Sequence record: NC_028881.1 | DNA: 64,000 bases | Reading direction: 5' to 3' (one strand) | Source of the DNA: Escherichia phage vb_EcoM-VR5 | In this document: positions 1 through 64,000 of the stretch, piece by piece | How positions within the stretch are numbered: the stretch's first letter is position 1 | How the letters are laid out: each line of letters starts with the position of its first letter | Made by a program: the position numbers and the translations under genes | Notes under the pieces: model-generated | Database searches by the model: none | What the model saw: the letters and a program-made list of their open reading frames with translations, nothing else | Told to the model about the DNA's origin: nothing

Positions 1-1
1 G

Positions 2-2212
2 TTAAGCCGCTTCCACGGCTTTCATGAATTTAACGATTTGAGCTACAGAAGCCTCGGTAATGGATGTTCCACGACGATACATATAGTCTGAAACTAAATG
101 GTAATCAGATTCAAACTGTACAGTCATTTTATCATTGTTGTTTGAAGCATTATTGGATAACGTATTGAACGTTGTGTTACAGATTTTCTTGATAACAGAA
201 AGTTTGTCATCAGTGATATACCCATGGAAATTCATATAACGGAATATATCATAGAAATTACTCAGACGAGTATACGCTTCAGACACCGGCTTATCGCTGA
301 AATACTTAGTCATAAACCCAAGCTCAGGGAACTTAGCAATGATTTCAAGATAATACCGGGCACGGGTATTGCTACCGATATAATCATCAATATCTACAGC
401 ATCTAATGCTTCAGCATAAGCTTCTAATGTGGCTTCCATCAGGCATTCGCACTGGCCCAACTTTTTAATCTTTTTGGCAATCTGAGGACGAATGATATGG
501 AATTCGGTAATACCTAACAAATTAGCCATACGAGTCATTGTAGTGGTGTTGATATCAAAGATACCATAAGCTTCATCCATTCCTAGGATATCAGAACGAC
601 TACCGAACAGCACATAACCTGAAATCTCTTCAGCTTCAGCCGCAGTCAAATACATTGTCTCTGTTTGCCAGCGCCCGTCTTTAATGAACCAACGATAAGC
701 ACTTGGTGTTTTAGGACGAGGTTCGGATGAACGAACAGTAACCGGAATCCATGGCTTAGCAATTTTATTCAGTTCCGAGACTTTATAAAAATGAATTGTA
801 TCACCTTTAAAAAGGGCTTTAACTTTTTCAAGTTGCTGCATTTGCAGCATTGAATTCGGGTCAACAAAAATAAGGTCTGTCCCGTATTTAGGAATATTAT
901 GCTCTTTAACAATTTTCTTGGCCGAAGCGCTGTTGTCCATTGCTAGCGCCCATAGACCTCGAACCAGAGGCACACGACCCTTTTCGTCATCATAAACAAC
1001 ATGGATTTCTTTCTTATTAATGCCTAATAAGCCACTAAGTCCTGCCACAGAAGAAGTATTACCACTTGACTTAATTCGTTTTAAACGCGGGTCCATACAA
1101 ACTTCGTAAACAACACCCAAATTAATAAGGTCGTTTTGAAGCGTATAACGTTGGTACAATTTCTCGTATGTTAATTTTTCAGTTGTGAACTGTTTAGTAA
1201 CACCTCTTTTAGAAAGGTATTCACGAGCACTATAGCCTAGGTTTGAAAGGTCGCGATAAACATGACGCGGATTATCAGATTCGACCCATTCCTGTGTATC
1301 GTTTTTAAAGACCACTGCATCTAGGGCTTCAATACGGGTTGCAATATTTTCCATAGTACGCTTATCAAGCGACAACGCTTCACGAGATGGAGCAATATCT
1401 AATGAACCCATAGGGAACTTAATATAAACTACATCATGACGAGTACGCATCCATGTGCCTTTGTTATAGGCGGAATCTAATGGATAAACAATACCACCAT
1501 AAACAGCATAAAGTCCTGAACGTTCAAAATCACCGTAGCCTGTATCAGTTACTGAATGGTAGTCTTCGAACTCAGGAAAATAATTAACTTCGGCCCCATC
1601 GACATCACCCAGTCCAATGAAAGGACGCATGATATAACGAATTTCAGTTTCAAACTTACGGAAATCTTCTTCATCAACAGGAACAGTGATTTCAATACCT
1701 GTTTTATCACCTGGCTGCATCGGTTCAACGAATGTAGGTTTAATCTGGGGACCATCACCATCCATATAAGCTACATAACCACGGACTTCACCGTTATGCC
1801 ATGAAGTAATATTAAACGTTTCTGTATAACTGAATGGAGATTTCGAACCAAGACCAAAGCCACCAATGAAATCGTTAGAAGCTGTTTTGGATGAAGCGAA
1901 ATAAGAGTTATACAAACCGGTTTCGTTTTCATCACCGCGAATCTGGAAATCACTCATACCCGGACCGAAGTCACGGCATACGAAACGTGGGTCAAGCTTA
2001 CCAGGAACCTGTACTTTCCAACGTTCTTTATTACCATTCAGAATATGGGCATCAATCATGTTGGTGATTAGTTCACGAACTACAGCACGTACCTTATTAC
2101 TATAAAGGTCTGATGACAAAATTTTAAAGACCTTAGGAGACGCCTGGATAGTAAAGCCTGTGGACTTAGAGCCGTTACCGATGATTTGTTCTTTTTCAGT
2201 TTCAATAATCAT
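2..2212 (-). CDS. rIIA: rIIA protein (C-terminal end runs past window start)
   Basis: 736-aa ORF open to window edge; N-terminal GHKL-ATPase-like region; sits immediately downstream of the topo II gene as in T4. Confidence 0.85.
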   Translation of the reverse strand: MIIETEKEQIIGNGSKSTGFTIQASPKVFKILSSDLYSNKVRAVVRELITNMIDAHILNGNKERWKVQVPGKLDPRFVCRDFGPGMSDFQIRGDENETGLYNSYFASSKTASNDFIGGFGLGSKSPFSYTETFNITSWHNGEVRGYVAYMDGDGPQIKPTFVEPMQPGDKTGIEITVPVDEEDFRKFETEIRYIMRPFIGLGDVDGAEVNYFPEFEDYHSVTDTGYGDFERSGLYAVYGGIVYPLDSAYNKGTWMRTRHDVVYIKFPMGSLDIAPSREALSLDKRTMENIATRIEALDAVVFKNDTQEWVESDNPRHVYRDLSNLGYSAREYLSKRGVTKQFTTEKLTYEKLYQRYTLQNDLINLGVVYEVCMDPRLKRIKSSGNTSSVAGLSGLLGINKKEIHVVYDDEKGRVPLVRGLWALAMDNSASAKKIVKEHNIPKYGTDLIFVDPNSMLQMQQLEKVKALFKGDTIHFYKVSELNKIAKPWIPVTVRSSEPRPKTPSAYRWFIKDGRWQTETMYLTAAEAEEISGYVLFGSRSDILGMDEAYGIFDINTTTMTRMANLLGITEFHIIRPQIAKKIKKLGQCECLMEATLEAYAEALDAVDIDDYIGSNTRARYYLEIIAKFPELGFMTKYFSDKPVSEAYTRLSNFYDIFRYMNFHGYITDDKLSVIKKICNTTFNTLSNNASNNNDKMTVQFESDYHLVSDYMYRRGTSITEASVAQIVKFMKAVEAA

Positions 2213-2219
2213 ATTTTTC

Positions 2220-2423
2220 TCAATTCAGATTACGTTTAAAAATATCTGCTACTTCAAGGAGCTCGTCCTTAGTAGCGATGTCGTTGAGTATTTTATACCG
2301 TATTTCCTTAAAGCGTTCTTTAAAATCTTCAGCCGCATTGATATCAAAAAATCTCTGGATTAGCCGGAATTCTTTGTGGACTGCTTTATCAAACAAATCA
2401 ATATTGACTTTAAAGTTTGTCAT
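2220..2423 (-). CDS. hypothetical protein (67 aa)
   Basis: ORF in tight minus-strand operon between topo gene and rIIA. Confidence 0.45.
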   Translation of the reverse strand: MTNFKVNIDLFDKAVHKEFRLIQRFFDINAAEDFKERFKEIRYKILNDIATKDELLEVADIFKRNLN

Positions 2424-2733
2424 TTTTAACTACCTCATGTTGAACATATTCTCTGGTAGAACCTAGTTCAGCCAGAATTCTTCTCATAGAACCCATTGTG
2501 CTTTTGTGCTCTCTGTGGCGATACATTATCTCTAAAACCTTTTCCTGGACAACAGGAGAGAGCGCCTGGTTATCTTTAATCTTTAAGGCAATAGATTTTA
2601 CAGCCTTGAGATATTCGAGACCCTTGCCGCTTGTAATCACTATTCCTTCATCTCTACAATTGCGAATTGCAGTCTCCATAAAAGACAAGGCCAAGTTGTC
2701 GGTGTTCACTATACTATTATCTTGCATAATCAT
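2410..2733 (-). CDS. hypothetical protein (107 aa)
   Basis: ORF with RBS AAGAGGTGA upstream of ATG; preceded by promoter-like and terminator-like elements. Confidence 0.6.
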   Translation of the reverse strand: MIMQDNSIVNTDNLALSFMETAIRNCRDEGIVITSGKGLEYLKAVKSIALKIKDNQALSPVVQEKVLEIMYRHREHKSTMGSMRRILAELGSTREYVQHEVVKNDKL

Positions 2734-2751
2734 ATTATCACCTCTTAGAGA

Positions 2752-2781
2752 ATCATATCACACTTTTAATCGGTTGTAAAC
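2752..2781 (-). promoter_or_regulatory. early-type sigma70 promoter (-35 GTTTAC, -10 TATGAT)
   Basis: motif upstream of ORF 2410-2733. Confidence 0.4.
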
Positions 2782-2805
2782 CCCGAAAAGGGCCTTGCGG
2801 CCCTT
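2782..2805 (-). terminator. rho-independent terminator (GNRA-loop hairpin + U tract)
   Basis: aagggcc-gcaa-ggccctt followed by TTTT on minus strand. Confidence 0.5.
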
Positions 2806-3011
2806 AATTAGTTGCTTGAATCGACTCTATAAACTTGACCACTGGTTTGGTAAACTTCGCCGTCCCACGTTTCAACTGTGATAGTAACGTACTCTGCAAA
2901 AAGAGGACGTGTATCTGTCCAGAGATAACCATATTCACCTGTGACGAGCGTAACCCAGTACTTTCTCATAAAGTCTCCTTTTATACGGCACTCATGTACC
3001 GTACGTATTTA

Positions 3012-4829
3012 TTACGACATCCAAGCCTTACGAAGCTGTGGGTCGTTTCCAAGGAGCATTTCGAACTGGTCTTTCCAATCTTCAGGTAATTGGACTACAT
3101 CAAATTTAGGGTCTTGAATCATTCGGCGGTATTCAGCTTTCTCAAGAGAACCGAGACCTTTGATATAACGAATAGAATGTTTAGGCAACTTATCCTTAGC
3201 TTCATTATAAGACGGAACATCATAGAACCATTCCTGTTCTTTACCAACCTGCGCAATAATTACCGGAGTTTTACAGAAACGAATTCGTCCCTGTTCGAAC
3301 AATTCAGGCCATTGGCTAAAGAAGGCTAATAACGAAGGATAAATCGAACCAGTACCATCCACATCAGCGTCAGTCATGATAGCGATATTATGATAGTTGG
3401 TTTTATTTGCAGGTTCGCCAATAATTAATCCTGTGATTGCACAGATATCAAATAGTTCCTTGTTCTTCATGATATCAGCAGCAGTCATACCCCAGGTATT
3501 CATAACCTTACCGCGTAATGGATAACCACCTTGGAGGTCTTTATTACGAACTTCAATGAAAGGACCCATTGCAGAATCACCTTCGGTTAAGAACAGAGTC
3601 GTATCAGCATCTTTGCCGTACATATTGGCTTTAATATGCTTATGGACCTTGGCTTTAGAAGCTTTCTTAGCAGCTTTAGTTTCGGCTGCCTTTTCAGCTG
3701 CTAATTTACGTGCTAAAGCGGCTTCGATAATAGGCATAATCAACCCATCAACTTTAAGAATAGCTTGAGCAATTTTCTTAGCATCAATTTGGATATGATT
3801 ACGAATCTCGCCAAATGGAGAGGTCAAACGTTCTTTAGTCTGGGAATCAAAACGCATATTGCTCATATCACGAATGAACATAACCATAGTAAGGCATTCT
3901 TTAACACGGGCCTTGGTTACTTCGATTCCACGATATTTCTTTTTAATACCTGGCAGAAGGTGCTCACAAATATCATCGAATACACATTCAACATGGTGGC
4001 CGCCATTCTTAGTATGGATATTGTTTACATACGTCAGTTGACGGAACCCGTCCGGAGAAGGAGTAAATGCCATCGAAACGTTATCAGTTTCTTGGATTAC
4101 AAAGTCTTCACCAAATTGCTTAGCATACTTTTTAAAGTTACCATCTACTTTTTTACCGTTAAAAGTAAATTGGATATCCGGATAAATTACGGCCAGTGTT
4201 TGAAGTCGGTCTAATGTAATATCCAGATAAATTTGTGACAGACTATTTTCTTCAAAATGATTAAAGTCTGGGGTGAATACAACCGAAGTACCTTTACCTT
4301 TAGATTTCTTGGTAGACCAACCTTTGTTTTCCATTCCATTGGAACAGTTAACTGTAATCTCATTCTCGCCATCAGAGGTGATGCCTGTGAACAAAACAGA
4401 GAAGATATTAGTTAAACTACTACCGACACCATTCATGCCGCCTGTCTTACGCTCTGCGTCATCTCCAAAGTTACCACCAGCCTTTGGAATAGTCCACGCA
4501 GCTACAGGGCCCGGAATCTGTTCACCGTTTTGATCGGTAACCATTGCTTGAGGAATACCACGGCCATTATCAGAAACTGAAACCTGGTTATTCTTAATTT
4601 GGACATCAATTTTATTTGCGAATTTAAAGCTTGTACGAATAGCTTCATCCACAGAGTTATCGATGATTTCGTCAATCAGTTTTACCAGCCCAGGAACATA
4701 GTTGACCTGAGTAAAATTACCGAACAGAAAACGTCCGTGAGCTTCATTAGCACTTGAACCGATATACATCCCACTACGTTTTTTGATATGTTCAATGTCG
4801 GACAGTACTTTAATTTCATTCTTAATCAT
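3012..4829 (-). CDS. 39: DNA topoisomerase II large subunit (GyrB-like; fused gene 39+60 form)
   Basis: 605-aa ORF; GHKL ATPase and TOPRIM-type motifs; RBS GAGGAAA; length fits fused 39/60 as in phages lacking the gene 60 bypass. Confidence 0.9.
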   Translation of the reverse strand: MIKNEIKVLSDIEHIKKRSGMYIGSSANEAHGRFLFGNFTQVNYVPGLVKLIDEIIDNSVDEAIRTSFKFANKIDVQIKNNQVSVSDNGRGIPQAMVTDQNGEQIPGPVAAWTIPKAGGNFGDDAERKTGGMNGVGSSLTNIFSVLFTGITSDGENEITVNCSNGMENKGWSTKKSKGKGTSVVFTPDFNHFEENSLSQIYLDITLDRLQTLAVIYPDIQFTFNGKKVDGNFKKYAKQFGEDFVIQETDNVSMAFTPSPDGFRQLTYVNNIHTKNGGHHVECVFDDICEHLLPGIKKKYRGIEVTKARVKECLTMVMFIRDMSNMRFDSQTKERLTSPFGEIRNHIQIDAKKIAQAILKVDGLIMPIIEAALARKLAAEKAAETKAAKKASKAKVHKHIKANMYGKDADTTLFLTEGDSAMGPFIEVRNKDLQGGYPLRGKVMNTWGMTAADIMKNKELFDICAITGLIIGEPANKTNYHNIAIMTDADVDGTGSIYPSLLAFFSQWPELFEQGRIRFCKTPVIIAQVGKEQEWFYDVPSYNEAKDKLPKHSIRYIKGLGSLEKAEYRRMIQDPKFDVVQLPEDWKDQFEMLLGNDPQLRKAWMS

Positions 4830-4853
4830 GTTATTTCCTCATGTAGTGGAAGA

Positions 4854-4880
4854 ATTATATCCCAAGCTATTAAAAGCAAA
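4854..4880 (-). promoter_or_regulatory. MotA-box middle promoter upstream of gene 39
   Basis: TTTGCTTTTA box, 11-nt spacer, -10 TATAAT. Confidence 0.5.
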
Positions 4881-4896
4881 AAGGGCCGAAGCCCTT
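4872..4896 (-). terminator. rho-independent terminator (UUCG-loop hairpin + U tract)
   Basis: aagggc-ttcg-gccctt + TTTTTGCTTTT. Confidence 0.6.
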
Positions 4897-5164
4897 ATTC
4901 AAATCGAATGGTGGAGTTTTTGAACAGTAGCCCAGAGCACACGGTACCTTTAACAGTTTTACCTGTAGGACCGACAGCAATGAATCCTGTACGTTGGAAG
5001 TCATCTTCAGAACACCCAAACAAACTATAACCGGTGATTTGGATTTGCTCAAAACCATTGGCATTCAAAACCTTAGTAGCATTATCAGCGTCAGTACACC
5101 CGACCAGCGAAAAAGCAAGAACCAGTGCAGCAATAGTACGATTTACGTATTTCATATTTCTCAC
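4895..5164 (-). CDS. putative lipoprotein (89 aa)
   Basis: signal peptide with lipobox LVGC. Confidence 0.6.
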   Translation of the reverse strand: MRNMKYVNRTIAALVLAFSLVGCTDADNATKVLNANGFEQIQITGYSLFGCSEDDFQRTGFIAVGPTGKTVKGTVCSGLLFKNSTIRFE

Positions 5165-5334
5165 TTAAGCAGGTCGTAGAACCCGCCGTTAACATGTTTA
5201 GGAGCAGAGACTAGCCGAACAGCCAGCCGATGGCAATCAGGACAAACATCATTATCTCTTTCAGAGATTTTCTTGATTTTTTCGTATTCTTTCGCACAGT
5301 CTTCAGATTGGCATTTGTAATCATAAAGTGGCAT
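5161..5334 (-). CDS. FmdB-type zinc-ribbon protein (57 aa)
   Basis: hand-translated small ORF MPLYDYKCQSEDC...CPDCHRL with CxxC...CxxC; RBS AAGGAA; not in >=60 aa track. Confidence 0.5.
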   Translation of the reverse strand: MPLYDYKCQSEDCAKEYEKIKKISERDNDVCPDCHRLAVRLVSAPKHVNGGFYDLLK

Positions 5335-5335
5335 A

Positions 5336-5731
5336 TTATTCCTTAAAGTGTGCTTTCAACATCTGGAAAACTGACCAGGCTTCTTCATTATTACTAATGG
5401 TGATTTTAGTCAATGGGAATGCAGTGATTTCTGGAGCTTCAGTTTCTTCATCGTCAGGTACACCATCTTCAGCCCATTCTTCATCACAGTCAACTTCGAC
5501 CATTTCGGTAAAGAATTTACGCTCAGTGGGATATAAAATCATGTCTTTATTATCGCCATAAGCTAGGTCTACGTTAGTCACATTACCTGCTGTGATAGTC
5601 CTTGGACAAAAACCTTCAGCTTCAATAATAGCATCCGCTATACCGCTATTGTTGATAACTCTACGACGGAATTCCGCTTCAGACACCTCATCTTTAAAAT
5701 AATACCACTTACCAACTTCAAATTTAGACAT
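5336..5731 (-). CDS. hypothetical protein (131 aa; start trimmed to ATG with RBS GGAAGGAGA)
   Basis: ORF; track N-terminus overlaps upstream gene, internal ATG at 5731 has strong RBS. Confidence 0.6.
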   Translation of the reverse strand: MSKFEVGKWYYFKDEVSEAEFRRRVINNSGIADAIIEAEGFCPRTITAGNVTNVDLAYGDNKDMILYPTERKFFTEMVEVDCDEEWAEDGVPDDEETEAPEITAFPLTKITISNNEEAWSVFQMLKAHFKE

Positions 5732-5942
5732 TGTAAGTCTCCTTCCAGAAGTCTGGACCAATTGAACTGATTTCACGGAACACACCGTAAATAGGATTTT
5801 TATCATCTTGATTTTCGTACACATAAACTGAAGTCAAGTGAGAGCGAGCATCAGAGTGTTCTTTCTGTACTACAACCAAATCTGGATTGAACAGAACGTC
5901 TTCAAATTCTTCACGGGTCGAGTTCACGGTAACTTTAGCCAT
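5724..5942 (-). CDS. hypothetical protein (72 aa)
   Basis: ORF with RBS GAGGAAA; promoter motif upstream. Confidence 0.55.
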   Translation of the reverse strand: MAKVTVNSTREEFEDVLFNPDLVVVQKEHSDARSHLTSVYVYENQDDKNPIYGVFREISSIGPDFWKETYNV

Positions 5943-5967
5943 TTTATTTTCCTCATCTACACTTGTT

Positions 5968-6009
5968 TTTGATAGGGTAATCTTATCACTACCCTATCTT
6001 GTTGTACAC
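5968..6009 (-). promoter_or_regulatory. early-promoter family member (variant)
   Basis: GTGTAC ... TAAGAT with gatagggta/taccctatc inverted repeat. Confidence 0.4.
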
Positions 6010-6022
6010 TACTTTTTAAACT

Positions 6023-6589
6023 TTACGCACGATGAATATTAGCATACTCAACAATAAAGCTTTCAGGAACTACCTTAAAGGTTCCAGTGAATACGATGTT
6101 ATAAAGCTTAACACCTTCTTCAACCCACTGGTCGGTGATGTAGCCAGACATGCTAGTAGTTTCGTAAGTACCAAACGGTTCATCAGTGTATTCAAAAGGC
6201 TTAGGAGAAACGAAAAAGACACCAGCACCTAATTTCCATTTAAAATCAACACCAACATGAGACAGGTCAATGGTTTCAACTTCTTGAGCCACTACACCAC
6301 GAATATCATTGCTTTCGCACACATACCCATCGTGTGATTCAACTTCTTCAACCACAGGAGCGACACGTCCAGTAAATTCAGTTGATTCTAGGAATTTAGC
6401 ACGAACGTAAGCAAATTGTGTTTCTGTCTGACCATTTTTAGGAATAATACGTACTTTTACTTCAGCGTTTTCAAGTCTGACACCTTCTTTAAGTTGAATA
6501 CTAACAACTTCAACTAAACAGCCTGCGGCTTTTGAACGAGATTGTTTGGATACGCGAACGATACCGCCGATATCTGAAATAGTAATCAT
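6023..6589 (-). CDS. hypothetical protein (188 aa), C-terminal domain paralogous to next gene
   Basis: ORF; C-terminus ITDQWVEEGVKLYNIVFTGTFKVVPESF resembles C-terminus of ORF 6663-7412. Confidence 0.65.
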   Translation of the reverse strand: MITISDIGGIVRVSKQSRSKAAGCLVEVVSIQLKEGVRLENAEVKVRIIPKNGQTETQFAYVRAKFLESTEFTGRVAPVVEEVESHDGYVCESNDIRGVVAQEVETIDLSHVGVDFKWKLGAGVFFVSPKPFEYTDEPFGTYETTSMSGYITDQWVEEGVKLYNIVFTGTFKVVPESFIVEYANIHRA

Positions 6590-6620
6590 AATTTTTCTCT
6601 CTTGGTTAAAGGTTTATTCT

Positions 6621-6660
6621 CCATGAGAGCCATTATAACATGGCTCTCGATAAAGTAAAC
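6621..6660 (-). promoter_or_regulatory. early promoter (-35 GTTTAC, 17 nt, -10 TATAAT)
   Basis: consensus hexamers; gagagccat/atggctctc inverted repeat around -10. Confidence 0.55.
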
Positions 6661-6662
6661 TA

Positions 6663-7412
6663 TTAGTTCAAAACATTCACAACTGCACTACGAGGTACTA
6701 CACTAAAATCACCAGCATGGACAACATTCAGAAGCTCAACGCCATCTTCAATCCATTGGTCTGTTACCCACCCACAGATAGGATTATCAAAAGGACGACG
6801 GACGCTTACTGGCTTACACAACAAATCGGTAGGGTCTTGTTCGACTTCGACTTCACGGAAAAGGCCGAATTCAGCTTCGTAAACCAGGATTTTCTCTATT
6901 TTGTTATTGTCTAAACGACGGCCGTGGATGACGTAAGATTTAGTAAACCAGTTACTTTTTGTAAAGTCTTCAACAATAAATTCGCCTTCGCCAAAAACAT
7001 CAGTCAGAGTTTTATGACCGGAAATCAAGGCATTAGTTTTAATTTCAGGTTCAACCAGTTTGTAGGTTTTGCCGATTTCAATAGCGATAGTCATAGTTGT
7101 TTCCTTAATTTCCAGTGGTTTAACAGGGCATACATAAGTGCTTACAACATCAAAATCGATAAGCTGCTTTGGAGCTAAACGAATAAAGGCAGCCATTTCT
7201 CGTTGCGACAATCGAATAGTATGTATATCCGGAACACCACATTCTTGAACTGTTACAGATTTAATATTATCAAGCTCATCAGGTCCAATAGAAAGAATAC
7301 GGAACTCGTTGCCTTTAGTCATCTTTTTAAGGAGGTCATAAGCTTGGTTGTAGAGCTTAAGTTCAGAGTACGGGGTAACGATGTATTTGGCATTCAGATC
7401 GAAAGTATTCAT
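6663..7412 (-). CDS. hypothetical protein (249 aa), C-terminal domain paralogous to previous gene
   Basis: ORF; C-terminus VTDQWIEDGVELLNVVHAGDFSVVPRSA. Confidence 0.65.
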   Translation of the reverse strand: MNTFDLNAKYIVTPYSELKLYNQAYDLLKKMTKGNEFRILSIGPDELDNIKSVTVQECGVPDIHTIRLSQREMAAFIRLAPKQLIDFDVVSTYVCPVKPLEIKETTMTIAIEIGKTYKLVEPEIKTNALISGHKTLTDVFGEGEFIVEDFTKSNWFTKSYVIHGRRLDNNKIEKILVYEAEFGLFREVEVEQDPTDLLCKPVSVRRPFDNPICGWVTDQWIEDGVELLNVVHAGDFSVVPRSAVVNVLN

Positions 7413-7918
7413 AATTGTCTCATTTCAATAAAATCTACGAGTTCAGCATGGGATTTGCGGAACATTACTTGGTGGTCACCAATGACAACCTCATCTTCAG
7501 GTATTTCGTAAACGGCAAGATAGAATCCTTTAGAAGATAATTCTTCTCGCTCTTCACGACTGAACCAGCGCATCATATCATACTCGCTGGCAAAAGCAAA
7601 ATGATAGAGATGAACAAACCAACTAGGTATATAGTTATCTACACCATTATAATCAGGGCGACCCCACTTAGTATTAATTGCTCTATTAGAATTCGCAACC
7701 AACAATTTATCTTGGGATGGTACCGGGATATTTTTAGTATTGCTATGGTGGTGTCTAAAATCAGGTTTATTATAACCCGCTTCTAATAACCATCCTTCAC
7801 TCCACTCGTCGAATAATCCGCTATATGGTGTTAACTGACGACTCGCCTGTCGGGTGATTGTGATACCGTTTCTGTCATCTAAAACACTGAATGATGATTC
7901 AACTCTATAAATTTTCAT
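7409..7918 (-). CDS. hypothetical protein (169 aa)
   Basis: ORF with promoter motif and RBS GAGGAGAA upstream; ATGA overlap with downstream gene. Confidence 0.65.
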   Translation of the reverse strand: MKIYRVESSFSVLDDRNGITITRQASRQLTPYSGLFDEWSEGWLLEAGYNKPDFRHHHSNTKNIPVPSQDKLLVANSNRAINTKWGRPDYNGVDNYIPSWFVHLYHFAFASEYDMMRWFSREEREELSSKGFYLAVYEIPEDEVVIGDHQVMFRKSHAELVDFIEMRQL

Positions 7919-7931
7919 TTTGTTCTCCTCA

Positions 7932-7972
7932 TGTTGATAGGGCTATAGTATCATGTCATGAGGAGAAGTAAA
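7932..7972 (-). promoter_or_regulatory. early promoter family member with SD/anti-SD inverted repeat
   Basis: GTTTAC...TGATACTATAGCCCTATCAAC; ttctcctcatg / catgaggagaa. Confidence 0.55.
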
Positions 7973-7977
7973 CACTT

Positions 7978-8652
7978 TTATCGATTTTTTACACTCAAAG
8001 GGTCTGGATTCTCAGGGACATCTTCCAGGCTTAAAGCGTATCGTTGGGCGTATTTAAGCATCAAGATATCCTTGGCACAGTCATGGATAGAGTCGTGAGC
8101 TACGAATCCTTTCAATGTTCCATTAGGCAGAGGACACATGCTTAATCCACGAGTCAACGAGTACGCTTCAATAGCAGTACGGATATCACGTTGGTTCCAG
8201 AATTTAACAGGTTCTAACTTAGAGGTATCGATTTCATTCTCAGGAACACCTTCAGAACGGTACGCATCACGGATTAGGTCGACCAAGATTGGAAAATCAA
8301 AGGACATTCCACGACACCACATCTGGGATTTCCATTGGTCTACTTCGTTTTTGCGACAGTATTCTAAGAAGTTACCAAGCCCAATAGAAGTAGACACATC
8401 AATTTCAGACGGAGCCAGGTTTTTACGTGCTTCAGGCCCTTGCTCTTTCCACCATTGGAGGGTGCTTTTAGAGAACAGACGTTTATCGCGCTGAGAAGCA
8501 AGGTCAAATTTAATACGAAGGCCGCGTTGAGTAAGCTCTTCAAATGATTCTACTACTTCTGGATTAGGGTCATAAGCAATTACGGCAAGGTCAATAACAG
8601 CTGCATTCTGGGTAGTAGCAAAGGTTTCAAAGTCAATAATTATATCTTTCAT
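7978..8652 (-). CDS. dexA: exonuclease A (DEDDh 3'-5' exonuclease)
   Basis: 224-aa ORF; N-terminal IIDFET motif; size and position as T4 dexA. Confidence 0.8.
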   Translation of the reverse strand: MKDIIIDFETFATTQNAAVIDLAVIAYDPNPEVVESFEELTQRGLRIKFDLASQRDKRLFSKSTLQWWKEQGPEARKNLAPSEIDVSTSIGLGNFLEYCRKNEVDQWKSQMWCRGMSFDFPILVDLIRDAYRSEGVPENEIDTSKLEPVKFWNQRDIRTAIEAYSLTRGLSMCPLPNGTLKGFVAHDSIHDCAKDILMLKYAQRYALSLEDVPENPDPLSVKNR

Positions 8653-8888
8653 TTAATGTACCTCATAAGGTCCCTGATTTGGCCAATGGTGTAGTCTTCA
8701 ATATAAACCGAAGAGATATTGTCGTCCATCAGATTTTGCACTGCAATAAAATCACTTTCAATCTCTTTAAGTGAATGCAAGACCTTATGGGCCTTGCCAC
8801 AGATATTTGTATCGTCCTGGTTGACCTTAATAATATATTCTGTTTCAAATTTCAACTTATAAAACTGGTCTTTAGTTACTTTAATCAT
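8649..8888 (-). CDS. hypothetical protein (79 aa; start at ATG with RBS GAGGAAA)
   Basis: ORF; trimmed start avoids overlap with dda. Confidence 0.5.
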   Translation of the reverse strand: MIKVTKDQFYKLKFETEYIIKVNQDDTNICGKAHKVLHSLKEIESDFIAVQNLMDDNISSVYIEDYTIGQIRDLMRYIK

Positions 8889-8895
8889 ATTTTCC

Positions 8896-10227
8896 TCAAA
8901 CGTAATAGGCATCAGTACGAGCACGAGTAATACTAACATAAGCTAGCTGTGAAGCTAAATTAACATCAGCCATGTGCATACATGGGGTATAGATGAAACT
9001 ATTCTGGACTGTGAGCCCCTGTGATTTATGAACAGTGCTCACTGGAAGAGCTCGAACCTTAGTAAACATTCTCTTAGCTTTCCAGAAATCAGCCCACTTA
9101 GGTTTCTTACCAGTTCCACGCATAGCCTTATACTCAGTAGCAACCTTAGCCAAGAAATAATGGAACTTCTCAACTGAAGCCTCATCGATAACCTTGATAT
9201 GCTCTACGTAATACTCGTCGTCTTCATCAATAGATTCAACCTGGAGGTCCCAGTAATTAACCATTTGGCGAGTGCCTACGTCCTTAGCAGACAAGAACAG
9301 TGAGGTGTGGTTCACATCCAGAATACGAACCATTTGACCGTTATTAAAAATGGTTTCAGAGAATTTCTTACCATCGTATTCAAGTTCCTTCATAAAAGGC
9401 TCTTGCATCACAAGGATTTCACCCTTGATATAAGGTACATCAGTTTCGTAAAGCTTTTTACGGATAATGCTATTAAGCTTTTCAACCGATTTATTTGTAT
9501 AAGCAAACATCCTGTTCTCAAACAGTGCATCTGCATCTTTTACGATGGAAAAATAATTCATCATAAAATCTTTTAAAGCGGTTTGGGATTTAAAACCATG
9601 AACACCATGACCTTCGAATACACAATCTCTAAACCAGCCGCCATTACGGATTTCGGTAGCAACCTCAATGATAGGAGCATTACTACGCATCACTTCAGTC
9701 AGATGTAGCTGTTTAATTTTAGGATGTGTAAAGAATGGAGACAACTGAGGGCTTCCATCACTTCCGGGTTCTACAGGTTGTAACTGTGCTCGGTCACCAA
9801 TTCCTAGTACAGTGCACCATGGTGGAACCGAAGCTTCAATAATCTTAAACAACTTACCGTCAATCATTGAGCCTTCATCAACAACTAGAACATTACATTT
9901 GCTCAAGTCAGGAGCTTCGCGTTGTTCGAAGATATCCTGGTCTTCATATGTAGTCGGGTTAATCTTTAAGATTCGATGAATTGTCGATGCTTCTTGGCCT
10001 GCGAGTTTAGACAATACCTTTTTGGCTGCATGTGTAGGCGCAGTCAAAATAACTCCGAGTTCGCCATTCTTGACCAGGTGGTCAAGAATAAATTTAGTAA
10101 GGGTTGTTTTACCTGTACCGGCAGGACCATTCAATGTAATCCATTCACCCTTACGTCGTTTAATAGCTTCAATGATTTCTTTAAAGGCCGTCCTCTGGCC
10201 AATGTTCAAGTCTTCAAATGTAATCAT
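8896..10227 (-). CDS. dda: Dda DNA helicase (SF1B)
   Basis: 443-aa ORF; Walker A GPAGTGKTT; N-terminus matches my recollection of T4 Dda. Confidence 0.9.
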   Translation of the reverse strand: MITFEDLNIGQRTAFKEIIEAIKRRKGEWITLNGPAGTGKTTLTKFILDHLVKNGELGVILTAPTHAAKKVLSKLAGQEASTIHRILKINPTTYEDQDIFEQREAPDLSKCNVLVVDEGSMIDGKLFKIIEASVPPWCTVLGIGDRAQLQPVEPGSDGSPQLSPFFTHPKIKQLHLTEVMRSNAPIIEVATEIRNGGWFRDCVFEGHGVHGFKSQTALKDFMMNYFSIVKDADALFENRMFAYTNKSVEKLNSIIRKKLYETDVPYIKGEILVMQEPFMKELEYDGKKFSETIFNNGQMVRILDVNHTSLFLSAKDVGTRQMVNYWDLQVESIDEDDEYYVEHIKVIDEASVEKFHYFLAKVATEYKAMRGTGKKPKWADFWKAKRMFTKVRALPVSTVHKSQGLTVQNSFIYTPCMHMADVNLASQLAYVSITRARTDAYYV

Positions 10228-10523
10228 GCCAATTTTACTCGCTTAACATTAACAGTATCTAAAACCAATTTAAGTTCTCTTGCGCGGTCTTCTGTAGGGA
10301 ACACCGTTTTGGATTCACGCTTATCAAACCACCATTTTCTTGGAATGTACAAAGTTTCAATACGTCCCATACTTAAATATCTTTTTGTAGTGTATGAATA
10401 GTTGGCAAGTTCATAATCCGCGGCAGCCTTTGTGGTATACAAGGTAACCTTCCCATCATACTCCAATGGATGTTCAAATCCATCCTTATCTTTGTAAACC
10501 AATACATAAGCGTAGTACATCAC
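10224..10523 (-). CDS. hypothetical protein (99 aa)
   Basis: ORF, ATGA-coupled to dda. Confidence 0.6.
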   Translation of the reverse strand: MMYYAYVLVYKDKDGFEHPLEYDGKVTLYTTKAAADYELANYSYTTKRYLSMGRIETLYIPRKWWFDKRESKTVFPTEDRARELKLVLDTVNVKRVKLA

Positions 10524-10524
10524 A

Positions 10525-11268
10525 TTAACCTCTAATCAGTTTAAAAATTGACGCGTTCAGTGGAAGACCTTTTTTCAACTTCAATTTGTCAATAAAAGAA
10601 AGGTGTTCTAAACGCTCCAGACCTTGAATAATTTTATCATACATATCGTAACGCGTTTCTGCTTCAGACAATTTAAACTTGGCACGCCAATCAGGCCCAC
10701 CAATTAAAGATTTAAGACCTTTTTCCATTATACCGATCGAAGCGTTAGAACCATGGATACGAGCTTTAACTGCGATAACAGAAGGAGTTTTATCGGTAGC
10801 TCCTGATTTAATAAGTTCCTTAAGACGATTTTCACGTTTCTTAAGACCTTTTTGAGTATCTTTGATATTTTTAATGATTTTACGAATTTTATAATAATTA
10901 TCAGGAGTAACTTTAAAACTATTTGGCATTTTAGAACCGCCTGAAATACGAACTGCTAAACGGGTCTGAGCACGTTTCAATTCATCAAGAGATAAATCGG
11001 CCCGTAAGCCGTTATACTTAACTTTAACCGGGATTACATTACCCTCGACATACCCTAGGTCATTATTGAATCGTTCGAACGAGACTTTATCAAGAGTTGA
11101 GTTCTCATCAAAACGTTCCCCGGAATAAGCACAGAATTCCTGTCTCAAAAGATTAGCGATATACTTGCTAGTCAGATTGAAATCCTTACCTCGGCGCTTA
11201 GCAGAAGTTTTGGTGTGCTCGCGGCGTTTGTAAACTTTTAACGCAAACTCTTCTTTTGATAAGTTCAT
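10525..11268 (-). CDS. hypothetical protein (247 aa), in the position of T4 srd
   Basis: ORF; size and synteny (dda ... modA) match T4 srd; no motif check possible. Confidence 0.6.
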   Translation of the reverse strand: MNLSKEEFALKVYKRREHTKTSAKRRGKDFNLTSKYIANLLRQEFCAYSGERFDENSTLDKVSFERFNNDLGYVEGNVIPVKVKYNGLRADLSLDELKRAQTRLAVRISGGSKMPNSFKVTPDNYYKIRKIIKNIKDTQKGLKKRENRLKELIKSGATDKTPSVIAVKARIHGSNASIGIMEKGLKSLIGGPDWRAKFKLSEAETRYDMYDKIIQGLERLEHLSFIDKLKLKKGLPLNASIFKLIRG

Positions 11269-11300
11269 GATATTTTTCTCATCTTACGGACGATTAGCTG

Positions 11301-11337
11301 ACAGGTCTATAGTATCACGTTACTCTATAAAGTAAAT
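11301..11337 (-). promoter_or_regulatory. early promoter family member
   Basis: TGATACTATAGACCTGTCAGC core. Confidence 0.45.
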
Positions 11338-11406
11338 ACTTTTTTGCTTTAAATTTTCAATGGTATAATGAATCAAGGACTTTGCCTTTCAATTAAACCA
11401 GGTAGT

Positions 11407-12021
11407 TCAGTAAGAAAGAACGGAAAGATTCCATAATGTATAATCCTGCCATCCATAAACACTCTCAATAGAGTCTACGCGTAGCGTAGTTCCCGCAGGG
11501 AACATCATCTCATCTTCATCGTTTACTAATTGTAAGTTTGTAGCGCGTGTTATTTCAGGAAATAATCCGTTGAACTCTTCAGGTGGGGCAGCACAAATCA
11601 TTTTAAAGATTGCTTCCTGGTAATCGAATGCAAAAGGTGCATCATTAATACAGAAAATATTTTTAGTTCCGTAAAAATTATATGAAGCAAAGTTACGGGC
11701 CACCTTAAAATCCTTTGAAAAGCTCATTACTCGGTCGAATTCAATTGTAGCACCAACACATCCTACCGATTCAAGGTATTTCAGCGTTTTCTTTGAAATA
11801 CCGCGATACAACTTATCAGGCACTACAGAAGTCAGATTCTTACGAATAATTTTGTTCAAAGTTTCTTGAATAGAATCCGGTTTATTTTCCATGCACTGCC
11901 ACAGGACGCTTTGTTCTTCGTCAGTAAAACGCTCATTAATTTCACCCTGAGCATTATCACGAAAATCATCACATACAATATTATCGTAGAACTCGTTCAT
12001 TTTATAAGTGGTGTATAACAT
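11407..12021 (-). CDS. modA: ADP-ribosyltransferase, ModA-like
   Basis: 204-aa ORF; R-S-ExE motifs (LYRGI, SFS, EDE); tandem paralog of next gene; RBS GAGGAG. Confidence 0.7.
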   Translation of the reverse strand: MLYTTYKMNEFYDNIVCDDFRDNAQGEINERFTDEEQSVLWQCMENKPDSIQETLNKIIRKNLTSVVPDKLYRGISKKTLKYLESVGCVGATIEFDRVMSFSKDFKVARNFASYNFYGTKNIFCINDAPFAFDYQEAIFKMICAAPPEEFNGLFPEITRATNLQLVNDEDEMMFPAGTTLRVDSIESVYGWQDYTLWNLSVLSY

Positions 12022-12034
12022 ATTATTCTCCTCA

Positions 12035-12076
12035 GTTGATAGAAAGATAGTAACACGAGCCTCCTTTCTCGTAAAC
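12035..12076 (-). promoter_or_regulatory. early promoter family member upstream of modA
   Basis: GTTTAC...TTACTATCTTTCTATCAAC. Confidence 0.5.
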
Positions 12077-12645
12077 TAAAAATCCAACATTTTTAAATGA
12101 ATTGTTTTGTACTCGATTTCGTATGGGTCTCTTTTGATAGTTTCGATTTCTACAATCTCGAACCGTGATAGACTAGAGACCATGAATTCACATTCAGTTT
12201 CAACCATATCATAGAGGTCAATACGGGTTTCATCTATTTCAAGCCCATCCACGTTCCCTGCAAGAACAAGGTCAATAGCGTGATTATAGTAGTCAAAAAT
12301 GAAAGGTGCATTCCTGAGACTTAAGATGGTTTTGGTCCCGTACTCCCAAGCCCCTGCGAACTGACGAGCTTGGGAATATTGAGTACTAAAAGAAGTGACC
12401 CGACCTGGAGACCACTGACACCCAACAGAAAGAACTTCAAGTTGTTCAAGTTCTCTAGGGGTAATCCCACGATAAAGCTCTACCGGAACTGCTGAAGTAA
12501 CATGCTTACGAACTAGTTTGTCTAGGTCGTAATGGAAGTTAGGGTCTTTTTTGGCATCTAGACATTTTTCTAAGATGGCCTGTTCTGATTTTGAGAATTT
12601 GGAATTGATTCTGTCTTGATAAAGACATTTTTGCTCGATGTTCAT
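12076..12645 (-). CDS. modB: ADP-ribosyltransferase, ModB-like
   Basis: 189-aa ORF; LYRGI, SFS, ETECE motifs; RBS GGAGG. Confidence 0.7.
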   Translation of the reverse strand: MNIEQKCLYQDRINSKFSKSEQAILEKCLDAKKDPNFHYDLDKLVRKHVTSAVPVELYRGITPRELEQLEVLSVGCQWSPGRVTSFSTQYSQARQFAGAWEYGTKTILSLRNAPFIFDYYNHAIDLVLAGNVDGLEIDETRIDLYDMVETECEFMVSSLSRFEIVEIETIKRDPYEIEYKTIHLKMLDF

Positions 12646-12654
12646 ATGACCTCC

Positions 12655-12699
12655 GGTGATTTAGAGGTCATTATAACATGAAGAGAAGGGATGTAAAAC
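12655..12699 (-). promoter_or_regulatory. early promoter variant upstream of modB
   Basis: -10 TATAAT followed by GACCTCTAAATCAC. Confidence 0.45.
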
Positions 12700-12888
12700 T
12701 TATTTTACCCAAGGTGCCCAGGGTGGAGGGTCTTGATAGTAAGAAGCAAGGTCGCTCAGGACCTCTTTAGGCAACTTAAAACCGTGCTTCTGTATAATCA
12801 TATCAAGTTCATTAACAAGGTCAATAGGCGGCTCCTGAGTTGTTTCAGGCTCAGGGTCCGGGATGACAAACATATCAAATAAATCCAT
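12700..12888 (-). CDS. hypothetical protein (62 aa)
   Basis: ORF in operon. Confidence 0.5.
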   Translation of the reverse strand: MDLFDMFVIPDPEPETTQEPPIDLVNELDMIIQKHGFKLPKEVLSDLASYYQDPPPWAPWVK

Positions 12889-13379
12889 TAGTAACCACCG
12901 ATAGGACCATAACCGTACATACGACCTCGTAGCTTAGCATCGCGAATAGCTTCTTCAGTAGGTGTAAAGCGCAAACCTATATCAAAGTGTTTCCAAATCT
13001 GACATTCTACTTCCGTAAGGTCTTCGATGGTAGAAATCAAATACGTACGGCCTTTAAGTCGTTCATTAGACATTCTATCAGTATCTTTATAGAAAATATC
13101 CATTGTTCCTTCGGCAAACGCGTCTGCTGGATAACGATACCCTTTGATATGCAACGCTTGAGACACACTAAAAGGACAGCCCTCAGCTACAGCAACGTTT
13201 TTGTTATGATACGCCTTCATCATGATGTTTTCTGGTAGCTTAATAGCCTTTAACCTTTTTTCCAAATCAGCAATAGAATTCATACCGTTGTCAACAAAGA
13301 TAAGACACGCCGTAGCATCATAAGGTCGTGTTTGGCCTGATGAATCACGTACATGGAATTCGAGTTCATAGACTTTCAT
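12888..13379 (-). CDS. hypothetical protein (163 aa; T4 mrh region)
   Basis: ORF with RBS GAGGAAA. Confidence 0.6.
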
Positions 13380-13533
13380 TATGTTTTCCTCTTCTTAGTT
13401 TACCTACTAAAGGGCCATCCGGAATTTTATTTTCCTGGATGTATTTCTCGTTTTCTTCCATCATTTTACTGCCAATTTTAAGAAGCAAATCCAGCGCCTC
13501 TTTAGCATGTGCTTCAGCTTCTTCAGTAGTCAT
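13366..13533 (-). CDS. small hypothetical protein (55 aa)
   Basis: hand-translated [18 protein letters not shown]...; ATGA overlap with upstream ORF stop; SD GGGGA. Confidence 0.4.
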
Positions 13534-13733
13534 GATTTATCCCCATAGATATCACGCATCAACTTAAGGGTGGAACGTTCAATACGTTTTTCGCGTTCAG
13601 CTTGAATACCATTAGCAGCCCATTCTTCAGCTTCGTTCTGCATTTCTTTGTTTACTTGGTCAACCCAACCATCGTCGATATACATACCACTCGGACGGTC
13701 TAACCAATCTTTAAGCCATGATAAAGGTTTCAT
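13530..13733 (-). CDS. hypothetical protein (67 aa)
   Basis: ORF. Confidence 0.5.
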
Positions 13734-14074
13734 TAATCACACGAGCCTGACGAAGAGTCACAGCTTCCTGAATCGTAAGAGGAATAAGATGAATCACCGG
13801 TCCATGAACTAGCGACAATTGCCGTAGTCACGATGGTAGAAGTATCCAAATCACTTCGGTTTCGCCGTTCATCTAAACGCATCCGTTCTAGACGCTCTTT
13901 TAATTTTTCTGAATTCAATGGAAGAGCATCATGCCCACGAACCCAGTCAGTAGGGCGAATAACTTCTTCCATCATACCATCGCCCATATAGACGTATTCC
14001 TTTTTAGGCGTGTTGATAGGAACCATACCTTGACCTGGGCTGGAAGCAAATAACTCTTTGAGCCACTTAAACAT
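13733..14074 (-). CDS. hypothetical protein (113 aa)
   Basis: ORF. Confidence 0.55.
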   Translation of the reverse strand: MFKWLKELFASSPGQGMVPINTPKKEYVYMGDGMMEEVIRPTDWVRGHDALPLNSEKLKERLERMRLDERRNRSDLDTSTIVTTAIVASSWTGDSSYSSYDSGSCDSSSGSCD

Positions 14075-14292
14075 TATAAGAACCCTCTTACAAATGCAAC
14101 TTTAAGATGTGGTTCGTCTTCGAAATCACTACGGATTTCAGCATTAAACTCAACAGAACCGTCAGCGTGCATCATGAACGAATGCACAACAACTTCAGCA
14201 TACCATAGTTGAAGACCATATTTCTGTATAACCTGACGAGCAATAACTTCATCTAGACCTTTATTAGGTTTAATCCAACGATTTAACATCAT
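14074..14292 (-). CDS. hypothetical protein (72 aa; ATG start with RBS GAGGAG)
   Basis: ORF; track start is a GTG extension. Confidence 0.5.
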   Translation of the reverse strand: MMLNRWIKPNKGLDEVIARQVIQKYGLQLWYAEVVVHSFMMHADGSVEFNAEIRSDFEDEPHLKVAFVRGFL

Positions 14293-14300
14293 GTTCTCCT

Positions 14301-14345
14301 CTATAAGATAAGACCATCTTAACACAGTCTACTAAGAAAGTAAAC
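14301..14345 (-). promoter_or_regulatory. early promoter family member
   Basis: GTTTAC, 18 nt, TAAGAT. Confidence 0.45.
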
Positions 14346-14349
14346 CAGT

Positions 14350-14380
14350 AAAACGAAAAAAGGAATCCCGAAGGATTCCT
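14350..14380 (-). terminator. rho-independent terminator downstream of soc
   Basis: aggaatcc-ttcg-ggattcct + TTTTTTCGTTTT. Confidence 0.65.
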
Positions 14381-14385
14381 TATAA

Positions 14386-14619
14386 TTAAACAATATCAGT
14401 AGGCGTAAACATTGCCTCGTTTTTGGTCTTCCAGTCAGCAGCATCAGTCACTACAGTTGAGTAGGCCGCTACCGCCGAAGGGAAAGTCTGATAATGAGCA
14501 TTAGCAATACGATGTGCATTAGAATAGATTTCAAACGGAACAGAAACCTCGGTACCTTTAACTTCTTTACCTACACCAGCTGCATGCGTGAAGGTTTTAA
14601 TATTAACGAAACCACCCAT
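14386..14619 (-). CDS. soc: small outer capsid protein
   Basis: 77-aa ORF; GFVNIKTF...HYQTFPS..AAYSTV matches my recollection of T4 Soc; TATAAATA late promoter upstream; terminator downstream. Confidence 0.85.
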   Translation of the reverse strand: MGGFVNIKTFTHAAGVGKEVKGTEVSVPFEIYSNAHRIANAHYQTFPSAVAAYSTVVTDAADWKTKNEAMFTPTDIV

Positions 14620-14650
14620 AATAAACTCCTTTGTTGTTTAATTACAGGTG

Positions 14651-14658
14651 TATTTATA
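14651..14658 (-). promoter_or_regulatory. late promoter TATAAATA upstream of soc
   Basis: exact TATAAATA on minus strand about 30 nt before soc ATG. Confidence 0.5.
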
Positions 14659-14661
14659 TCA

Positions 14662-15183
14662 TTAATAACCTCGGTCCTGACGAGCAAAGTTCTCGGCATT
14701 TTTCAGGTAATACAGTTTAAAGATTTCTTCAGCAGTAAGTCCAAGACCCTGGAACATGTTCAGAACGAAATGGAGAATATCAATCATTTCAAATTTAATT
14801 TCGAGCTGGTCTTCAGGAGAGAGTTCGTCGATACGACGATTACGGAATTCAGCATGCTGAGCTTTCCAAGGCTTCCAGCAACTTGAAGCAGCTTTCTCAC
14901 CATTGCTCATACCACCAAGAGAAGTCAGAAGTTCACGGAATTCATCATCAATATAATCTTTCTGATTACGCAGCCAATCAACAACTTCACCTGCAGTAGC
15001 CAAATCATCAGGGTGACGGTTATATTCAGGTTTATCTTTAGCCAAACGGACCTGTAAAGATTTCTGCATATCAAGCATAACCTGCAGTGGGTCTTTATCT
15101 TCGTGAATCAAGGCATTAAAATAAGCTTCCTCAGCTTTATCAACGCCAGCAATCAAACCACTACACTCATTAAAATGTGCCAT
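14662..15183 (-). CDS. 56: dCTP pyrophosphatase (gp56, MazG-like)
   Basis: 173-aa ORF; size and position as T4 gene 56; RBS AGGAAA. Confidence 0.8.
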   Translation of the reverse strand: MAHFNECSGLIAGVDKAEEAYFNALIHEDKDPLQVMLDMQKSLQVRLAKDKPEYNRHPDDLATAGEVVDWLRNQKDYIDDEFRELLTSLGGMSNGEKAASSCWKPWKAQHAEFRNRRIDELSPEDQLEIKFEMIDILHFVLNMFQGLGLTAEEIFKLYYLKNAENFARQDRGY

Positions 15184-15187
15184 TATA

Positions 15188-15844
15188 TTATTTCCTATTA
15201 AAGTTTTCTATCATTCGTCGATAACAAATATCAGGATATCCATTATCGACAGCTATTTTATTAAATTTGGTGCGTTTAGGTTTATTATTATAAACCCATA
15301 ATTCATAAAGCGCATCATAACTATCCCATATTTCTCCTCGCCTAGGATTTGGTAAACCGTATCGAGGTGAATTTTTACCGCTAAATCTTCCTTTTCGAGC
15401 TTTACTCATATTAGCCTTGGCTTCATCGGATATAATTTTATCTTTATGAGCTAGACGCATTTTGGCTTTAGTTTCTTCTGGGGTCTTTTTGCCTTTAATC
15501 CATGACGGCTTGCCATATCTAGGATTATTTTCACCTGTAACTAATAGTGAATTATTTTCCCTTAATGATGCTATAGTTCTGCTAGTTAATTTAACTCCTT
15601 TATTATATCTCATTAAATTAACGGCATGATGCAGACCTTTTACTTCAGGATACATTTTTGTTAAAAGCCTATGGGCTATAAAGTGCTCTCTTGGTAATAA
15701 AGCCACCAAATTATTTTTATCATCGGAACCATTCATACATTTGGGTACAATATGGTGTTCTTCTGTATAATATGGTAAGGACCGCTTGGTACCTCTTAAT
15801 TTTCCATTAGATATTAATTCATTGTATATTTTTTCATAGTTCAT
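15188..15844 (-). CDS. HNH homing endonuclease (freestanding, Mob-like) with NUMOD-type C-terminal DNA-binding repeats
   Basis: 218-aa ORF; HNH motif EEHHIVPKCMNG...NLVALLPREHFIAH; AT-rich; no SD upstream. Confidence 0.8.
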   Translation of the reverse strand: MNYEKIYNELISNGKLRGTKRSLPYYTEEHHIVPKCMNGSDDKNNLVALLPREHFIAHRLLTKMYPEVKGLHHAVNLMRYNKGVKLTSRTIASLRENNSLLVTGENNPRYGKPSWIKGKKTPEETKAKMRLAHKDKIISDEAKANMSKARKGRFSGKNSPRYGLPNPRRGEIWDSYDALYELWVYNNKPKRTKFNKIAVDNGYPDICYRRMIENFNRK

Positions 15845-15904
15845 GGGATAATTATAAACTGTTTAGATTAAAGCGAATAAATATTAATTTAACAGGAGGA
15901 TAAC

Positions 15905-16105
15905 ATGGGCAGTATTTTTTATCAAATCTGGAAATTGGCCGAAAAGAAAGACAAGAAAATGATGTTAGGTTTTCTTGCGCTAGACGTATTCCTTTGGAAT
16001 CTTTTAGTAGTCCCTGTAGCCGCTAGCCAAGGTGTAGTTTTACCAGCGGTTACAATGGAGCACGTGTTAAGCATAATTGGATTCTTTAGCGGAATTCCTG
16101 CCTAA
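15905..16105 (+). CDS. small hydrophobic membrane protein (66 aa), only plus-strand gene with expression signals
   Basis: ORF with strong SD AGGAGG 5 nt before ATG; late-promoter-like GAATAAATA upstream; convergent with gene 61. Confidence 0.5.
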   Translation: MGSIFYQIWKLAEKKDKKMMLGFLALDVFLWNLLVVPVAASQGVVLPAVTMEHVLSIIGFFSGIPA

Positions 16106-17130
16106 ATCTTGGAATATTTTGAAAGTCGCATTTTTGCCATTAAACCTTGTGCGATATTCTCTTTCATATAAGAAAGGACATCGTTTATATTGGCTTTATC
16201 TTTCATAACCATATCATTTATATCTTTAGAAGGCCATGGAGCCTTGTCCCAGAATAGAACCCTTTCACCGGCATCAACTAGACGTTGCATACGCTTAATT
16301 GTGTCAGGATGACGGGGTTCATTGTCCATTACCCATGCTCTTGTTTCTTTACATGGAACTATTGATAAGTCTAACGACCCACCAGTAATTGCTATTGCAT
16401 TAGGTACAAATAATGAATCTATAGGACCTTCCATTACCCACACCAACTGGCGTTCATCTATCGTATCCATTCCATATATTTTTGTAGCTTGGTCGTGAGC
16501 TTTAATTGTAATATATTTTTGCGGGGCATCTTTACGTAAAGCTCGACCCTGAAAGCTTTCAATTTGTTTATCCTTATTAAAAATAGGAATAACCAAACGA
16601 GGCTCAGGTATTTCTTTAGAATAGGTTCCTGGATTCACTGAGTTAACCAGCGCCGGCCACTCTTTCGTAAACCATAGTCTATTCCATTTGTTTTCGGGGA
16701 TGCATCGCAGAGTTACATATTTGATAATAGGATGGTCTTTAGGCATTCTATCTAATCGTTCACAGAAATTAAGCTTTTCGATGACAGGCATCTTAGCTTT
16801 AATTTTTTCAGATATCTCCACCTTAGGTGTAGCTTGTCTCCCGAACGATTGCTCTTTATGTTTCTCAAGAATATATTCTCGATATAAATCTGGCTCATAT
16901 TCGTATAGATACTTCTTAATTCCTGCTGAATAGTCACAATTAAAACAATGCAACATAATAGAACCATCGTTAGCCGGGTAAGCCCAAAATCGAGCTTTGT
17001 TCTCATCTTTTTGTGAGTCACCACATACACGACAACGACAGTTTAATTTAAAATCACTACCGGTTACTTGTCTGAATTTAGGTTGGTAATTCAAGGCACG
17101 TACAGCAAATTCTTTATCGACATATGACAT
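16102..17130 (-). CDS. 61: DNA primase (gp61)
   Basis: 342-aa ORF; zinc-binding CxxC...CxxC and TOPRIM region; length as T4 gp61. Confidence 0.9.
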   Translation of the reverse strand: MSYVDKEFAVRALNYQPKFRQVTGSDFKLNCRCRVCGDSQKDENKARFWAYPANDGSIMLHCFNCDYSAGIKKYLYEYEPDLYREYILEKHKEQSFGRQATPKVEISEKIKAKMPVIEKLNFCERLDRMPKDHPIIKYVTLRCIPENKWNRLWFTKEWPALVNSVNPGTYSKEIPEPRLVIPIFNKDKQIESFQGRALRKDAPQKYITIKAHDQATKIYGMDTIDERQLVWVMEGPIDSLFVPNAIAITGGSLDLSIVPCKETRAWVMDNEPRHPDTIKRMQRLVDAGERVLFWDKAPWPSKDINDMVMKDKANINDVLSYMKENIAQGLMAKMRLSKYSKI

Positions 17131-17141
17131 TATTTTTCCTT

Positions 17142-17168
17142 GGGCTCTAAATTAATAGAGCCATTATA
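17142..17168 (-). promoter_or_regulatory. extended -10 promoter (TGATATAAT) with adjacent hairpin upstream of gene 61
   Basis: -10 plus ggctcta/tagagcc stem. Confidence 0.4.
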
Positions 17169-17330
17169 TCATTCGTTTTTGGATTTTTCTTTACGCTTTT
17201 TAGATGGGATTTGTTCAGGCCCTTTGTTGACGACTGCGCCTGAGGTAGTTCCGGAGGCAATATTAGATGGATTTCCACCCGCATCACCGGCGACCATATC
17301 TTCGTTCACGAACTCTTTATATGTTTTCAT
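17169..17330 (-). CDS. small late protein with internal-protein-like capsid targeting sequence (53 aa)
   Basis: hand-translated MKTYKEFVNEDMVAGDAGGNPSN...KKRKEKSKNE; N-terminus like ipII/ipIII MKTY(Q/K)EFI; perfect TATAAATA plus SD AGGAG upstream. Confidence 0.55.
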   Translation of the reverse strand: MKTYKEFVNEDMVAGDAGGNPSNIASGTTSGAVVNKGPEQIPSKKRKEKSKNE

Positions 17331-17343
17331 AGGCTCCTGGCCT

Positions 17344-17351
17344 TATTTATA
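17344..17351 (-). promoter_or_regulatory. late promoter TATAAATA upstream of CTS small ORF
   Basis: exact TATAAATA followed by SD AGGAG and ATG. Confidence 0.5.
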
Positions 17352-17538
17352 TTACAAAGATTGCTTTGTCACCATTTGCATCAGTGACTTCATAAGTATC
17401 TTCGTGGTACAGTGGGATAATCCAAGTTACACCGTCACAGGCTATAACATGGATAGCTTCTTGGTCTTTTGATACGATTTCATATTCTTCGAACAGTTCG
17501 AATACAGAAATCTTAGAGCCCGTACACATTGCAGTCAT
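17347..17538 (-). CDS. hypothetical protein (63 aa)
   Basis: ORF. Confidence 0.45.
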   Translation of the reverse strand: MTAMCTGSKISVFELFEEYEIVSKDQEAIHVIACDGVTWIIPLYHEDTYEVTDANGDKAIFVI

Positions 17539-17734
17539 ATTGTTCCCTTCTTTTAATCAGATGACGGTGGGCCTTTTTAAGCTTACGAATCTGTCTTTTA
17601 GTAGGACGCGCAACGTAAGCTTGTGTAGTTACTCGTCCGAAAACTCCATACTTGGGAGACGGAGTATCAATGAAGACTTCCCATTGACAAGAGTAACCGT
17701 ATATTGCTTTAGAGAATTGAGTTAAGACAAACAT
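17513..17734 (-). CDS. hypothetical protein (73 aa)
   Basis: ORF. Confidence 0.5.
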   Translation of the reverse strand: MFVLTQFSKAIYGYSCQWEVFIDTPSPKYGVFGRVTTQAYVARPTKRQIRKLKKAHRHLIKRREQYDCNVYGL

Positions 17735-17735
17735 A

Positions 17736-18182
17736 TCAACCTCGGTTCATAAAGGCATTAAAAATCTGGTCGTCAATTGAATAAACTGGAGCTTCAAGAA
17801 TTTTCAAAAGACTGTTTTTGATGTACTTGCTAGGGATACCCATATTAACGACATCATTATTCAATTTATTGTCTGGATTGATGTCTTTAAATTCAAACCC
17901 TTCAAACTCAACCTTGTCAGGAATACCATCAGCGAAAAAATAAACCAATTGATGCATTGTATTGCATGAAAATAATTTAGACCTCACTGCAATAAGTTCT
18001 TGCCAGTGGTTTAATTCTCTATTAAGAAGTTTATGAGCAAATACAATCCTATCATCGCTATCAACAATAAAATAGCCTAGGTATTGATGGTCGTCGCTCC
18101 AATACATCCTGTATGCCTGGGCATTTGGATTTTTACAACGAAGCTTTTTAATAATCAAAGTTCTGTTAATCATTTTATTCAC
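17736..18182 (-). CDS. hypothetical protein (148 aa)
   Basis: ORF. Confidence 0.6.
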   Translation of the reverse strand: MNKMINRTLIIKKLRCKNPNAQAYRMYWSDDHQYLGYFIVDSDDRIVFAHKLLNRELNHWQELIAVRSKLFSCNTMHQLVYFFADGIPDKVEFEGFEFKDINPDNKLNNDVVNMGIPSKYIKNSLLKILEAPVYSIDDQIFNAFMNRG

Positions 18183-18468
18183 CTGTCACCTCTTTAACAA
18201 TATTTTTGTTATCGAAATTGGCATCGCAGTACAGAACATAGTTATACTGCATAACACCACCGGATGCCAATTGGTCGGATACTTCTTTAACCATATCAGG
18301 ACGGTCGCGTTTAGTGATATTCATGATATCAGCGTAAATCTGATGTTCAACTGATTCTTGGTCTGCAGTCATTGACCATTCACAAAGGTCTTTATCCATT
18401 CCAGCCGTAACTGGAGCCGTACCACATGATGCTACTGTAAGGATTGCTGCGATTAATAACTTTTTCAT
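18175..18468 (-). CDS. sp: periplasmic protein, Spackle-like
   Basis: 97-aa ORF with signal peptide/lipobox ASCG; size and position between 61 and 41 as T4 sp. Confidence 0.5.
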   Translation of the reverse strand: MKKLLIAAILTVASCGTAPVTAGMDKDLCEWSMTADQESVEHQIYADIMNITKRDRPDMVKEVSDQLASGGVMQYNYVLYCDANFDNKNIVKEVTGE

Positions 18469-18484
18469 TTTTAACTCCTCATGT

Positions 18485-18526
18485 TTTGATAGGTCTATAG
18501 TATCTCAACCATAGACCGTTGTAAAC
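18485..18526 (-). promoter_or_regulatory. early promoter family member
   Basis: GTTTAC...GATACTATAGACCTATCAAAAC. Confidence 0.55.
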
Positions 18527-18527
18527 C

Positions 18528-18767
18528 TTATTTTAAAGAATCTTCCAAATAAATTTTACGGAATTTACGTTTTGTCTGACGAATCTGACGCTTAGTAGGC
18601 TTCACAGGAAATTCGAAGAACTCCACGTATTCTTGTTCATAATCACCATTGCTGACTGAAAGAACCAGTTCCCAGTTGTTTACGGTACGTTGGATAAATT
18701 CCTGGTGCTTACCGAAAGATTTATTCCAAAAAGAACTAGGAGTCGGTTTCATTAATACAATATTCAT
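18528..18767 (-). CDS. hypothetical protein (79 aa)
   Basis: ORF. Confidence 0.5.
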   Translation of the reverse strand: MNIVLMKPTPSSFWNKSFGKHQEFIQRTVNNWELVLSVSNGDYEQEYVEFFEFPVKPTKRQIRQTKRKFRKIYLEDSLK

Positions 18768-18768
18768 T

Positions 18769-18888
18769 TTATTCCTCGTCTTCGTATTCGCTGTCGCAGT
18801 CTAAACAGGTTGCGTTGTCCCAAGCATCAAATACTGCCTGTTCTTCACATACAGAACAACCACATACTACACATTCAAACTCTTCCAT
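18769..18888 (-). CDS. small Cys-rich protein (39 aa)
   Basis: hand-translated MEEFECVVCGCSVCEEQ...CLDCDSEYEDEE; RBS GAGGAAA. Confidence 0.4.
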   Translation of the reverse strand: MEEFECVVCGCSVCEEQAVFDAWDNATCLDCDSEYEDEE

Positions 18889-19092
18889 TTAGATTTCCTC
18901 AATGCGGGCATCATATTCAAAAACTTTATTGTCATTAACAAAGGCTTTCACCAGCGCATTATTCACTTCTGCATACTGCACTGTAACCCATTCAATCATA
19001 TTTTTGTCACTAACATCCAGCGCAGTTTCTTTGGTAAACATATTACCATTTTCAAACCAACCAATAAACACTACGTTCTCTAATTTATACAT
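18889..19092 (-). CDS. hypothetical protein (67 aa; in the position of T4 dmd/61.x)
   Basis: ORF immediately upstream-region of gene 41 cluster. Confidence 0.5.
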   Translation of the reverse strand: MYKLENVVFIGWFENGNMFTKETALDVSDKNMIEWVTVQYAEVNNALVKAFVNDNKVFEYDARIEEI

Positions 19093-19410
19093 TTAGATTT
19101 CCTCACAGAAGGCCCATTCAGCGTGGTAAACCGTAGCGCCTTTAGTATCATTTAAACAAACCACATCTACCGGAGCAATTACACGATAAAGACGAGGTTC
19201 TCCTCCCACTGAACGAGCAGCTCGTCCAGCATAAATCTTAGCCAAACCAATATCTTCAGTAAAGAACACACGATTCAGGTTTTTCTTACGACCAGTTTCA
19301 GACAGAACTCCTGTTTCCTCAGGAGGACAAAGCACATTACCAATATTAGCAACACTACAACTTCCGTGATAATACACTTTATATTCTGCTTTACAGTCGA
19401 TGGTTTTCAT
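19093..19410 (-). CDS. hypothetical protein (105 aa; ATG start)
   Basis: ORF; RBS GGAGAA; promoter motif upstream. Confidence 0.55.
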   Translation of the reverse strand: MKTIDCKAEYKVYYHGSCSVANIGNVLCPPEETGVLSETGRKKNLNRVFFTEDIGLAKIYAGRAARSVGGEPRLYRVIAPVDVVCLNDTKGATVYHAEWAFCEEI

Positions 19411-19422
19411 TTTGTTCTCCAA

Positions 19423-19463
19423 GTTGATAGGTCTATAGTATCATGCTTACAGGAGAAGTAAAC
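19423..19463 (-). promoter_or_regulatory. early promoter family member
   Basis: GTTTAC...TGATACTATAGACCTATCAAC. Confidence 0.55.
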
Positions 19464-19466
19464 CCT

Positions 19467-19494
19467 TAAAACAAAAAAGGAGCCGAAGCTCCTT
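19467..19494 (-). terminator. rho-independent terminator downstream of gene 41
   Basis: aaggagc-ttcg-gctcctt + TTTTTTGTTTT. Confidence 0.6.
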
Positions 19495-20923
19495 AAAATT
19501 TGATAGATGCTGCTAAATCGTCCAAATCACTTCTATTAACACGCGTCTGCCGATTGACCTCGGCTTGGCGATTCATTTCACCTGTAGCCTCACGAACGGT
19601 GTTCACTGGACCTGGATTGCTATCGTCTTCAACTTCATACCAACGTTGGTTACCTTTCTTAACACCAATCTTAAATTTGTTGTAGTAGCTCTTATCGCCA
19701 TAACGAGATTTAAGCTGTTTGACCATCTGCATACCCATCTGAGCAAACTCTTCTGTCTCGACTACGCCTAACATAAAGTCAGCAGTATGAGCAATACCAA
19801 AGGATTCAGCAATATCAGCCATATCAATTTCGGCTGCAACGTTAGCACCGCGAGTAGTCTGGGCTGCAGTCCACAACAATAATTTCTTCTCTACTGCAAG
19901 GCCACGTAGTTCTTCTGCAACCATCTTAATTAAACCATAACTGTTTTCAGAGAAAACTTTCGTACGGGATGAAGCACAGATAGCCAAGTAGTCAACGATA
20001 ACGACCTGCGGAACAAAGTTTTGTTTCAGTTTGTATTCGTTTAATAATGCACGGAATGTATCAGCATTCGCGCCGCCAGTAGGATACTGTTTAATCTTTA
20101 AACGACCTAAAGTAGCAGTTGAACGCCACTTATCCATCTTAGCTTTATATTCAGGCCATGAGACATGTCCATCATCAATATCATCCAGTGATACATCTAG
20201 AAGGTTGGCATCGATACGCTTAGCACATACTTCCTCAGCCATCTCCATGGAGATATAAAGAACATCGTAACCGGATTGAAGGTAATCAGCAGCCAATGAA
20301 CATAGCCCAAGAGACTTACCTACGTTTGTTCCTGCCAACAATACGTTTTCAGTACCAAACTCTGCTCCACCCTTAGTAATCTTATTCAGAATATTAAGTC
20401 GGAATGGAATTTTACGGGCTTTGTCTGAATAACTTTTAAAACGTTCTTCATAGTCATCCATCCAATCATGGCCCAACTCTGAATCGAAACAAATCGATAA
20501 TGCATCACGCATGATATCTGGGATAGCACCAATACCTGGGAGTTTTCTATTTTGTTGCTCAACCGGAAGGTCGGCATTAGTTTGGATTTCAATGATTTTT
20601 GAAGTAGCATTATACATCGCTGCCTTCTGAACATATTTCTCTGTCTCTTTAACCAACCATTCTTGGTCTTCAGGGCCAGCGTTCAGTGAACTTAAAAGCT
20701 CTTTAGCTCCTTGGTGTTCAACTTCAGAAATTGTACTGTTATCTAATGCAATACCTAAGGCATTCTTAGAAGGCACTGCATTATATTCGGTAACATGTTT
20801 TTTGATTTCTTTGAAAAGGGTCTTTGCAGGACCCTGGTCAAAATAAGAATCATTCATATAAGGCCAGACCTTAGTGAAATAATCACTATTGCCTAGCAGT
20901 TGAGCCAAAATAGTTTCTACCAC
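19493..20923 (-). CDS. 41: replicative DNA helicase (gp41, DnaB-like); GTG start
   Basis: DnaB-family Walker motifs; N-terminus MVETIL aligns with recalled T4 MVEIIL when third GTG is used; SD AAGAGG 8 nt upstream. Confidence 0.88.
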   Translation of the reverse strand: MVETILAQLLGNSDYFTKVWPYMNDSYFDQGPAKTLFKEIKKHVTEYNAVPSKNALGIALDNSTISEVEHQGAKELLSSLNAGPEDQEWLVKETEKYVQKAAMYNATSKIIEIQTNADLPVEQQNRKLPGIGAIPDIMRDALSICFDSELGHDWMDDYEERFKSYSDKARKIPFRLNILNKITKGGAEFGTENVLLAGTNVGKSLGLCSLAADYLQSGYDVLYISMEMAEEVCAKRIDANLLDVSLDDIDDGHVSWPEYKAKMDKWRSTATLGRLKIKQYPTGGANADTFRALLNEYKLKQNFVPQVVIVDYLAICASSRTKVFSENSYGLIKMVAEELRGLAVEKKLLLWTAAQTTRGANVAAEIDMADIAESFGIAHTADFMLGVVETEEFAQMGMQMVKQLKSRYGDKSYYNKFKIGVKKGNQRWYEVEDDSNPGPVNTVREATGEMNRQAEVNRQTRVNRSDLDDLAASIKF

Positions 20924-21246
20924 TTCCACCACCTCTTAGATTTAATTTTATCCAGTTCTTCTTGTATTTGCATTGTAACACATTTTTCTACATGAAGCGC
21001 TAGCTCTTCTTTTCGGTCTTCGGAAGGTGTTCCGAAATCAACCGACACTTTTCCATCTTTCTCAATAACAATATTCATCACATAAACGATGTGAGCAGTG
21101 CCATCGGGTAAAGTAAGCATAATTTCCTGCTTAACAGAACCCATTGACTTACGGATTATATCTAATGATTTCTCATAATACAGAGGGTCATAGTGACCCT
21201 CTTCAGTATCTTTAACAAAATTATCTAAATCAGATAAATCAGTCAT
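20917..21246 (-). CDS. hypothetical protein in the position of T4 gene 40
   Basis: 109-aa ORF between uvsX and 41. Confidence 0.55.
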   Translation of the reverse strand: MTDLSDLDNFVKDTEEGHYDPLYYEKSLDIIRKSMGSVKQEIMLTLPDGTAHIVYVMNIVIEKDGKVSVDFGTPSEDRKEELALHVEKCVTMQIQEELDKIKSKRWWKW

Positions 21247-22411
21247 TTAAATCCATCTCTTCTAAATCGTTTTCGATATCAGCAGCGCTTTGAGCGTCCC
21301 CACTCAATTTAACTGCAACGTTCTTAGAGACTCGAGAGTTAATAAGGTCGTTCACCGCATCGTCAACTTCTTTAATAGAATTAATTGCACCAAGCTTATA
21401 CTTATTCTCGATTGCTGCACGGAACGGAGCATGTTTAAACAGTGGTCCCCAGAACTCGACACAATCAGTAGCTTTAGCGCGCCATGATTTTTCTTCTTGA
21501 ACCATTTCACCTGTGGTTTCGTCAAGAAATGCACGATTATACCAGCCAGCTTTAGGTTTGACGACAAAACCAATTTCAGTGGCCATTTCAAGCAGACCAC
21601 TAAACGGATCGATACCACCTTCAAAGTTCACGGTAATTGGGAACGTTGATTTCTCTTTAACCGTACGAGATTTCTCTGCTTTCAAGGTGAAGTCATAACC
21701 GGTGAGCTCAGTACCATCTTTAACCTGGCGTTTAGAAATAAAGAACACGGTAGAAGCAGAATACAGAATACCAGTACCACCACCCATAATCTCTTTAGGA
21801 TACATTCCACCAATTTCCATAGCCGTGTGGTTAATTGCTACGCAAGGGATATCCTTGATGGTCAGATATGGGGTAACGATACGGAACAAAGATTTCAGAG
21901 ACTTAGCACGAGTCATATCACCTACAACTTTCTCGTTCAAAGCATCTTCGGTTTCTTTCTTAGAAGCTGTGTTACCAATGGAGTCGATAAATATAATAAC
22001 CTTTTCGCCACGGGTAATTTCTTCTAATTGGTTAGTCATGTCAACCTTCAGTTGTTCGACTGACTGGATTGGTGTGTGGACCACACGTTCCAGGTCAACA
22101 CCCATTGAACGGAAATAAGATTCTGAAGCACCAAACTCAGAGTCATAGAACAAACAAATTGCGTCTGGATATTTCTTCATATACGCCGCGACCATAGTTA
22201 ATCCAAACAGAGTTTTAAAGTGTTTAGATGGAGCAGCAAAGATTGTCAAACCTGATTGCAAGCCTGCATTCAACGCACCGCCTAATGCAATATTAAGCAT
22301 AGGAATACGAGTAGGAACTTCATCACGCCCATTAAACAATTTGGATTTGGTCAGGTCGGCGGTCATTTTAGAAGTAGAAGCTTTAATCAAACGGGATTTT
22401 AAATCAGACAT
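21239..22411 (-). CDS. uvsX: UvsX recombinase (RecA-like)
   Basis: 390-aa ORF; RecA fold; T4 UvsX is 391 aa. Confidence 0.9.
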   Translation of the reverse strand: MSDLKSRLIKASTSKMTADLTKSKLFNGRDEVPTRIPMLNIALGGALNAGLQSGLTIFAAPSKHFKTLFGLTMVAAYMKKYPDAICLFYDSEFGASESYFRSMGVDLERVVHTPIQSVEQLKVDMTNQLEEITRGEKVIIFIDSIGNTASKKETEDALNEKVVGDMTRAKSLKSLFRIVTPYLTIKDIPCVAINHTAMEIGGMYPKEIMGGGTGILYSASTVFFISKRQVKDGTELTGYDFTLKAEKSRTVKEKSTFPITVNFEGGIDPFSGLLEMATEIGFVVKPKAGWYNRAFLDETTGEMVQEEKSWRAKATDCVEFWGPLFKHAPFRAAIENKYKLGAINSIKEVDDAVNDLINSRVSKNVAVKLSGDAQSAADIENDLEEMDLND

Positions 22412-22454
22412 TATATTTTTCCATAGGCATCATTATATTTTACTCACGTTTTAA

Positions 22455-22480
22455 GATAGGGTAATTATATCACTTCACAA
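22455..22480 (-). promoter_or_regulatory. extended -10 promoter upstream of uvsX
   Basis: TGATATAAT followed by TACCCTATC. Confidence 0.4.
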
Positions 22481-22488
22481 TTACAGCA

Positions 22489-23382
22489 TTAAAGGACCAC
22501 GTCCTCATAACGTGGCATTTCGTACTCGGAATGAATATGGGCACCAAAATAAATGAATTCAGCCAAACCAGGATGGAATACTAAACCCGGGTTCTCATGA
22601 TAAATGATATGTGGTCTTGATTTCAGAATCTGGTAATATTCAACCTTACTCGGTTTGAATTTAATAATCTCTACATCAGGACGATAGTCTCCACGTTTAA
22701 ATGAATCGTTGGGGTCGGTGATATAGAGTCGAGCACCTTCAGCCGCAGCTCGGTCTACAACTCGTTCGAATTGATAGCATTTATCAGAGATACGAAATGG
22801 GTGAAAAATACCATCAATTTTAATAGGCGCTAGACCATCAGAGTAACGCTCAATTACTGCCGGATTAATTACCTTTTGGTCTACAAAAATCTTATCAGAG
22901 GATGCACCTCGTGACACCAGGACGTCTTTCTGGCATTGATTCAGGACTGTAGTATAAATCGAACGTTCGACTGAAGAAACATCAATATCAATAAACTCGT
23001 CGATATAATAACGAGGAACTTCAGGGTCCATTGTGATATTAAAGTTGAATTGTACAGTCTGGGCACCATCATAACCTGTGATATCAGTTACCAACCCTGA
23101 GCAGTCGTAGTATTCGATTAATGAATCGACTACGAACTCGTTTTCAGACCAGAAATGTTTACGGGTTTCATAAGCATTTTCTTTATACCAAAGTGGCACA
23201 AAATTCAGTTCAGGGAATAACTCGATGCACTGATTGATATCGCTCGAATTTCTAGGATAAGCCAGATAATCACCTGGCCGAGCACGGTTTAAATGGAGTT
23301 GAAAATTGCCGTCCTTAAGGACAGCATATTCACCCGTTTCGTAACTACGCATACTGAAAATAGGAACGATAAACAGACTCAT
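22489..23382 (-). CDS. unknown protein occupying the T4 beta-glucosyltransferase slot; candidate DNA-sugar transferase
   Basis: 297-aa ORF; no resemblance to recalled T4 beta-gt; ATGA-coupled to hydroxymethylase gene. Confidence 0.7.
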   Translation of the reverse strand: MSLFIVPIFSMRSYETGEYAVLKDGNFQLHLNRARPGDYLAYPRNSSDINQCIELFPELNFVPLWYKENAYETRKHFWSENEFVVDSLIEYYDCSGLVTDITGYDGAQTVQFNFNITMDPEVPRYYIDEFIDIDVSSVERSIYTTVLNQCQKDVLVSRGASSDKIFVDQKVINPAVIERYSDGLAPIKIDGIFHPFRISDKCYQFERVVDRAAAEGARLYITDPNDSFKRGDYRPDVEIIKFKPSKVEYYQILKSRPHIIYHENPGLVFHPGLAEFIYFGAHIHSEYEMPRYEDVVL

Positions 23383-24077
23383 TTCAGAAAACCTCGGACG
23401 TAGTCAAAATCACGTTCAAATACGTGTGCACTAACCATGGTGTGAGAATACGTACCCAAACCAACACCACACTGCTCTGCAATAAAGGCCATCAGTTTAC
23501 CCTGCAGATAGAAATCAAGCTGCATAACAACGGCACAGTTCTGTGAACGCATATGGGTATGTGCATACAAACGACCGTCACGAATGTAATACGTCACCGA
23601 ATCAGTACAAGGATATTCTAGGGATTCGTCAGAATCAAGGAGAGCTTGGTCTTGTTCTTGGAGAATCTGGAACACAACTCTTCGCGAGTTAGGCTTTTCT
23701 TTAAGCTCTTTAAGTAGGGCTGGGAGCTGGGCCACAATTCGAGGTCCATAGAAAGTGTTGAAGTTTGCAGGCAATACGTCACTTTTCGGCTTATCAATGA
23801 ACTTAGCAACATTAGGGTATTCCTTAAATGCTTCGGAGGCATCAGTACCACCGGAAATCATAAACTTCCAAAAGGATTCAGCGTATTCATAACTAATACG
23901 ATTGATGCGTGGGTCGGTGAACTTGAACGTGCTAGCATCAAGAACTTCTACTGAAGCCGAACCGACTTCATAACAACGGCCGATACGAGAATCTACTGCA
24001 AACTGCGGAGCTTCAAGGATTTCTTCGTTCATTTGTTTAAATGCATTTTCAAAACTAACAGCGGTAATGTGTTTCAT
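23379..24077 (-). CDS. 42: deoxycytidylate hydroxymethylase-like enzyme (thymidylate synthase fold)
   Basis: 232-aa ORF; PNSRR, PCTD nucleophile and Asp 31 residues after Cys align with T4 gp42 NPDSRR, MCTNT, D179; overall divergent. Confidence 0.7.
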   Translation of the reverse strand: MKHITAVSFENAFKQMNEEILEAPQFAVDSRIGRCYEVGSASVEVLDASTFKFTDPRINRISYEYAESFWKFMISGGTDASEAFKEYPNVAKFIDKPKSDVLPANFNTFYGPRIVAQLPALLKELKEKPNSRRVVFQILQEQDQALLDSDESLEYPCTDSVTYYIRDGRLYAHTHMRSQNCAVVMQLDFYLQGKLMAFIAEQCGVGLGTYSHTMVSAHVFERDFDYVRGFLK

Positions 24078-24610
24078 TTATTCACCTTATTTTCAATATA
24101 TTCATTCAGACGTTTTAATTCTACCATATCAACATTAAGCAAATTATTATGGCCGTCATGATTTAAGATTTTAAACACGTTTTCAAAACATGTTTCGTAT
24201 TGTCTGACAGTTAGGTTGAACTCATCTTTAGTTAATTTAATAAGGTCGTCTTCGAAGTCTTCGTCTAACGGATTACGAGTTAAAATAACCTCGATAATGT
24301 TAAATTCAGATTTGAACCCTTTCCAATCTTCCAGTTCTACATAAGGGTCCATTTCACCACGAAGGAATCCCGAGTAAACAATATTACTAGGATACCCACG
24401 GTCTAAGATATAGACAAAATTTGGGTCTAAAAACTTATACAGAGTTTCAACTAGAGCCTTATCATTATCAGTTCCTAATGAAATACATTTGCCATTAATC
24501 TTTTTAGGAAAATCAATAAGGCGGTATTTCTTATCGGATAACAGATTTTTAATTAAAGTAGACTTCCCGGAATTATCCGGGCCGTCTATAACAATGATTT
24601 TTGGATTCAT
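24074..24610 (-). CDS. P-loop nucleotide kinase, thymidylate-kinase-like
   Basis: 178-aa ORF; Walker A IVIDGPDNSGKST; DRGY-type motif YILDRGYPSNIVYSG. Confidence 0.7.
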   Translation of the reverse strand: MNPKIIVIDGPDNSGKSTLIKNLLSDKKYRLIDFPKKINGKCISLGTDNDKALVETLYKFLDPNFVYILDRGYPSNIVYSGFLRGEMDPYVELEDWKGFKSEFNIIEVILTRNPLDEDFEDDLIKLTKDEFNLTVRQYETCFENVFKILNHDGHNNLLNVDMVELKRLNEYIENKVNK

Positions 24611-24990
24611 GGATGATAGGCCTTATAACTATCAAGAGTTCCTTCACGAACCATTTCTTTAAAGTGGTCGGGCCGGATTGCTCGGTCATCGATGATAAAA
24701 GTATAACTCGGCTTGTGTGTAAGCAAATTGTGATATTTCAATCCAATTTTTTCAAGGTTCTTAACCAATGCCGGAACTACTTCAACCAATATTCGGCCAG
24801 GGCCACATGAAGTCATACCACGGGCGGTGAACAATGTAATCTCACACCCTTCATCATAAAGCTTGTTAATCATGGACACCATTTCAGTGTCCGGTTTAAA
24901 GTTTTCATAATCACGGTCATGATTCCAAATCGTGATTGTGTTATCGATATCAAAACATAAATGCGGCTTATTTTCTACTCGATGCGACAT
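24607..24990 (-). CDS. HAD-superfamily phosphatase
   Basis: motif I CFDIDNTIT, motif II TLFTAR, motif IV FIIDDRA; start set at ATG overlapping upstream stop (TAATG). Confidence 0.65.
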   Translation of the reverse strand: MSHRVENKPHLCFDIDNTITIWNHDRDYENFKPDTEMVSMINKLYDEGCEITLFTARGMTSCGPGRILVEVVPALVKNLEKIGLKYHNLLTHKPSYTFIIDDRAIRPDHFKEMVREGTLDSYKAYHP

Positions 24991-26663
24991 TAAATTTTCT
25001 TCCATTGTTTGTGGAGTTCAGTAGAACCTGTAGGTTTATATTTTACACCAGTTTCCTGGTCAAGCAAAACCCACTTATCAGGACAACGAGTAATAATTTG
25101 TGCCGTAATAGGGTCACGAACTTCATCAACGAATTCACCTGTAATAAGCTTACGCTTACGAGGGTGCCGCTTCAGCAGCACACTCAGTTGGTACAAACCG
25201 TTGTAATATGCGCCAAGAGCTTTCAGAGGATTATTCTTAAAGTAACCTGCTAGCGCCATCCAAATAACAGCAATCCAGAGCTTGTGCTTAAATGTACACA
25301 TCGGAATATCGTCTAAAGGCATGACCTTTTCAATATCAACGAATACACGAGTTCCATTACGGGTTAAGCCACCCCATAGAGGGTCTGAGTTAAATTTATC
25401 ATAGCCATCGATAGAATAAAGCACCTTAGCTTCGTCATAAATCGCGGGGCCTTTAGAACTATTACCGAAATAACCACGTGGGTCGATGATTTTAATATCA
25501 CCTTCGTCCGACAGCATAATATTACTGTAGTGCGGGTCGCCATGAATAAGTTGATACGGTTCTTTATGTTCAGACAGAATTTCTAGTGCATGACGAAGAA
25601 GTTTTTCAGGGTCTCCTACCTTGAAGTCGTTAACATGGGTGATGCCCTGTGGAGAAAAGCCTTCAATCAATCCAGCAATAGAAGCATTACGAATCAGGAC
25701 CTTGTCCAATACTTCTTTCTTAACATCAGAATACCATTGCTCATCAGATGGGTTATCGATAGTTCCACCAAATGAACGTAATGCACTAATGACCTTATAA
25801 ACCATGAGCACTTTAGTTTCTTTAGACATAAACCGGTAGGCATCTGCCATGGTGCGACCAAAGATACGTTCCATTTTAATGAATTCACCTGGCGCAAAGT
25901 CTACAATGCTCGGAACGAATTCAGAATCAATAGAATTATACCAATTGATTTCTTTAGATTGAATTTCTTTACCTAATTCGTTGGTTGGTACTTTAATAGC
26001 CAGATTCTCAGTGAATTCTAATTTATTAAATTCACGATTAATTTCAGAATCTTCATGGGCCTTGGCCAGCTTCAGTTTATCACCAACATCAACTACAAAG
26101 TCCAGCTTACGTTCAGACAAATAAACCATTGAATCCAGGTTATCCGCAAGGTCTTCACCATAATTAGAACGGTCGAATCCTGTCCAATTCGCCACCTGAT
26201 ACAAACCAACTACACCGCCACCTGTACCAATTTCACGTAAGTACGGTTCTTCAAATGTAAACCGACAATCGGTCCCATAGGTATAACAGTAGTCGTTATC
26301 CCACTCAACTTTATGGCCTTCAGGAATTATGTCACACCAGTTAAATAGAACGTTATGCCCAATAATATCTTCAGCAATGCAATCGATAGCATGGGCCGAA
26401 CCGTTAGCAACATCCACATTACGAATAGTGAACTTGGGCTTATCGCCTGTAATCATATTAATCGATTTAATATAGCCTTTAACGAGGTCGTTAAATTTAC
26501 TGTGAATAACCAGAATAATTTCATCTGATTGGTTACTATACAAATCATACAAATGCTTTAATACCGTATGTTGTTTATAGTTAACCAATACCTTAGGGAT
26601 TTCATTAGTAATTGGATACAACCGTGAGCCAAGACCTGCGCCTAAAATAACAACCTTTTTCAT
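24990..26663 (-). CDS. bifunctional sugar-phosphate nucleotidyltransferase / APH-ChoK-like kinase
   Basis: N-terminal GAGLGSRLYPIT (NTP-transferase signature); C-terminal HGDPHYSNIML and IIDPRG (Brenner-type kinase motifs); RBS GAGGAA before ATG 26663. Confidence 0.75.
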   Translation of the reverse strand: MKKVVILGAGLGSRLYPITNEIPKVLVNYKQHTVLKHLYDLYSNQSDEIILVIHSKFNDLVKGYIKSINMITGDKPKFTIRNVDVANGSAHAIDCIAEDIIGHNVLFNWCDIIPEGHKVEWDNDYCYTYGTDCRFTFEEPYLREIGTGGGVVGLYQVANWTGFDRSNYGEDLADNLDSMVYLSERKLDFVVDVGDKLKLAKAHEDSEINREFNKLEFTENLAIKVPTNELGKEIQSKEINWYNSIDSEFVPSIVDFAPGEFIKMERIFGRTMADAYRFMSKETKVLMVYKVISALRSFGGTIDNPSDEQWYSDVKKEVLDKVLIRNASIAGLIEGFSPQGITHVNDFKVGDPEKLLRHALEILSEHKEPYQLIHGDPHYSNIMLSDEGDIKIIDPRGYFGNSSKGPAIYDEAKVLYSIDGYDKFNSDPLWGGLTRNGTRVFVDIEKVMPLDDIPMCTFKHKLWIAVIWMALAGYFKNNPLKALGAYYNGLYQLSVLLKRHPRKRKLITGEFVDEVRDPITAQIITRCPDKWVLLDQETGVKYKPTGSTELHKQWKKI

Positions 26664-26723
26664 TATCTGTTCCTCAAGTGAATGTAGGTACATTATACAC
26701 TATTTTTAATAAATTTCTATTGC

Positions 26724-27224
26724 TTAAATCTTATCTTTACCGTATTCCATGCATTGTTCTACTGCAGCGGGCACTTTGGTCTTAAGCTTATTGATTTGTT
26801 TCTTATAATCACGGGCCTTATCAAAGCTTTCGGTTTCTAGCATTTCGTAATAACGAGCTTCATGGATAGAAACCTGCAGATTGATATGGTTTACACACAT
26901 AGCATACAGTTTCTGCTTTTTGTACAAATCATCTTGTCGCTTCATTTCTGCCTGGTGTTTGGCTAGTACCGCTTCTCGCTTAGACTCTTGTTCACGTTGG
27001 AATTCTATTTCACGAGCCGCATATTTACCGCAGTTATTTCCGCATTGGTTGTTAGCACGAGTATAAGTAATGCCTGAACCTGCACGGAACTTAACTTCAC
27101 CATCATACTGCTTCTGTTCAGCAGCAATACGAGCTTTACCTACTTCATCAGCCGTAACAACTTCACCGTATTGGACCGCACAACCAGAGAGTAATAATGA
27201 CGCTGCGATAATTAGCTTTTTCAT
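26724..27224 (-). CDS. putative lipoprotein (166 aa)
   Basis: signal peptide with lipobox LLSGC. Confidence 0.6.
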   Translation of the reverse strand: MKKLIIAASLLLSGCAVQYGEVVTADEVGKARIAAEQKQYDGEVKFRAGSGITYTRANNQCGNNCGKYAAREIEFQREQESKREAVLAKHQAEMKRQDDLYKKQKLYAMCVNHINLQVSIHEARYYEMLETESFDKARDYKKQINKLKTKVPAAVEQCMEYGKDKI

Positions 27225-27370
27225 GATGGTTCCTTAATTAAAACATTCAAATTTGATTTGTAAGATTAACATTACCCAAGCCAAGATAAGAGTTGGAATC
27301 ATTGGTGGGACTGTCACTGCAAAATAAACAGTCATTAACACAAATATGAGTAAGAGTAAACCGGTTATAA

Positions 27371-27607
27371 TCATTGTTTAACCACGATAATCTGTGCGTT
27401 TGTTTTACGTTCGGCTGCGATAGACCAAATCAGTGCAACCACCCACCCAATCATCGTCCAACCTAACAGAAGGTTAAGCACAAAAATTCCACCATTGCTT
27501 CGAGTACCACGTAGTAATGCGATAATCCATGGTAAGAAATAACCGATGAACATAACAGCAAGAGAACCAATACCAAACACACCAGCACCGACGATTAAAG
27601 CTTCCAT
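27371..27607 (-). CDS. two-TM membrane protein, Imm-like
   Basis: 78-aa hydrophobic ORF adjacent to gene 43 as T4 imm. Confidence 0.5.
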   Translation of the reverse strand: MEALIVGAGVFGIGSLAVMFIGYFLPWIIALLRGTRSNGGIFVLNLLLGWTMIGWVVALIWSIAAERKTNAQIIVVKQ

Positions 27608-27671
27608 TGTAATTTCCTCTTAAGTAGTTGATAGGAAGGATAATACCACGTTCCATGTGGTATGTAAACAA

Positions 27672-30383
27672 TTAAAAGTCGAACATGTCAAATAACGTTG
27701 CTTTTTTCTCGTAGTCGATTTTAGCAGACTCAGTAAAACCGGTCAGAGGTTTGATAAAGGTCTTTTGGAACAATACGTTGTAGTCCATCCAACGGAGAAC
27801 TTGGTCGCGAATCTGAACTGGAAGCTCAATACCTGACGGCCAGGCCATACAAGCTTCACCAAACGGGTTACCTTCTTTAAGTGGCAGTACATATACCTTT
27901 TCACCATCAACGATACGAGGCATAGTCAAATCACCTGCAGATGCACGCATGTAAGCTAAGCAACCTTTGATGTGGTATGGACATTTAGAACCAGGGAACC
28001 CGCCTTCATTATATTTCTCAATGTTGTTAGCACTTGATACTGCAGCAATGCTTACATAGTCCAGTTCGTTGAATTCTTTATTAAACTGTTTGAAATATTC
28101 TTGCAAAGAAGCCTCGCCTTCTTGAAGCATACGACGGATACATTCTTTCAGAGCTTTCTGAACAGCTTTAGGTGTACTTGATTTCTGGGTTTCGAGACCC
28201 ATGATTTTCAAGTGAGGTTCGGCATAACGGGTGCCTTCCATGTCCCAAACGTTCAGTGCATAACGTTTCTTACCAGTCCAGAATCCACCAAGACCTTTAG
28301 AACCGAGTGGTGGGCCTGCGATAGCTTCTCGGTCCATGAACATCAAGTGTTCTTTATTATTAAGGTATTCAGCTAATTCGCGGAAGGCCTTATCTATAGC
28401 AGGTTCCATACGTTCAGATGCAAACTTACTTAAGAAGTCGACCCAATGGTTGGTATCACGGAATTTATCTTCACCTACTTTATCGATGATTGCATCAGCT
28501 TTAACATAGATGGAGTCCGTATCTCCATAGAGCACGAATTTCTGGTTTTCAGTCTTACACACTCTATTCAGATATTCGTTAACCTTACGTTCAATCCATT
28601 GGAGGGCCATTTGACCAAACAATGTGATTGCTGTAGCGTTACGCAAGTCATAGTAACGGAACCATACGTTACCAAGTGCACCATAAAGGGAGTTGATAAG
28701 CAACTTACGGTTAATCTGAGCGGTGTTACCTGCTACTTCAGTACGTTCGGCTTTGAACAACATTTCTCTTAAAGAAGGCGCTGACAACGATTTAATCTGA
28801 GATTTGATTTCTTCAGAGAAGTCAAATCGATAGTCGATATCCAGTGGACTATCAACAGACAGATTAGGATTTTCTAATGCTTCTTTAATTAACTCACCGT
28901 TACGTTGGGCTGCAAGCATATAACCTTTATGTTCTTTACGTTGTAAGAACACCTTCGTGATTTCTGTAGGAATCACACCATCGCGGTCTTTAAAATACAT
29001 CATGCCGTTAGGAGAGCAACTGTAGGTATCGCTAGGACGCGGAGCAGTTCCGGCAATATATTCATGTATCGGCGCATTAGCGAATGTCCCTGCGATGGTC
29101 TCTGGGCTAATATTCACTTGTCGAATGATACTCGGGTATAGAGATGTAAGGTCGAAACTCATTACATATTTGTAGGCATTAGGAATCGGTTCCTTAACGA
29201 AAGCACCAGGATAAGGTTGAACCATATGCGACCTAGCCTGAGGAATTACCTTACCCTGTTCTTTAAGACTGTTAAAAATGATAGCGTCCCAAGTCTTAAT
29301 AGGGCTGAACACCGACTGAATCTGCATCTTGGCATAGTAACCCATGTCTAGACTCAGAAGAATGAACTGGCGCTTCATATCAATCTGCACAACACGATAT
29401 ACGTCGATAATGTTATAGGAAATATATCGTTGGTGGTTAGTCTCACGTAATTTAGAGATCGGACCATCGTATTTCAACTTACCTACTTTCAATTCATATT
29501 CAGAAACATAATCCAGAGAATAAGATGGTTGGTTGGTAAAGCTGAATTTTTTATAAAGGTCGATATAGTCCAGAACCGAGATACCGAACAGTGTAATGAT
29601 TTCACGAGCACCATACATGTTCTCGATAACTTTAACACGAGTCTTACGATGTGGGCTTAATCGCTTAGCGGTGTTCTCACCAAACAGATTTTTCAGACGG
29701 TTATAAACGTACGGCACGTCAAATGATTCAACGTTCCAACCAGTCAAAATCACAGGAGTTTTCTGTTGCCAGAAGTTTAGGTATTCAAGCATCATTTCTT
29801 CTTCAGAATTAAACGGAAGATAAACGATTTTGTCAATGATTTCCTGTGGAACTTCGTCGCCGCCTTCGTCTTGGAGTTTCTCAGCGATTTTAATCGACCA
29901 CTCTTCGACCGTACCATAAGGTGAAACTAAAAGGTCAAATACATAGAATTTATCGTCAATCGAGTCGTAGTGAGTAATGGCATCGATAGGATGTTTAGCC
30001 TGGGCTGGTTCAGGGAATCCGTCAGGAGATGTTACCTCGATGTCGAAGTTAGCAATACGAATCTTAGAAGAATCATACTTGATTTCTTTACGATAGGTAT
30101 CAGACAAATATGCTAATTTATAGTCGTCCATACCAAGGGCTTCAAGTCCCATATCGTCCATGCGCTTCATCCACTGGGATGCATCCCGCATAGAATTAAA
30201 TTCTTTCTTAATACAACCTTTACCGTAGATGTCAATATATTTTACGGCTTGTTCTGGGTTGGCATGCATAAACATCGTAGGCTTGTAAGGAACTTCACGA
30301 CTACGTTCTTTGCCATTTTTATCGATGTATCGTTCGAGAATATTATCACCGATTTGTTCGACTGTCAAATAGAATTCTTGCAT
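27672..30383 (-). CDS. 43: DNA polymerase (family B, gp43)
   Basis: start at MQEFYLTVEQIG (track ORF has N-terminal extension); exo motif FDIEV, pol motif YGDTDS; strongly resembles RB69 gp43 from memory. Confidence 0.92.
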   Translation of the reverse strand: MQEFYLTVEQIGDNILERYIDKNGKERSREVPYKPTMFMHANPEQAVKYIDIYGKGCIKKEFNSMRDASQWMKRMDDMGLEALGMDDYKLAYLSDTYRKEIKYDSSKIRIANFDIEVTSPDGFPEPAQAKHPIDAITHYDSIDDKFYVFDLLVSPYGTVEEWSIKIAEKLQDEGGDEVPQEIIDKIVYLPFNSEEEMMLEYLNFWQQKTPVILTGWNVESFDVPYVYNRLKNLFGENTAKRLSPHRKTRVKVIENMYGAREIITLFGISVLDYIDLYKKFSFTNQPSYSLDYVSEYELKVGKLKYDGPISKLRETNHQRYISYNIIDVYRVVQIDMKRQFILLSLDMGYYAKMQIQSVFSPIKTWDAIIFNSLKEQGKVIPQARSHMVQPYPGAFVKEPIPNAYKYVMSFDLTSLYPSIIRQVNISPETIAGTFANAPIHEYIAGTAPRPSDTYSCSPNGMMYFKDRDGVIPTEITKVFLQRKEHKGYMLAAQRNGELIKEALENPNLSVDSPLDIDYRFDFSEEIKSQIKSLSAPSLREMLFKAERTEVAGNTAQINRKLLINSLYGALGNVWFRYYDLRNATAITLFGQMALQWIERKVNEYLNRVCKTENQKFVLYGDTDSIYVKADAIIDKVGEDKFRDTNHWVDFLSKFASERMEPAIDKAFRELAEYLNNKEHLMFMDREAIAGPPLGSKGLGGFWTGKKRYALNVWDMEGTRYAEPHLKIMGLETQKSSTPKAVQKALKECIRRMLQEGEASLQEYFKQFNKEFNELDYVSIAAVSSANNIEKYNEGGFPGSKCPYHIKGCLAYMRASAGDLTMPRIVDGEKVYVLPLKEGNPFGEACMAWPSGIELPVQIRDQVLRWMDYNVLFQKTFIKPLTGFTESAKIDYEKKATLFDMFDF

Positions 30384-30440
30384 TTCATTTCCTTTATAGA
30401 CGAGTGATTGTCTTTTGTTTGTTGGTGAATCATTATACTC

Positions 30441-30461
30441 CAAAAAGGGACCGAAGTCCCT
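30441..30461 (-). terminator. terminator-like hairpin between regA and gene 43
   Basis: gggac-ttcg-gtccc + TTTTT, followed by TATAAT. Confidence 0.45.
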
Positions 30462-30471
30462 TTGCTTTATC

Positions 30472-30834
30472 TCAATTACCAATCGTATATTTGGACAACA
30501 ATTCCCAGTCATTTTTCTGTTTAAAGGAAATGACACGGAAGTTATTAGTGATTTCAAACAATTCAGAATCGTCTACAATATCAATAAGTCCCCAATCCTT
30601 AAGAAGCTGGGCGATAGAATCGCGACGTTGGTAGTCTTCACCATCTATATCTACCTGGCGACCATCCATACGCAACATCTCTTTAAAGTGGACAATATAA
30701 TACCGTCCTTGCTTTTGCAAAATGTGACAGGATTGATATAGTTTCTTTTCTTTATTATTAGCGATACCCATACGAGTTAGGGTCTCTTTCACTTTCAAGA
30801 AGTCTTCAGGTTGCTTCAGAGTAATTTCAATCAT
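30472..30834 (-). CDS. regA: translational repressor RegA
   Basis: 120-aa ORF; near-identical to my recollection of T4 RegA (MIEITLK...NNFRVISFKQK). Confidence 0.9.
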   Translation of the reverse strand: MIEITLKQPEDFLKVKETLTRMGIANNKEKKLYQSCHILQKQGRYYIVHFKEMLRMDGRQVDIDGEDYQRRDSIAQLLKDWGLIDIVDDSELFEITNNFRVISFKQKNDWELLSKYTIGN

Positions 30835-30840
30835 TTTAAT

Positions 30841-31413
30841 TTACCATTCCAATGCTTTCTTTTTCAAGTCTTTTTGTTCTTTCACATTTTTGGTTACGGA
30901 TTTCAGGAACTCATCTGTAACCAACCCTTTCATCTTCTTAAGCATTGCCGGAAGATGGCCTTTAATTTTATAGGTCTCGAGATAACGATAAGCGTCATCA
31001 TTATTAATTGAATGGTATTTCATCAATAAACGAGTAATAAAAACTACGCTAACTTCATCATCATGGGCCTTAGCCCATTTACCAAATCTCTTACCCTTAG
31101 GAACCGCATGTAAAAGATAATTGAAGTGACTTTGGTCATCAAGTTTAAGACAGTTAACCATTGCGGCTTGCATAATACAATCTACATGTTGACTCAAACT
31201 ATTATTGAGCCAAAATTGATTATAGTTTTCTGATTGAGCCAAGTTACGTTGTTTCTTACCATACGTGATATCGTTCATAATGGCAAACAATTCGTTTTCA
31301 GCCTTTTCTTTAAATGAATCGGCTAAGGCTTGAATAGCAGCGTCGTTACGTTGTTTCCAAGCAACTTCATGTTCATTCAGTTCAACGTCATCATCAAAAA
31401 GACTTATAGCCAT
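30841..31413 (-). CDS. 62: clamp loader small subunit (gp62)
   Basis: 190-aa ORF between regA and 44. Confidence 0.8.
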   Translation of the reverse strand: MAISLFDDDVELNEHEVAWKQRNDAAIQALADSFKEKAENELFAIMNDITYGKKQRNLAQSENYNQFWLNNSLSQHVDCIMQAAMVNCLKLDDQSHFNYLLHAVPKGKRFGKWAKAHDDEVSVVFITRLLMKYHSINNDDAYRYLETYKIKGHLPAMLKKMKGLVTDEFLKSVTKNVKEQKDLKKKALEW

Positions 31414-32363
31414 TGGAGCTCCAGAGCAAGTTGGATGAACAGATAAGTCATGTGAATTTCCGGGTTAGCCGCAATACCGTGGTATTGGTTATTTTCACCG
31501 ACTATTTCATACATTCTAACAATGCTTGGCCCAGGCAATTTACCATAGAGTTCGTTAGCCAATGACATGATAAAGTTGGCGTAATCATTGACATGACGCG
31601 GAGCTAATGCACGGAGTTCTTTAAAGTTTTTATCTTTCAGTGCCGCCACTACTTCATCGATAGGCGAATTAGTATTCATTACAATACTCAAAATGCCTGT
31701 ATCGATTTTACCACTTGATGAATAACGGTCTAGTTGGTTAACTGTTTTACGGAAGTCAGGGAAGTTTTGTTTAACTAAAGCAGCAATAACTTTAAGGTCT
31801 TCGACTTCGATATTTTCATTTTTACAAATTGCTACGGCACGATGAATCATTTCTTTCATCATGGTCGTTTGGTCAGCTGGAGTGGCTTCACCAAATTTAA
31901 TTACACGACAACGGGATTGAAGTGGGCCGATGATACCATCAATATTGTTTGCTGTAATAATTACAGAACAGTTTGAGGAATAGGCCTCTAAGAACGAACG
32001 AAGGTGGCGTTGAGCTTCGGCAACACCTGCACGGTCAAATTCATCAATAACAATTACTTTACGCTTACCTTCGATAGATTTGGAAGATGCAAAACGAGTA
32101 AGTTCATTACGAACGAAATCAATACGGCAGTCAGAACCATTAACAAACAGCATGTCTGAATTTGTATCAGCACACAGTGCTTTAGCTACGGTAGTTTTAC
32201 CTGTACCCGGTGAAGCAGAGACTAGGATAATGTTAGGGATTAGGCCCTTATTAACAATAGCTTGGAGAGTTTCTTTATCATGGGCGGGTAGAATACATTC
32301 AGATAAAGTACCTGGACGATATTTCTGTTCCCACATGAATTCATTATTATTTACTGTAAGCAT
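31404..32363 (-). CDS. 44: clamp loader large subunit (gp44, AAA+)
   Basis: 319-aa ORF; Walker A SPGTGKTT; RBS GAGGAAA. Confidence 0.9.
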   Translation of the reverse strand: MLTVNNNEFMWEQKYRPGTLSECILPAHDKETLQAIVNKGLIPNIILVSASPGTGKTTVAKALCADTNSDMLFVNGSDCRIDFVRNELTRFASSKSIEGKRKVIVIDEFDRAGVAEAQRHLRSFLEAYSSNCSVIITANNIDGIIGPLQSRCRVIKFGEATPADQTTMMKEMIHRAVAICKNENIEVEDLKVIAALVKQNFPDFRKTVNQLDRYSSSGKIDTGILSIVMNTNSPIDEVVAALKDKNFKELRALAPRHVNDYANFIMSLANELYGKLPGPSIVRMYEIVGENNQYHGIAANPEIHMTYLFIQLALELQWL

Positions 32364-32389
32364 ATTAATTTCCTCAGGTTTGTTTTTAC

Positions 32390-32418
32390 ATTATACTCCA
32401 AGGGAGGAATTTCCTCCC
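32390..32418 (-). promoter_or_regulatory. hairpin plus -10 TATAAT upstream of gene 44
   Basis: gggagga/tcctccc stem then GGAGTATAAT. Confidence 0.35.
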
Positions 32419-32424
32419 TATGCT

Positions 32425-33123
32425 TTAGAACGAGTGGCTTGAGCCTGCTTCCATGGCTAATACATAAGAAGCCTGTGCGCCTTCAAATTTAGCGGCGAAT
32501 CGAGCATCTTGGCCTTCACCGCGCGCCCATAACAACACATGATAATCAGCTGGCATCATTTTCATATTAGTTTTGTTAATGATGAACTTAAAGTCAGGAC
32601 CGTCATGATCGGCTACTACCAAAGAATACAGTGGACGAGTTAATTCTTTATCGTCGACTTGTTTATAACCGTTGATAACAATTTTACCGTCGTCTACGGT
32701 GATTGCAAATGTATCAATACTCAATCCGGAAGATACTCGCATCAGTTGCTGATAATCTTCAGCTTTCAGATCGAAAATAACTTCAGCTACAGGGAACGGG
32801 ATAGCTTTGCTTGGGAATGCGATTGTGCTTGGGTCGGCAATAGGCCACTTAATTGTTGAACGTTGGTCTTTAATAATTAAGGTGGTTTGGTCTTCACTTA
32901 CCGAAACTTCAGCACTTTCTGACACCAAAGACAGAATACTTAAGAAGCCATTCAGGTCATAGATTGCAGCTTCGATATCAAAGGTATCACTTACAGTAGC
33001 TTCACCATAACTTGCACCGGTAACAGATCGAGTCAGAATGGTGTTGCCAGGTTTAAGCATAATGCCAGGGTTAATACCGGAGAAGTTTTTAAGAATGTTA
33101 AGAGTATCTTTAGAGAATTTCAT
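32425..33123 (-). CDS. 45: sliding clamp (gp45)
   Basis: 232-aa ORF; N-terminus similar to recalled T4 gp45. Confidence 0.88.
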   Translation of the reverse strand: MKFSKDTLNILKNFSGINPGIMLKPGNTILTRSVTGASYGEATVSDTFDIEAAIYDLNGFLSILSLVSESAEVSVSEDQTTLIIKDQRSTIKWPIADPSTIAFPSKAIPFPVAEVIFDLKAEDYQQLMRVSSGLSIDTFAITVDDGKIVINGYKQVDDKELTRPLYSLVVADHDGPDFKFIINKTNMKMMPADYHVLLWARGEGQDARFAAKFEGAQASYVLAMEAGSSHSF

Positions 33124-33146
33124 AATGTTTCCTTTTCAAGTCAAAA

Positions 33147-33560
33147 TTAAGCAATAACGATCATTTGTTTGCGAATGGATTCAGGCAGAGATTCAATATA
33201 CTCTGGAATTTGTGAAGCAACAATACCACCGGCTTCAAGCAGTTGTTCGTCAAAATCTACACAATAATCATCTTCGAGACGTTCAGAACCATCACGGTCG
33301 ATAACCAGTTTAGCACCTGCAGCCAGTGAGTCATTATAATGGCGGCGCATAATTTCTACCCACTTATCGGATACGTCGTTATCAATGATGCCGTAGAGCA
33401 TGAACTTAGTTTCTTGTGGAAGAGACTGCAGACGACGTGCAGAGTCGGTATCAATGTTCAGTACCCATGATTTGCGGATACGGTTTTGGTTATGCGGATT
33501 GGAATCGGTACGGATGGTTTTAACTTGGATATCTTTAACAGTAATAGTGTTAGCAAACAT
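33147..33560 (-). CDS. rpbA: RNA polymerase-binding protein RpbA-like (start uncertain)
   Basis: ORF in rpbA position; MotA-box middle promoter upstream; candidate starts at 33560 or 33575. Confidence 0.5.
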   Translation of the reverse strand: MFANTITVKDIQVKTIRTDSNPHNQNRIRKSWVLNIDTDSARRLQSLPQETKFMLYGIIDNDVSDKWVEIMRRHYNDSLAAGAKLVIDRDGSERLEDDYCVDFDEQLLEAGGIVASQIPEYIESLPESIRKQMIVIA

Positions 33561-33590
33561 AATATTTTCTCTCATTTGGTTGGTAGATGT

Positions 33591-33614
33591 ATTATAAATC
33601 AATATTTTAAAGCA
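33591..33614 (-). promoter_or_regulatory. MotA-box middle promoter upstream of rpbA
   Basis: TGCTTTA box, 11-nt spacer, TGATTTATAAT. Confidence 0.45.
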
Positions 33615-33622
33615 CTTAACGA

Positions 33623-33814
33623 TTAATCAAAGTATTCATAAACGAACCATGCCGGATTTCTATTTGACATGATTTTATCATATTCTGACTTAAAAGCATT
33701 TCGGAGATAATCTTCAGTAACAAGATGTTCGTCTCCAGAGAAGTTGTTAACTAAAACGTATCTCTTTATTTCTGGGACGGCCAACAAATGCTGGCCTGTT
33801 ATAAAATCACTCAT
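33623..33814 (-). CDS. hypothetical protein (63 aa)
   Basis: ORF, ATGA-coupled to gene 46. Confidence 0.5.
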   Translation of the reverse strand: MSDFITGQHLLAVPEIKRYVLVNNFSGDEHLVTEDYLRNAFKSEYDKIMSNRNPAWFVYEYFD

Positions 33815-35493
33815 TCCATCACCGTGAATCGTCCAACTTTCTTCATCTGAAGATGTTGGCCGTAAGCTTGTGGGTCATGGTCTCGGTGAGAGATAATGAA
33901 CACGTTCGTATCTTCAAGGCTATTCAAGATGGTTGCAATGCTCTTAACGCCTTCAGAGTCAGTTGCACTATCAAACACCTCATCAAGAATTAGTGTAGAT
34001 ATATTAACACCGGATACCTTAGAAGCAATATCACGCCATGTAAAAAGAAGTGCGATATCAATACGTGCTTTCTCACCCTGTGAAAATGAAGCGTAACTAA
34101 AGTCTTCACGTCCACGTGATTTAATCGTCTCATTGAACTCTTCGTCAAGTGTAAAGACGTAGTCGGCTTCCATAATCTTCAAATAAGAATTTATCTGCTT
34201 ATTAAAGATTGGAATGTATTTCTTAATAATGGAACCTTTAATACCGGTATCCTTCAACATTTCTGTTAGAATTCCACGATGATATTTTTCCATTACTAAG
34301 GATGATTTGGTAGAGACGATTTTATCAAGCTCTGCTTGAAGCGTAGCAATCTCTTCGGTATTACTTACGAACTCAGCTGCCGCTTGGTCAATTAATAGCT
34401 TAACCTTTTTAGCTTTCTCTACAGCAGTAACAGCTTGTTGTTTATGGGTAGCTATCTGGGATTTAATAGCCAACGCTTTATTGCGTTGTTCGGTTACTTG
34501 GTCTTTAATGAGCTTGAGTTCTTGGTATTGCTCATTAATCTTATCTAAAGATTTTTGAAGCTCAAAGTTTTTATCCTTAATTTTAGTAAGGATGTTTCCG
34601 TGCTCTTCTAACCCTTGCATACACGTAGGGCAGTGACCACCTGTTTCATAAAGCTTAACCACCTTTGTAAAGGTAGCCATATCATTTTTGATTGCAAATC
34701 CTTTATTACTCAGGTCACTCATGGAGTCGCTAGGGTCATCATCCACGATGACATTGAGTAATTCATCAGTTAGTTTTTCTATGTTGCTCTTGGCAGTCCT
34801 GGCTTCTTTAACTAGCTCGTCATACATTAACTGTAGCCGTGCTGCATTTTCGCCTGACAATTTACGTTGACGTTCTTCGTTGTCATTATAAATTTTAATT
34901 TGTTGGGTAATAGAATCTTGTTTAACGTCTATTACTTGGATTTGGCTATTGGTCTCGCGAATCAAAGATTTGTTCAACTTATCCATATCCGCTAATACGG
35001 AAACCTCTAAGAGATCTTCGACGAGTTTTCTTCTTGCAGGAGTGGATAGGCCCATAAAAGGGGTATATCCAGCTGTGCCGAGTACGACAATCTGTTTGAA
35101 GCTTGCATAGGACATTCCGATAAGCTGTTCAAATTCTGCTTGGAAGTCTTTACTGCTGGCAGATTCATTAAGACGTTCACCGCCACAAGAGATTTCAAAA
35201 ACATTGGGTTTTTGCCCACGTTTGATATAGTATTCTTTGCCATCGTATTCCATCCACAATTCGACCAAAAGGTCTTTTTTATTACTCGAGTTAATCAACT
35301 GGCCTTTCTTAACGTCACGAAAAGGCTTACCAAACAAAGCAAATGTAACGGCTTCAAGGAATGTTGATTTCCCTGCACCATTTTTACCAGTGACTAAGGT
35401 CTTTTGGACCTTGTCAAGTTCTACAGTAATAGCCTGCTGCCCTACCGACATAATATTTTTATACGTTACTTTCTTTAACTTAAAAGTCTTCAT
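33811..35493 (-). CDS. 46: recombination endonuclease subunit gp46 (Rad50/SbcC-like)
   Basis: 560 aa from MKTFKL; Walker A GKNGAGKST, Walker B LILDEVFD; near-identical to recalled T4 gp46. Confidence 0.9.
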   Translation of the reverse strand: MKTFKLKKVTYKNIMSVGQQAITVELDKVQKTLVTGKNGAGKSTFLEAVTFALFGKPFRDVKKGQLINSSNKKDLLVELWMEYDGKEYYIKRGQKPNVFEISCGGERLNESASSKDFQAEFEQLIGMSYASFKQIVVLGTAGYTPFMGLSTPARRKLVEDLLEVSVLADMDKLNKSLIRETNSQIQVIDVKQDSITQQIKIYNDNEERQRKLSGENAARLQLMYDELVKEARTAKSNIEKLTDELLNVIVDDDPSDSMSDLSNKGFAIKNDMATFTKVVKLYETGGHCPTCMQGLEEHGNILTKIKDKNFELQKSLDKINEQYQELKLIKDQVTEQRNKALAIKSQIATHKQQAVTAVEKAKKVKLLIDQAAAEFVSNTEEIATLQAELDKIVSTKSSLVMEKYHRGILTEMLKDTGIKGSIIKKYIPIFNKQINSYLKIMEADYVFTLDEEFNETIKSRGREDFSYASFSQGEKARIDIALLFTWRDIASKVSGVNISTLILDEVFDSATDSEGVKSIATILNSLEDTNVFIISHRDHDPQAYGQHLQMKKVGRFTVME

Positions 35494-35743
35494 CGTTATA
35501 AGCATCCTTGATGCATGATTCGGCCATGTGGATTAATGTTTCTGGAGTATCATCTTCCATTACATTAAAACTAAATTCTACAGCCCAATCGGTAGCAACA
35601 TAAACTTTAATAAGCTCGTTGGTATCACGAGTGCTCACAGCTTCAAACCAGAACTTAATAATGTTCGTTTGGTTATCGTCATCGACAACCAGGCAGTCAT
35701 GTTCAAGCTCAAGGCCTGATTTTTTGAATTCATCTAAAGTCAT
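35480..35743 (-). CDS. hypothetical protein (87 aa)
   Basis: ORF between 47 and 46. Confidence 0.5.
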   Translation of the reverse strand: MTLDEFKKSGLELEHDCLVVDDDNQTNIIKFWFEAVSTRDTNELIKVYVATDWAVEFSFNVMEDDTPETLIHMAESCIKDAYNDEDF

Positions 35744-36762
35744 CGTGTAACCTCATTATAAAGTTGGGCAGCCATAGTCTTAAGGGCTTTAAGGTCATCT
35801 TCAGTATGGCCATCAGGAAGAGCATCGATATAATCATACATCATATCCAAGAGCGACTTAACTTCGTCTTCCTCTTCAGAATCATCAATATCAACGCTGT
35901 TATCTACCTTAGACACAATACGTAAAGAGTGGACCACCTTTTCAAGTTCAGATTCAAACTTAGTAAGCCCGTCATCGATTTTATCGACTATAACACGAAC
36001 TGCAATATTTGTAAAATCTTTGTAATCGATGGTTGCATTAGGATAATGAATCTTACGATGCCAACAGGTTTCATTGATAACAAAATCCATTTTATGGGTT
36101 TCAGTATCGAAAATCCAGAAACCGCGAGGGTCGTTCTCATCGCCTGCAGTAAGGGTCCATGGAGTACCGATGTACTTAACGTTTGCGGCATCAGAAATAG
36201 TATGGAAGTGGCCAGACCAAACTTGCTTATACTTTTTAAGGAAATCAGGTTCTAAACCGTGAGATTTCATTCCTTTATAGAAATAGAACCCATTTAATTC
36301 CCAGTGACCAATACAGAAATCTGCTGTAGTATTTTTGATATGTTCCATGATATCAGTCGTGTTTTCTTCACACATCCACGGAATCAAATCAATTTCGGTG
36401 CCATCAAAGTTTACTGTTGTAGGTTTCTCGATAACCTTGATATGGTCATATTTACCGAGAACTTCAGAAGCGGCATTCGGCGTTAAGGTATTTTTGTAGT
36501 GCATATCATGATTACCAACAACGGTATACATGGTAATGCCATTAGCTTTAAGCAAATCAGAGATTTCGCGAGCGAATTCCATACACTTATGGGTAATTGC
36601 TTTACGAACGTCAAAGATATCACCGTATTGAATCCATACAGTAATGCCATTTGCTTTAGAATAATCAATAGCGTCTTGGATACCTTGGCGTTGGATATTT
36701 TGTACCCACACATCATCGGCTTTCACTCCAAGGTGCCAGTCACCTGTGTTTAATATTTTCAT
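35740..36762 (-). CDS. 47: recombination endonuclease subunit gp47 (Mre11/SbcD-like)
   Basis: start at MKILNTGDWHLG (phosphoesterase motif); track ORF has 66-aa upstream extension. Confidence 0.85.
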   Translation of the reverse strand: MKILNTGDWHLGVKADDVWVQNIQRQGIQDAIDYSKANGITVWIQYGDIFDVRKAITHKCMEFAREISDLLKANGITMYTVVGNHDMHYKNTLTPNAASEVLGKYDHIKVIEKPTTVNFDGTEIDLIPWMCEENTTDIMEHIKNTTADFCIGHWELNGFYFYKGMKSHGLEPDFLKKYKQVWSGHFHTISDAANVKYIGTPWTLTAGDENDPRGFWIFDTETHKMDFVINETCWHRKIHYPNATIDYKDFTNIAVRVIVDKIDDGLTKFESELEKVVHSLRIVSKVDNSVDIDDSEEEDEVKSLLDMMYDYIDALPDGHTEDDLKALKTMAAQLYNEVTR

Positions 36763-36902
36763 AAGCCAAGCACCGTTATCGCAATGCAAAATAAAATTAT
36801 TGAAATGAACCCGTCTGGAGTGGAAAAGAATCCTATCCAACAAGCTCGTGTGAATGTGTAGAATGCCATGAATAACACGACATATCCTAAAAATAATTCC
36901 AT
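36759..36902 (-). CDS. small hydrophobic peptide (47 aa), translationally coupled to gene 47
   Basis: hand-translated MELFLGYVVLFMAFYTF...; RBS GAGGAGAA; stop overlaps gene 47 ATG (ATGA). Confidence 0.45.
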   Translation of the reverse strand: MELFLGYVVLFMAFYTFTRACWIGFFSTPDGFISIILFCIAITVLGL

Positions 36903-36922
36903 ATGTTCTCCTCAGTTGGTTC

Positions 36923-36949
36923 ATTTTATCATCCCGAATATAAAGCAAA
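36923..36949 (-). promoter_or_regulatory. MotA-box middle promoter upstream of 47.1-like ORF / gene 47
   Basis: TTTGCTTTA box, 12 nt, -10 TAAAAT. Confidence 0.45.
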
Positions 36950-36970
36950 AAAGGAAGCACTAGGCTTCCT
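36941..36970 (-). terminator. rho-independent terminator upstream of gene 47 region
   Basis: aggaagc-ctag-tgcttcct + TTTTTTGCTTT. Confidence 0.55.
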
Positions 36971-37133
36971 TTCCAATTAATACACCGTACAGAGGTTCAC
37001 GATTAGACGTGAACTTGATGGGTTTATAGGTAATAGTACCTTCATTTTCTGCTTTAATACGAGCGGCTTCAAATTGAAGCATCATCTCATTTTTGTCAGA
37101 TTTAATCTTATCAAAATCCGTCGAACTCGTCAT
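36960..37133 (-). CDS. small hypothetical protein (57 aa)
   Basis: hand-translated MTSSTDFDKIKSDKNEMML...; SD AAGGGG; stop overlaps terminator hairpin. Confidence 0.35.
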   Translation of the reverse strand: MTSSTDFDKIKSDKNEMMLQFEAARIKAENEGTITYKPIKFTSNREPLYGVLIGKEA

Positions 37134-37375
37134 TCATATGACCCCTTAAAAATCTGGATGTTCGTCATTCATTAGCCAGCCGTCCATGTTATCATCGCTG
37201 CCACCACTTCTTAAGTTGATGAGAATCCACCCAAACCTTGGCTACAGGCTCAATCTGAAAAATTCCATCAGATAACCTGCCTACCATTTTGTATTCGGTT
37301 TCAGACTGCTTAATACAGATATTACCGTACGAACGAAGTCTGAAAGCGGCTCCAATAAGAAGCCGTTTAAAGGGT

Positions 37376-37687
37376 TTATTTACTAGCGCCATTGATAATT
37401 TCCCAAATCTGTTTACGTGTAGTTTCCCACATAACTCTAACGATTTCATCGGTAGTCGGTTGTCGGTAAATACCACGCAATTTAATTATAGCATATTTGT
37501 AAGCTTCGAAATTGTTTTCGAGAACAGCACCCTGTGCATGTTTATTAAGACGTGTAATTTCACGAGCATTCTTTTTAAGGATTTTAGCAGCCTGTGAATC
37601 GGCTTCTTTAGCATTGTTCTCTTCTAAACGCTTCTGAGCTTCTTCAATCTGCTTATCAGTCAATTGAGAAATGTCGGTGCTTTGCAT
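37376..37687 (-). CDS. hypothetical protein (103 aa)
   Basis: ORF with RBS AAGGA. Confidence 0.55.
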   Translation of the reverse strand: MQSTDISQLTDKQIEEAQKRLEENNAKEADSQAAKILKKNAREITRLNKHAQGAVLENNFEAYKYAIIKLRGIYRQPTTDEIVRVMWETTRKQIWEIINGASK

Positions 37688-37688
37688 A

Positions 37689-37952
37689 TTAATCCTTGTA
37701 ATTCAATTTTATATAAAAATCTTCGTCAGTAACGTGATAGTTATAAGTTAATGTTCCTTTTTCAGTTTTAATTTCTACCGAATCGGGGTGTTTTGGGTCT
37801 ATTACAATAGGAAGTTTGGCAATATCCTTAAGATACATTTTAAGAACATAAGGAATTGCCGAATACTCTCCATCTACTTCTTCTAAAAGGCCTACCAGGT
37901 TAATCTTGAGTTCCATATAAAAAATCCAGCTCACCAACTTTAGATTCAGCAC
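37689..37952 (-). CDS. hypothetical protein (87 aa)
   Basis: ORF. Confidence 0.5.
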
Positions 37953-38457
37953 TCTTATCAGACCCTGGCGCTTTAACTAAAGAGGTTTCATACTGAGTCA
38001 TTTTGTCGTAAATATCCTGGATAAAAGTTTCATCTGCGATACCTACCATGTCGTCGTCATTAGCGTCATAAACGTTATGGACGAAGTAGCTATATTTCTT
38101 TGCCATTTCTTTACGTTCTTTCTTGATACGCTGAACAAAGGCATTAAAACAAGCCATAGTGATATATGCATGTGGGTTGTCGTATTTTGTTTCGTCGAAG
38201 TTGTGAAGACCTTTAATAGAAGCTTCGATTCCATCAGCAATCATTTCTTGCTTCCAGGATTGGGTATATCCGGAGAAGTTAAAACGTTTACTTAGGCCTT
38301 CAGCAATGAGCATAATAGCCAAGCCGATAACGTCGTTCTGACGAACTATTTTATTAGGGTCGGTATTTTCTCGGAGCTCTGTTTTCCACTGGGTAATGGC
38401 TTTCAGAAGCTCCTTATTATTTACATAGTTATTTTTAGTCAGTTTAATTTCGGTCAT
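37900..38457 (-). CDS. 55: late sigma factor gp55
   Basis: 185-aa ORF; long stretches match my recollection of T4 gp55 ([44 protein letters not shown]). Confidence 0.9.
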
Positions 38458-38480
38458 TGTTACCTCAGATAACTCAAATC

Positions 38481-38520
38481 ATAGGTCTATTATATCATAG
38501 TATTTGGAGACCCGTTTAAA
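38481..38520 (-). promoter_or_regulatory. extended -10 promoter upstream of gene 55
   Basis: TGATATAAT followed by AGACCTATG. Confidence 0.4.
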
Positions 38521-38523
38521 GCA

Positions 38524-38787
38524 TCAACGGAGTAAGCAATAAGCCTGAAATACTGTTTCAAGGATTTGTGTGAACTCAGAATAAGAAATTGTATCAGTGC
38601 ATCCGTGTTCAGACATGTATCCGCAAAATTCTTTAAAAAGACCCGGATATTCACGATGGTTGTATTTGGAGATGTGAGACTTCCATACTAAAGAAGTCTC
38701 GCCACAAACAAACTCTACATCCATACAGTTATCTATTAAGAAAAATCCGAGACCTTCGTAAGCGAGGGTGCTAGATATAGGTTTCAT
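38524..38787 (-). CDS. hypothetical protein (87 aa)
   Basis: ORF. Confidence 0.55.
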   Translation of the reverse strand: MKPISSTLAYEGLGFFLIDNCMDVEFVCGETSLVWKSHISKYNHREYPGLFKEFCGYMSEHGCTDTISYSEFTQILETVFQAYCLLR

Positions 38788-39056
38788 TGTAGGAATCGGG
38801 CTCCTTCTAGTGCATCATCAAGGTTATCAAACTCATCAACGTAATCAATACCACCAACTTCATCCTTTGCATACAGCCAGTACTGTTTAAATTCATATTC
38901 GATAATAAAGTGGTCGCCTTCGATTTGAAGTACGCCAGCATCATTTTCACATACGGTATAACCAACCAGTCGAATGTCGTTCAAGAGTTCGTTTTTCATA
39001 GTAATTGTTTCCAGGTTCTTCTCGTAATTAGAGAGTTTAATTTTAGGTAAAGTCAT
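38784..39056 (-). CDS. hypothetical protein (90 aa)
   Basis: ORF, ATGA-coupled. Confidence 0.55.
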   Translation of the reverse strand: MTLPKIKLSNYEKNLETITMKNELLNDIRLVGYTVCENDAGVLQIEGDHFIIEYEFKQYWLYAKDEVGGIDYVDEFDNLDDALEGARFLQ

Positions 39057-39382
39057 TTCGCAGCCTTAACAATTTTCAGGTCAACGAATTTTTTCTTACG
39101 TTGGTTTTTCATACGTCGAATAGTTTTATCTGTGATTTCACCCGGGTGCCAAGCTTTAGATTCAACACCAAAGGCAGCAACATCAAACTCGTCAAGGATA
39201 TATTGAACCAGGATTTCACGAATACCGTTATGACCGATTTTTTGGTCTTTAGAGCGCATGATTGGTAACAGTTCAGCAACCCATTGGTCAAGAATCTGAG
39301 GAGTTACAAAGCCAGTTTTCATCAGTTCGTTAACTTTATCGAAAGCGAAAGAGTTCAGTACGTTTTTGATTGCTTGTGACAT
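39053..39382 (-). CDS. hypothetical protein (109 aa)
   Basis: ORF, RBS GAGGAAA. Confidence 0.55.
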   Translation of the reverse strand: MSQAIKNVLNSFAFDKVNELMKTGFVTPQILDQWVAELLPIMRSKDQKIGHNGIREILVQYILDEFDVAAFGVESKAWHPGEITDKTIRRMKNQRKKKFVDLKIVKAAK

Positions 39383-39453
39383 AATAATTTCCTCAGTTTA
39401 TTAAAATTTATAATCCGTAGGACCATTATACTCTGGTCCCAAGAGTTTGTAAA

Positions 39454-39654
39454 CTATTTTTGTGCTAATGCACCTTTCCAGCCTTCATACATCATTCCGG
39501 CTGAAAGTAACAAAGCGCCTGAACAGCTTGAGTGTTTGTGATTCCAAAACCAATTCAGAAAAACTTCGTCATCAATACCTTGAGCTATCATATTTTCAAA
39601 GAACTGACGACGAGCTTCGGCAATACGTTGTGACAGTAAAGATTGTGGATTCAT
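39454..39654 (-). CDS. hypothetical protein (66 aa; start at ATG with RBS GAGGAAA)
   Basis: ORF. Confidence 0.5.
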   Translation of the reverse strand: MNPQSLLSQRIAEARRQFFENMIAQGIDDEVFLNWFWNHKHSSCSGALLLSAGMMYEGWKGALAQK

Positions 39655-39661
39655 ATTTTCC

Positions 39662-39955
39662 TCAGCTATAACGATAACATTCGTTTGATTTACGTTTTGC
39701 AACTCGATGAGAAGTATTGTAATCAGGTTCATCGTCGTTGTAAACATCTTTTTTCAGCTTTCTCACTTCTTTACGAAGCTGACGATTCATTTCATTCTTA
39801 ACTTCGGAATCAACACCACCCATACGTTTCCACTTATCAGAACGGAAGATATTCTCTTCAACTTGTTCCTGACTTACACCGTCCGGTGCTTTACGACGTC
39901 CTGAATAACAAAAATCTTTTACAGACAATTCTTTACGACGAATAGTTTTACCCAT
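39662..39955 (-). CDS. hypothetical basic protein (97 aa)
   Basis: ORF. Confidence 0.5.
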   Translation of the reverse strand: MGKTIRRKELSVKDFCYSGRRKAPDGVSQEQVEENIFRSDKWKRMGGVDSEVKNEMNRQLRKEVRKLKKDVYNDDEPDYNTSHRVAKRKSNECYRYS

Positions 39956-39957
39956 AG

Positions 39958-40212
39958 TTACCTCAGCAGTTTGTATCCAATAAGATTTTTGATATACTGA
40001 ATATCTTTGATATCCAAATCCAACTTAAGGTCTTTCAGACGTTCAGCCAGAGTAAGAAATGTTACTCGCTTCCAATTTTTAACAGGGCAGCAATAAGTCT
40101 TAGGCCCATTTGCAATTTCAATATTTTTATCTGTGATGGTGAGAAAAATCAGGCGCTCATCATCAAGGTTCAGGGTGATGACATTTTTCATTGCATGTAA
40201 TTTCAGGCTCAT
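39958..40212 (-). CDS. hypothetical protein (84 aa)
   Basis: ORF. Confidence 0.5.
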   Translation of the reverse strand: MSLKLHAMKNVITLNLDDERLIFLTITDKNIEIANGPKTYCCPVKNWKRVTFLTLAERLKDLKLDLDIKDIQYIKNLIGYKLLR

Positions 40213-40391
40213 GATTTAATTTCCTTTGCTACTGAACAAAACACAGAGCGGTCACACACCATCAACGGGGCATCAGGCCAATTCAAAGGTTGATACCAGA
40301 CATCCAGACTTGATACTTTAGTTACTTGAACAGGATAGCCGTTTACTGAAAAATACTGGTCAACTTTAATTTCTTTATCTTGAATAGTCAT
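40209..40391 (-). CDS. hypothetical protein (60 aa)
   Basis: ORF with promoter motif upstream. Confidence 0.5.
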   Translation of the reverse strand: MTIQDKEIKVDQYFSVNGYPVQVTKVSSLDVWYQPLNWPDAPLMVCDRSVFCSVAKEIKS

Positions 40392-40407
40392 AATGTTCTC
40401 CTCATGT

Positions 40408-40449
40408 GTTGATAGGATAGACTATAACACACAAGGAGAGGAAGTAAAC
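40408..40449 (-). promoter_or_regulatory. early promoter family member
   Basis: GTTTAC ... TATAGTCTATCCTATCAAC. Confidence 0.5.
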
Positions 40450-40450
40450 A

Positions 40451-40768
40451 CTAATCTTCAATTAAATCTCGGTCATAACCAAGTTCAATCAAAAGTGTCT
40501 TAAAAGAAGGAATATTTTCTATTTTCTTATTATCAACAAAGATAACAGGATAACGTATAGCTAAGCTCTTGAAGCCGGCACGTTTGGCCAATGATACTAT
40601 AAGAGGCTTGTCATATACTGCACCTGACGGCGTCTGGTTAATCACAGGATAGAAAGTATATTGAATGGAAAGGGAATTTAGGAGCGATAGAACTGCAATG
40701 CACCCTGGACAGCGCATGACTGTCTCAGGGATACCGTAGATTTCGATTTTAGTTGACTTTTGGTCCAC
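40451..40768 (-). CDS. glutaredoxin-like redoxin (CPGC active site); GTG start
   Basis: IEIYG...CPGC...YPVIFVD glutaredoxin-fold motifs; SD AAGGAG 9 nt before GTG; track ORF N-terminus is an extension. Confidence 0.5.
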   Translation of the reverse strand: MDQKSTKIEIYGIPETVMRCPGCIAVLSLLNSLSIQYTFYPVINQTPSGAVYDKPLIVSLAKRAGFKSLAIRYPVIFVDNKKIENIPSFKTLLIELGYDRDLIED

Positions 40769-41048
40769 AGGAAATAACTCCTTGGTAGTCCCAAGTTTTG
40801 ATAACTTCTTCATCATCAATGGTTTTATACGGGACATAAACCTGAATAAGGAAACCGGTGTCATCGAAAGAGAAATAAACCGTTGGTTTGATTCCATGAA
40901 TCTCAGATAGAGCATAGATATCTTTAAGGTCTTCTTCTTTATCAGCAAAGAATTCCGGGTTAAGGTCGCAGTCATGGAAGTACCAGTCATCACCGAACTT
41001 GTCCCATTCGGTCCAATTGGTAGCTACATATTCTTCGAAACGTTTCAT
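40749..41048 (-). CDS. hypothetical acidic protein (99 aa)
   Basis: ORF, ATGA-coupled to upstream gene. Confidence 0.55.
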   Translation of the reverse strand: MKRFEEYVATNWTEWDKFGDDWYFHDCDLNPEFFADKEEDLKDIYALSEIHGIKPTVYFSFDDTGFLIQVYVPYKTIDDEEVIKTWDYQGVISCGPKVN

Positions 41049-41260
41049 TCTTTCACCTTCAGCATTTTTGCGATAACACTATGAATAGCCTGGATACGTT
41101 TGTTGAACTCAGACTCTTCAAGACCCTTTTCAGTACTCAGCCATCCGATGATAACAAACAGCAATCCGAACGGAATAGCCAGGATTAAAAGGCACACGAT
41201 AAACAAGACCAGTGTAATGTTAGCCAGAATATCAGAAGCAGCATTACGAAAATTATTCAT
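41045..41260 (-). CDS. small membrane protein (71 aa)
   Basis: hydrophobic ORF. Confidence 0.55.
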   Translation of the reverse strand: MNNFRNAASDILANITLVLFIVCLLILAIPFGLLFVIIGWLSTEKGLEESEFNKRIQAIHSVIAKMLKVKE

Positions 41261-41385
41261 AGGATAACCCAGGTATTATTGACAACAAATAACCATAGAG
41301 CTGGATACTCTACACCCATACGACGGATAATATCATTCATAGCTTCAGTTAGAGCATAGAACGTGTAACCATAAAAATTAATCAT
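41257..41385 (-). CDS. small hypothetical protein (42 aa)
   Basis: hand-translated MINFYGYTFYALTEAMNDIIRRMGVEYP...; ATGA overlaps with gene 49 stop and next ORF start. Confidence 0.35.
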   Translation of the reverse strand: MINFYGYTFYALTEAMNDIIRRMGVEYPALWLFVVNNTWVIL

Positions 41386-41855
41386 TTAAGCGATTTCCTC
41401 AGTTGTTTTTTAAATGAATCAACCATTTGTTTCTTAGTGTCGGATTCATTATAAGTCATTCCATGTGAAAGCATTTCAGCAATCATTTCTTCCTTACCTA
41501 ATCTACTGAACTCTTTGGTTTTATCAGGAACGAAATTCGGGTGGATATTATTTTCAGTGTAATCGGTTTTCAGATAGACTAGCAAATTCTCTAACCATTC
41601 GAGGTAGTCAACGTTTTGACCTTTCAAACCAGAACGGTTGAACTTATGCTTCATTTGTCCCTCTGCAGCATTGCACAGGTTACATAGTAAACCACGAACC
41701 TTACCAGCTTTTGGCCCGTTCAATTCATGGTCGTGGTCAAGGTGGTTACTTTGAACATCAGGGTTTAATTCACGTTTACAAATCAAACACTTACCATCCT
41801 GTGCATCATAAAGTTTTTGTTTTTCTTCTTTGTATAATTTGCCAGTCAACAACAT
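41382..41855 (-). CDS. 49: endonuclease VII (Holliday junction resolvase, gp49)
   Basis: 157-aa ORF near-identical to recalled T4 endo VII (MLLTGKLYKEEKQK...CLIC...HLDHDH). Confidence 0.92.
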   Translation of the reverse strand: MLLTGKLYKEEKQKLYDAQDGKCLICKRELNPDVQSNHLDHDHELNGPKAGKVRGLLCNLCNAAEGQMKHKFNRSGLKGQNVDYLEWLENLLVYLKTDYTENNIHPNFVPDKTKEFSRLGKEEMIAEMLSHGMTYNESDTKKQMVDSFKKQLRKSLK

Positions 41856-41860
41856 AATAA

Positions 41861-41885
41861 ACCCTTACCTGTATTAGATAAGGGT
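41861..41885 (-). promoter_or_regulatory. hairpin overlapping translation initiation region of gene 49
   Basis: accctta-(11 nt)-taagggt stem next to AATAAATA element. Confidence 0.4.
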
Positions 41886-42066
41886 ATTTATTAAATATTA
41901 TAAAACGAGCGATGCAACCGTTTAAATTGTCGAATCATCTTTTTAGTAGGATGAGTATATAATCCTACGCAGGTGACCATAAACCGGTCAGTAGGACTTC
42001 CTTTGATAAGAAGTTTCCAGACCTTACCACCATTTAACTTTTCGGTATAGACTAATACAGTTTTCA

Positions 42067-42240
42067 TTAGAACGCCTTATCAGAAAAGCGAAGTTGAGCT
42101 TCAAGCCAATGGATATAATCAGCCGCGGCAAAAATTAAATCAGATTCTTCATCAGATAACTTACGGGAATCCGACAGCTCGTAAAGAGAATGTTCAATCA
42201 GACGACCTTTATGTCGGCCAACTTCAATTTTGGTACTCAT
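42067..42240 (-). CDS. small hypothetical protein (57 aa)
   Basis: hand-translated ORF with SD ACGGAG; low certainty. Confidence 0.3.
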   Translation of the reverse strand: MSTKIEVGRHKGRLIEHSLYELSDSRKLSDEESDLIFAAADYIHWLEAQLRFSDKAF

Positions 42241-42356
42241 ACCCAAACTCCGTATCGATTAATTCATTGTTTGAAGGTTCATTATACTCTATTTCGGAAT
42301 CGTTGTAAACCGGTTCCTCTGGCTCGGTAGTTTCCCACCGAGCGACATACCATGGC

Positions 42357-42665
42357 TTAACGGTCACACCACCAACTACTTACTTCAAAATCGGGTTCAC
42401 CGTCTTCCCAGAACCAGGGGCCAACCGGATGCCAATCGCCATGCTTATCTTCTTCATATTCTTCAGATTCAAGTCCAACGTATTGCCATTGGACTTCATA
42501 AGCAATGTCGCCGATTACAACAGTGTTCTCGCCATACGGGTTAGCCACAACAAAGTCAATACCTTCTGCTTTAGCCAACCAAACCATGTATTCATATAGC
42601 TTATATTCTAGGTCATCTTCGGTACCGTCACCTAGAAAAATGGTCTGTTCGTTTAATTCAATCAT
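42357..42665 (-). CDS. hypothetical acidic protein (102 aa)
   Basis: ORF. Confidence 0.55.
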   Translation of the reverse strand: MIELNEQTIFLGDGTEDDLEYKLYEYMVWLAKAEGIDFVVANPYGENTVVIGDIAYEVQWQYVGLESEEYEEDKHGDWHPVGPWFWEDGEPDFEVSSWWCDR

Positions 42666-42850
42666 AATTCCACCATAAATTCAAATAGCTGGTCACGTAC
42701 ACAAGTATCAGTCCAACCCCATTCGTTGGCTTCTTCTTTTAACCAATCCGGGAGATTTGCCAATACGATTTCTTTACTAGGCGCAGGAGTATCAAACTCT
42801 CTTGCAAACTCTCTTGCGCAGGTTTCATAAGCTGTATCAAATTCGGTCAT
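42662..42850 (-). CDS. hypothetical protein (62 aa)
   Basis: ORF, ATGA-coupled. Confidence 0.5.
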   Translation of the reverse strand: MTEFDTAYETCAREFAREFDTPAPSKEIVLANLPDWLKEEANEWGWTDTCVRDQLFEFMVEL

Positions 42851-43014
42851 TTAAAGTTCCAGAATGAAGCACCAACCAGAAATAAAGGCCAACAAATCAT
42901 AGACGTCAGCCACCAACAAAAATCACCTACACCGAAATCATCTAATTTAGCTAGGGTCTTAGCATAACCAATACCGATGATAATATACAAAACACCCAAC
43001 ATTAATTCAATCAT
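42847..43014 (-). CDS. small membrane peptide (55 aa)
   Basis: hand-translated MIELMLGVLYIIIGIGYAK...; ATG overlaps nrdC stop, stop overlaps next ATG. Confidence 0.4.
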   Translation of the reverse strand: MIELMLGVLYIIIGIGYAKTLAKLDDFGVGDFCWWLTSMICWPLFLVGASFWNFK

Positions 43015-43274
43015 TTGAAATATTCTCGCAGTTCAGTGAATCCACCAATATGACTTCCGTCAGGAGCAAACACTTGTGGCATAGTCAAGCCAATTTGGGA
43101 TTCGCGACCAAGTTTAGCCAGGAGTTGAGCAATCTTCTCATCATCAAACACGCCTTTTTCTGGCATAACGTTCACGAACTCGTAAGGTTGTTTCTTAACA
43201 TCCAAAAAACGTTTAGCATTATCACAGAAAACACAACGATGAATATTTGAATCATAACCATAAATTTTAAACAT
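43011..43274 (-). CDS. nrdC: thioredoxin (NrdC)
   Basis: 87-aa ORF; CVFC active site; near-identical to recalled T4 NrdC. Confidence 0.88.
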   Translation of the reverse strand: MFKIYGYDSNIHRCVFCDNAKRFLDVKKQPYEFVNVMPEKGVFDDEKIAQLLAKLGRESQIGLTMPQVFAPDGSHIGGFTELREYFK

Positions 43275-43275
43275 T

Positions 43276-43512
43276 TTAAATTCCTAATACTTGTTTGAAG
43301 GTCTCAGTATAATCAGGGTATTGACCGGTTTGTTCTTTATGTTTGTCCATAATATCATAAACTTCTGAACGCACATTATTATACGAGCGAGTTAAAGCGG
43401 ATTTCAATACTGAATAACTATCCGGAAATTTACCGTGTTCTTTATAATAGGCCAGAGTTAATTCACGGACCGCCTTATCAGCAGTCTCAAGATATTCTTT
43501 ACGCTTTGCCAT
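43276..43512 (-). CDS. hypothetical protein (78 aa; trimmed start)
   Basis: ORF. Confidence 0.45.
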
Positions 43513-43810
43513 TTTCGTCTCGCTCAAATTTGTGTTTACAATGACGGCATTTATAACGAAGATTGCTAGTCTGCCAATGCACCAGTTGGACCTGTTCAGT
43601 TCCGCATTCCGGACAGTTAGGAACATTCTTGGAAGCTTGTTCACGACGACTAACCATAGCCATCACAGCATCCCAATTAACAGGGCTATAATCATCGCAC
43701 CCATGAATTTTTCCAATCAATTCAACTTCATCGTCCTCGGCTTCTTTAATAAATTTCAATAAACCTGTATTAGAGGCTGCAGCAATATCTTCTCTTAAAC
43801 GATTTTTCAT
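43499..43810 (-). CDS. zinc-ribbon protein (103 aa)
   Basis: CPECG...CRHCKH. Confidence 0.55.
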
Positions 43811-44814
43811 TTCAGCAGCTCCAGAGCGTGTTCAAGACGGTCTAAACGATTAGTGGACTCTTCCCAAAGTTTCTTAGCAGCAGTATATTGTCCAGTCAGT
43901 TTTTTGTTAATAGCAAGGGCGTCTTTATATGCTTTTTCCAGAGCAATTATTTCCGGCAACTTGGATTTAGTAATTGGTGTAGGGGCCATGATAGGGCTAT
44001 TCAAGTCATTAATCAAGTCTTCTAATGTAGCAGGCTCTTTATCAGTGTTCACAATTTCCTCACATTTTTCTTGGTAAATTTCGGCGTCAGTTTTTGGAAC
44101 AGCACATTTGATTTCGCGAACTTTTACTAGGACTTCATATCCTTTCCAGCCTAAGGTGCGTTTGATTTCTTGAGTCTCATATTTCTCTACCGTATCCATC
44201 AGGGCTAAAGCCTGTTCGACGGTATTCAGAGTTTCATAAGAAATATCTTGGTACTTTACAACTTCCGCTTCATCTTTAGGTTTCCGGTTTGGTGACCAGA
44301 TAATAGAAATAAGCACCCTTCCTTTATAAGCATTTGTTTTAATCATGCAATTCGCCAATGGGTGGATAGTACGACCGTCACCGGCAACTACAGTTTTAGT
44401 GGCTGCTTTGAGAATTAATGCAGAGTTAGCCTTAAATTCGGCGGCCCAACGTTGTGGAAATAGGGTACTAAGGTCCATACCTTTAATTTTGATATACCCT
44501 TTTAAAACATCACCAAACCATTTGTAGTTAACATGAGCCGGACTACGATATTTCTCTTTGCCAAAGTCGGAAAGGAGGTCCTTATTGACCAAGCGTGAAA
44601 GCAGTCGAGACCCTTTAAAAGTTTCAGTGATATCAGAAATAAACAAACGGCCCGCAATCTTTTCGATTTCAGATTTAAAACACCGTGACAAATCTTCATC
44701 AATTTGGTCAACCCATTTACTGATATTAGAAACTATTACCTCATACGGCGTTAATGGAGGCGTAGTGGTAGTAATATACGCAGTGAAGGCTTTGATATAT
44801 TCGTTACGTGACAT
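43807..44814 (-). CDS. hypothetical protein (335 aa)
   Basis: ORF from ATG with RBS GAGGAGAA; promoter motif upstream. Confidence 0.65.
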   Translation of the reverse strand: MSRNEYIKAFTAYITTTTPPLTPYEVIVSNISKWVDQIDEDLSRCFKSEIEKIAGRLFISDITETFKGSRLLSRLVNKDLLSDFGKEKYRSPAHVNYKWFGDVLKGYIKIKGMDLSTLFPQRWAAEFKANSALILKAATKTVVAGDGRTIHPLANCMIKTNAYKGRVLISIIWSPNRKPKDEAEVVKYQDISYETLNTVEQALALMDTVEKYETQEIKRTLGWKGYEVLVKVREIKCAVPKTDAEIYQEKCEEIVNTDKEPATLEDLINDLNSPIMAPTPITKSKLPEIIALEKAYKDALAINKKLTGQYTAAKKLWEESTNRLDRLEHALELLK

Positions 44815-44834
44815 GATATTCTCCTCAGTAGATT

Positions 44835-44871
44835 TAGAAAGATTATACTCCATCCGTCCTTGGATGTAAAC
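44835..44871 (-). promoter_or_regulatory. early promoter (-35 GTTTAC, -10 TATAAT)
   Basis: consensus hexamers 18 nt apart. Confidence 0.5.
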
Positions 44872-44872
44872 A

Positions 44873-45742
44873 CTATTTTAGAGCTTTTACTGCAGCGCGA
44901 AGCTTGTCACGCTGGATTTCCATATTCTTGATGCGAATCAATACGTCTTGAATACTCTTTTTCTCATCTTCGATCTGACCGTTTAAACGGTGGATTGATT
45001 CCTGGATGTAGTCCTCATGATACTTCTCGATAGGTTTCATCGTAGGGTTAGTAACAACCATAGAATTATCAGGTGTAATTTTCCAATGATACGGTTTGGA
45101 ATTGAATGGACTAGGCACCGCGGTGGTTTTGAATTTGTCATAGGCTGCATACTGGCCTACACTGTCACATGATACTGCAGAGATACGACGTTCCATTTGT
45201 GGTTCCTTTTGTTGGGATTGATAAGGGGCATAAGACAAAAGATATTGTCGAGTTAGTTTAACTCTGATATACACGGCATCGGCTCGCCCGGAACAATCAG
45301 CATATTCATCGGTTGTAACTTTATATGATTCTACTGCCTTAATACGAGTCATTGCCTCTCTGAATAAGGTTTCGAATGCTTCACGAAGGGCCTTATTACC
45401 TTTTGAGGTAGGACGGAAACGAACTTGGATACCGTCAGCCAGAATATTAATGACTAAGTTACGAGGGGTAAAATTAATATTCTTGATATTAACAGGAACC
45501 GTAACAATGCGCCCTGCTGTAGACAAAAGGTCTTTGATATTAGCTCGTAATGTTGCAGCAAATAAATGAGCAGGGCTACGGCAGTAATCATTCAAAGAAG
45601 AGATATAAGTTCCTTTACGACCTACGCCATAAGTATAACTACCATTACAAATATAGCCAAAGTCAGCTAGCCGGTCAATAGCGATACGACGAGTCGTGTC
45701 ATGGTCATATATAGAGTATTCTTTACGTGTTTTAATGTTCAT
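44873..45742 (-). CDS. hypothetical protein (289 aa) with C-terminal coiled coil
   Basis: ORF; start set at ATG adjacent to upstream stop. Confidence 0.6.
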   Translation of the reverse strand: MNIKTRKEYSIYDHDTTRRIAIDRLADFGYICNGSYTYGVGRKGTYISSLNDYCRSPAHLFAATLRANIKDLLSTAGRIVTVPVNIKNINFTPRNLVINILADGIQVRFRPTSKGNKALREAFETLFREAMTRIKAVESYKVTTDEYADCSGRADAVYIRVKLTRQYLLSYAPYQSQQKEPQMERRISAVSCDSVGQYAAYDKFKTTAVPSPFNSKPYHWKITPDNSMVVTNPTMKPIEKYHEDYIQESIHRLNGQIEDEKKSIQDVLIRIKNMEIQRDKLRAAVKALK

Positions 45743-45743
45743 A

Positions 45744-45959
45744 TTAAAGTCCAAATAATTTTTCATAGAGTTTAGCGAATGGCCACAGCACGACCATAAC
45801 TGCACAAACAAACCAAAGCAAAGGCCATACTAGTGTAATGAATACTGCATCATAACTTGACTCAATTTCGACCGGATTCCAATCACCGGATTTATGAATA
45901 AAGACGGCCGTTATGAATCCTAATACAAAATAAAGGAAAATAAAACCTAAGATTTCCAT
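45744..45959 (-). CDS. small membrane protein (71 aa)
   Basis: hydrophobic ORF. Confidence 0.55.
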   Translation of the reverse strand: MEILGFIFLYFVLGFITAVFIHKSGDWNPVEIESSYDAVFITLVWPLLWFVCAVMVVLWPFAKLYEKLFGL

Positions 45960-45961
45960 AA

Positions 45962-46807
45962 TTAATCCTTAAGAAGATTTAGAATATCAAGATATTTTTG
46001 ACGTTCGGCCTTGGCTTTAGCATTCAGACCGGAAAGTCGGAAAATCTCATCGTCTTGGCGCTGGATTTCAACATTCAAGCAAGTAATCAAATTAGTAAAA
46101 TACTCAAGCTGGGTTTGGTGTTTCTCATTGCTACGCACTGGTACAGGTTCCGCTTTAGGAGCTTGTTCTGAATGATTCTTAACTTCATTGCCTGGCCTAA
46201 TAAGTTTAATACGCCAACCTGTATTGGTATGAACATTATCGAAGGTAAGAATACCACTACGTTCAAGTTCGGTCAACGCCAATCGGAGATGGAATTTCCA
46301 GTTGTCGTATTGACATCCACTAAAAGTGGAAGTAAGATACTCGTTTTCATTACCTGGTTGGTTAACAATATTAAAGATAATCCAATCACCAGAGCCATTG
46401 GTCTTAAATGGCATTTGCTTATCTTGGCCTGAAGCCATACGAGCACCAAGTGCTAGTAAACGACGTTGGTTGGTACGAAGGTCTTTAACAACTTCATCAA
46501 ATGTCATCGCCGGGATTAAACGACCATAGAGGTCATAGCCTTTGTTATAATTTTTAAGAATAATTTTGGCGTTAGCACGAGACAACATACCTGCCCTGTG
46601 AAGAGATTTCATGACTCGGTCTTCTAACGTAAACAAACCTTTAGTCTTGTCAAAGATTTTAGTGAATTCATCTACAGCAATACAAACTTCAAACTTTTCC
46701 CACATCATGGCCAAAACCTTTTCAACCACTTCTTTATTCAGTGGAATACGACCAAATTTAATAACTTTTTTAACTTCAGAACGAATTTGATTAATTGCCT
46801 GTGACAT
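45962..46807 (-). CDS. hypothetical protein (281 aa)
   Basis: ORF with RBS GAGGAAA. Confidence 0.65.
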   Translation of the reverse strand: MSQAINQIRSEVKKVIKFGRIPLNKEVVEKVLAMMWEKFEVCIAVDEFTKIFDKTKGLFTLEDRVMKSLHRAGMLSRANAKIILKNYNKGYDLYGRLIPAMTFDEVVKDLRTNQRRLLALGARMASGQDKQMPFKTNGSGDWIIFNIVNQPGNENEYLTSTFSGCQYDNWKFHLRLALTELERSGILTFDNVHTNTGWRIKLIRPGNEVKNHSEQAPKAEPVPVRSNEKHQTQLEYFTNLITCLNVEIQRQDDEIFRLSGLNAKAKAERQKYLDILNLLKD

Positions 46808-46870
46808 AATAATTTCCTCAGTAAGTAATTAAGAACCTAGAACCATTATACCATCCTTGGTATAAAGCGT

Positions 46871-47395
46871 TTATGCGAGAACCGTCTTTAAACGCTCTTC
46901 AAATTTCTGAAGCAGAGCTTGGCGTTCAGCTCGTTGTGATTTGTACTGCTCGATACGTCCTGAAGTGAGGGCGTACTGTTCGTTTACTGATTCCCGCATA
47001 AATTCAGGAATTTCTTTACAAGCTTTGATTTCGTCAAACTTATCAATAACCGCTTGTTCCTCGGCAATCAGATTATCGAAATAAGCGATATCTGATTTAA
47101 CGTTTGCCAGGTCAGATTCGGTAGGCATTAAACGTTTGTTACGTTCAGATTGATAAGCTTGGTTGGTTTCACGACTCCAGTGAAGAGTACGTTTTTTGTT
47201 AGTATTTTTATAGAGCTCTACAATACCTACTGAATCGATGATAGCAATCCAGTTCCAACGGCTTTTGTAAATCTCTCCTCCAGATACGGTAATCTCATTT
47301 CCACAAGCAACATCGTTAAAGAACTTGCTTTGTTTTTCAGATTTAAAATTACCGTTATTAAAATTAATCAGTGAAAAAATATCTTTAGCGTTCAT
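46871..47395 (-). CDS. hypothetical protein (174 aa)
   Basis: ORF; promoter motif and RBS GGAGG upstream. Confidence 0.6.
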   Translation of the reverse strand: MNAKDIFSLINFNNGNFKSEKQSKFFNDVACGNEITVSGGEIYKSRWNWIAIIDSVGIVELYKNTNKKRTLHWSRETNQAYQSERNKRLMPTESDLANVKSDIAYFDNLIAEEQAVIDKFDEIKACKEIPEFMRESVNEQYALTSGRIEQYKSQRAERQALLQKFEERLKTVLA

Positions 47396-47409
47396 GTTAA
47401 CCTCCAGTA

Positions 47410-47450
47410 GTTGATAGGTCTATAGTATCATTCCTACTGGAGATGTAAAC
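47410..47450 (-). promoter_or_regulatory. early promoter family member with SD/anti-SD inverted repeat
   Basis: cctccagtag / ctactggag flanking TGATACTATAGACCTATCAAC. Confidence 0.55.
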
Positions 47451-47452
47451 AA

Positions 47453-47794
47453 CTAATAGAAACTTTTTTCGCCGGCTTGTCCACTAAACCAGGCTGATTG
47501 GGTATTAGGTTTCCGTTGTTGCTCAATACGGGTACGATATTCTTTTCTTATGGCACAGAGGTCATCCTGGAAGTCGGCTGCCAACTTTACCTGCTTGCGG
47601 TCTAGATTTATTAAGGCCTGAGTCTTAGCTGCCAAGGCCAGTCTCTTGTAGTCTCCTTCTTCACAATCGGTTTTATAAACTCTACTAGCGTATCCATCGA
47701 TAAATTCTTTATCATAGTCTTTGATAGACTGTTCCATGGCATTAGAGTACTTCAACTCTGCTTTTATAAGGTCATAACTAAATTGTTCAAACAT
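47453..47794 (-). CDS. hypothetical protein (113 aa)
   Basis: ORF. Confidence 0.55.
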   Translation of the reverse strand: MFEQFSYDLIKAELKYSNAMEQSIKDYDKEFIDGYASRVYKTDCEEGDYKRLALAAKTQALINLDRKQVKLAADFQDDLCAIRKEYRTRIEQQRKPNTQSAWFSGQAGEKSFY

Positions 47795-47803
47795 AATTTA
47801 CCT

Positions 47804-48784
47804 TTATTTCAGAAGTGTAACTTCGGCAATTTCAGACCAATCATTAGAATCAGTAGCAATGAAATCAGCCAAATAGAGGGCGGTACGCAATGAAACATTA
47901 CGCAAACGTAATACATTAGCCTTCATCCATGAGAGTGCCTGGTAAGTCTGAGCGTCAGTCAGACCACGTTTCTGCATCATATCTGTAGACAGAATAACAT
48001 CTTCAACACGAACCATAATCTCTTCGTTAGAGTGAACACCGAGGTCTAAGTAAACTGAACGTGATACTAAAGCCTGAAGGTGTGGAGCAAGTTTAGTACC
48101 ACGTTCCAATTCACGGTCAATATCAACGTTAGTGATGAATACGATGGTGCCTTCAAACTCGAATTCTTTATCGATATTTTTATCATCGAGATAAGAACTT
48201 GAAGTGCTCCAACATACCTTACGTTTCTCACCGGTGTCCAATGCCGCTTTCAGAAGATTCAGAATATCCATATCAGAGAATACATCAACATCATCGATAA
48301 GAAGAACACTATTAGGGCCGCGGTTATTCCAAAGCTGCTCGTAAAGACCGATTCCACTAATCTTTCCGTTGATTGATTTATATTCGATAGTTTCATTTTC
48401 GTGGGCATTCTGTAATGCTTTATCCAATGAATATGTTTTACCAATACCTGCGGCACCAGAGATGATAAGGGAACGAATTTTACCATCGATGATTCCATTA
48501 GTCATCATGTTCATTACTTTAAAACGTTTGTTGATGCGGTGTTTCATTTCGTCCTGGGATTCAGTTACGACTGCAGGGGTTTCAACACCTTCAGTTTCGA
48601 TATCAGATTTGAACACCCATACACCACGCTCTACACCATCAATCTGAACAAAGACCTTACCATCGCCGAGGTGGGCTTCTGATTCATGAATTTTATTAGG
48701 GAACCAGGTTTTACCTGAACTCATGAACGTACCGGAGATTTCGTTACCGCGGTAGATGCCTTTGTTGATTTTGATAGTTAACAT
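47804..48784 (-). CDS. P-loop ATPase (AAA-like)
   Basis: Walker A ISGAAGIGKTY, Walker B VLLIDDVDVF; ATG start with RBS AAGGA. Confidence 0.7.
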   Translation of the reverse strand: MLTIKINKGIYRGNEISGTFMSSGKTWFPNKIHESEAHLGDGKVFVQIDGVERGVWVFKSDIETEGVETPAVVTESQDEMKHRINKRFKVMNMMTNGIIDGKIRSLIISGAAGIGKTYSLDKALQNAHENETIEYKSINGKISGIGLYEQLWNNRGPNSVLLIDDVDVFSDMDILNLLKAALDTGEKRKVCWSTSSSYLDDKNIDKEFEFEGTIVFITNVDIDRELERGTKLAPHLQALVSRSVYLDLGVHSNEEIMVRVEDVILSTDMMQKRGLTDAQTYQALSWMKANVLRLRNVSLRTALYLADFIATDSNDWSEIAEVTLLK

Positions 48785-48806
48785 TTTATTATCCTTCACT
48801 CATTTG

Positions 48807-48848
48807 TTTTGATAGGTCTATCTTAACACGATTAATCAGGTTGTAAAC
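48807..48848 (-). promoter_or_regulatory. early promoter family member
   Basis: GTTTAC, 17 nt, TAAGAT, AGACCTATCAAAAC. Confidence 0.5.
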
Positions 48849-48865
48849 ATTTTTTTGCACTAAAC

Positions 48866-48891
48866 CCAAAAAAGGAACCCGAAGGTTCCTT
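48866..48891 (-). terminator. rho-independent terminator
   Basis: aaggaacc-ttcg-ggttcctt + TTTTTT. Confidence 0.6.
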
Positions 48892-48895
48892 AATA

Positions 48896-49906
48896 TTATC
48901 GATAATAGGCGTTGTGGTTTTCTAGATAAACCTCTTCAACAAATTTGTCCCAGAACTTCATATCTACCTTATCAGGCATACCGTTCTTGGCCGCCCAGAC
49001 GGCATTGGTTTCGACTTCATCGACGATTGCTTCAAGTTCAGCTTGTACATCTTTAAAAGCGTGTAGGCCTTGTTTGATTTCAAGGATAAATGGAGCCGTA
49101 CGTAAAGGATATTGGAGATCGCCTGTTTGATAGATTTCCTTTAACTGATATCCAGCGCGATAAGCATGACTCAGCGCTTTCCAATCAATACCTTCGTTAG
49201 CTTCAGCCTTACGAGCACGTTCGCCGTATTCAGCATCCAGTTTGTTCAGAGATTGCTTAAGCTCGATTAATGACAAAGTAGTTTGGTATTTACGTCCTAA
49301 GACAGTATAGAACGTTTGTGGGCCGGTTTTCTCATGGTTATGAAATACCCATTCACAGAATTCGTTCTCTGGAAGTCGATGCTTAATATCTTCAACTTTA
49401 GTACGACGATGTTTAGTCGAACCATCTTCTTGGTAGTCAACCCACTGTTCAGGAATCTGGTTAACAATTGACAGTACACCACGTAATGCAGCTAAACGAG
49501 AACCCTTAACACCATACTTAGAAGCTTGCTTACGGACGTACCCTAAATAGGCTTTCATGTTAGTCGTATAGAACCGAGAACGGTTGTCTTGGATAAATTT
49601 CCATACATCAGGTAAATCAGATTTGACCACTAGTTCAGGCGGGGTGTGGATCATATCCAGAGCTACAGTTTCACCTTCAGCAGCCAGTTTAAAGAAATAT
49701 TTCAGGCTGTAAAGCTCATGGTCAACATCGTCTTTAGTGTTTTTAGAAGCTGTGTTATTCGTGTTCAAGTTGGTATGGTTCATTGCCGTACCTAACAGAA
49801 TGTCACGCGCTGCAGGAACAAAGATTTCCTTAAAATCGACATCAGATTCCGGAGTACTTGTTCCATAAAGATGGCTACCGAAGTAGCCCTTCATAACTGT
49901 TCTCAT
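48896..49906 (-). CDS. nucleotidyltransferase-fold protein
   Basis: GS-x10-DxD signature (GSHLYGTSTPESDVD) typical of Pol-beta-type NTases. Confidence 0.6.
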   Translation of the reverse strand: MRTVMKGYFGSHLYGTSTPESDVDFKEIFVPAARDILLGTAMNHTNLNTNNTASKNTKDDVDHELYSLKYFFKLAAEGETVALDMIHTPPELVVKSDLPDVWKFIQDNRSRFYTTNMKAYLGYVRKQASKYGVKGSRLAALRGVLSIVNQIPEQWVDYQEDGSTKHRRTKVEDIKHRLPENEFCEWVFHNHEKTGPQTFYTVLGRKYQTTLSLIELKQSLNKLDAEYGERARKAEANEGIDWKALSHAYRAGYQLKEIYQTGDLQYPLRTAPFILEIKQGLHAFKDVQAELEAIVDEVETNAVWAAKNGMPDKVDMKFWDKFVEEVYLENHNAYYR

Positions 49907-50355
49907 TTCTTCGCCTCAAAATGGATTACCGGACACATCTTAGATTTACGAGCTTTGATATATTGAATGAAAACGTTTTCTTTAGTTTCTAGGCCTTCAC
50001 GCTCAGCTTTAATTCGTTCCCATTCCTTTTCTTCTTTATGTGTATCGTACCAGGACCATAAATTCATTAGACCATACATTAAACCAAATGCTACCGCCAG
50101 AATAAGAGATAATGTAGCTAGTCCTAAAATAAACCCTAACCCTAAACCAACAGGAATACTTAATACAAAGAACTGGTCCAATACACCAGCACCTGCAACA
50201 GTTAAGGCGAAGATTGTACTACCAATAAAAACTGCACAAACAAAACAAGCCCATACAATTTTCCAGAAGTAAGCACACAAAGAGTGTGGTCGAGAATGAC
50301 GGTCATAAAAACGGTCGTGGAAACGAGCGTGCCAAGAGTTCGTATTGATAATCAT
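49903..50355 (-). CDS. membrane protein (150 aa)
   Basis: multiple hydrophobic segments. Confidence 0.6.
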   Translation of the reverse strand: MIINTNSWHARFHDRFYDRHSRPHSLCAYFWKIVWACFVCAVFIGSTIFALTVAGAGVLDQFFVLSIPVGLGLGFILGLATLSLILAVAFGLMYGLMNLWSWYDTHKEEKEWERIKAEREGLETKENVFIQYIKARKSKMCPVIHFEAKK

Positions 50356-50365
50356 AATATTTTCC

Positions 50366-50920
50366 TTAAGGGTTCATAGTTGGGATAATAGTGTTCAGGT
50401 ATTTTACCAGAACTTTTAATTCGTCTTTAGTGAATACTACTTCAGCTTCACCATCGTGGGTCTGGATGATAGATAACATATCACGACCCTCGTGTTGATG
50501 GACACTGAATTCAGTATTATAATCGCCTTCTTCATCACCTTCAAAGGTTTCGCTTGAATGTATAATAGCATCACAACCAGGAATTTTCCACTCGAGCTCA
50601 GGTACACACTCTTCTTGGAACAGTTTAAAAATTTTCTCTAAAAATTCTGAACGGTTTTTAATGGATAAACAAGCCCATTCGGTTTCCAGATTAAAGCCAC
50701 TTTCACCTCGATACAACCAAGCCATAACTTCATCGTTAATTTTAAAGACACGATTATGAGTTTGAATATACTGCTCTGCATCAATAACAGACAACTCATA
50801 CAGGTTCTGAATATCTTGAATGGTCAAAACTACTGTATCATCTTCTTGTTTAAGCACGATTGCATTATCAATTACATCGGCAGTCAGGTCACCAAACAAT
50901 TCAGCTGTTTCAATAATCAT
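50366..50920 (-). CDS. hypothetical acidic protein (184 aa)
   Basis: ORF. Confidence 0.6.
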   Translation of the reverse strand: MIIETAELFGDLTADVIDNAIVLKQEDDTVVLTIQDIQNLYELSVIDAEQYIQTHNRVFKINDEVMAWLYRGESGFNLETEWACLSIKNRSEFLEKIFKLFQEECVPELEWKIPGCDAIIHSSETFEGDEEGDYNTEFSVHQHEGRDMLSIIQTHDGEAEVVFTKDELKVLVKYLNTIIPTMNP

Positions 50921-50930
50921 TTTCTGTTCC

Positions 50931-51113
50931 TCATTTCACATTTTGTTTAATAAATTTTAATAATTCTTTAAGAGCTTTATCTTCTTCTTTGGAAAGCCTA
51001 GTACAATCATCAACCGAGTAATGGCGGCAAAATGCTGTTTCGAATCTAGCAACTGTATCTGCATAGGCCTCGATAAGCTCTTCAAGCTTTAAGTGCTTTT
51101 CTTTAGTTTTCAT
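50931..51113 (-). CDS. hypothetical protein (60 aa)
   Basis: ORF. Confidence 0.45.
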   Translation of the reverse strand: MKTKEKHLKLEELIEAYADTVARFETAFCRHYSVDDCTRLSKEEDKALKELLKFIKQNVK

Positions 51114-51116
51114 AAA

Positions 51117-51326
51117 TCACCGGTTATGTTTTAAAATACTATAAAGCTCTTCAACTTGGCTCGCATCCAGATAAATGACCTCGTCATCTTGTTCCAGGAC
51201 AATCCCACCCTTAACAATATTCCACTCTACTACTTCAACAGTCATATCATCACCGGAACCTGCTAATGTTTCAGGCTCTAAAGCAATAACGCCATTTTCA
51301 GAATTACCACTTGGATCGTATAACAT
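51117..51326 (-). CDS. hypothetical protein (69 aa; trimmed start)
   Basis: ATG with RBS GAGGAAA. Confidence 0.5.
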   Translation of the reverse strand: MLYDPSGNSENGVIALEPETLAGSGDDMTVEVVEWNIVKGGIVLEQDDEVIYLDASQVEELYSILKHNR

Positions 51327-51417
51327 TACAGTTTCCTCGCTAACCATGAAAAGAATAAACCAATTAAAACAGGCCCTACAACCATTGTTAACCAAGCCCA
51401 AGGTTCAAGATAGTAAA

Positions 51418-51675
51418 TCATCTCATGCTCCTATGCCAACAGTTACGTGGCTCACGTTTAAAAATTTCATCATGCATCGCTTGACAACCAACACAATATA
51501 TCACACCCTTTATAGCTTGGCGTCGTGCTTCAGGAATTTTTTCATCGCAGTCAAAACAATATTCAGCGGATTCACGTTCAACAGCTACTTGCTTACGAGC
51601 GTGTACTATAGCGGCCTGGACGACCGCTTCCATTTCGAGCTGTTCGGCTCCGTCCTTAGCAAATCCAACAGCCAT
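51418..51675 (-). CDS. TraR/DksA-type C4 zinc-finger protein
   Basis: CFDC-x17-CVGC. Confidence 0.6.
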   Translation of the reverse strand: MAVGFAKDGAEQLEMEAVVQAAIVHARKQVAVERESAEYCFDCDEKIPEARRQAIKGVIYCVGCQAMHDEIFKREPRNCWHRSMR

Positions 51676-51857
51676 TATGCTTTCAACTCATTAAGATACT
51701 CAACCAAGGCTGCTTTAGAGTTAGCCAAATCTCGTTTACACTGTTCTATCCCAGAATATGAATAGCCTTCGCAATGTTCTACTGCAATATCATAAGAATC
51801 GCGTTCAATAGCAGTAGCGAGTTTAATAATTTTTTCAATCTGTTCAGCGGTTAACAT
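51675..51857 (-). CDS. hypothetical protein (60 aa)
   Basis: ORF. Confidence 0.45.
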   Translation of the reverse strand: MLTAEQIEKIIKLATAIERDSYDIAVEHCEGYSYSGIEQCKRDLANSKAALVEYLNELKA

Positions 51858-51861
51858 AATA

Positions 51862-52098
51862 TCACCAGTATTTGTTGATGGTAGAAATTAATTCTTGGGC
51901 CTGAGTAGTCTTCAGCTTGCACCCACATCCATTTAATGTATCTTTAAGGAGCCATGGCTCCTTGAGCTCGTCCTTTTCTAGGCGAATTCTGTATCCTCGG
52001 TAATCAGCAAAGATACTTCGGTCATCAAATATCTTAATCTCAAGGAGACGGTTATTGATTTCGTATTCCAACGAAACCGTAGTACTTGTAAGTTTCAT
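51862..52098 (-). CDS. hypothetical protein (78 aa)
   Basis: ORF with promoter motif and RBS upstream. Confidence 0.55.
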   Translation of the reverse strand: MKLTSTTVSLEYEINNRLLEIKIFDDRSIFADYRGYRIRLEKDELKEPWLLKDTLNGCGCKLKTTQAQELISTINKYW

Positions 52099-52115
52099 AA
52101 TGTTCTCCTCATTAG

Positions 52116-52155
52116 TTGATAAGTCTATAGTATCATGTTCCTAGAGGATGTAAAC
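52116..52155 (-). promoter_or_regulatory. early promoter family member
   Basis: GTTTAC...TGATACTATAGACTTATCAAC. Confidence 0.55.
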
Positions 52156-52162
52156 ACCTAAA

Positions 52163-52191
52163 CGAAAAAAGGTCCCACCGAAGTGAGACCT
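52163..52191 (-). terminator. rho-independent terminator
   Basis: ggtctcac-ttcg-gtgggacc (one mismatch) + TTTTTT. Confidence 0.5.
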
Positions 52192-52195
52192 TTGA

Positions 52196-52582
52196 TTATT
52201 CTAACGTTAACAAATACTTAGTTTGGTAAAAGACACCAGTGATGTCGTCCAAAGTCGATTGGATGGCCTTAGGAAGATTTTTGTAGATTTTATCAGATGC
52301 TTTAATAAGTTCATCAAGAAAATCTATAGGGTCTTTAGGCAGTTCTGAAGCAGACGGCAGTGATGCTTTATATTCTTTACCACTAAATCCTAGATACTGC
52401 TCACTGAACTGGTCTAGTGGTCCTTGAACTTCCGTATAATAGAAGTCGTATGCTTTGTGTCTTGCATAGCTTTTGGTTTCCAAATGGGCTGACTTAAAAT
52501 AGGCTAAAGAAACCAACAGCCAGCCAATATAAGAATCTACTTCAGTCCCTCGACTAAGTACGAAATCATTGAATTTCATCAT
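52196..52582 (-). CDS. hypothetical protein (128 aa)
   Basis: ORF followed by terminator. Confidence 0.55.
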   Translation of the reverse strand: MMKFNDFVLSRGTEVDSYIGWLLVSLAYFKSAHLETKSYARHKAYDFYYTEVQGPLDQFSEQYLGFSGKEYKASLPSASELPKDPIDFLDELIKASDKIYKNLPKAIQSTLDDITGVFYQTKYLLTLE

Positions 52583-52859
52583 CTACCTTCATTAGTTTAG
52601 CGTATCGTTCTCCGACCGCCCGACCTTCAATCGAGCAAGACTCTATTGTATTGCAATTTGAAAGTTTCCAAGAAGCAGTTACATAAGCCCAGTAGTCTTC
52701 AGAGGCCTTTACGCTAGGTTTACTCATTTGCGCATAAACTGGCATCGCACTACTAGCAAAGGCATCCATCAATTTAGGATCAGATTTGTTTGCTAGTGAA
52801 ACTGATGGGCTTAAACATCCGATCATAAGGATACAAGCCACTGTACGGAAAATACCCAT
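52566..52859 (-). CDS. secreted protein (97 aa)
   Basis: signal peptide. Confidence 0.5.
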   Translation of the reverse strand: MGIFRTVACILMIGCLSPSVSLANKSDPKLMDAFASSAMPVYAQMSKPSVKASEDYWAYVTASWKLSNCNTIESCSIEGRAVGERYAKLMKVDDEIQ

Positions 52860-52951
52860 ACAAAAGTCCTTTGTTATTTTATACGAATTTGCCTTTCGGC
52901 CTTAACCGATAGCGTTTCCAAAAGCAAAAGCTCTATGGTTAGTAATTGTAT

Positions 52952-53230
52952 TTATAGCTTTTTAAGCTTACTACAATAAGCATAAAATACATCGTTAAAA
53001 TTTTCAGAAACCCATCCACGCTGTATAGGCGAAGTAATTGAAAGCAGATAATGTGCTTTAATTAGCTCCATCCCATTTTTATTAGGGCATTCTTTATTAT
53101 TAGCATTATACGTCGCTGCTACAACCTCTATCTCTCTTTTGTAAGCCGTATCATCCATGATAGGCAAAAGAACAATATAAGAAATAGCCACAGCTACCGC
53201 TAGAATTAAAATCTTTGAATTTAGGCCCAT
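52952..53230 (-). CDS. membrane-anchored protein in the position of T4 rI
   Basis: 92-aa ORF with N-terminal hydrophobic anchor, adjacent to tk. Confidence 0.45.
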   Translation of the reverse strand: MGLNSKILILAVAVAISYIVLLPIMDDTAYKREIEVVAATYNANNKECPNKNGMELIKAHYLLSITSPIQRGWVSENFNDVFYAYCSKLKKL

Positions 53231-53237
53231 AGTACCC

Positions 53238-53810
53238 TCAACTCGTTATTTCTATCCAATGCTTCCTGCATAATGACACGTAAGAATCGTTGCCACCTAT
53301 AGAAACTTGGTCGCCATCCTTAATTGCGATACCATTTTGGATACGAGCTGTCATAGTAGCCTTACGTCCACAATGGCACACACCTTTGTACTCAACGAGT
53401 TTATCTGCTGTAGCTAATAATTCAGCAGAGCCAGGAAACAGTTTACCCTGAAAATCAGTTCTTAGACCGTAACACATGACCGGTATATTATAATTATCTA
53501 CTATCTTTGCCAATTGTTTTATTTGCAAAGGTTCTAAGAACTGTGCTTCATCCACAAATACGCAGTGGATATCTTTTTGAGATTCAGCCCAACGATAGAA
53601 CTCGTATAGGTCCATGTCTGGAGTCACTGCATTAGCCTCTTGGCTAATCCCTATACGAGACGAAATTCTATGGCTTGATTCTCTATTATCTATCGCAGGC
53701 TTTAAAAGGAGTACACCCATACCACGTTCTTTATAGTTATGGGCAGCCGTTAGCAATGAAGAGGTCTTCCCAGAATTCATCGCCGCATAGTGAAACATCA
53801 AACTTGCCAT
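53238..53810 (-). CDS. tk: thymidine kinase
   Basis: 190-aa ORF; P-loop AAMNSGKTS; C-terminal Cys cluster. Confidence 0.88.
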   Translation of the reverse strand: MASLMFHYAAMNSGKTSSLLTAAHNYKERGMGVLLLKPAIDNRESSHRISSRIGISQEANAVTPDMDLYEFYRWAESQKDIHCVFVDEAQFLEPLQIKQLAKIVDNYNIPVMCYGLRTDFQGKLFPGSAELLATADKLVEYKGVCHCGRKATMTARIQNGIAIKDGDQVSIGGNDSYVSLCRKHWIEITS

Positions 53811-54535
53811 TTAGATACAATTCCTCTATAAGAACAATCGGGATAACCTTTACTCAAGGCTATCTTTTTAAACATATACGCCGAGGGTTTATTAGATTCT
53901 TCCCATAGTATTTTCAATTCATCATAATATTTCCAAGTCTCATTTCTAATAGGAGAAGGTTTTCCTTTCATTGCGCCCTGTTTACCAAACATAGGATTCT
54001 TTTCACCCTTTTTAGAATCGCTCATGTTTTTAATAGTAGCACATGAATGCTTAAAGCCTTTTAATTTTTTAGAAGCGAGACCTATTTTAGCCTTATGTTC
54101 ATCCGTAAATCCTATTCTATTCGAATAGTGGTTTGCGCCTTTATTAGAAGTGGTATATTTAGAAGCTTCTATTCTCGCAGCACTCCATTTAACTCCTTTT
54201 TTGGACCTGGACATTTTACATTTAGTTAGCAATGATAACTTAGTTCCTTTCTTTTTGCCGCGTCCGCCATCGGCAAAATTTAAAGAATGCTTTCCATATT
54301 TTAATTTAGCTTTTTCTACTAAAGGAACTTCAGCATCGTAAGCTTCATCTTCAGTTTCAAAGAATTTTAATATACGGGTTTTATAAGGGTGCTTTTTGCA
54401 AATATTTTTAACAACAGTGCCACTTCCAAAATACCCATCAGAAAGATTATCAGTAGAATGTTTTCCTACGTAATAATATTTTGCCTTGAGGGTTTTTATT
54501 ACAGTTAAATAATTATAATGGAATTCCTTTACCAT
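53798..54535 (-). CDS. GIY-YIG homing endonuclease (Seg-like) with NUMOD-type C-terminal domain
   Basis: YYYVGKHS...GYFGSG N-terminal motif; C-terminus similar to HNH endonuclease at 15188-15844; RBS AAGAAGG. Confidence 0.75.
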   Translation of the reverse strand: MVKEFHYNYLTVIKTLKAKYYYVGKHSTDNLSDGYFGSGTVVKNICKKHPYKTRILKFFETEDEAYDAEVPLVEKAKLKYGKHSLNFADGGRGKKKGTKLSLLTKCKMSRSKKGVKWSAARIEASKYTTSNKGANHYSNRIGFTDEHKAKIGLASKKLKGFKHSCATIKNMSDSKKGEKNPMFGKQGAMKGKPSPIRNETWKYYDELKILWEESNKPSAYMFKKIALSKGYPDCSYRGIVSKWQV

Positions 54536-54544
54536 ATTACCTTC

Positions 54545-54727
54545 TTAAAGCGTATTCACGTAAGCAATTAATTCGTTTTCTTTCTCATCAAACTGTTCGG
54601 CGATTTTTTCGTAATCTTCAGCACTCACAGGACCCCATTCATCGTATGATTGCATTCCAGAATTCTCTTCTAGAAGCTCATGGATAAGCTCAAACAATTT
54701 ATCTTTTTGTTCTTTACTTAGGCTCAT
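54545..54727 (-). CDS. hypothetical acidic protein (60 aa)
   Basis: ORF. Confidence 0.45.
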   Translation of the reverse strand: MSLSKEQKDKLFELIHELLEENSGMQSYDEWGPVSAEDYEKIAEQFDEKENELIAYVNTL

Positions 54728-55169
54728 AATCTACCACCACTAAATTAATATCAGGAGTAAACAAATTAATCAATTGATAAACCTTGTCCCAATCACCGCC
54801 AGCAATACCACAGCCAATGCGAGGAATATAAATTCTCGGTTTAAACAAAAGACCCTTTGCAGTACGGTTTAATTCTATCATACAGTTTACTAAAGCACCA
54901 TAATCAAGATTAGGACCTGGTTCATATTGGGTATAAAGATTATAGCAAATTTGCCCATTATTGCCTGTGGCTTGAGTAAATGTTCCAAGTTTTGCAGAAT
55001 CACCCAAATAAGTGGCTTCTCTATCAATGGCAAGAATAGGTGAATAAGCCTTAGCCAATTGACCTGCTACGCCCGAACCCATAGTATGAAAACAGTTACA
55101 CCCATGAGCAACGTTATTACCTTGAAGAAACAGGGCGACGATATCGCCCTTAATATAATCAATAATCAT
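54714..55169 (-). CDS. macro-domain-like protein (putative ADP-ribose binding/hydrolase)
   Basis: GDI...GCNCFHTMGSGVAGQLA resembles macrodomain NAAN/GGGV region; tentative. Confidence 0.5.
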   Translation of the reverse strand: MIIDYIKGDIVALFLQGNNVAHGCNCFHTMGSGVAGQLAKAYSPILAIDREATYLGDSAKLGTFTQATGNNGQICYNLYTQYEPGPNLDYGALVNCMIELNRTAKGLLFKPRIYIPRIGCGIAGGDWDKVYQLINLFTPDINLVVVDYEPK

Positions 55170-55522
55170 TTAGAGTTTAGTCCTCGGTTGTAAGAGTCAA
55201 CGAGTCTGTCTACCATAGACGCGCACATTTCTTTATACTTTTTATCAGATGGAACACATTCAGTAACGTTTAGACGTTGCTCGTATCTTTTAGAAAGAGT
55301 TTTCTCTTTCATTCGACGATGCTCGACGTCATTCTGCCCATCTTTAAAAGCAGCTGTTATTTTTGAACTGAATTCAATAACACATTCAGTATTACTTGGA
55401 TGACAATAATCTTTTGCTGTACGGGTAGCATACTCGACAATTGAATTATTGGTATCATCAACCTGTGACGCTAATACTCCCGGAGCAATCAACATAAGCG
55501 CTATAGTCATCTGTTTAATCAT
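55166..55522 (-). CDS. secreted Cys-containing protein (118 aa)
   Basis: signal peptide. Confidence 0.55.
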   Translation of the reverse strand: MIKQMTIALMLIAPGVLASQVDDTNNSIVEYATRTAKDYCHPSNTECVIEFSSKITAAFKDGQNDVEHRRMKEKTLSKRYEQRLNVTECVPSDKKYKEMCASMVDRLVDSYNRGLNSK

Positions 55523-56062
55523 TTAATATACCGCCTCAAACATCTTTTTAGATTTTAGGTAATTGGCCTTTTCTAGAACTTCCGAAGCATATTTACTACC
55601 TGCTTTGGCATTCCAGCCCGCATTATAAGAAGCAATCGCTTTTCTCAGGTCACCTTTGTGAACATTAATCCAATACGACAGTTCAATGTAGGCCCAAGAG
55701 GCACTGTTCTGTCGGTTTTGGACCATACGAATTATTTCTTTATCCGACATCTTCCAACCTACCTGTTTAACACGACTTCTTAACGTAGGCAAGTAATTTT
55801 GGAACATGCCATAAGCATGGTGCTTATCTTTATTTAAACCTTGATTAATCCCAGCAGATGATTCCTGCCATAATAATCCGGCCATTATATATCCTAATCC
55901 TTTTTGATTAGGGGTTTCTTTGAACTTTCCCGACTTTTGGTATTGTTCACCGAAAGCATACGCGTAATGTAAATTATCGAGTTGTTCATTACTGAAAGTA
56001 GGCTCTACGCTATAGGCAGACATACTAACTGTCAATAGTAAAGTGGCTAATACTTTTTTCAT
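55523..56062 (-). CDS. periplasmic lytic transglycosylase (SLT domain)
   Basis: signal peptide; LWQESS, GMFQ, YNAG motifs. Confidence 0.65.
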   Translation of the reverse strand: MKKVLATLLLTVSMSAYSVEPTFSNEQLDNLHYAYAFGEQYQKSGKFKETPNQKGLGYIMAGLLWQESSAGINQGLNKDKHHAYGMFQNYLPTLRSRVKQVGWKMSDKEIIRMVQNRQNSASWAYIELSYWINVHKGDLRKAIASYNAGWNAKAGSKYASEVLEKANYLKSKKMFEAVY

Positions 56063-56074
56063 GAGACCTCATTA

Positions 56075-56533
56075 TTAAAGATAGATTACTTTCGTGCTAG
56101 TTTTACCTTCTAAACGTTTAGAGTTAACAAATGCCATACGACATTTTAATGAATATCCTTTATCAGGATGTTTACGATCTACAGTCATACCTAACCATAA
56201 GGTTTTATCGGTAATCTCGAGACGCAGTGGACGATACACTTTACCTGGGACAATTTCAGATTCTACATCAGGCAGAGGTTCCTGGATTAAAAATTCATGG
56301 ATTTCTTTAACATGGTTATGGAGTTGCTTGAATAAAGCAAAAACGTATTTTTCGTCAATTTCACGTTGGATAGCACGGTCCAATAGGTGATTAGAGTACT
56401 TAATAAAGAAAGCTGGGACTCCACTCTTAATGGCGGCTTTTTTGATGGATGTATTCAGTTCACGAAATTCGGTTTCGAACTGACGACGTAATTTGTTGCG
56501 GCGGATGAATACTTCTGAATTAATTTCTGACAT
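56075..56533 (-). CDS. regB: endoribonuclease RegB-like
   Basis: 152-aa ORF; N-terminus EVFIRRNKLRR resembles recalled T4 RegB; position relative to denV. Confidence 0.6.
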   Translation of the reverse strand: MSEINSEVFIRRNKLRRQFETEFRELNTSIKKAAIKSGVPAFFIKYSNHLLDRAIQREIDEKYVFALFKQLHNHVKEIHEFLIQEPLPDVESEIVPGKVYRPLRLEITDKTLWLGMTVDRKHPDKGYSLKCRMAFVNSKRLEGKTSTKVIYL

Positions 56534-56548
56534 TTTGTTTCTCCTGTA

Positions 56549-56589
56549 GTTGATAGGTTTATAGTATCATGCCTACAGGAGATGTAAAC
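56549..56589 (-). promoter_or_regulatory. early promoter family member with SD/anti-SD inverted repeat (upstream of regB)
   Basis: tctcctgtag / ctacaggaga flanking TGATACTATAAACCTATCAAC. Confidence 0.55.
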
Positions 56590-56593
56590 TGCT

Positions 56594-56803
56594 TTATTCT
56601 TGGAATGGTGTGAGTTTTCCAGCTATCGAACAAATTTCTACCATTGCAGGATAAAACTCTTTCACTTGTTCAAGGCGCTGGACAGCGTACCGCATTTCGC
56701 CTTCTTCAAGACAAGCCACTTGGTCATCGAGCAAATATTTGTGGTAACCAGTACAGGCTTCACTAATGATACGTTGGAATTCTTGCAAACTTTCAATTTT
56801 CAC
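56594..56803 (-). CDS. hypothetical protein (69 aa)
   Basis: ORF. Confidence 0.5.
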   Translation of the reverse strand: MKIESLQEFQRIISEACTGYHKYLLDDQVACLEEGEMRYAVQRLEQVKEFYPAMVEICSIAGKLTPFQE

Positions 56804-57066
56804 TAGTATTTTTCCTCAGGTCGAAATACTGCACGACATGCCCACATGCTGGCTTCTTTTAGATGTTGCTTAGCATACTTAAGAGCCTGCACTGCATCCA
56901 TATCTTCTTTGGTTTGTTGCTCGGTTTCATTTTCTTTAAAGATATATGCTTCTTCAATCAGAGCATCAAACATCAATCCAAGACGGACTTCTGCATCTTT
57001 AATAGCGTTCACTTTACCGATTTTATCGTCGGTATGTGGCTTGTAACCTTTGATATCTTCAATCAT
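56803..57066 (-). CDS. hypothetical protein (87 aa)
   Basis: ORF. Confidence 0.5.
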   Translation of the reverse strand: MIEDIKGYKPHTDDKIGKVNAIKDAEVRLGLMFDALIEEAYIFKENETEQQTKEDMDAVQALKYAKQHLKEASMWACRAVFRPEEKY

Positions 57067-57320
57067 TTCACTTCCTCACCTGTTGCAATATCATATTCAA
57101 CTAAACGAAGACCATCTGTCCACCCTTGAACAGAGATATAGGTGGTCGGGTAAACCAGTTCTTTACCATTCCACTGACCGCCGTCCCAAACTTCTAGAAA
57201 GCTTTGTTCGCCTGGTCCATTAAACCATTCAACGAATCTTTTCAAGGCTGCATCAGAGCCTTCGATCGTCAGTTTAGACATATTTTTTCCAGTCATTAAC
57301 CATACGAACCTCTTGGTCAT
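57063..57320 (-). CDS. hypothetical protein (85 aa)
   Basis: ORF. Confidence 0.5.
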   Translation of the reverse strand: MTKRFVWLMTGKNMSKLTIEGSDAALKRFVEWFNGPGEQSFLEVWDGGQWNGKELVYPTTYISVQGWTDGLRLVEYDIATGEEVK

Positions 57321-57570
57321 ATGTCAGGAGGCTACGAGTTATAATACCCTTACACGGTCCTGAGATGAACTCGAGAGTGAAGTAAGGAACCTGTTTCATT
57401 AATCGGATACTTGGAGCATGGCATCTAAAACGAGAGCCCGTAAAGGGCCCTGACATGAACACGTATTCTAATGGGTAGAAATAAGCATATTCAAAATTTA
57501 TAGTAAGGTCTTCTCTTCGAACCTTACGTGAGAAATAGCAGAACTCAAAAAGCTCTTCATCAGTCATCAT
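57274..57570 (-). CDS. hypothetical protein (98 aa)
   Basis: ORF. Confidence 0.5.
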   Translation of the reverse strand: MMTDEELFEFCYFSRKVRREDLTINFEYAYFYPLEYVFMSGPFTGSRFRCHAPSIRLMKQVPYFTLEFISGPCKGIITRSLLTYDQEVRMVNDWKKYV

Positions 57571-58094
57571 TGCATTCCTATCACAAAGAACAAGGGCAGA
57601 GGTTTATTACCTTGGCACATAAATTTATTCATCATTACCTGGTAAGCTTCATAGAACTTATCCATCGCTGGAAGTCGCATAGGCTCTTCGATAATAATCA
57701 ATAATCGAGTAACAGATAATCCACGATACTTATGGAAGTTATCTTCGTCTAAAAATGAACGAACGGTATCATAGGCGATAAATCCAGGGCGTTCTACTTG
57801 AAGATGTGGTTGTGCCTTAGAAACCTGTTTTATTACATTACAGATTTCTCGTGAGCGATGTGAAGAACTTGACATAACAATAACATCATTACCCTTAGAG
57901 ACCCAATCAGCTGCGAACTGGGCAAGGGCACTTGTTTTACCTGTTTGACGACCGCCATCAAGCCTAAGAGTACCAAACTCTTGCATTCTTGAAGTGGGTT
58001 CATACCAGGTGTATTGGTCTGAGTCTAAACGTTCAATGGCGCGTTCAGCGAAGGCGTGCATTAAGGTTAGATAAATTGGAGTTAAAAATTTCAT
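57567..58094 (-). CDS. P-loop NTPase (175 aa)
   Basis: Walker A GGRQTGKTS. Confidence 0.6.
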   Translation of the reverse strand: MKFLTPIYLTLMHAFAERAIERLDSDQYTWYEPTSRMQEFGTLRLDGGRQTGKTSALAQFAADWVSKGNDVIVMSSSSHRSREICNVIKQVSKAQPHLQVERPGFIAYDTVRSFLDEDNFHKYRGLSVTRLLIIIEEPMRLPAMDKFYEAYQVMMNKFMCQGNKPLPLFFVIGMQ

Positions 58095-58226
58095 AGTTGT
58101 CTCTTAGTAGGGGCCATTCCTTGGCACATAATTCATCCCTTTCTGCATTTACCCATTACCGCACTTGGGCTCGACCTTATTACAGGTTGGTGGGAGTCCC
58201 TCAGTATTGAGGTCCAGGTTGCTCCC

Positions 58227-58643
58227 TTATGCATAAATCGCCTTACTGTAATATTTATACCAGGTAGGGCGTTGTGCAATTTTTTCGTCTAAACGGGCCT
58301 GTGATATAACGATAGAAGCTTCATGGGGGATATAATCACCACGGAATTCCTGAGGAATATCACTAATATCCTGGACTGTAGTATCCTTGATATTAAACCC
58401 ACGTTTTAGACATTCGTCTATAAGCTCAATTTGACGTTTACGTAAGAACTCGAGCTTATCGTAAAAGAATGTAACATGACCTGTGCCAAGGATAAAAGTA
58501 GGACTGATTTTAAAATCACGAACCCGTTTACCATTAGCAACATGCTTACGAACTGCACCAAAAACACGTGGTAATTCACGATATTCGGCCATTAAGTGTT
58601 GGTCAGCCAATTCAGATACTAAAGTAAGGTTGATACGAGTCAT
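58227..58643 (-). CDS. denV: endonuclease V (pyrimidine dimer DNA glycosylase)
   Basis: 138-aa ORF, same length as T4 DenV; N-terminus MTRINLTLV. Confidence 0.88.
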
Positions 58644-58658
58644 TTTAATCTCCTGTAG

Positions 58659-58698
58659 TTGATAGGTCTATAGTATCATACCTACAGGAGATGTAAAC
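58659..58698 (-). promoter_or_regulatory. early promoter family member with SD/anti-SD inverted repeat (upstream of denV)
   Basis: atctcctgtag / ctacaggagat flanking TGATACTATAGACCTATCAAC. Confidence 0.55.
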
Positions 58699-58707
58699 TA
58701 CTATGAA

Positions 58708-59007
58708 CTAGAAAGAACCAGAGCCTTTAATTGTGTTCTGGCGTCCTTTATTTTCTACTTCAGAGTGGTCGATTTCGTAAGCTTGTGCTACACCAAAGGA
58801 TTTTTTAATTTTGGCCAACGACCCTTTAGAAATAACAATGTTAAAGGTATTGCCTTTAGAAAAATCTACCAAATCTACAGTAACGCCGTTATTGGTTAAA
58901 CTATTAACAATAGCATCAACATATTGTTGGTCTAAAGTTCCCTGAACGCCGATTTGAAAAGCTTTAGGTGCTTTAGCTTCAGTGATAAATTCTTGATATG
59001 TTTTCAT
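58708..59007 (-). CDS. ipII: internal protein II
   Basis: 99-aa ORF with N-terminal capsid targeting sequence MKTYQEFITEA. Confidence 0.7.
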   Translation of the reverse strand: MKTYQEFITEAKAPKAFQIGVQGTLDQQYVDAIVNSLTNNGVTVDLVDFSKGNTFNIVISKGSLAKIKKSFGVAQAYEIDHSEVENKGRQNTIKGSGSF

Positions 59008-59140
59008 TTCAAATCCTAGCTGGTTTTAATTAAAAGCCATTCCGTGGCTCATTAGTTAAGGTTAATCCCTTCCTGCAGTACCTGTTCGAGTGCTCGGGCC
59101 CTCCTCATAGAGGTTAGACCCTGTTAGACTTTATTAGGAA

Positions 59141-59710
59141 TTAACGGGCTGCATTAGCAACAGCGTAAGCGTACTGAATATTAGCGTCTTTAAACTTACC
59201 TTTAGAGGTATCTATTTCTGCCTTAAAGCCGCCTTTAGTCATAACATCGGCAAATTCTTTACGGAAAGCCATTGCATCAAGACCTTTCCATGATGATTTA
59301 TGCTTGGCAAATTCAAGACCTGCGAAGTTGACAGCTTTAGCCAATTTATTATCAATAGCCCATTTACCGGCTTTAGGCACAAACTTCGGGCCCTTCTGTT
59401 TAGAGAACAGTTTTAAATTCCAGCGGCGAAGGTCCGAATCAGCTTTAACAAATTCGGAGTCTAAATTACTAGCAACAACATCGTCAATATGAGCGAATTT
59501 AAGTCCGTCAACTTCAATATTTAGGTCGTTACGCCAGCGAAGTCCTTCCCAGGCGAAAGCTTTAAAGTCAGAAGCTTTTGTAGCTAAGTACCGTTCAATA
59601 GGAGCTGTTTTAGCGTCAAAACCGTTTCCTCGGTAGGTCCACTCATCTTTGTTAATGCCTTGGGCTTTTCCTACAGAAGCTTCGGCGATAAATTCTTTAT
59701 ATGTTTTCAT
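59141..59710 (-). CDS. ipIII: internal protein III
   Basis: 189-aa ORF with MKTYKEFIAEA capsid targeting sequence. Confidence 0.7.
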   Translation of the reverse strand: MKTYKEFIAEASVGKAQGINKDEWTYRGNGFDAKTAPIERYLATKASDFKAFAWEGLRWRNDLNIEVDGLKFAHIDDVVASNLDSEFVKADSDLRRWNLKLFSKQKGPKFVPKAGKWAIDNKLAKAVNFAGLEFAKHKSSWKGLDAMAFRKEFADVMTKGGFKAEIDTSKGKFKDANIQYAYAVANAAR

Positions 59711-59754
59711 GTGTTTCCTTTAAATATTTTAATTAGCGATTTGACTGTTTAAGT

Positions 59755-59794
59755 AACTGTGAATATAGTATCATGACCACAGATCAAAGTAAAC
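59755..59794 (-). promoter_or_regulatory. early promoter family member upstream of ipIII
   Basis: GTTTAC ... TGATACTATATTCAC. Confidence 0.5.
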
Positions 59795-59798
59795 AAAT

Positions 59799-60293
59799 TT
59801 ATAGATTTTTATACGCGTCCCAAGTGCCAGTTCTAAACGTTGCAATGACTCGCTTAGCTCGGTTGGGGGTCTGTTTGTACCAACGAGATTGCGCTAGGTT
59901 AACTGCGGCCTCATCCCAACGTTTTTGTTGGAGCATACGAAGAGAGTTAGTAAATCCTGCTACACCAGCTTCACCCATTTGGAAGACCATATTAATTAGT
60001 GCGCAACGACGAACTTCGTCAAGCACATCATAAACAGGTTTCAATTTAGGATTACGCAAAATAGCCCTACGAGCATTTTCCACTGAACGATTAAAGAGTT
60101 GTTCTGCTTCAGTCATTGTAATACGACCATTACAAACTCGACCCATAAGTTTATCAAGTTCAGCACGAGCAACATCTTTAGAAGGATTCTTGGTTATCAA
60201 TTGGCCGATGCCAATAGTCCAATAACCTTCGGTGTCTTTATAAAGATTTAAATCAAGACCTTCGTCTTGACGTAACATATCAAAAATATCCAT
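59799..60293 (-). CDS. e: lysozyme (endolysin, T4 e)
   Basis: 164-aa ORF; catalytic-region motifs of T4 lysozyme ([11 protein letters not shown], ...[10 protein letters not shown]...[10 protein letters not shown]). Confidence 0.92.
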
Positions 60294-60319
60294 AATACCT
60301 CCTGAGTATAGGAGGTATT
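60294..60319 (-). promoter_or_regulatory. SD-sequestering hairpin upstream of lysozyme gene e
   Basis: aatacctcc-(8 nt)-ggaggtatt perfect 9-bp stem containing GGAGG immediately before ATG; AATAAATA late-promoter-like element abuts it. Confidence 0.55.
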
Positions 60320-60327
60320 TATTATTC

Positions 60328-60777
60328 TTAGAACATTGAGCTCAGAACCTTATACATCGACTGGCCCATGACATATTCCCATTGTGGACGTTTAATCAAG
60401 GCGAAAGCATCGAACTCAGGAATACTACGACCGTCAGGGAACGTATGATAAGCCGTACATTTGCAATTCTTGAACTGCTCGTGTTCCACAGGCACAGTAT
60501 ATAAGAACAGGTGTAGATTCTTATTGCTGGAATATTTGAACTCACCTAGGTCTTTCAGGAACGCAGGGTCATATGCAGTGAATCCAATCTCTTCTTCGGT
60601 TTCACGCATAGCAGCTTGGATAGGCTCTTCACCTGATTCAACATGACCTTTAGGAATGTCCCATTTATGACGCATATTCTCTGGATTACGAGAACCTGTT
60701 ACACGACCCATGACTAGTTCTTTATCAACGGTCATGAACAAAATACCAGCGGATAATTCTTTAACTTTCTTACTCAT
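60328..60777 (-). CDS. nudE: Nudix hydrolase (NudE-like); start uncertain
   Basis: Nudix box [23 protein letters not shown]; start set at MSKKVKE. Confidence 0.65.
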
Positions 60778-61006
60778 AATCACGTTCCCAAGATTTTTTA
60801 AAGATTTCGGCCATAATAATTTCAATGCGTGTTTCTGTTGAAGGAGATTCACTATCAGAAGTTTGAACTCTGTATTCAGAAATCGGGCGTAACAAGTCCA
60901 GGTCAATTTCTAAATCATCTTTGATTTCAACTTCAGGCGTACCTTTATCATAGGAATACAGGTAAGAATCACATGACTCTGATTTAATATAAATTGCAAT
61001 ACTCAT
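60770..61006 (-). CDS. hypothetical protein (78 aa)
   Basis: ORF. Confidence 0.45.
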   Translation of the reverse strand: MSIAIYIKSESCDSYLYSYDKGTPEVEIKDDLEIDLDLLRPISEYRVQTSDSESPSTETRIEIIMAEIFKKSWERDYE

Positions 61007-61596
61007 TTACGACATTCCTCAATAAAATCATTTAAGTTCTTTTTAGTTTTACCTTCGTCATAAAGACGTTGTTGACGACGTAAACGCCATGGCATTTCAA
61101 TAGCCAGACACCAGATACTTAAGGCAACGCCTGCGGTAAAAAGGTTCATTAACCCGGCGCCAATAATGGTTCGTTCTAACGCATCATTCCAGTTTACATC
61201 AATTAAAAACGAGCTCAGCACTAGCATCGGAAGTAAAGTAATAAGATATGCCACTACATATCGTCCAAACGTAAGCCATTCGGTATCAATGAGCTTTGCC
61301 TTTCCATCTTGGAAGCAAATATACTTATCGTCAGTGCGAGTAATTTTCTTTGCAGGTTGCCAGCCATTTACAATATAACCCATTTTATATTCCTCAATTA
61401 AAAGCTCTTTCATATGACGGTTACAATGCGACCAATCTACTGTACTAGCTGCAATTCCTTCATCACCATCATCAAGATTTCGCCAGGACTTTTTAATAAC
61501 CATATTTTCACCGCTTGGTACAATGATTCCGGCGTTTTCAGAACGACGGACGAAGTTCACATCTAGGCCCATACATCCGGGTTCATAAAGAGCCAT
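61003..61596 (-). CDS. hypothetical membrane-associated protein (197 aa)
   Basis: ORF with hydrophobic segments. Confidence 0.55.
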   Translation of the reverse strand: MALYEPGCMGLDVNFVRRSENAGIIVPSGENMVIKKSWRNLDDGDEGIAASTVDWSHCNRHMKELLIEEYKMGYIVNGWQPAKKITRTDDKYICFQDGKAKLIDTEWLTFGRYVVAYLITLLPMLVLSSFLIDVNWNDALERTIIGAGLMNLFTAGVALSIWCLAIEMPWRLRRQQRLYDEGKTKKNLNDFIEECRK

Positions 61597-62282
61597 TACC
61601 AGCCCTCCATAGGGAATTCAAGATAAACTTGAGCATTGACACGGATTTCATTGGTAATATTTTTAACACGGTCAGTGTTACGAGATACACGTCCAAACCA
61701 GCGCCATCCATTACTTACCGTACGAGAACCGGTATGCCAGGTTTGCCAATCAAACTGCAAGAGTGTACGGTCTGGAGCTTCCCACTGTTCCAATTCACCT
61801 GATTCAATTTTAGCCAAGACTTCTTTGTGCCATTGGCGATAAATCAATTCACCTTCCGGGATTTCACTAAAGGTAGCTTCACCGGTAGCAAAATGGGTAG
61901 GACACACATCAGCGTTAACAAGACCAAGAATGTGTTCAGACAAATAGCGAGGATTGTCATAATCAGGTTGTCCTGCAGTAATAAAATGTTGGCCTGTTGG
62001 AATAGGTGGACGAGGAACATCGTCATGGTGATAACCTGGGATAGCCGGATACCAGCCTGGCATCAACATATGCACACGCGAATCAAACACTACTTGGTCA
62101 TTGTTCCAATCATCAGGCAAGTTCATAATAAAAGAGCGTGTAATACGGTCACCGTTATTATAAGCAAATTCTAAACTACAGTTGAAGAACATCGGTTCGT
62201 TCTTGATTTTATCATTAGAAATACCGCCAGCAAAACCACCTACTGCACGAGCTTGACTATTAAAAGTTTTAGGACCGTTCAT
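61596..62282 (-). CDS. hypothetical protein (228 aa; ATG with RBS GAGGAAA)
   Basis: ORF. Confidence 0.55.
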   Translation of the reverse strand: MNGPKTFNSQARAVGGFAGGISNDKIKNEPMFFNCSLEFAYNNGDRITRSFIMNLPDDWNNDQVVFDSRVHMLMPGWYPAIPGYHHDDVPRPPIPTGQHFITAGQPDYDNPRYLSEHILGLVNADVCPTHFATGEATFSEIPEGELIYRQWHKEVLAKIESGELEQWEAPDRTLLQFDWQTWHTGSRTVSNGWRWFGRVSRNTDRVKNITNEIRVNAQVYLEFPMEGW

Positions 62283-62295
62283 AATATTTTCCTCA

Positions 62296-62520
62296 TTACT
62301 TTTTATTGAAAAAGTACATTTTACCTTTAGGAGATAAAGATACACGAAGCGCGTTACCGATACCAACTGAACATTTAACCAGGTCAGCAGATTTCAATTC
62401 ACCAAACGCTTGACGAAGGTCACCATCACGAGTGTTAACCATCAGGCATTTAGCACCAGCTGCACGAACTTCGTTTAACATGTTGATTGCGTTAGTAGAA
62501 AGTTTCATTTTATTCTCCAT
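62296..62520 (-). CDS. hypothetical protein (74 aa)
   Basis: ORF downstream of promoter motif. Confidence 0.45.
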   Translation of the reverse strand: MENKMKLSTNAINMLNEVRAAGAKCLMVNTRDGDLRQAFGELKSADLVKCSVGIGNALRVSLSPKGKMYFFNKK

Positions 62521-62534
62521 TTCACTCTGTTGTT

Positions 62535-62574
62535 TTGATAGGTCTATAGTATCACACCTATAGACCTTGTACAC
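62535..62574 (-). promoter_or_regulatory. early promoter family member (variant -35 GTGTAC)
   Basis: ggtctatag / ctatagacc inverted repeat around TGATACTATAGACCTATCAAAAC. Confidence 0.5.
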
Positions 62575-62586
62575 TGTTTTATGCAA

Positions 62587-63546
62587 TTATTTTTCGAAAG
62601 GTCGAATTAAATGATGATTGTCTTGGAATCGCTTGATGTAATCATTTTCACCTAAAGCCTTATACATATTCACTACAGCTTGATAGTTTTCCCACGCGTA
62701 TTCGCGGAACCACCCGGAAGTGATAGAGGTGCACACTTTCTCAAGAGCCATATAGAAACTTGTGGCCGCTGGGATATTGAAGTCATTAGGAACCTGTGAA
62801 CGTTCTAGGGCCAGGACACAAGTTTCTTCGTATACGCCGGCCAGTTTAATAGCTTCAGGCAAAGCTTCAAACTTCTCACGAGAGGTCATGACTTCAGACC
62901 CATCTTTCATATAAAAGGTATACGCTGGACGTCCGGCCAGGGCCACAGCTTCATGGATAGAGTCGTGGTCTAATGTATAAATGATATCATTAAAGAATGA
63001 AGATTTGTTAACGTCTAGTTTAGGGTGAGAATAGCTCAACGTTTCTTTCTGACGTTGCAGCATGATTTCTCGGAGCTCTTCGTTCAGGGTTACACCCTTA
63101 TTACGAAGGTATTTGATATGGGACATCGTCTTCAAAAAGAACGGGTTGTTCTTCAAATAACGGTGGCTCATTTTGATAGCTAGACAGATATCAGGTGTAG
63201 CCCAATAGAAACCTGTCATACGATCTTTCTTAATATGATTTTCAGCATATTTCAGAAGACGATAGCTTGAGGTGAAGTCTTCATCTTGAAGCTCATCAGT
63301 GATTTCTCGTACGTTAGTCAAAGCGCGAACGATATAAGCTTCAAAATAGGTTTCTTTACCGTTGTGCATACATTTGAAAGCCTGAACATCAGGGTTATCT
63401 ACGTGTACATGGGCACCGAACATCTGCGCTTTAAAGTTATTCCATGAACCCTGGTCGGCAATGAAATCCCAATCAGAATTTTCGATATATTTACTTTCAA
63501 TTAATCCGGCATGGTGCAGGGCCCGAGAGCCAATAACTAACATCAT
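62587..63546 (-). CDS. hypothetical protein (319 aa; ATG with RBS GAGGAAA)
   Basis: ORF. Confidence 0.6.
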   Translation of the reverse strand: MMLVIGSRALHHAGLIESKYIENSDWDFIADQGSWNNFKAQMFGAHVHVDNPDVQAFKCMHNGKETYFEAYIVRALTNVREITDELQDEDFTSSYRLLKYAENHIKKDRMTGFYWATPDICLAIKMSHRYLKNNPFFLKTMSHIKYLRNKGVTLNEELREIMLQRQKETLSYSHPKLDVNKSSFFNDIIYTLDHDSIHEAVALAGRPAYTFYMKDGSEVMTSREKFEALPEAIKLAGVYEETCVLALERSQVPNDFNIPAATSFYMALEKVCTSITSGWFREYAWENYQAVVNMYKALGENDYIKRFQDNHHLIRPFEK

Positions 63547-63565
63547 AATATTTTCCTCAGTAAAC

Positions 63566-63805
63566 TTAAATTTCTGCAACGTAATCGTTATGCAATTCCC
63601 ACATATCGTCAGAATTACTCTTCACGATAGGAATTATCTCATTAGAGATTTCTTCTGCATAAGGGTCATTGATACAATGAGCCTCTTCAAAACGAACACC
63701 GTAATCAGACTTCTTATAGGCAAACCCATAAATCTTTTTAAACTTGGTCCGACTAATGCGCGCCGGCTCATCAGATTTATCAGACAACGGAGAGTAATAC
63801 CACAT
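63566..63805 (-). CDS. hypothetical protein (79 aa)
   Basis: ORF with promoter-like motif upstream. Confidence 0.5.
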   Translation of the reverse strand: MWYYSPLSDKSDEPARISRTKFKKIYGFAYKKSDYGVRFEEAHCINDPYAEEISNEIIPIVKSNSDDMWELHNDYVAEI

Positions 63806-63822
63806 AATGTTCTCCTCATGTT

Positions 63823-63862
63823 TGTGTATGGTAATAGTACCACAGTTTTCTAGAGTTGTACA
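63823..63862 (-). promoter_or_regulatory. early-type promoter (TGTACA, 17 nt, TGGTACTAT)
   Basis: hexamers at canonical spacing upstream of ORF 63566-63805. Confidence 0.4.
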
Positions 63863-64000
63863 TCACTTCTGCAATATTCTAAAAATAATTTATTGTTGTC
63901 AACTGTATCCCAACGTCGCCAAGATGGATTCCAGACCAAAGCGTTGTCACCACAATCATTGAGCTTAAAATGGTCATAGTACATAGCTATATGTCTAGTC

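What the first reader, a model, noticed from the sequence alone, without database searches (positions are those of the whole stretch)
15188..15844. Freestanding HNH homing endonuclease inserted between genes 56 and 61
An AT-rich 218-aa ORF carries an HNH motif and NUMOD-like C-terminal repeats. It has no Shine-Dalgarno sequence, which is common for tightly regulated homing endonucleases, and sits in an interval that differs from my recollection of T4. Likely a mobile gene with marker-exclusion potential.
Basis: partly seen in the sequence, partly recalled or inferred. Interest (0 to 1): 0.5.

Follow-up and report, generated by a model that had tools for sequence, protein, structure and literature searches.

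The report
Mob-type HNH homing endonuclease gene
The ORF is a real, intact, selfish "homing endonuclease" gene of the well-known T4 Mob (HNH) type, sitting just upstream of the dCTPase gene 56 of a JS98-like coliphage; the same gene is already annotated in close relatives, so the finding is correct but ordinary.

Summary
Observation and interpretation both hold. The 218-aa ORF lies at 15188-15844 on the minus strand, is AT-rich (32.6% GC against 39.0% for the window) and has no Shine-Dalgarno sequence. It carries an HNH motif (H30, H31, N45, H54, H58 invariant in 38 homologues) and two NUMOD3-like repeats.

It belongs to the T4 Mob family: MobD 35% over 248 aa, MobE 43% over the HNH half. The window is a Dhakavirus. 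IME08 annotates the orthologue as "mobE"; JS98 and most relatives have a clean empty site.

Orthologues occupy the same slot in Tequatrovirus and Klebsiella phages. Between those two, the gene is 94% identical in protein while flanking gp61 and gp56 are 62% and 79%. That indicates lateral transfer. dN/dS of 0.12 argues for a functional protein.

Corrections: the upstream neighbour is a small opposite-strand ORF, not gene 61. T4 carries dam in this slot. "mobE" is a loose label.

Inferred extras: the ATG lies exactly 6 nt after the −10 of the captured gene-56 middle-type promoter, so the mRNA may be leaderless. A second promoter-like element lies inside the gene. The first 30 nt of gene 56 are hyper-polymorphic in two of three carrier/empty-site lineage comparisons, which suggests the target or a co-conversion tract.

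Nuclease activity, target site and homing were not tested. Low interest; already known kind.

The parts
15188..15844 (-). Free-standing Mob-type HNH homing endonuclease gene (218 aa plus stop)
   Evidence: ORF. PHROG 655 E=1.2e-55. BLASTP to T4 MobD E=2.5e-36 and MobE E=7e-28. dN/dS 0.116 against IME08.
15671..15763 (-). HNH catalytic motif, aa 28-58 (EEHHIVPKCMNGSDDKNNLVALLPREHFIAH), predicted beta-beta-alpha
   Evidence: H30, H31, P34, G39, N45, H54 and H58 invariant in 38 homologues. Strands 28-31 and 46-49 plus helix 51-64 in AF2 models with pLDDT above 90. Aligns to the McrA HNH motif. 21 of 30 residues identical to T4 MobE.
15332..15538 (-). Two NUMOD3-like repeats (aa 103-134 and 137-171), a linker / minor-groove DNA-binding region
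   Evidence: Pfam NUMOD3 E=2e-6, above cut-off, for aa 111-130. The second unit is seen by inspection. Helices 123-133 and 140-151 in the model.
15191..15334 (-). C-terminal three-helix module (aa 171-218), putative helix-turn-helix DNA-binding domain, shared with T4 MobD and with the Seg-like ORF at 53798..54535
15197..15846 (-). The insert proper: 650 nt present here, where JS98 has 25 nt of gene-56 leader (TAACTTACTAACAAATGAATTGATA)
   Evidence: Pairwise alignment of window against JS98.
15851..15875 (-). Captured gene-56 middle-type promoter-like element: CGCTTTA (MotA-box-like), 12 nt, TATAAT. The -10 ends 6 nt before the HEG ATG.
   Evidence: Read from the sequence. The same element precedes gene 56 in HEG-less JS98 and QL01. 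The homologous element is annotated 'predicted middle promoter' in the fPS-90 record. Function is inferred, not shown.
15287..15312 (-). Internal promoter-like element inside the HEG (CGCTTTA, 13 nt, TATAAT), 129 nt upstream of the gene 56 ATG; could drive gene 56 independently
   Evidence: Pattern scan. The element is conserved at the same position in IME08, fPS-90 and Roth20. Background is 24 such patterns on this strand in 64 kb. Inferred.
15191..15196 (-). Shine-Dalgarno sequence of gene 56 (AGGAAA), embedded in the last codons of the HEG. The HEG stop TAA lies 4 nt before the gene 56 ATG.
   Evidence: Sequence reading.
14662..15183 (-). Gene 56 (dCTPase/dUTPase), downstream neighbour and candidate target gene. 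Its first 30 nt (15154-15183) are hyper-polymorphic between HEG+ and HEG- relatives.
   Evidence: Family hits. 12 and 8 mismatches in the first 30 nt against QL01 and JS98, and 9 for fPS-90 against L050; most other 30-nt windows have 0-4, apart from a separate divergent patch at nt 270-360 in the Dhakavirus pairs.
15905..16105 (+). Conserved 66-aa hydrophobic ORF on the opposite strand (phrog_2024), the true upstream neighbour of the HEG; overlaps the gene 61 stop by 4 nt
   Evidence: Substitutions fall at third-codon positions. A homologue is present in T4.
16102..17130 (-). Gene 61 (DNA primase), the conserved boundary of the variable interval
   Evidence: PHROG 47 E=7.8e-97. Annotated as gene 61 in relatives.

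Best explanation
The ORF is an intact free-standing homing endonuclease gene of the T4 Mob family. It has an N-terminal HNH (beta-beta-alpha-metal) nuclease domain, two NUMOD3 repeats and a C-terminal three-helix DNA-binding module.

Shown here:
- It is an insertion of essentially just the ORF (650 nt) into the 5' leader of gene 56.
- It is absent from most close relatives, which have a precise empty site.
- It sits in the same slot in three phage genera, and has moved laterally between at least two of them.
- It evolves under purifying selection.

Inferred mechanism, by analogy with T4 MobE and I-HmuI:
- In a mixed infection with an endonuclease-less relative, the protein binds the conserved gene-56 leader and 5' coding region of the rival genome through its C-terminal modules.
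- The HNH domain nicks or cleaves nearby.
- Recombinational repair from the endonuclease-carrying genome copies the gene and a short stretch of flanking gene 56 into the rival. This gives super-Mendelian inheritance and local marker exclusion.
- The carrier's own genome is presumably protected by the disrupted leader and by the polymorphic first ~30 nt of gene 56.

Inferred expression:
- The gene has no promoter of its own. It uses the captured gene-56 middle-type promoter.
- In Dhakavirus the ATG falls at the predicted +1, so a leaderless or near-leaderless mRNA is predicted and translation should be low.
- A promoter-like element inside the ORF, together with the gene-56 SD inside its last codons, would keep gene 56 expressed.
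For: ORF and motif.

Homology to T4 MobD, MobE and MobC. MobE has been shown to make an HNH-motif-dependent strand-specific nick and to be inherited at high frequency (PMC2790892, read; review PMC2988022).

Empty site and exact junctions.

Same slot in Tequatrovirus fPS-90 and Klebsiella phage Roth20. Occupancy is 58 of 738 and 8 of 677 records.

Lateral transfer: HEG 94% aa / 92% nt identity between fPS-90 and Roth20, against gp61 62% / 67.5% and gp56 79% / 76%.

Purifying selection: dN/dS 0.116 (window vs IME08) and 0.097 (fPS-90 vs Roth20), comparable to gp56 at 0.094. This includes codons 1-70, at 0.14.

Structure: beta-beta-alpha topology in confident models. Top-ranked Foldseek hits are HNH nucleases.

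Flank signature: mismatch spike confined to the first 30 nt of gene 56 in two of three lineages.

Promoter geometry: TA(T/C)AAT-TATCCC-ATG is conserved in all five Dhakavirus copies examined.

No RNA hairpin occludes the start codon (z=+1.3).
Against: No activity, target site or inheritance bias was measured here; none can be measured with these tools.

In the Klebsiella lineage, HEG-less contigs L062 and L063 carry the same gene-56 5' allele as HEG+ Roth20. The polymorphic patch is therefore not a universal immunity mark.

Between Dhakavirus and the other genera, HEG identity (77-80%) is no higher than that of gp56. Vertical descent there cannot be excluded.

The lack of any TIR could mean very poor expression.
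Confidence: 0.85

Rival explanations
1. A decaying or domesticated remnant. The gene arrived by homing in the past but no longer cuts or moves. It persists because it now carries signals needed by gene 56: the promoter context and the SD inside its 3' end.
For: There is no ribosome-binding site. Gene callers in ESCO10 and ABTNLS3 chose 5'-truncated ORFs. Gene 56's SD and a promoter-like element lie inside the ORF. Window and IME08 copies have diverged about as much as their flanks, at 88% vs 90% nt.
Against: The ORF is full length in all seven genomes inspected. All HNH residues are invariant. dN/dS is 0.12 overall and 0.14 over the N-terminal 70 codons that the truncated annotations omit. There was recent cross-genus transfer of the orthologue.
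Confidence: 0.08
2. An HNH nuclease used mainly for another purpose rather than for its own propagation. Examples are inter-phage exclusion, degradation of foreign or host DNA, or a role in replication or recombination near the gene-56 origin region.
For: HNH domains serve many roles. T4 oriA maps inside gene 56 right next to this slot (T4 feature table). HEG nucleases have been implicated in partial exclusion between T-even phages (PMC2993671).
Against: The sporadic presence, precise empty sites and slot-specific cross-genus spread are the signature of homing, not of a conserved accessory function. Most relatives do without the gene. The architecture matches the Mob HEGs.
Confidence: 0.05
3. 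A chance or non-expressed ORF in AT-rich intergenic DNA.
For: AT-rich sequence and no SD.
Against: Strong family matches, purifying selection, conservation across genera and a confident fold prediction.
Confidence: 0.01

Closest known systems
T4 MobE (free-standing HNH homing endonuclease between nrdA and nrdB)
   Same: The N-terminal HNH domain is homologous: 43% identity over 134 aa, E=7e-28, and 21 of 30 residues identical across the motif whose deletion abolishes MobE nicking. Both are promoter-less cassettes that depend on an upstream host-gene promoter and lack a recognisable TIR. IME08's orthologue is labelled mobE.
   Different: The locus differs (upstream of gene 56, not nrdA-nrdB). 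The protein is 218 aa, against 141 aa. It has NUMOD3 repeats and a C-terminal three-helix module that T4 MobE lacks. There is no overlap or coupling with an upstream ORF and no internal terminator on the coding strand. It is not an orthologue of mobE.
T4 MobD (free-standing HNH HEG between nrdC.11 and mobD.1; activity not determined)
   Same: This is the best full-length match: 35% over 248 aa, E=2.5e-36. It includes the N-terminal 30 residues (18 of 30) and the C-terminal module W-x-x-YD-LY-LW...KR..F......GYP...Y.
   Different: The central region differs: NUMOD3 repeats here, against a longer lysine-rich linker in MobD. The locus also differs.
I-HmuI / I-HmuII (intron-encoded HNH nicking homing endonucleases of Bacillus phages SPO1 and SP82)
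   Same: The modular plan is the same: an N-terminal HNH nickase domain, an extended linker and a C-terminal helix-turn-helix DNA-binding domain. This rests on established knowledge cited in PMC2790892.
   Different: Those enzymes are intron-encoded rather than free-standing. No significant sequence or structure match was retrieved here.
T4 SegF (GIY-YIG/HNH-hybrid free-standing HEG between 56 and soc, which targets gene 56)
   Same: SegF occupies the other end of the same gene 56 and uses gene 56 as its homing target. Gene 56 is thus a known homing hot spot.
   Different: It belongs to an unrelated nuclease family and has a different insertion site. It is absent from this window.

Membership tests
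HNH (beta-beta-alpha-metal) endonuclease superfamily | Conserved His (general base), Asn and His/His metal-ligand residues in the H-N-H spacing | tested here: met
   H30, H31, N45, H54 and H58 are invariant in 38 homologues. The motif aligns residue-for-residue with the McrA HNH motif.
HNH (beta-beta-alpha-metal) endonuclease superfamily | Match to the curated Pfam HNH profile (PF01844) at its gathering score | tested here: inconclusive
   E=0.004 and 17.7 bits, against a cut-off of 21.4. This is a detection threshold rather than a defining property. Some homologues in the same alignment do carry precomputed PF01844 hits.
HNH (beta-beta-alpha-metal) endonuclease superfamily | Beta-beta-alpha fold around the motif | tested here: inconclusive
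   AF2 models (pLDDT 90 for aa 1-100) give strand 28-31, strand 46-49 and helix 51-64. The Foldseek top hits are nearly all HNH nucleases (McrA, Gme HNH, Cascade-HNH, IscB, Cas9 HNH), but the best E is 0.19.
HNH (beta-beta-alpha-metal) endonuclease superfamily | Metal-dependent DNA nicking or cleavage | not testable with these tools
   Requires enzymology or in vivo nick mapping.
T4 Mob-type free-standing homing endonucleases | N-terminal HNH domain homologous to T4 MobA-E, fused to a distinct C-terminal DNA-binding region | tested here: met
   BLASTP gives MobD 2.5e-36, MobE 7e-28, MobC 3.7e-16 and the MobA fragment 4.9e-8. The C-terminal region has NUMOD3 repeats and a three-helix module.
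T4 Mob-type free-standing homing endonucleases | Free-standing between conserved genes, same orientation as its neighbours, and present or absent among close relatives with a precise empty site | tested here: met
T4 Mob-type free-standing homing endonucleases | Evidence of lateral movement to the cognate site | tested here: met
   The HEG is 94% aa identical between fPS-90 and Roth20, against 62% and 79% for the flanking gp61 and gp56, and lies at the same junction in both.
T4 Mob-type free-standing homing endonucleases | Endonuclease-dependent super-Mendelian inheritance and co-conversion in mixed infection | not testable with these tools
   Only indirect evidence: a mismatch spike in the first 30 nt of gene 56 next to the insert.
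Orthologue of T4 mobE specifically (as labelled in IME08) | nrdA-nrdB location and MobE-length protein without a C-terminal module | tested here: not met
   The locus is 61-56. The protein is 218 aa, against 141 aa. The best full-length match is MobD.
NUMOD3-containing nucleases | Pfam PF07460 above its gathering score | tested here: met
   28.0 bits against a cut-off of 20.4, E=2e-6.

The most novel reading that the evidence does not exclude
In the Dhakavirus copies the endonuclease gene has been fused to the captured gene-56 middle promoter. Its AUG then coincides with the predicted transcription start: -10 hexamer, 6 nt, ATG, conserved in 5 of 5 genomes with two different promoter variants. 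That would give a leaderless mRNA as a built-in throttle on a toxic nuclease. Orthologues in Tequatrovirus and Klebsiella phages instead duplicated the gene-56 Shine-Dalgarno sequence and use GTG. A promoter embedded in the endonuclease ORF would then compensate gene 56. I found no description of leaderless expression of a T4-type homing endonuclease in the library I searched.
Probability: 0.3. Interest if true: 0.35.

Novelty: already known. Interest (0 to 1): 0.2.

Why it matters
This adds a documented example, not a new principle. The gene-56 leader is a homing slot used by one Mob-type endonuclease in at least three genera of T4-like phages. Gene 56 is therefore flanked on both sides by homing sites, with SegF on the other side.

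There is a practical consequence for annotation. Several GenBank records call this gene 'hypothetical', truncate it, or mislabel it 'mobE'.

If the leaderless-mRNA geometry is real, it would add a regulatory trick to the known repertoire by which phages keep such nucleases at low levels. Known examples are terminators, RBS hairpins and translational coupling.

It is also a convenient natural pair for homing and marker-exclusion experiments outside T4/T2: IME08 or ESCO10 against JS98.

Tried and rejected
- Sequence search of the PDB gave no meaningful hit. The best relevant match was the McrA HNH motif at E=0.21.
- NCBIfam gave nothing useful: IscB at E=0.05.
- I looked for an RNA hairpin sequestering the start codon, as in Aeh1 mobE. 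There is none; the region folds worse than shuffled sequence, z=+1.3.
- I looked for an intrinsic terminator between gene 61 and the ORF on the coding strand. None was found in this window, although the fPS-90 record annotates one.
- The sigma-70 scan was not enriched over shuffles, 13 hits against 9.9±3.3. The promoter argument therefore rests on the MotA-box-like element, its conservation and the fPS-90 annotation, not on that scan.
- I tested whether one gene-56 5' allele is diagnostic of HEG presence. It is not. All five HEG+ genomes have TGT-AGT at codons 7-8, but so do about 13 of 46 HEG-less loci, and L062 and L063 share Roth20's allele.
- The idea that the N-terminal 30 residues were swapped in from a MobD-like paralogue has only weak support (18/30 identities to MobD against 14/26 to fPS-90), and I do not claim it.
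- The MAFFT alignment of HEG+ and HEG- loci mis-placed the left flank. I replaced it with pairwise alignments.
- Literature searches found no paper characterising this particular endonuclease.

Full report
**Observation.**
- It is AT-rich: 32.6% GC, against 39.0% for the window and 37-41% for its neighbours.
- Residues 28-58 read EEHHIVPKCMNGSDDKNNLVALLPREHFIAH. Pfam HNH matches this only weakly, at E=0.004 and below the gathering score. NUMOD3 matches above its cut-off, at E=2e-6 for aa 111-130.
- PHROG 655 'homing endonuclease' matches end to end at E=1.2e-55.
- A second GxNxPRYG-plus-helix unit (aa ~137-171) is visible by eye, so 'NUMOD-like repeats' is fair.
- The sequence upstream of the ATG is ...CGCTTTAATCTAAACAGTTTATAATTATCCC-ATG and has no Shine-Dalgarno element.

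**Surroundings.** Downstream on the same strand is gene 56, the dCTPase (14662..15183). The endonuclease stop codon lies 4 nt before the gene 56 ATG, and gene 56's SD (AGGAAA) lies inside the last endonuclease codons. Upstream, the immediate neighbour is not gene 61. It is a conserved 66-aa hydrophobic ORF on the opposite strand (15905..16105, phrog_2024, strong AGGAGG SD), which overlaps the stop of gene 61 (16102..17130) by 4 nt.

**Which phage, and who else has the gene.** The window is a JS98-like Dhakavirus.
- ESCO10 is 98% identical over this region and encodes a 100% identical protein. IME08 is 90.6% identical and annotates the orthologue (89% aa) as 'MobE homing endonuclease'.
- Only 8 of 677 matching phage records cover the ORF. 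JS98, JS10, QL01, WG01 and most others match in two pieces with the ORF missing.
- Pairwise alignment with JS98 defines the event. The 650 nt at 15197..15846, essentially just the ORF, stand where JS98 has 25 nt of gene-56 leader. The shared sequence resumes at ...TATAATTATC on one side and AGGAAA(T)AATATAATG on the other.
- T4 itself has dam in this slot and segF on the far side of gene 56. MX01 has dam plus another ORF, and AnYang has segF.
- Across 47 IMG/VR loci the 61-56 interval is hypervariable: empty, small ORF only, dam, dam plus orf28, this endonuclease, or unidentified ~1-kb inserts.

**Family.** BLASTP places the protein in the T4 Mob family.
- MobD: 35% over 248 aa, E=2.5e-36, covering both the N- and C-termini.
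- MobE: 43% over 134 aa, E=7e-28, covering the HNH half only.
- MobC: E=3.7e-16. The MobA relic: E=4.9e-8.
- In a 38-sequence alignment of database homologues, H30, H31, P34, G39, N45, H54 and H58 are invariant.
- AlphaFold models are confident for aa 1-100 (pLDDT 90). They show strand 28-31, strand 46-49 and helix 51-64, the beta-beta-alpha arrangement expected of HNH. Two helices in the NUMOD3 region and a C-terminal three-helix bundle follow.
- The IME08 label 'mobE' is loose. The locus is different, the protein is 77 residues longer, and the full-length resemblance is to MobD.

**Is it functional and mobile?** Several lines say yes.
- dN/dS between the window and IME08 copies is 0.116, and 0.14 for the first 70 codons. 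That is similar to gene 56 at 0.094. Between the fPS-90 and Roth20 copies it is 0.097. The full-length protein is therefore under purifying selection.
- Orthologues at 76-79% identity occupy the same slot in Tequatrovirus (fPS-90 and others) and in Klebsiella phages (Roth20 and others). 58 of 738 records matching those flanks carry the gene in that context.
- The fPS-90 and Roth20 copies are 94% aa / 92% nt identical. Their flanking gp61 genes are 62% / 67.5% identical and their gp56 genes 79% / 76%. That discordance is direct comparative evidence for lateral transfer into the same site.
- Between Dhakavirus and the other genera, the endonuclease (77-80%) is no more conserved than gp56, so nothing can be concluded there.

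**Junctions and expression (partly inferred).**
- In fPS-90 and Roth20 the gene sits between TGAATT and GAAAGGA of the gene-56 leader. GAAAGGA is present on both sides, so the endonuclease has its own AAGGA SD and a GTG start.
- In all five Dhakavirus copies examined the leader is gone. The ATG follows the -10 hexamer by exactly 6 nt (TA(T/C)AAT-TATCCC-ATG). A MotA-box-like (C/T)GCTTTA lies 11-12 nt upstream of the -10.
- The same promoter-like element precedes gene 56 in endonuclease-less JS98 and QL01. Its homologue is annotated as a predicted middle promoter in fPS-90.
- From established sigma-70 geometry, where +1 lies about 7 nt after the -10, the mRNA from this promoter would start at or within a few nt of the AUG. 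That is a leaderless or near-leaderless message. This is my inference and is untested.
- There is no hairpin over the start codon, no upstream same-strand ORF for translational coupling, and no terminator-like site between gene 61 and the ORF.
- A second element, CGCTTTA-N13-TATAAT, lies inside the ORF at 15287..15312, 129 nt before the gene 56 ATG. It is conserved in IME08, fPS-90 and Roth20. This fits the pattern described for T4, where promoters for displaced downstream genes are embedded in the endonuclease ORF (PMC2988022). The pattern is not rare, however: 24 occurrences on this strand in 64 kb.

**Where might it cut?** This cannot be determined here.
- The empty-site leader (…TGAATTGAAAGGAAA…ATGGCNCAYTTYAAYGAATG) is strikingly conserved across genera.
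- In two of three lineages the carrier differs from its nearest endonuclease-less relative by 8-12 mismatches in the first 30 nt of gene 56. Most other 30-nt windows show 0-4, apart from a separate divergent patch at nt 270-360 in the two Dhakavirus comparisons. There is no spike on the upstream side.
- fPS-90 and Roth20 share the first 26 nt of gene 56 and then revert to their own lineages' sequence. This looks like a short co-conversion tract.
- The arrangement resembles T4 MobE, which nicks a polymorphic patch next to a conserved block in nrdB (PMC2790892).
- The signal is not universal. HEG-less L062 and L063 share Roth20's allele.

**Verdict.** The finding is ordinary.
- It is a Mob-type free-standing HNH homing endonuclease gene, already annotated in IME08 and other relatives and belonging to a well-studied class.
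- What remains unknown is biochemical: activity, target site and inheritance bias.
- The only mildly novel angle is the promoter-fused, possibly leaderless start in the Dhakavirus lineage.

**Things tried that led nowhere:** sequence search of the PDB, NCBIfam, both fold searches, the generic promoter scan, the search for an RBS hairpin, a single diagnostic immunity allele, and a literature search for this specific enzyme.

Noticed in passing
window 15905-16105 (+); T4 NC_000866 17738-17938 (L006 4739-4939 +): A conserved 66-aa hydrophobic ORF (phrog_2024, strong AGGAGG SD) lies on the opposite strand to all its neighbours. It is convergent with gene 61 and overlaps its stop by 4 nt. Substitutions among relatives fall at third-codon positions. 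A homologue (E=4.6e-31 to the same PHROG) exists in T4 but is not in the T4 RefSeq feature table I was shown. ESCO10 has a 1-nt deletion in its A-run.
   Followed up: partly
window 53798-54535 (-): A second free-standing homing-endonuclease-like gene lies immediately upstream of thymidine kinase (53238-53810). It encodes 245 aa and matches phrog_314 at E=1.6e-21 and NUMOD3 at E=2e-10. Its N-terminus looks Seg/GIY-YIG-like by eye; Pfam gave no GIY-YIG hit. Its C-terminal ~50 aa share the same module as the HNH ORF (32% over 148 aa), an example of DNA-binding-module sharing between nuclease classes.
   Followed up: partly
window 14824-14913 (gene 56 nt 270-360): A mosaic patch in the middle of gene 56 shows 8, 6 and 13 mismatches per 30 nt against QL01 (4, 7 and 13 against JS98). 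It separates segF-carrying phages (T4, AnYang, L061) from segF-less ones. The window has a segF-less allele and no segF between 56 and soc. This may correspond to the known SegF target region.
   Followed up: partly
window 15287-15312 (-): A MotA-box-like plus -10 element (CGCTTTA-N13-TATAAT) lies inside the endonuclease coding sequence, 129 nt upstream of gene 56. It is conserved at the same position in IME08, fPS-90 and Roth20. It may be an embedded promoter for gene 56.
   Followed up: partly
L002 (ESCO10) 1089-1556; L087 (ABTNLS3) 1027-1575: Two GenBank records annotate 5'-truncated versions of this gene (468 and 549 nt) that would lack the HNH motif, and ESCO10 calls it 'hypothetical'. 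The cause is probably that gene callers find no RBS at the true start. ESCO10's neighbouring product names (anti-sigma factor for gp56, helicase for gp61) also look wrong.
   Followed up: yes
L013 / L078 (vB_EcoM_005, NC_055783 ~120-127 kb): This Dhakavirus record has duplicated and fragmented copies of genes 61 and 56 around the endonuclease, plus further HEG-like ORFs. This is either a mis-assembly or a genuinely rearranged HEG hot spot.
   Followed up: no
loci L053-L058, L074, L077, L081 (interval between gene 61 and gene 56): Other T4-like contigs carry unidentified inserts of about 0.7-1.2 kb in the same 61-56 interval. They matched none of the probes used (HNH, dam, segF, MX01 orf28). 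The slot is a general cargo hot spot.
   Followed up: no

What the first reader, a model, noticed from the sequence alone, without database searches (positions are those of the whole stretch)
15845..16105. Lone plus-strand membrane-peptide gene with strong SD next to the HNH endonuclease
Among roughly 120 minus-strand genes, one 66-aa hydrophobic ORF on the plus strand has a textbook SD (AGGAGG, 5-nt spacing) and a late-promoter-like GAATAAATA upstream. It converges on the 3' end of gene 61. It may be cargo of the endonuclease insertion, or a small membrane effector.
Basis: seen in the sequence. Interest (0 to 1): 0.55.

Follow-up and report, generated by a model that had tools for sequence, protein, structure and literature searches.

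The report
Conserved late holin-like membrane peptide (Dam.1)
The lone plus-strand ORF is a real, widely conserved T-even phage late gene (the counterpart of T4 dam.1) for a 66-residue membrane peptide distantly related to phage holins, and it is not cargo of the neighbouring homing endonuclease.

Summary
ORF 15905-16105 (+), its AGGAGG Shine-Dalgarno with a 5-nt spacer, and GAATAAATA at 15875-15883 are all present, and it is the only convincing plus-strand gene in the window.

The window is a Dhakavirus, a T4-like phage. The ORF belongs to phrog_2024 and lies next to the 3' end of the primase gene (gene 61) in about 830 T-even-type genomes. T4 itself has it: unannotated in RefSeq NC_000866, called dam.1 in T4T.

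It is not endonuclease cargo. Relatives without the HNH gene (QL01 and others) keep the ORF and its 58-nt upstream region.

It is under purifying selection. A T4 late-promoter core (ATAAATA) plus a strong SD is conserved upstream in 12 of 13 loci compared. That motif is about 3-fold depleted in the window.

The product is predicted to be an N-in membrane peptide with invariant W-N...P...G..LP...E residues. Profile comparisons link it firmly to small TM proteins in lysozyme-containing prophage modules (98.9%). They link it more weakly (93%) to a subgroup of PF11351 holins that sits in the T7 holin position.

The phage already has holin T. The most likely role, by inference only, is an accessory holin-like or lysis-timing protein. 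The function has not been tested.

The parts
15876..15883 (+). T4-type (gp55) late-promoter-like box AATAAATA, with A instead of T at -13
   Evidence: Sequence read. The ATAAATA core is conserved 13-21 nt upstream of the ATG in 12 of 13 loci from different genera; IME08, Marfa, Q7622 and Kosakonia 305 have the perfect TATAAATA, while Moon has only ATTAAATA. The motif is about 3-fold depleted in the window. The A(-13) variant occurs in 9 of the 50 listed T4 late promoters (PMC2988020). Transcription itself was not tested.
15847..15904 (+). Upstream region (promoter, leader, SD) shared with relatives that lack the HNH gene
   Evidence: Alignment of the window with QL01 (no HNH) and IME08. Identity with QL01 resumes at GATAATTATAAAC, directly next to the HNH start codon.
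15894..15899 (+). Shine-Dalgarno AGGAGG, 5 nt before the ATG
   Evidence: GGAGG is conserved in all orthologues examined.
15905..16105 (+). CDS of the 66-aa membrane peptide (orthologue family of T4 dam.1 / phrog_2024), stop codon included
   Evidence: phrog_2024 E 4.9e-28. tblastn found 137 records with the window protein and 693 with T4 Dam.1. Codon-position differences against Marfa are 10/4/39; dN/dS is 0.06-0.15 where it could be measured. The sense frame is open in 13 of 13 loci.
16102..16105 (.). 4-nt overlap of the converging stop codons (CTAA) of the peptide gene and gene 61
   Evidence: The same 4-nt overlap is seen in QL01, Marfa, VR26, Moon, Kosakonia 305 and T4. The overlap is 21-24 nt in PM2 and Q7622.
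16102..17130 (-). Gene 61 DNA primase (context). It is probably read antisense by the late plus-strand transcript.
   Evidence: phrog_47 E 7.8e-97. No terminator-like site was found on the + strand between 16105 and 17330.
15188..15844 (-). mobE-like HNH/NUMOD3 homing endonuclease (context; an independent insertion, not linked to the peptide gene)
   Evidence: It is absent from QL01, WG01 and KIT01, which keep the peptide gene.

Best explanation
The ORF is the Dhakavirus member of a small gene family found across enterobacterial T-even-type phages. It is called dam.1 in phage T4T and RB69ORF029w in RB69, belongs to phrog_2024, and is unannotated in the T4 RefSeq record.

Shown at the sequence level:
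- It is a genuine protein-coding gene under purifying selection.
- It always converges on the 3' end of the primase gene.
- It is independent of the HNH insertion.
- It is preceded by a conserved T4 late-promoter core and a strong SD.
- It encodes a peptide of about 65 aa with three parts. A cationic N-terminal amphipathic helix has a net charge of +2 to +7, so it is presumably cytoplasmic. One clear TM helix carries an invariant Trp and Pro and a near-invariant Asn (one member has Asp) and Ala. A conserved G-x2-L-P-x-V-x2-E turn leads into a short amphipathic C-terminal helix.

Inferred: the gene is transcribed late by gp55-RNA polymerase from the strand opposite to the surrounding early genes. 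The peptide inserts N-in into the inner membrane and oligomerises through its polar TM residues. It then acts in the lysis programme as an accessory holin-like protein: a small hole-former or depolariser, or a partner or antiholin that tunes the canonical T holin.

The holin link rests on remote homology. The family is clearly related to small TM proteins in prophage modules that contain a T4-type lysozyme. It shares its TM-turn module with a subgroup of PF11351 (GTA/TeaA-type) holins found next to an endolysin, in the T7 gene-17.5 holin position.

The confidence of 0.45 applies to the inferred lysis-related function. That this is a real, conserved, late-promoter-driven membrane-peptide gene independent of the HNH insertion is above 0.9.
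For: Real gene:
- phrog_2024 at E 4.9e-28.
- 137 plus 693 phage records hold it.
- Codon-position differences are 10/4/39 against Marfa. Kosakonia 305 against PEi20 gives 2/3/21 with dN/dS 0.057.
- The sense frame is open in 13 of 13 loci, while the antisense frames are broken in Moon and Q7622.

Late expression signal:
- ATAAATA plus GGAGG is conserved upstream in 12 of 13 loci across genera and in T4.
- The motif is depleted in the window, 9 observed against 26.5 expected.
- The A(-13) variant is the commonest natural T4 late-promoter variant (PMC2988020).

Membrane peptide:
- Hydropathy is up to 2.06.
- The AF2 model has helices 2-11, 14-41 and 51-62, with pLDDT 68.7.
- The charge asymmetry is conserved.

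Holin relationship:
- An exhaustive profile search of 1.8e9 proteins returned only 24 hits, among them a PF11351 protein, P0105. P0105 scores PF11351 at E 2.8e-18, phrog_3427 'holin' at 7e-25, and also phrog_2024 at 6e-5.
- hhalign gives 98.9% (E 2e-17) between the T4-like family and the prophage family, 93.2% between the T4-like family and the PF11351 subgroup, and 94.7% between the prophage family and that subgroup.
- Controls are low: reversed alignment 3.3%, column shuffles at most 0.6%.
- Prophage relatives lie within 4 kb of a PF00959 lysozyme or annotated endolysin in 8 of 9 informative contexts. In two of those contexts (four loci: L019/L020 and L028/L029) they form a contiguous same-strand block.
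- The PF11351-subgroup member P0108 overlaps a glucosaminidase gene and precedes T7-type terminase genes.
- PF11351 includes an experimentally tested holin, ICP1 TeaA (PMC7182436).
- Three of 27 T4-like members weakly hit phrog_11161 'holin', best E 8e-4.
Against: - No experiment or transcript data were available.
- The window protein does not hit PF11351 or any other Pfam or NCBIfam model.
- Profile comparison with a mainstream PF11351 alignment finds nothing.
- The similarity to the PF11351 subgroup covers only 32-37 columns of TM plus turn. The conserved PF11351 N-terminal (DKWTSRARP) and C-terminal (GYLGYxGxRTWEK) motifs are absent.
- In T-even phages the gene is not next to any lysis gene, and these phages already have holin T.
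- In the prophage modules the tightest neighbours are two unknown proteins (about 180 aa and about 105 aa), not the lysozyme, so 'holin' is not proven there either.
- The C-terminal helix (about 12-16 residues) is short for a second TM span.
- ESCO10, which is 99.6% identical, carries a 1-nt deletion in the ORF. One paralogue has decayed in several Gapriverviruses, which suggests at least partial dispensability.
Confidence: 0.45

Rival explanations
1. It is a real late membrane peptide, but its job is not lysis. Possible roles include late-phase superinfection exclusion, protection of the energised membrane, or a membrane anchor or assembly aid for late morphogenesis. The resemblance to holins would then reflect a shared TM-hairpin ancestry or a co-opted module.
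For: The gene is never next to lysis genes in T-even phages. Those phages have a complete known lysis set including holin T. The prophage relatives are most tightly linked to two unknown proteins downstream of the tail-tip gene, one of which weakly matches a 'minor tail protein' PHROG. Family membership in PF11351 fails.
Against: Profile links to proteins in lysozyme- or endolysin-adjacent positions recur in three unrelated phage types. Late timing, small size, N-in topology and polar residues inside the TM are the usual holin or antiholin attributes. No similarity was found to known exclusion proteins or any other family.
Confidence: 0.3
2. The selected function is mainly at the RNA level. 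A late promoter fires into the 3' end of gene 61, producing antisense RNA that shuts down or processes primase and upstream early mRNAs late in infection. The peptide is secondary.
For: The convergent arrangement, with a 4-nt (or 21-24-nt) overlap with the gene 61 stop, is kept in all genera even though the upstream neighbours differ. No terminator-like site lies on the + strand across gene 61. T4 is known to transcribe both strands at several sites at different times (PMC2988020).
Against: There is strong amino-acid-level constraint, with saturated synonymous change but conserved residues: W and P invariant, and N, A, L and P near-invariant. The strong SD and ATG are conserved. Homologues occur in unrelated prophages and podophages without a convergent primase gene. 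An antisense role could exist alongside the coding role.
Confidence: 0.1
3. The ORF is cargo of, or was created by, the HNH homing-endonuclease insertion.
For: It lies immediately next to the HNH gene in this window, 60 nt from the HNH start.
Against: HNH-less Dhakaviruses keep the ORF and its upstream 58 nt. The family is present in hundreds of T-even genomes with dam, other ORFs or nothing at that side.
Confidence: 0.01
4. It is a chance ORF in an intergenic region and is not expressed.
For: It is short, has no Pfam domain, is unannotated in several records (T4 RefSeq, JS98, IME08, PEi20), and has a frameshift in ESCO10.
Against: Conservation across genera with purifying selection, a conserved start, SD and promoter, and remote homologues elsewhere.
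Confidence: 0.01

Closest known systems
T4 dam.1 (T4T HM137666 T4Tp032) / RB69ORF029w / RB32ORF030w / phrog_2024: hypothetical proteins of T-even phages
   Same: Same family (phrog_2024 E 4.9e-28). Same length (65-66 aa). Same position and orientation, converging on the gene 61 stop with a 4-nt overlap. Same late-promoter-like box plus AGGAGG upstream. Same residues conserved across the 27-member alignment: W and P invariant, N, A, L and P near-invariant.
   Different: The window protein is the 'type A' paralogue (MGSIFYQIWKL...), about 27% identical to the T4/Gaprivervirus 'type B' form (MLKLSSLIQAIKG.../MVQKLMALVNAIKG...). VR26 carries both in tandem. The upstream neighbour here is an HNH endonuclease rather than dam. 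No function is recorded for any member.
PF11351 GTA_holin_3TM (RcGTA holin; Vibrio phage ICP1 TeaA holin, PMC7182436)
   Same: A subgroup of PF11351 (P0105-P0108, P0123) shares the TM helix plus turn (xFNYIILPLxxxxGLxLPxxExPE) with the T4-like family. hhalign gives 93.2%, E 3e-7, with low controls. That subgroup sits next to an endolysin in the T7 holin position. Both are small phage membrane proteins.
   Different: The window protein does not hit the Pfam model. It lacks the N-terminal coiled region with the DKWTSRARP motif and the C-terminal GYLGYxGxRTWEK motif. It is about half the size. Mainstream PF11351 profiles do not match. It is encoded far from lysis genes, in a phage with a different canonical holin.
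Small TM proteins (50-99 aa) of uncultured tail-tip-J prophages (P0084, P0092-P0104; also an unannotated 57-aa ORF in record PQ671644)
   Same: Clear homology: hhalign 98.9%, E 2.4e-17 over 47 columns. Same W/Y-N...P...G..LP..P.[DE] core and the same C-terminal end.
   Different: These sit in a recurring module with a PF00959 lysozyme, an N-terminal-TM coiled-coil protein and two unknown proteins at the end of a siphovirus-like late region. The longer ones have an extra N-terminal region that weakly matches PF11351 and phrog_3427. None is characterised.
Class II holins and pinholins (e.g. phage 21 S68) and antiholins; comparison from general knowledge only
   Same: Size of about 65-70 aa, two hydrophobic helices, a charged cytoplasmic end, and late expression.
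   Different: No sequence similarity was detected or tested. The second helix here is short and amphipathic. Hole formation has not been tested.

Membership tests
phrog_2024 / T4 Dam.1 family | Significant full-length match to the family profile | tested here: met
   E 4.9e-28, residues 1-64 against profile positions 1-64 of 65. All 27 aligned members hit it.
phrog_2024 / T4 Dam.1 family | Conserved genomic position: plus strand, converging on and overlapping the 3' end of gene 61 | tested here: met
T4-type late gene | TATAAATA-type box at about -10 with no -35 element, a short distance upstream of the gene | tested here: met
   AATAAATA at 15876-15883, 21 nt before the ATG. The core is conserved in 12 of 13 loci. 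The A(-13) variant is present in 9 of 50 T4 late promoters (PMC2988020).
T4-type late gene | gp55/gp33/gp45-dependent transcription late in infection | not testable with these tools
   No expression data were available.
PF11351 GTA_holin_3TM | Match to the Pfam model above the gathering score (24.8 bits) | tested here: not met
   No Pfam hit for the window protein even at E<=10. Only distant relatives of 97-99 aa give sub-threshold hits of 14-17 bits.
PF11351 GTA_holin_3TM | Conserved N-terminal SxDKWTSRARP motif and C-terminal GYLGYxGxRTWEK motif | tested here: not met
   Both are invariant in the 28-member alignment A4 and absent from the 66-aa protein.
PF11351 GTA_holin_3TM | Profile-profile similarity to the family | tested here: inconclusive
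   Nothing against the mainstream alignment. Against the short-loop subgroup, 93-95% over 32-37 columns, with low controls.
Holin (functional class) | Small late-expressed protein with at least one TM domain | tested here: met
   Prediction only: hydropathy, AF2 helices, late-promoter box.
Holin (functional class) | Genetic linkage to an endolysin or other lysis genes | tested here: not met
   In T-even phages the neighbours are gene 61, gene 56, dam or homing endonucleases. Linkage is seen only for distant homologues.
Holin (functional class) | Forms lethal membrane lesions, is triggered by energy poisons, and is required for endolysin release | not testable with these tools
   This needs an experiment.
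Homing-endonuclease cargo | Presence and absence co-vary with the endonuclease gene | tested here: not met
   The ORF is present in HNH-less QL01, WG01, KIT01 and in T4.

The most novel reading that the evidence does not exclude
T-even phages, T4 included, carry a previously unrecognised and near-universal component of the lysis programme. It would be a miniaturised holin-derived late membrane peptide (Dam.1 family) that works alongside holin T, for example as a depolarising trigger, a co-holin or an intramembrane antiholin. Its late transcript would at the same time run antisense through the primase gene.
Probability: 0.3. Interest if true: 0.7.

Novelty: new variant of a known kind. Interest (0 to 1): 0.45.

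Why it matters
T4 lysis and lysis inhibition (T, RI, RIII, E, spanins) is a textbook system usually regarded as complete. This work shows a conserved late gene for a holin-related membrane peptide in about 830 T-even-type genomes. It is missing from the T4 reference annotation and appears in none of the literature searched. That gives a directly testable candidate for an extra player in lysis timing, or in late membrane physiology. It also illustrates how a holin TM module can be cut down to about 65 residues and moved away from lysis cassettes. If the peptide turns out to have nothing to do with lysis, the finding is still a useful annotation correction for T4 RefSeq, JS98, IME08 and PEi20. 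It also removes a false link to the homing endonuclease.

Tried and rejected
- Pfam, NCBIfam and PHROG scans of the protein and of 20-27 family members gave only phrog_2024. Otherwise there was only noise, plus three weak hits to phrog_11161 'holin'.
- Profile comparison with a 28-member mainstream PF11351 alignment gave nothing. Membership in PF11351 is therefore rejected and only a shared module with a subgroup is claimed.
- The codon-position pattern alone cannot separate the + ORF from the 50-aa antisense ORF at 15922-16074, because both share third positions. The antisense ORF was rejected because its frame is broken in Moon and Q7622 and it lacks conserved start signals.
- The AF2 model has only moderate confidence (pLDDT 68.7). 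The BFVD Foldseek search returned family members and weak hits (E >= 0.02), including one 63-aa T4-like protein labelled 'Holin'. This is not used as evidence.
- tblastn of two prophage-type relatives against isolated phages found nothing.
- The PHROG scan of the prophage-module neighbours gave no informative match. A targeted test for spanin features (lipobox, TM segments) was not run.
- Literature searches for dam.1, Dhakavirus holin, the JS98 late promoter, VR7 and T4 small-ORF ribosome profiling found nothing on this gene.
- The second + strand ATAAATA (21987) lies inside a minus-strand gene with no ORF downstream and is taken as chance.
- HNH cargo and spurious ORF were both rejected, as set out above.

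Full report
**1. What is in the sequence**

The region reads ...gcGAATAAATAttaatttaacAGGAGGataacATG....
- The ORF runs 15905-16105 on the + strand (66 aa, MGSIFYQIWKLAEKKDKKMMLGFLALDVFLWNLLVVPVAASQGVVLPAVTMEHVLSIIGFFSGIPA).
- AGGAGG lies at 15894-15899, 5 nt before the ATG.
- GAATAAATA lies at 15875-15883.
- The TAA stop overlaps, by 4 nt, the stop of a 342-aa minus-strand gene at 16102-17130.

The neighbours were identified by family scans.
- The 342-aa gene is the gp61 primase (phrog_47, E 8e-97).
- The 218-aa gene at 15188-15844 (-) is an HNH/NUMOD3 homing endonuclease (phrog_655, E 1e-55).
- The 173-aa gene at 14662-15183 (-) is the gp56 dCTPase.

The window is a Dhakavirus, a T4-like phage. 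It is 99.6% identical to vB_EcoM_ESCO10 and about 89% identical to IME08 over this stretch.

A greedy ORF tiling gives 110 minus-strand and 12 plus-strand ORFs. Only this plus-strand ORF has an ATG with a strong SD. The largest other plus ORF is an antisense shadow over three small minus genes.

**2. It is a real, conserved gene and not endonuclease cargo**

The protein matches phrog_2024 (unknown function) end to end, E 4.9e-28.

tblastn finds it in 137 phage records from Dhakavirus, Marfavirus and Klebsiella phages, Gaprivervirus, Kanagawavirus, Moonvirus, Mosugukvirus and others. It is nearly always annotated next to 'DNA primase'.

Annotated regions from nine genera or species show the same layout. 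The gene is on the plus strand and converges on gene 61, overlapping its stop by 4 nt, or by 21-24 nt in PM2 and Q7622.

The cargo question is settled by relatives without the HNH gene.
- QL01, WG01, KIT01 and others lack the HNH gene and still carry the ORF between genes 56 and 61.
- An alignment shows that the window and QL01 share the 58 nt upstream of the ATG. The HNH gene is inserted between that segment and the gene 56 start.

Selection acts on the protein.
- Against Marfa the differences by codon position are 10/4/39, with dN 0.13 and dS saturated.
- Kosakonia 305 against PEi20 gives 2/3/21, with dN/dS 0.057.
- Within Dhakavirus dN/dS is 0.12-0.15.

The 50-aa antisense ORF shares third codon positions with the + ORF, so this pattern alone does not tell them apart. 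The sense frame is open in 13 of 13 loci. The antisense frames carry stops everywhere and are badly broken in Moon and Q7622.

**3. T4 itself has the gene**

The T4 RefSeq record shows a 309-nt unannotated gap between dam and gene 61. That gap holds a 66-aa plus-strand ORF (MVQKLMALVNAIKGNKKRIAFTISTMVGILLWNFILSPVAIAHGVNIPVVTLDTFVDLAFALVGLI). It is preceded by gcGATAAATAttaatttaaAGGAGGatatatATG and overlaps the gene 61 stop by 4 nt.

This ORF is annotated dam.1, 'hypothetical protein', in T4T, and RB69ORF029w and RB32ORF030w in other records. tblastn finds it in 693 records, including T2, T6 and RB69.

The T4 form ('type B') is about 27% identical to the window's 'type A'. Gaprivervirus VR26 carries B and A in tandem. 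In PSD2001, RZ and CJ20 the A copy is a decayed remnant while B stays intact.

No paper in the searchable library mentions dam.1.

**4. Expression signals**

ATAAATA is the core of the T4 late promoter TATAAATA. It lies 13-21 nt upstream of the ATG in the window, IME08, QL01, Marfa, VR26 type B, PSD2001, CJ20, Q7622, PM2, PEi20, Kosakonia 305 and T4.
- IME08, Marfa, Q7622 and Kosakonia 305 have the perfect octamer.
- Only Moon deviates (ATTAAATA).
- The window's AATAAATA is the A(-13) variant, which accounts for 9 of the 50 catalogued T4 late promoters (PMC2988020).

The heptamer is about 3-fold depleted in the window: 9 occurrences against 26.5 +/- 4.3 in shuffles. Only two occurrences are on the + strand. 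The other + strand site (21987) has no ORF behind it.

No terminator-like structure lies on the + strand between the ORF's end and 17330. A late transcript would therefore probably run antisense through gene 61.

All of this is sequence-level inference. No transcript data could be consulted.

**5. The protein**

Hydropathy peaks at 2.06 over residues 19-41. AlphaFold2 with a 20-sequence alignment gives helices 2-11, 14-41 and 51-62 at moderate confidence (pLDDT 68.7).

Across the family the N-terminal segment has a net charge of +2 to +7, and the rest -2 to 0. That fits an N-in orientation.

In the 27-member T4-like alignment W31 and P37 are invariant, and N32, A39, L46 and P47 are conserved in at least 90% of members. 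G43, V49 and E52 are conserved in the smaller alignments.

A Trp-Asn pair and a Pro inside the TM helix, plus a conserved acidic residue at the start of an amphipathic C-terminal helix, are the kind of features expected of an oligomerising membrane peptide. This is inference.

**6. Remote relatives**

Word-indexed searches returned only T4-like members. An exhaustive profile search of 1.84e9 representatives returned just 24 hits. Two kinds go beyond the T4-like phages.

Small TM proteins of 50-99 aa from uncultured prophage-like contigs:
- hhalign between 27 T4-like members and 13 of these gives 98.9%, E 2.4e-17 over 47 columns.
- Their contexts are strikingly recurrent. Downstream of a tail-tip (J-like) gene and at the prophage end lies a module of the small TM protein, a basic protein of about 180-196 aa, a protein of about 103-117 aa, a PF00959 T4-type lysozyme and an N-terminal-TM coiled-coil protein. 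A SegE or endonuclease VII gene is often inserted.
- The same module is in record PQ671644, where the 57-aa member is unannotated.
- A lysozyme or endolysin lies within 4 kb in 8 of 9 informative contexts.
- In L019/L020 and L028/L029 the four genes form one contiguous same-strand block that starts with the small TM gene.

P0105, a 123-aa protein that is a bona fide PF11351 'GTA_holin_3TM':
- It scores E 2.8e-18 against PF11351 and 7e-25 against phrog_3427 'holin', and it also hits phrog_2024 at 6e-5.
- Its subgroup aligns with the T4-like family at 93.2% (E 3e-7) and with the prophage family at 94.7%.
- Controls are low: the reversed alignment gives 3.3%, and 20 column shuffles give at most 0.6%.
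- Subgroup member P0108 overlaps a glucosaminidase (endolysin-type) gene and directly precedes T7-type small and large terminase genes. That is the position of the T7 gene 17.5 holin; this positional comparison rests on general knowledge.
- PF11351 contains an experimentally tested holin, ICP1 TeaA (PMC7182436).

The longer prophage proteins (97-99 aa) give sub-threshold hits to PF11351 (E 0.009-0.07) and to phrog_3427 (1e-3 to 2e-4) over their N-terminal regions as well.

**7. Limits of the holin link**

- The window protein itself hits no Pfam or NCBIfam model.
- Mainstream PF11351 profiles do not match either small family.
- The invariant PF11351 end motifs are absent.
- The shared part is only the TM helix plus turn.

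I therefore do not file the ORF under PF11351. I describe it as a miniaturised relative that shares a holin TM module.

In T-even phages it is unlinked to lysis genes, and IME08 has the canonical holin t in its usual place after gene 38.

**8. Most likely mechanism and alternatives**

The best-supported reading, about 0.45 for the functional part, is as follows. A late, gp55-dependent transcript from the only plus-strand promoter in this early region yields an N-in inner-membrane peptide of holin ancestry. The peptide takes part in the lysis programme alongside T, as a small hole-former or depolariser or as a modulator of T.

Alternatives:
- A late membrane peptide with a non-lysis role (0.3).
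- A mainly antisense-RNA function against gene 61 (0.1). This could coexist with the coding role, but it does not explain the amino-acid conservation or the homologues in other genomic settings.
- HNH cargo or a spurious ORF, each about 0.01. Both are effectively refuted.

**9. Novelty and interest**

As a gene, this is already catalogued as 'hypothetical' (dam.1, phrog_2024), so the ORF as such is not new. Three things do appear to be new relative to the annotations and the literature that could be searched.
- The gene is conserved across about 830 T-even-type records that match by tblastn.
- It has a conserved late promoter.
- It is related to holin-type proteins of two other phage lineages.

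It is a modest but real lead in a very well-studied system, and it can be tested with simple T4 genetics. Interest is scored at 0.45.

Noticed in passing
T4 RefSeq NC_000866.4 17738-17938 (+); locus L030 3239-3439: The T4 reference record leaves a 309-nt gap between dam and gene 61. That gap contains the intact 66-aa dam.1 ORF with a late-promoter-like box and AGGAGG. The ORF is also unannotated in JS98, IME08, PEi20 and VR7.
   Followed up: yes
window 15905-16105 compared with OM386655.1 (L003 about 2600-2640): ESCO10, 99.6% identical in DNA, has a 1-nt deletion in the gaaaagaaagac stretch. The deletion frameshifts the first 18 codons, leaving an ORF only from Met19. This could be a sequencing error or a natural truncation.
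   Followed up: partly
L005 (VR26) 1295-1701; L012, L013, L011: Gapriverviruses carry two tandem paralogues, type B then type A. In PSD2001, RZ and CJ20 the type A copy is reduced to a C-terminal remnant while type B stays intact. In RZ an HNH gene sits between the remnant and gene 61.
   Followed up: partly
window 14662-17130 and the equivalent regions in L005, L009, L010, L013, L030: The gene 56 to gene 61 interval is a hotspot for free-standing homing endonucleases. Examples are mobE-like HNH here and in IME08, segF beside gene 56 in T4 and VR26, an endonuclease between gene 56 and a small ORF in Kosakonia 305, mobE upstream of gene 61 in PEi20, and HNH in RZ.
   Followed up: partly
whole window: The late-promoter core ATAAATA is about 3-fold under-represented on both strands (9 observed, 26.5 +/- 4.3 expected). 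Four perfect TATAAATA boxes on the minus strand (first base at 14658, 17351, 52956, 58259) include one just upstream of soc and one upstream of gene 61.1.
   Followed up: partly
window 51418-51675 (-): An 85-aa ORF with a C-x2-C...C-x2-C motif (CFDCDEKIPEARRQAIKGVIYCVGCQ) resembles TraR/DksA-type zinc-finger proteins. This resemblance was recalled from memory and not tested.
   Followed up: no
PQ671644.1 (Escherichia phage DCP80), L032: The record is classified as Gaprivervirus (140,978 bp). It contains a siphovirus-like tail-tip, endonuclease VII and endolysin module otherwise seen only in uncultured prophage contigs, so it may be a chimeric assembly or an unusual recombinant.
   Followed up: no
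L014, L015, L017, L022, L023, L025: In the prophage modules a SegE-type GIY-YIG homing endonuclease gene is repeatedly inserted directly between the lysozyme gene and the neighbouring module genes. This echoes the endonuclease neighbourhood of the T-even homologue.
   Followed up: no

What the first reader, a model, noticed from the sequence alone, without database searches (positions are those of the whole stretch)
17169..17351. Unannotated 53-aa late gene with an internal-protein-like capsid targeting sequence
A small minus-strand ORF (MKTYKEFVNEDMVAGDAGGNPSNIASGTTSGAVVNKGPEQIPSKKRKEKSKNE) starts with the same MKTY(K/Q)EF-I/V-x-E signature as ipII and ipIII in this window, and has a perfect late promoter TATAAATA plus SD AGGAG. 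It lies between gene 61 and the 61.x cluster, not with the other ip genes, and ends in a lysine-rich tail. It could be a packaged, injected peptide, a class that includes anti-restriction proteins.
Basis: partly seen in the sequence, partly recalled or inferred. Interest (0 to 1): 0.65.

Follow-up and report, generated by a model that had tools for sequence, protein, structure and literature searches.

The report
T4 gene 61.1: capsid-fragment mimic peptide
The small ORF is real but already catalogued: it is T4 gene 61.1, of unknown function. It most likely encodes a short peptide that is directed into the assembling phage head, trimmed by the head protease, and copies the "N-fist" segment of the major capsid protein.

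Summary
The 53-aa minus-strand ORF (17169..17330), its MKTYKEF start, AGGAG and TATAAATA (17344..17351) are all present. It is not unannotated. The window is a JS98-like Dhakavirus, and the ORF is the ortholog of T4 gene 61.1 (PHROG 1823, function unknown), found between helicase 41 and primase 61 as far out as Aeromonas and Vibrio phages.

New here: residues 4-41 are homologous to major capsid protein gp23 residues 59-96. That stretch is the gp21 cleavage site (LTE|A) plus the 25-residue N-fist (profile vs PDB E 3.6e-7; hhalign 97%).

The family has one conserved payload (MVAGDxGG..NIAxGTTxGA..GP..KKRK). It sits behind interchangeable leaders: the internal-protein CTS, another short leader, or a ~105-aa helical domain. 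A [LIVMF]-x-E site precedes the payload in 139/141 homologs. An exact late promoter is about 20-fold enriched upstream.

Best reading (about 0.55): a leader-targeted, gp21-processed head peptide. Its role after cleavage is unresolved.

Caveats: T4 61.1 is dispensable, is transcribed early, and has never been detected as a protein. There is no evidence for anti-restriction activity.

The parts
17344..17351 (-). T4-type late promoter box TATAAATA. The TAA stop of the upstream 63-aa ORF lies inside it.
   Evidence: Read directly. One of only 4 copies on this strand in 64 kb. An exact box lies in -50..-8 of 61.1 in 11/27 dereplicated contexts, against 5/262 for other same-strand ORFs.
17334..17338 (-). 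Shine-Dalgarno AGGAG, 3 nt before the ATG.
   Evidence: Read directly.
17301..17330 (-). Codons 1-10, MKTYKEFVNE: an internal-protein-type capsid targeting sequence / propeptide. Cleavage is predicted after E10 (V-N-E|D).
   Evidence: 8/10 identical to the ipIII-like leader MKTYKEFIAE of the same window. CTS determinants are summarised in PMC9026906. The site aligns in register with the gp23 LTE|A site.
17217..17300 (-). Codons 11-38, DMVAGDAGGNPSNIASGTTSGAVVNKGP: paralog of the gp23* N-fist (gp23 residues 66-93).
   Evidence: phmmer vs PDB E 9e-4; profile E 3.6e-7, with gp23 the only significant hit; hhalign probability 97.3%, E 2e-11. Invariant within Dhakavirus except two adjacent substitutions in two contigs, L008/L009.
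17172..17216 (-). Codons 39-53, EQIPSKKRKEKSKNE: basic C-terminal tail. KKRK aligns roughly with the conserved VRR of gp23.
   Evidence: K44 is invariant and PxKKRK is conserved in alignment A1. hhalign of the long form runs through gp23 ...GMVRR.
17169..17171 (-). Stop codon TGA.
16102..17130 (-). Context: gene 61 (DNA primase), immediately downstream.
17347..17538 (-). Context: a 63-aa ORF (RB69 orf033c-like) immediately upstream. The same ORF precedes both short and long 61.1 forms in other genera.

Best explanation
The ORF is the Dhakavirus ortholog of T4 gene 61.1. It encodes a pre-peptide with three parts.

(1) A removable N-terminal leader, here the internal-protein-type capsid targeting sequence MKTYKEFVNE.
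(2) A 28-residue copy of the segment of major capsid protein gp23 that follows its maturation cleavage site (the N-fist).
(3) A Lys/Arg tail.

Proposed mechanism. The gene is transcribed from its own late promoter, and probably also by read-through from upstream early or middle promoters. The leader docks the pre-peptide on the scaffolding core of the assembling prohead. The prohead protease gp21 cuts after E10, at a site homologous in register to the gp23 LTE|A site. This releases a 43-aa, 4.4-kDa, pI ~9.3 intrinsically disordered peptide inside the head.

Shown: gene identity, conservation, homology to gp23 59-96, conservation of the hydrophobic-x-Glu site, interchangeable leaders, and late-promoter enrichment.

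Inferred: targeting, cleavage and packaging.

Unresolved: what the mature peptide does. It could be a DNA-associated peptide co-injected like the internal proteins. It could instead compete with, or substitute for, the gp23 N-terminal region in contacts with the core or the lattice.
For: - Identity and synteny: annotated 61.1 in JS98 and T4; PHROG 1823 at E 6.6e-33. The order 41 - 61.1 - 61 is kept in Aeromonas PX29 and Vibrio D490; in Vibrio VS1 the long form lies directly upstream of the primase.
- gp23 homology: PDB phmmer E 9e-4 and profile E 3.6e-7, with gp23 the only significant hit. hhalign gives 97.3% and E 2e-11 for both the short and long forms, and spans the cleavage site.
- N-fist: it is gp23 residues 66-91. 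The N-terminal region aa 66-105 is inside and disordered in the unexpanded head, where it probably contacts the scaffold, and is externalised on expansion.
- Cleavage motif: [LIVMF]-x-E lies within 1-2 residues of MVAGD in 139/141 homologs.
- Leader: CTS determinants Y4, F7, V8 and E10 are present. Three leader types carry the same payload.
- Long leader: it belongs to a family of 1858 clusters with varied C-terminal cargo. Hydrophobic-x-Glu is enriched about 3-fold at the junction (0.066 vs 0.019 and 0.029).
- Structure: AF2 gives a confident helical leader and an unstructured payload.
- Late promoter: exact TATAAATA upstream in 41% of contexts against 1.9% of controls. In this window only soc shares such a start-proximal box.
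- Selection: within Dhakavirus nearly all substitutions fall in the leader; the payload varies only in two contigs.
- Precedent: giant-phage head proteins carry 124-127-aa propeptides removed by the prohead protease.
Against: - No direct evidence exists that any 61.1 protein is in a virion or is cleaved.
- The T4 61.1 protein was not detected in a time-resolved proteome, and its transcript was classed as early.
- T4 has only TATGAATA upstream, not TATAAATA.
- The T4 head mass-spectrometry study does not mention it. A 4.4-kDa peptide is, however, easily lost on gels.
- The leader is not conserved and does not track the phage's own internal-protein CTS. JS98 has MKSFKEVMNE and HMGUkp2 has MTLLDQYKQSLSE, while their IPs keep MKTY.EFI.E.
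- The gene sits in a replication-gene cluster.
- T4 61.1 is dispensable (CRISPRi-ART 'Not Fit'; transposon insertions at 13/13 sites), so it is not an essential structural part.
- Published 3.3-3.4 A head maps report no extra peptide. This rests on what the reviews read here say, not on a map inspection.
Confidence: 0.55

Rival explanations
1. Trans-acting N-fist. The mature peptide binds the capsid lattice at N-fist pockets that lack a cis N-fist. These are next to the gp24 pentamers, which have no N-fist, or at the portal, where five gp23 N-fists are disordered. It would act as a small stabilising or assembly-tuning capsid component.
For: The payload matches exactly the segment that contacts four neighbouring subunits and helps form the Soc site. 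gp24 forms N-arms but no N-fists. Head-length mutations A66D, A94V and G97S map to this region of gp23. The payload is under strong purifying selection.
Against: N-fists end up on the outer surface after expansion, whereas a core-targeted peptide would be inside. No unassigned density is reported in the head structures discussed. The gene is dispensable in T4. The basic tail has no counterpart role in the lattice.
Confidence: 0.12
2. Cytoplasmic decoy or regulator. The uncleaved protein mimics the gp23 N-terminal region. It would titrate a partner that recognises that region: a host sensor of capsid protein, a chaperone, or the gp21 protease.
For: Homology to gp23 59-96. The homology stops just before the conserved block that, from my own recollection, contains the Gol region recognised with EF-Tu by the Lit protease; Gol is described in general terms. 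T4 transcribes the gene early. It is dispensable in laboratory K-12, as anti-defence genes usually are. It neighbours other counter-defence genes (dmd, sp, and 61.2/AdfA in T4).
Against: This does not explain the invariant protease-type site, the swap between CTS and 105-aa leaders, or the late promoter. There are no hits in PADLOC. It is not among the conditionally essential genes named in the main text of the transposon study.
Confidence: 0.15
3. Replication-associated small protein. Its conserved position between helicase 41 and primase 61 would reflect a role at the replication fork, and the gp23 resemblance would be a relic.
For: Synteny 41 - 61.1 - 61 from T4 to Aeromonas and Vibrio phages. 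Early transcript in T4. The basic tail could bind DNA.
Against: The head gene 40 and soc also lie in this early region, so position is weak evidence. The late promoter, the cleavage motif and the MCP homology are left unexplained. In pelagiphages the leader-domain gene is not next to 41/61.
Confidence: 0.08
4. Spurious or non-functional ORF.
For: It is very short, and the protein is undetected in T4 proteomics.
Against: It is conserved as an ORF in hundreds of genomes across several genera, with an invariant motif. Synonymous changes are present in every comparison, and replacements fall almost entirely in the leader.
Confidence: 0.01

Closest known systems
T4 gene 61.1 (NP_049649; PHROG 1823), a conserved hypothetical protein
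   Same: Ortholog. It has the same position upstream of gene 61, and about 85% identity over residues 1-42 in T2, T6 and RB14 (83% in T4). T4 reads MKTFKEFIKEDMVAGDSGGNPENISIGTTSGAVVNKGPEQIPKKKKEESKEKEE.
   Different: The Dhakavirus copy has its own exact late promoter and an intergenic spacer. The T4 copy abuts 61.2 and has only TATGAATA.
[quoted passage not shown]
   Same: The N-terminal decapeptide MKTY(K/Q)EF(I/V)xE ends in a hydrophobic-x-Glu site. Both are small and basic, non-essential in laboratory hosts, and late-expressed genes embedded among early genes.
   Different: The payload is only 43 aa, is highly conserved across genera (IPs are hypervariable), and is homologous to the capsid protein. 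The leader is replaced by unrelated leaders in other genera. Packaging has not been shown.
Major capsid protein gp23: propeptide junction plus N-fist (residues ~53-101)
   Same: Homologous over 45-48 residues, including the cleavage site in the same register.
   Different: It has none of the HK97-fold body, and a Lys/Arg tail replaces the N-arm.
Long-form 61.1 (PHROG 2086; RB69-like, Karamvirus, Gelderlandvirus, Acinetobacter, Aeromonas and Vibrio T4-like phages)
   Same: Same payload, same cleavage motif and same locus.
   Different: It carries a ~105-aa helical leader with no Pfam family and no PDB fold match. That leader occurs in 1858 clusters with other C-terminal cargo.
Giant-phage (SPN3US / phiKZ) head proteins with long N-terminal propeptides
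   Same: A leader of 100 residues or more is removed at an x-x-Glu site by a T4-gp21-type prohead protease. This is an analogy for the long form.
   Different: No sequence relationship was tested or claimed.

Membership tests
T4 gene 61.1 family (PHROG 1823 / 2086) | Sequence homology over the whole protein | tested here: met
   phrog_1823 at E 6.6e-33 over residues 1-53; phrog_2086 at E 7.7e-17 over residues 7-52. 83% identity to T4 over residues 1-42.
T4 gene 61.1 family (PHROG 1823 / 2086) | Position immediately upstream of primase gene 61, same strand | tested here: met
CTS-bearing internal head proteins (IPI/II/III type) | N-terminal decapeptide with an aromatic residue at position 4 and Phe at position 7 (targeting determinants) | tested here: met
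   The window ORF has Y4 and F7; determinants as summarised. These are not kept in JS98 (F4, V7) or in Klebsiella phage HMGUkp2.
CTS-bearing internal head proteins (IPI/II/III type) | gp21-type site: hydrophobic residue at P3 and Glu at P1, at residues 8-10 | tested here: met
   V8-N9-E10 here. [LIVMF]-x-E is present in 139/141 homologs.
CTS-bearing internal head proteins (IPI/II/III type) | Cleaved by gp21 and physically present inside the capsid | not testable with these tools
   No proteomic record was found. The T4 protein was undetected and is absent from the T4 head mass-spectrometry paper.
CTS-bearing internal head proteins (IPI/II/III type) | Late-period expression | tested here: inconclusive
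   An exact late-promoter box is present here and enriched across genera. There are no transcript data for this phage, and the T4 ortholog is classed as early, as are ipII and ipIII in that dataset.
HK97-fold major capsid protein (gp23/gp24) | HK97 fold (A and P domains, E-loop) | tested here: not met
   Only 53 aa. Homology is limited to gp23 59-96. The payload is predicted to be unstructured. Database names such as 'major capsid protein' for orthologs are over-annotations.
Anti-restriction internal proteins (IPI* type) | Homology to IPI, or evidence of nuclease inhibition | tested here: not met
   Beyond the leader there is no similarity to internal proteins: phrog_2667 matches only residues 1-12, at E 0.18. 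Inhibition itself is not testable here.

The most novel reading that the evidence does not exclude
A near-universal small gene of T4-like phages encodes a free-standing copy of the capsid protein's N-fist, delivered by interchangeable cleavable leaders. The copy would act in trans. Either it completes or tunes the capsid lattice at sites that lack a cis N-fist (gp24 vertices, portal). Or it is injected with the DNA as a mimic of the capsid protein's N-terminus and blunts host sensors of capsid protein. More broadly, the ~105-aa leader domain (1858 clusters, varied cargo, protease-type junction) would be a previously unrecognised general module for loading cargo into heads of T4-superfamily phages.
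Probability: 0.2. Interest if true: 0.8.

Novelty: new variant of a known kind. Interest (0 to 1): 0.55.

Why it matters
Gene 61.1 is one of the few small ORFs conserved across diverged T4-like genomes, and it still has no function (Nolan 2006; CRISPRi-ART annotation).

The analysis gives it a concrete, testable identity: a leader, a head-protease site and an N-fist paralog. That turns an 'unknown' into a direct experiment, namely one mass-spectrometry search for DMVAGD...VVNK in virions.

If the reading is correct, it adds a conserved peptide to the inventory of the T4 head. It also shows the capsid targeting sequence being exchanged for a 105-aa domain on the same cargo. That would point to a large, uncharacterised family of candidate head-loading domains with diverse cargo, which is relevant to protein delivery with T4 vectors and to phage-host conflict.

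If it is wrong, 61.1 is still a clear case of a capsid-protein fragment duplicated and kept under selection.

Tried and rejected
- Pfam, NCBIfam and PADLOC gave no hits for the short or long form.
- I recalled that the 'N-whisker' at the portal was part of gp23. Reading the paper showed it belongs to gp20, so I dropped that idea.
- Payload versus own-phage N-fist co-variation: gp23 N-fists are almost invariant among enteric phages, and the Vibrio D490 pair gave only ambiguous shared changes. No claim is made.
- Leader versus own-phage IP CTS co-variation: negative in JS98 and in Klebsiella phage HMGUkp2.
- Virion proteomics or phenotype: searches for 'gp61.1', MKTY strings and T4-like structural proteomes found nothing functional. 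The Miller 2003 review is not held.
- The internal ATG at M12 (17297) as an alternative start: it has no SD and is not favoured.
- The plus-strand 110-aa ORF overlapping the locus (17140..17472, TTG start) was not examined separately. The minus-strand frame is the one annotated and conserved across genera.
- The marine relatives' context (a DUF7207 neighbour, with pol/UvsX/41 on contig L135) gave no functional clue.

Full report
OBSERVATION

TATAAATA lies at 17351..17344 and AGGAG at 17338..17334, 3 nt before the ATG. Only three ORFs in the window begin MK[ST][YF][KQE][ED][FL]: this one and the ipII-like and ipIII-like genes at 58708..59007 and 59141..59710. At the DNA level the first 33 nt are 25/33 and 26/33 identical to the two ip genes.

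TATAAATA is depleted in the window: 0 copies on the plus strand and 4 on the minus strand, against about 4.5-5 expected per strand. Only two of the four lie 13-31 nt before a start codon, those of soc and of this ORF. The sequence observation is therefore correct and not a chance pattern.

IDENTITY

The window is a JS98-like Dhakavirus: 97% identical to ESCO10 and 93% to JS98 over the locus. In JS98 the ORF is annotated as gene 61.1, 'similar to T4 gp61.1'. In T4 the ortholog (T4p034) has the same position directly upstream of primase gene 61. 'Unannotated' is therefore wrong.

The neighbours are the expected ones: Dmd, Spackle, two DUF7279 proteins and helicase 41. tblastn finds relatives in 1515 phage records. 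Nolan et al. 2006 listed 61.1 among the conserved ORFs of six diverged T4-like genomes with no function. It is still 'unknown function' in the 2025 CRISPRi-ART annotation.

FAMILY ANATOMY

Loci from IMG/VR and GenBank show one conserved payload behind three kinds of leader. The payload is (D/E/S)MVAGDxGGxxxNIAxGTTxGAxxNKGPExxPxKKRK.

- (i) The MKTY-type decapeptide, in Tequatrovirus, Dhakavirus and related genera.
- (ii) Other 10-13-residue leaders, such as MTLLDQYKQSLSE and MLTYNEFIRLKE.
- (iii) A ~105-residue domain (PHROG 2086), in RB69-like, Karamvirus, Gelderlandvirus, Acinetobacter, Aeromonas and Vibrio phages. In the Aeromonas and Vibrio D490 loci the gene again sits between 41 and 61.

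A hydrophobic-x-Glu motif lies within one or two residues of MVAGD in 139 of 141 homologs. Within Dhakavirus nearly all amino-acid changes fall in the leader; the payload varies only at two adjacent residues in two contigs.

HOMOLOGY TO THE CAPSID PROTEIN

A phmmer search of PDB sequences with the 53 residues hits only T4 gp23, residues 59-96 (E 9e-4). A profile of 18 orthologs raises this to E 3.6e-7. Profile-profile comparison with gp23 N-termini gives 97.3% probability and E 2e-11 for both short and long forms.

The alignment puts FVNE|DMVAGD... on FLTE|AEIGGD.... The predicted cut is therefore in the same register as the known gp21 cut after gp23 Glu65. In the long form the similarity extends upstream (KEIF.ALP.FE ~ EKISEAFGSFLTE) and downstream to the VRR motif.

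The matched part of mature gp23 is the N-fist, residues 66-91. This is an unusual 25-residue element that contacts four subunits and helps form the Soc site. The surrounding N-terminal region (aa 66-105) is disordered and inside the unexpanded head, where it probably touches the scaffolding core, and moves outside on expansion. Head-length mutations A66D, A94V and G97S map to that region. gp24 has no N-fist, and five N-fists next to the portal are disordered.

Some databases name orthologs 'major capsid protein' or 'major capsid domain-containing protein'. This is an automatic echo of the similarity, not a correct product name.

EXPRESSION SIGNALS

An exact TATAAATA lies in -50..-8 of the 61.1 start in 11 of 27 non-identical upstream contexts. 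The figure for other same-strand ORFs in the same loci is 5 of 262. Matches of 7/8 or better occur in 67% against 13%. The surrounding intergenic sequences differ between genera, which argues for selection on the box.

T4 itself has only TATGAATA, and its 61.1 start abuts 61.2. In a T4 time course the 61.1 transcript is classed as early and the protein was not detected; ipII and ipIII transcripts are also 'early' in that table.

THE LONG LEADER

A profile search of 1.84 billion representatives finds 1858 clusters (600 at E<=1e-10). Most match only the ~105-residue leader domain and carry different C-terminal parts. Some keep the N-fist-like payload. A few have a GDAG..NI..(Y/F)DP variant. Most have another, apparently beta-rich domain.

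Pelagibacter phage HTVC008M and Methylophilales phage Melnitz are of the last kind, and their gp23 has a much shorter N-fist region. With only two genomes this is no more than a hint.

Hydrophobic-x-Glu motifs are about three times denser in the 40 residues after the domain than inside it or further downstream, and 97 of 102 sequences have one. AlphaFold2 with a 102-sequence alignment gives a confident helical leader (pLDDT above 85 for residues 11-70) and no structure for the payload. No PDB fold match was found.

The pattern is a conserved N-terminal module, a protease-type junction and variable cargo. That is what a cleavable head-targeting propeptide would look like. Giant phages offer a precedent, with 124-127-residue propeptides. 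This remains inference.

FUNCTIONAL GENOMICS

T4 61.1 knock-down has no fitness cost. All 13 TA sites tolerate transposon insertion, so the gene is classed 'Non-essential', whereas core genes 67 and 68 are essential. The main text of the transposon study never mentions it, and so does not list it among conditionally essential genes. The T4 head mass-spectrometry paper does not mention it either.

MECHANISM AND RIVALS

I commit, at about 0.55, to a leader-targeted, gp21-processed head peptide. The leader docks on the scaffolding core, gp21 cuts after E10, and a 43-residue basic disordered peptide (4.4 kDa, pI ~9.3) is released inside the head.

Its later role is open. One possibility is a DNA-associated peptide co-injected like the internal proteins. 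Another is a competitor or substitute for the gp23 N-terminal region. The trans-N-fist lattice role (0.12), a cytoplasmic mimic or decoy (0.15) and a replication role (0.08) are the rivals. A spurious ORF is excluded by the conservation.

The main weaknesses are the following:
- There is no protein-level evidence.
- The T4 copy has early-only signals.
- The leader does not follow the phage's own internal-protein CTS in JS98 or in Klebsiella phage HMGUkp2.

COMPARISON AND NOVELTY

The gene is known and its function is not. It works most like the CTS-bearing internal proteins, but it fails to be a simple member of that family. Its cargo is conserved rather than hypervariable and is a capsid-protein fragment. 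The CTS is only one of three leaders.

I found no paper in the held library that notes the CTS, the protease site or the N-fist homology of 61.1. I rate it a new variant of a known kind, with interest of about 0.55. It would catch the attention of a head-assembly specialist and can be tested by a single mass-spectrometry experiment. It is not established, and the gene is dispensable in the laboratory.

Noticed in passing
window 15188..15844 (-): A 218-aa HNH/NUMOD3 homing-endonuclease-like ORF lies between genes 56 and 61. JS98 has only about 290 bp of spacer there, and ESCO10 has a different 155-aa ORF. This looks like a mobile insertion.
   Followed up: partly
window 17736..18182 (-): The 148-aa ORF at the place of T4 61.2 (AdfA, anti-DarT factor) shares only its last ~15 residues (SIDDQIFNAFMNRG) with AdfA (Pfam AdfA, E 0.0075, profile positions 197-211). 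This looks like a module swap that kept the junction to the next gene.
   Followed up: partly
window 17513..17734 (-) and 18528..18767 (-): Two DUF7279 paralogs (73 aa and 79 aa, the latter the 61.4 ortholog) lie about 0.8 kb apart. Both contain PTKRQIR..KK.
   Followed up: no
whole window, both strands: TATAAATA is absent from the plus strand and occurs 4 times on the minus strand, against about 4.5-5 expected per strand. The start-proximal copies precede soc (14658, start at 14619) and 61.1. A third (52956) lies 89 nt before a 97-aa signal-peptide ORF. The fourth (58259) lies inside the end of denV.
   Followed up: partly
loci L129, L130, L131, L134, L135 (marine and metagenomic T4-like contigs): The ~105-aa leader domain of long-form 61.1 is a large family (1858 clusters) with varied C-terminal cargo. 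In four different gene contexts examined (five loci, two of them the same protein) a DUF7207 gene lies directly upstream. Neither has a known function.
   Followed up: partly
BFVD hit Q7Y5A6 (RB69ORF032c, 63 aa): RB69's annotated ORF032c matches only the first ~61 residues of the long-form leader (72% identity). The RB69 61.1 gene may therefore be split or mis-annotated in that record.
   Followed up: no
window 17331..17343: The palindrome AGGCC-AGG-AGCCT overlaps the Shine-Dalgarno sequence between the late promoter and the ATG. The scan flagged it as terminator-like on the opposite strand. It could form a 4-5-bp hairpin at the very 5' end of a late transcript.
   Followed up: no
window 18769..18888 (-): A 39-aa Cys-rich ORF (CVVCGC...CLDC) lies between dmd and the 61.4 ortholog. 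It appears to correspond to a 46-aa 'hypothetical protein' in ESCO10, and no CDS is annotated at this position in JS98.
   Followed up: no
locus L128 (Proteus phage PM2, NC_055727): Gene 23 is annotated as two CDS (105 aa and 410 aa), split just after the N-fist/VRR region. This is either a frameshift or sequencing error, or a real split.
   Followed up: no
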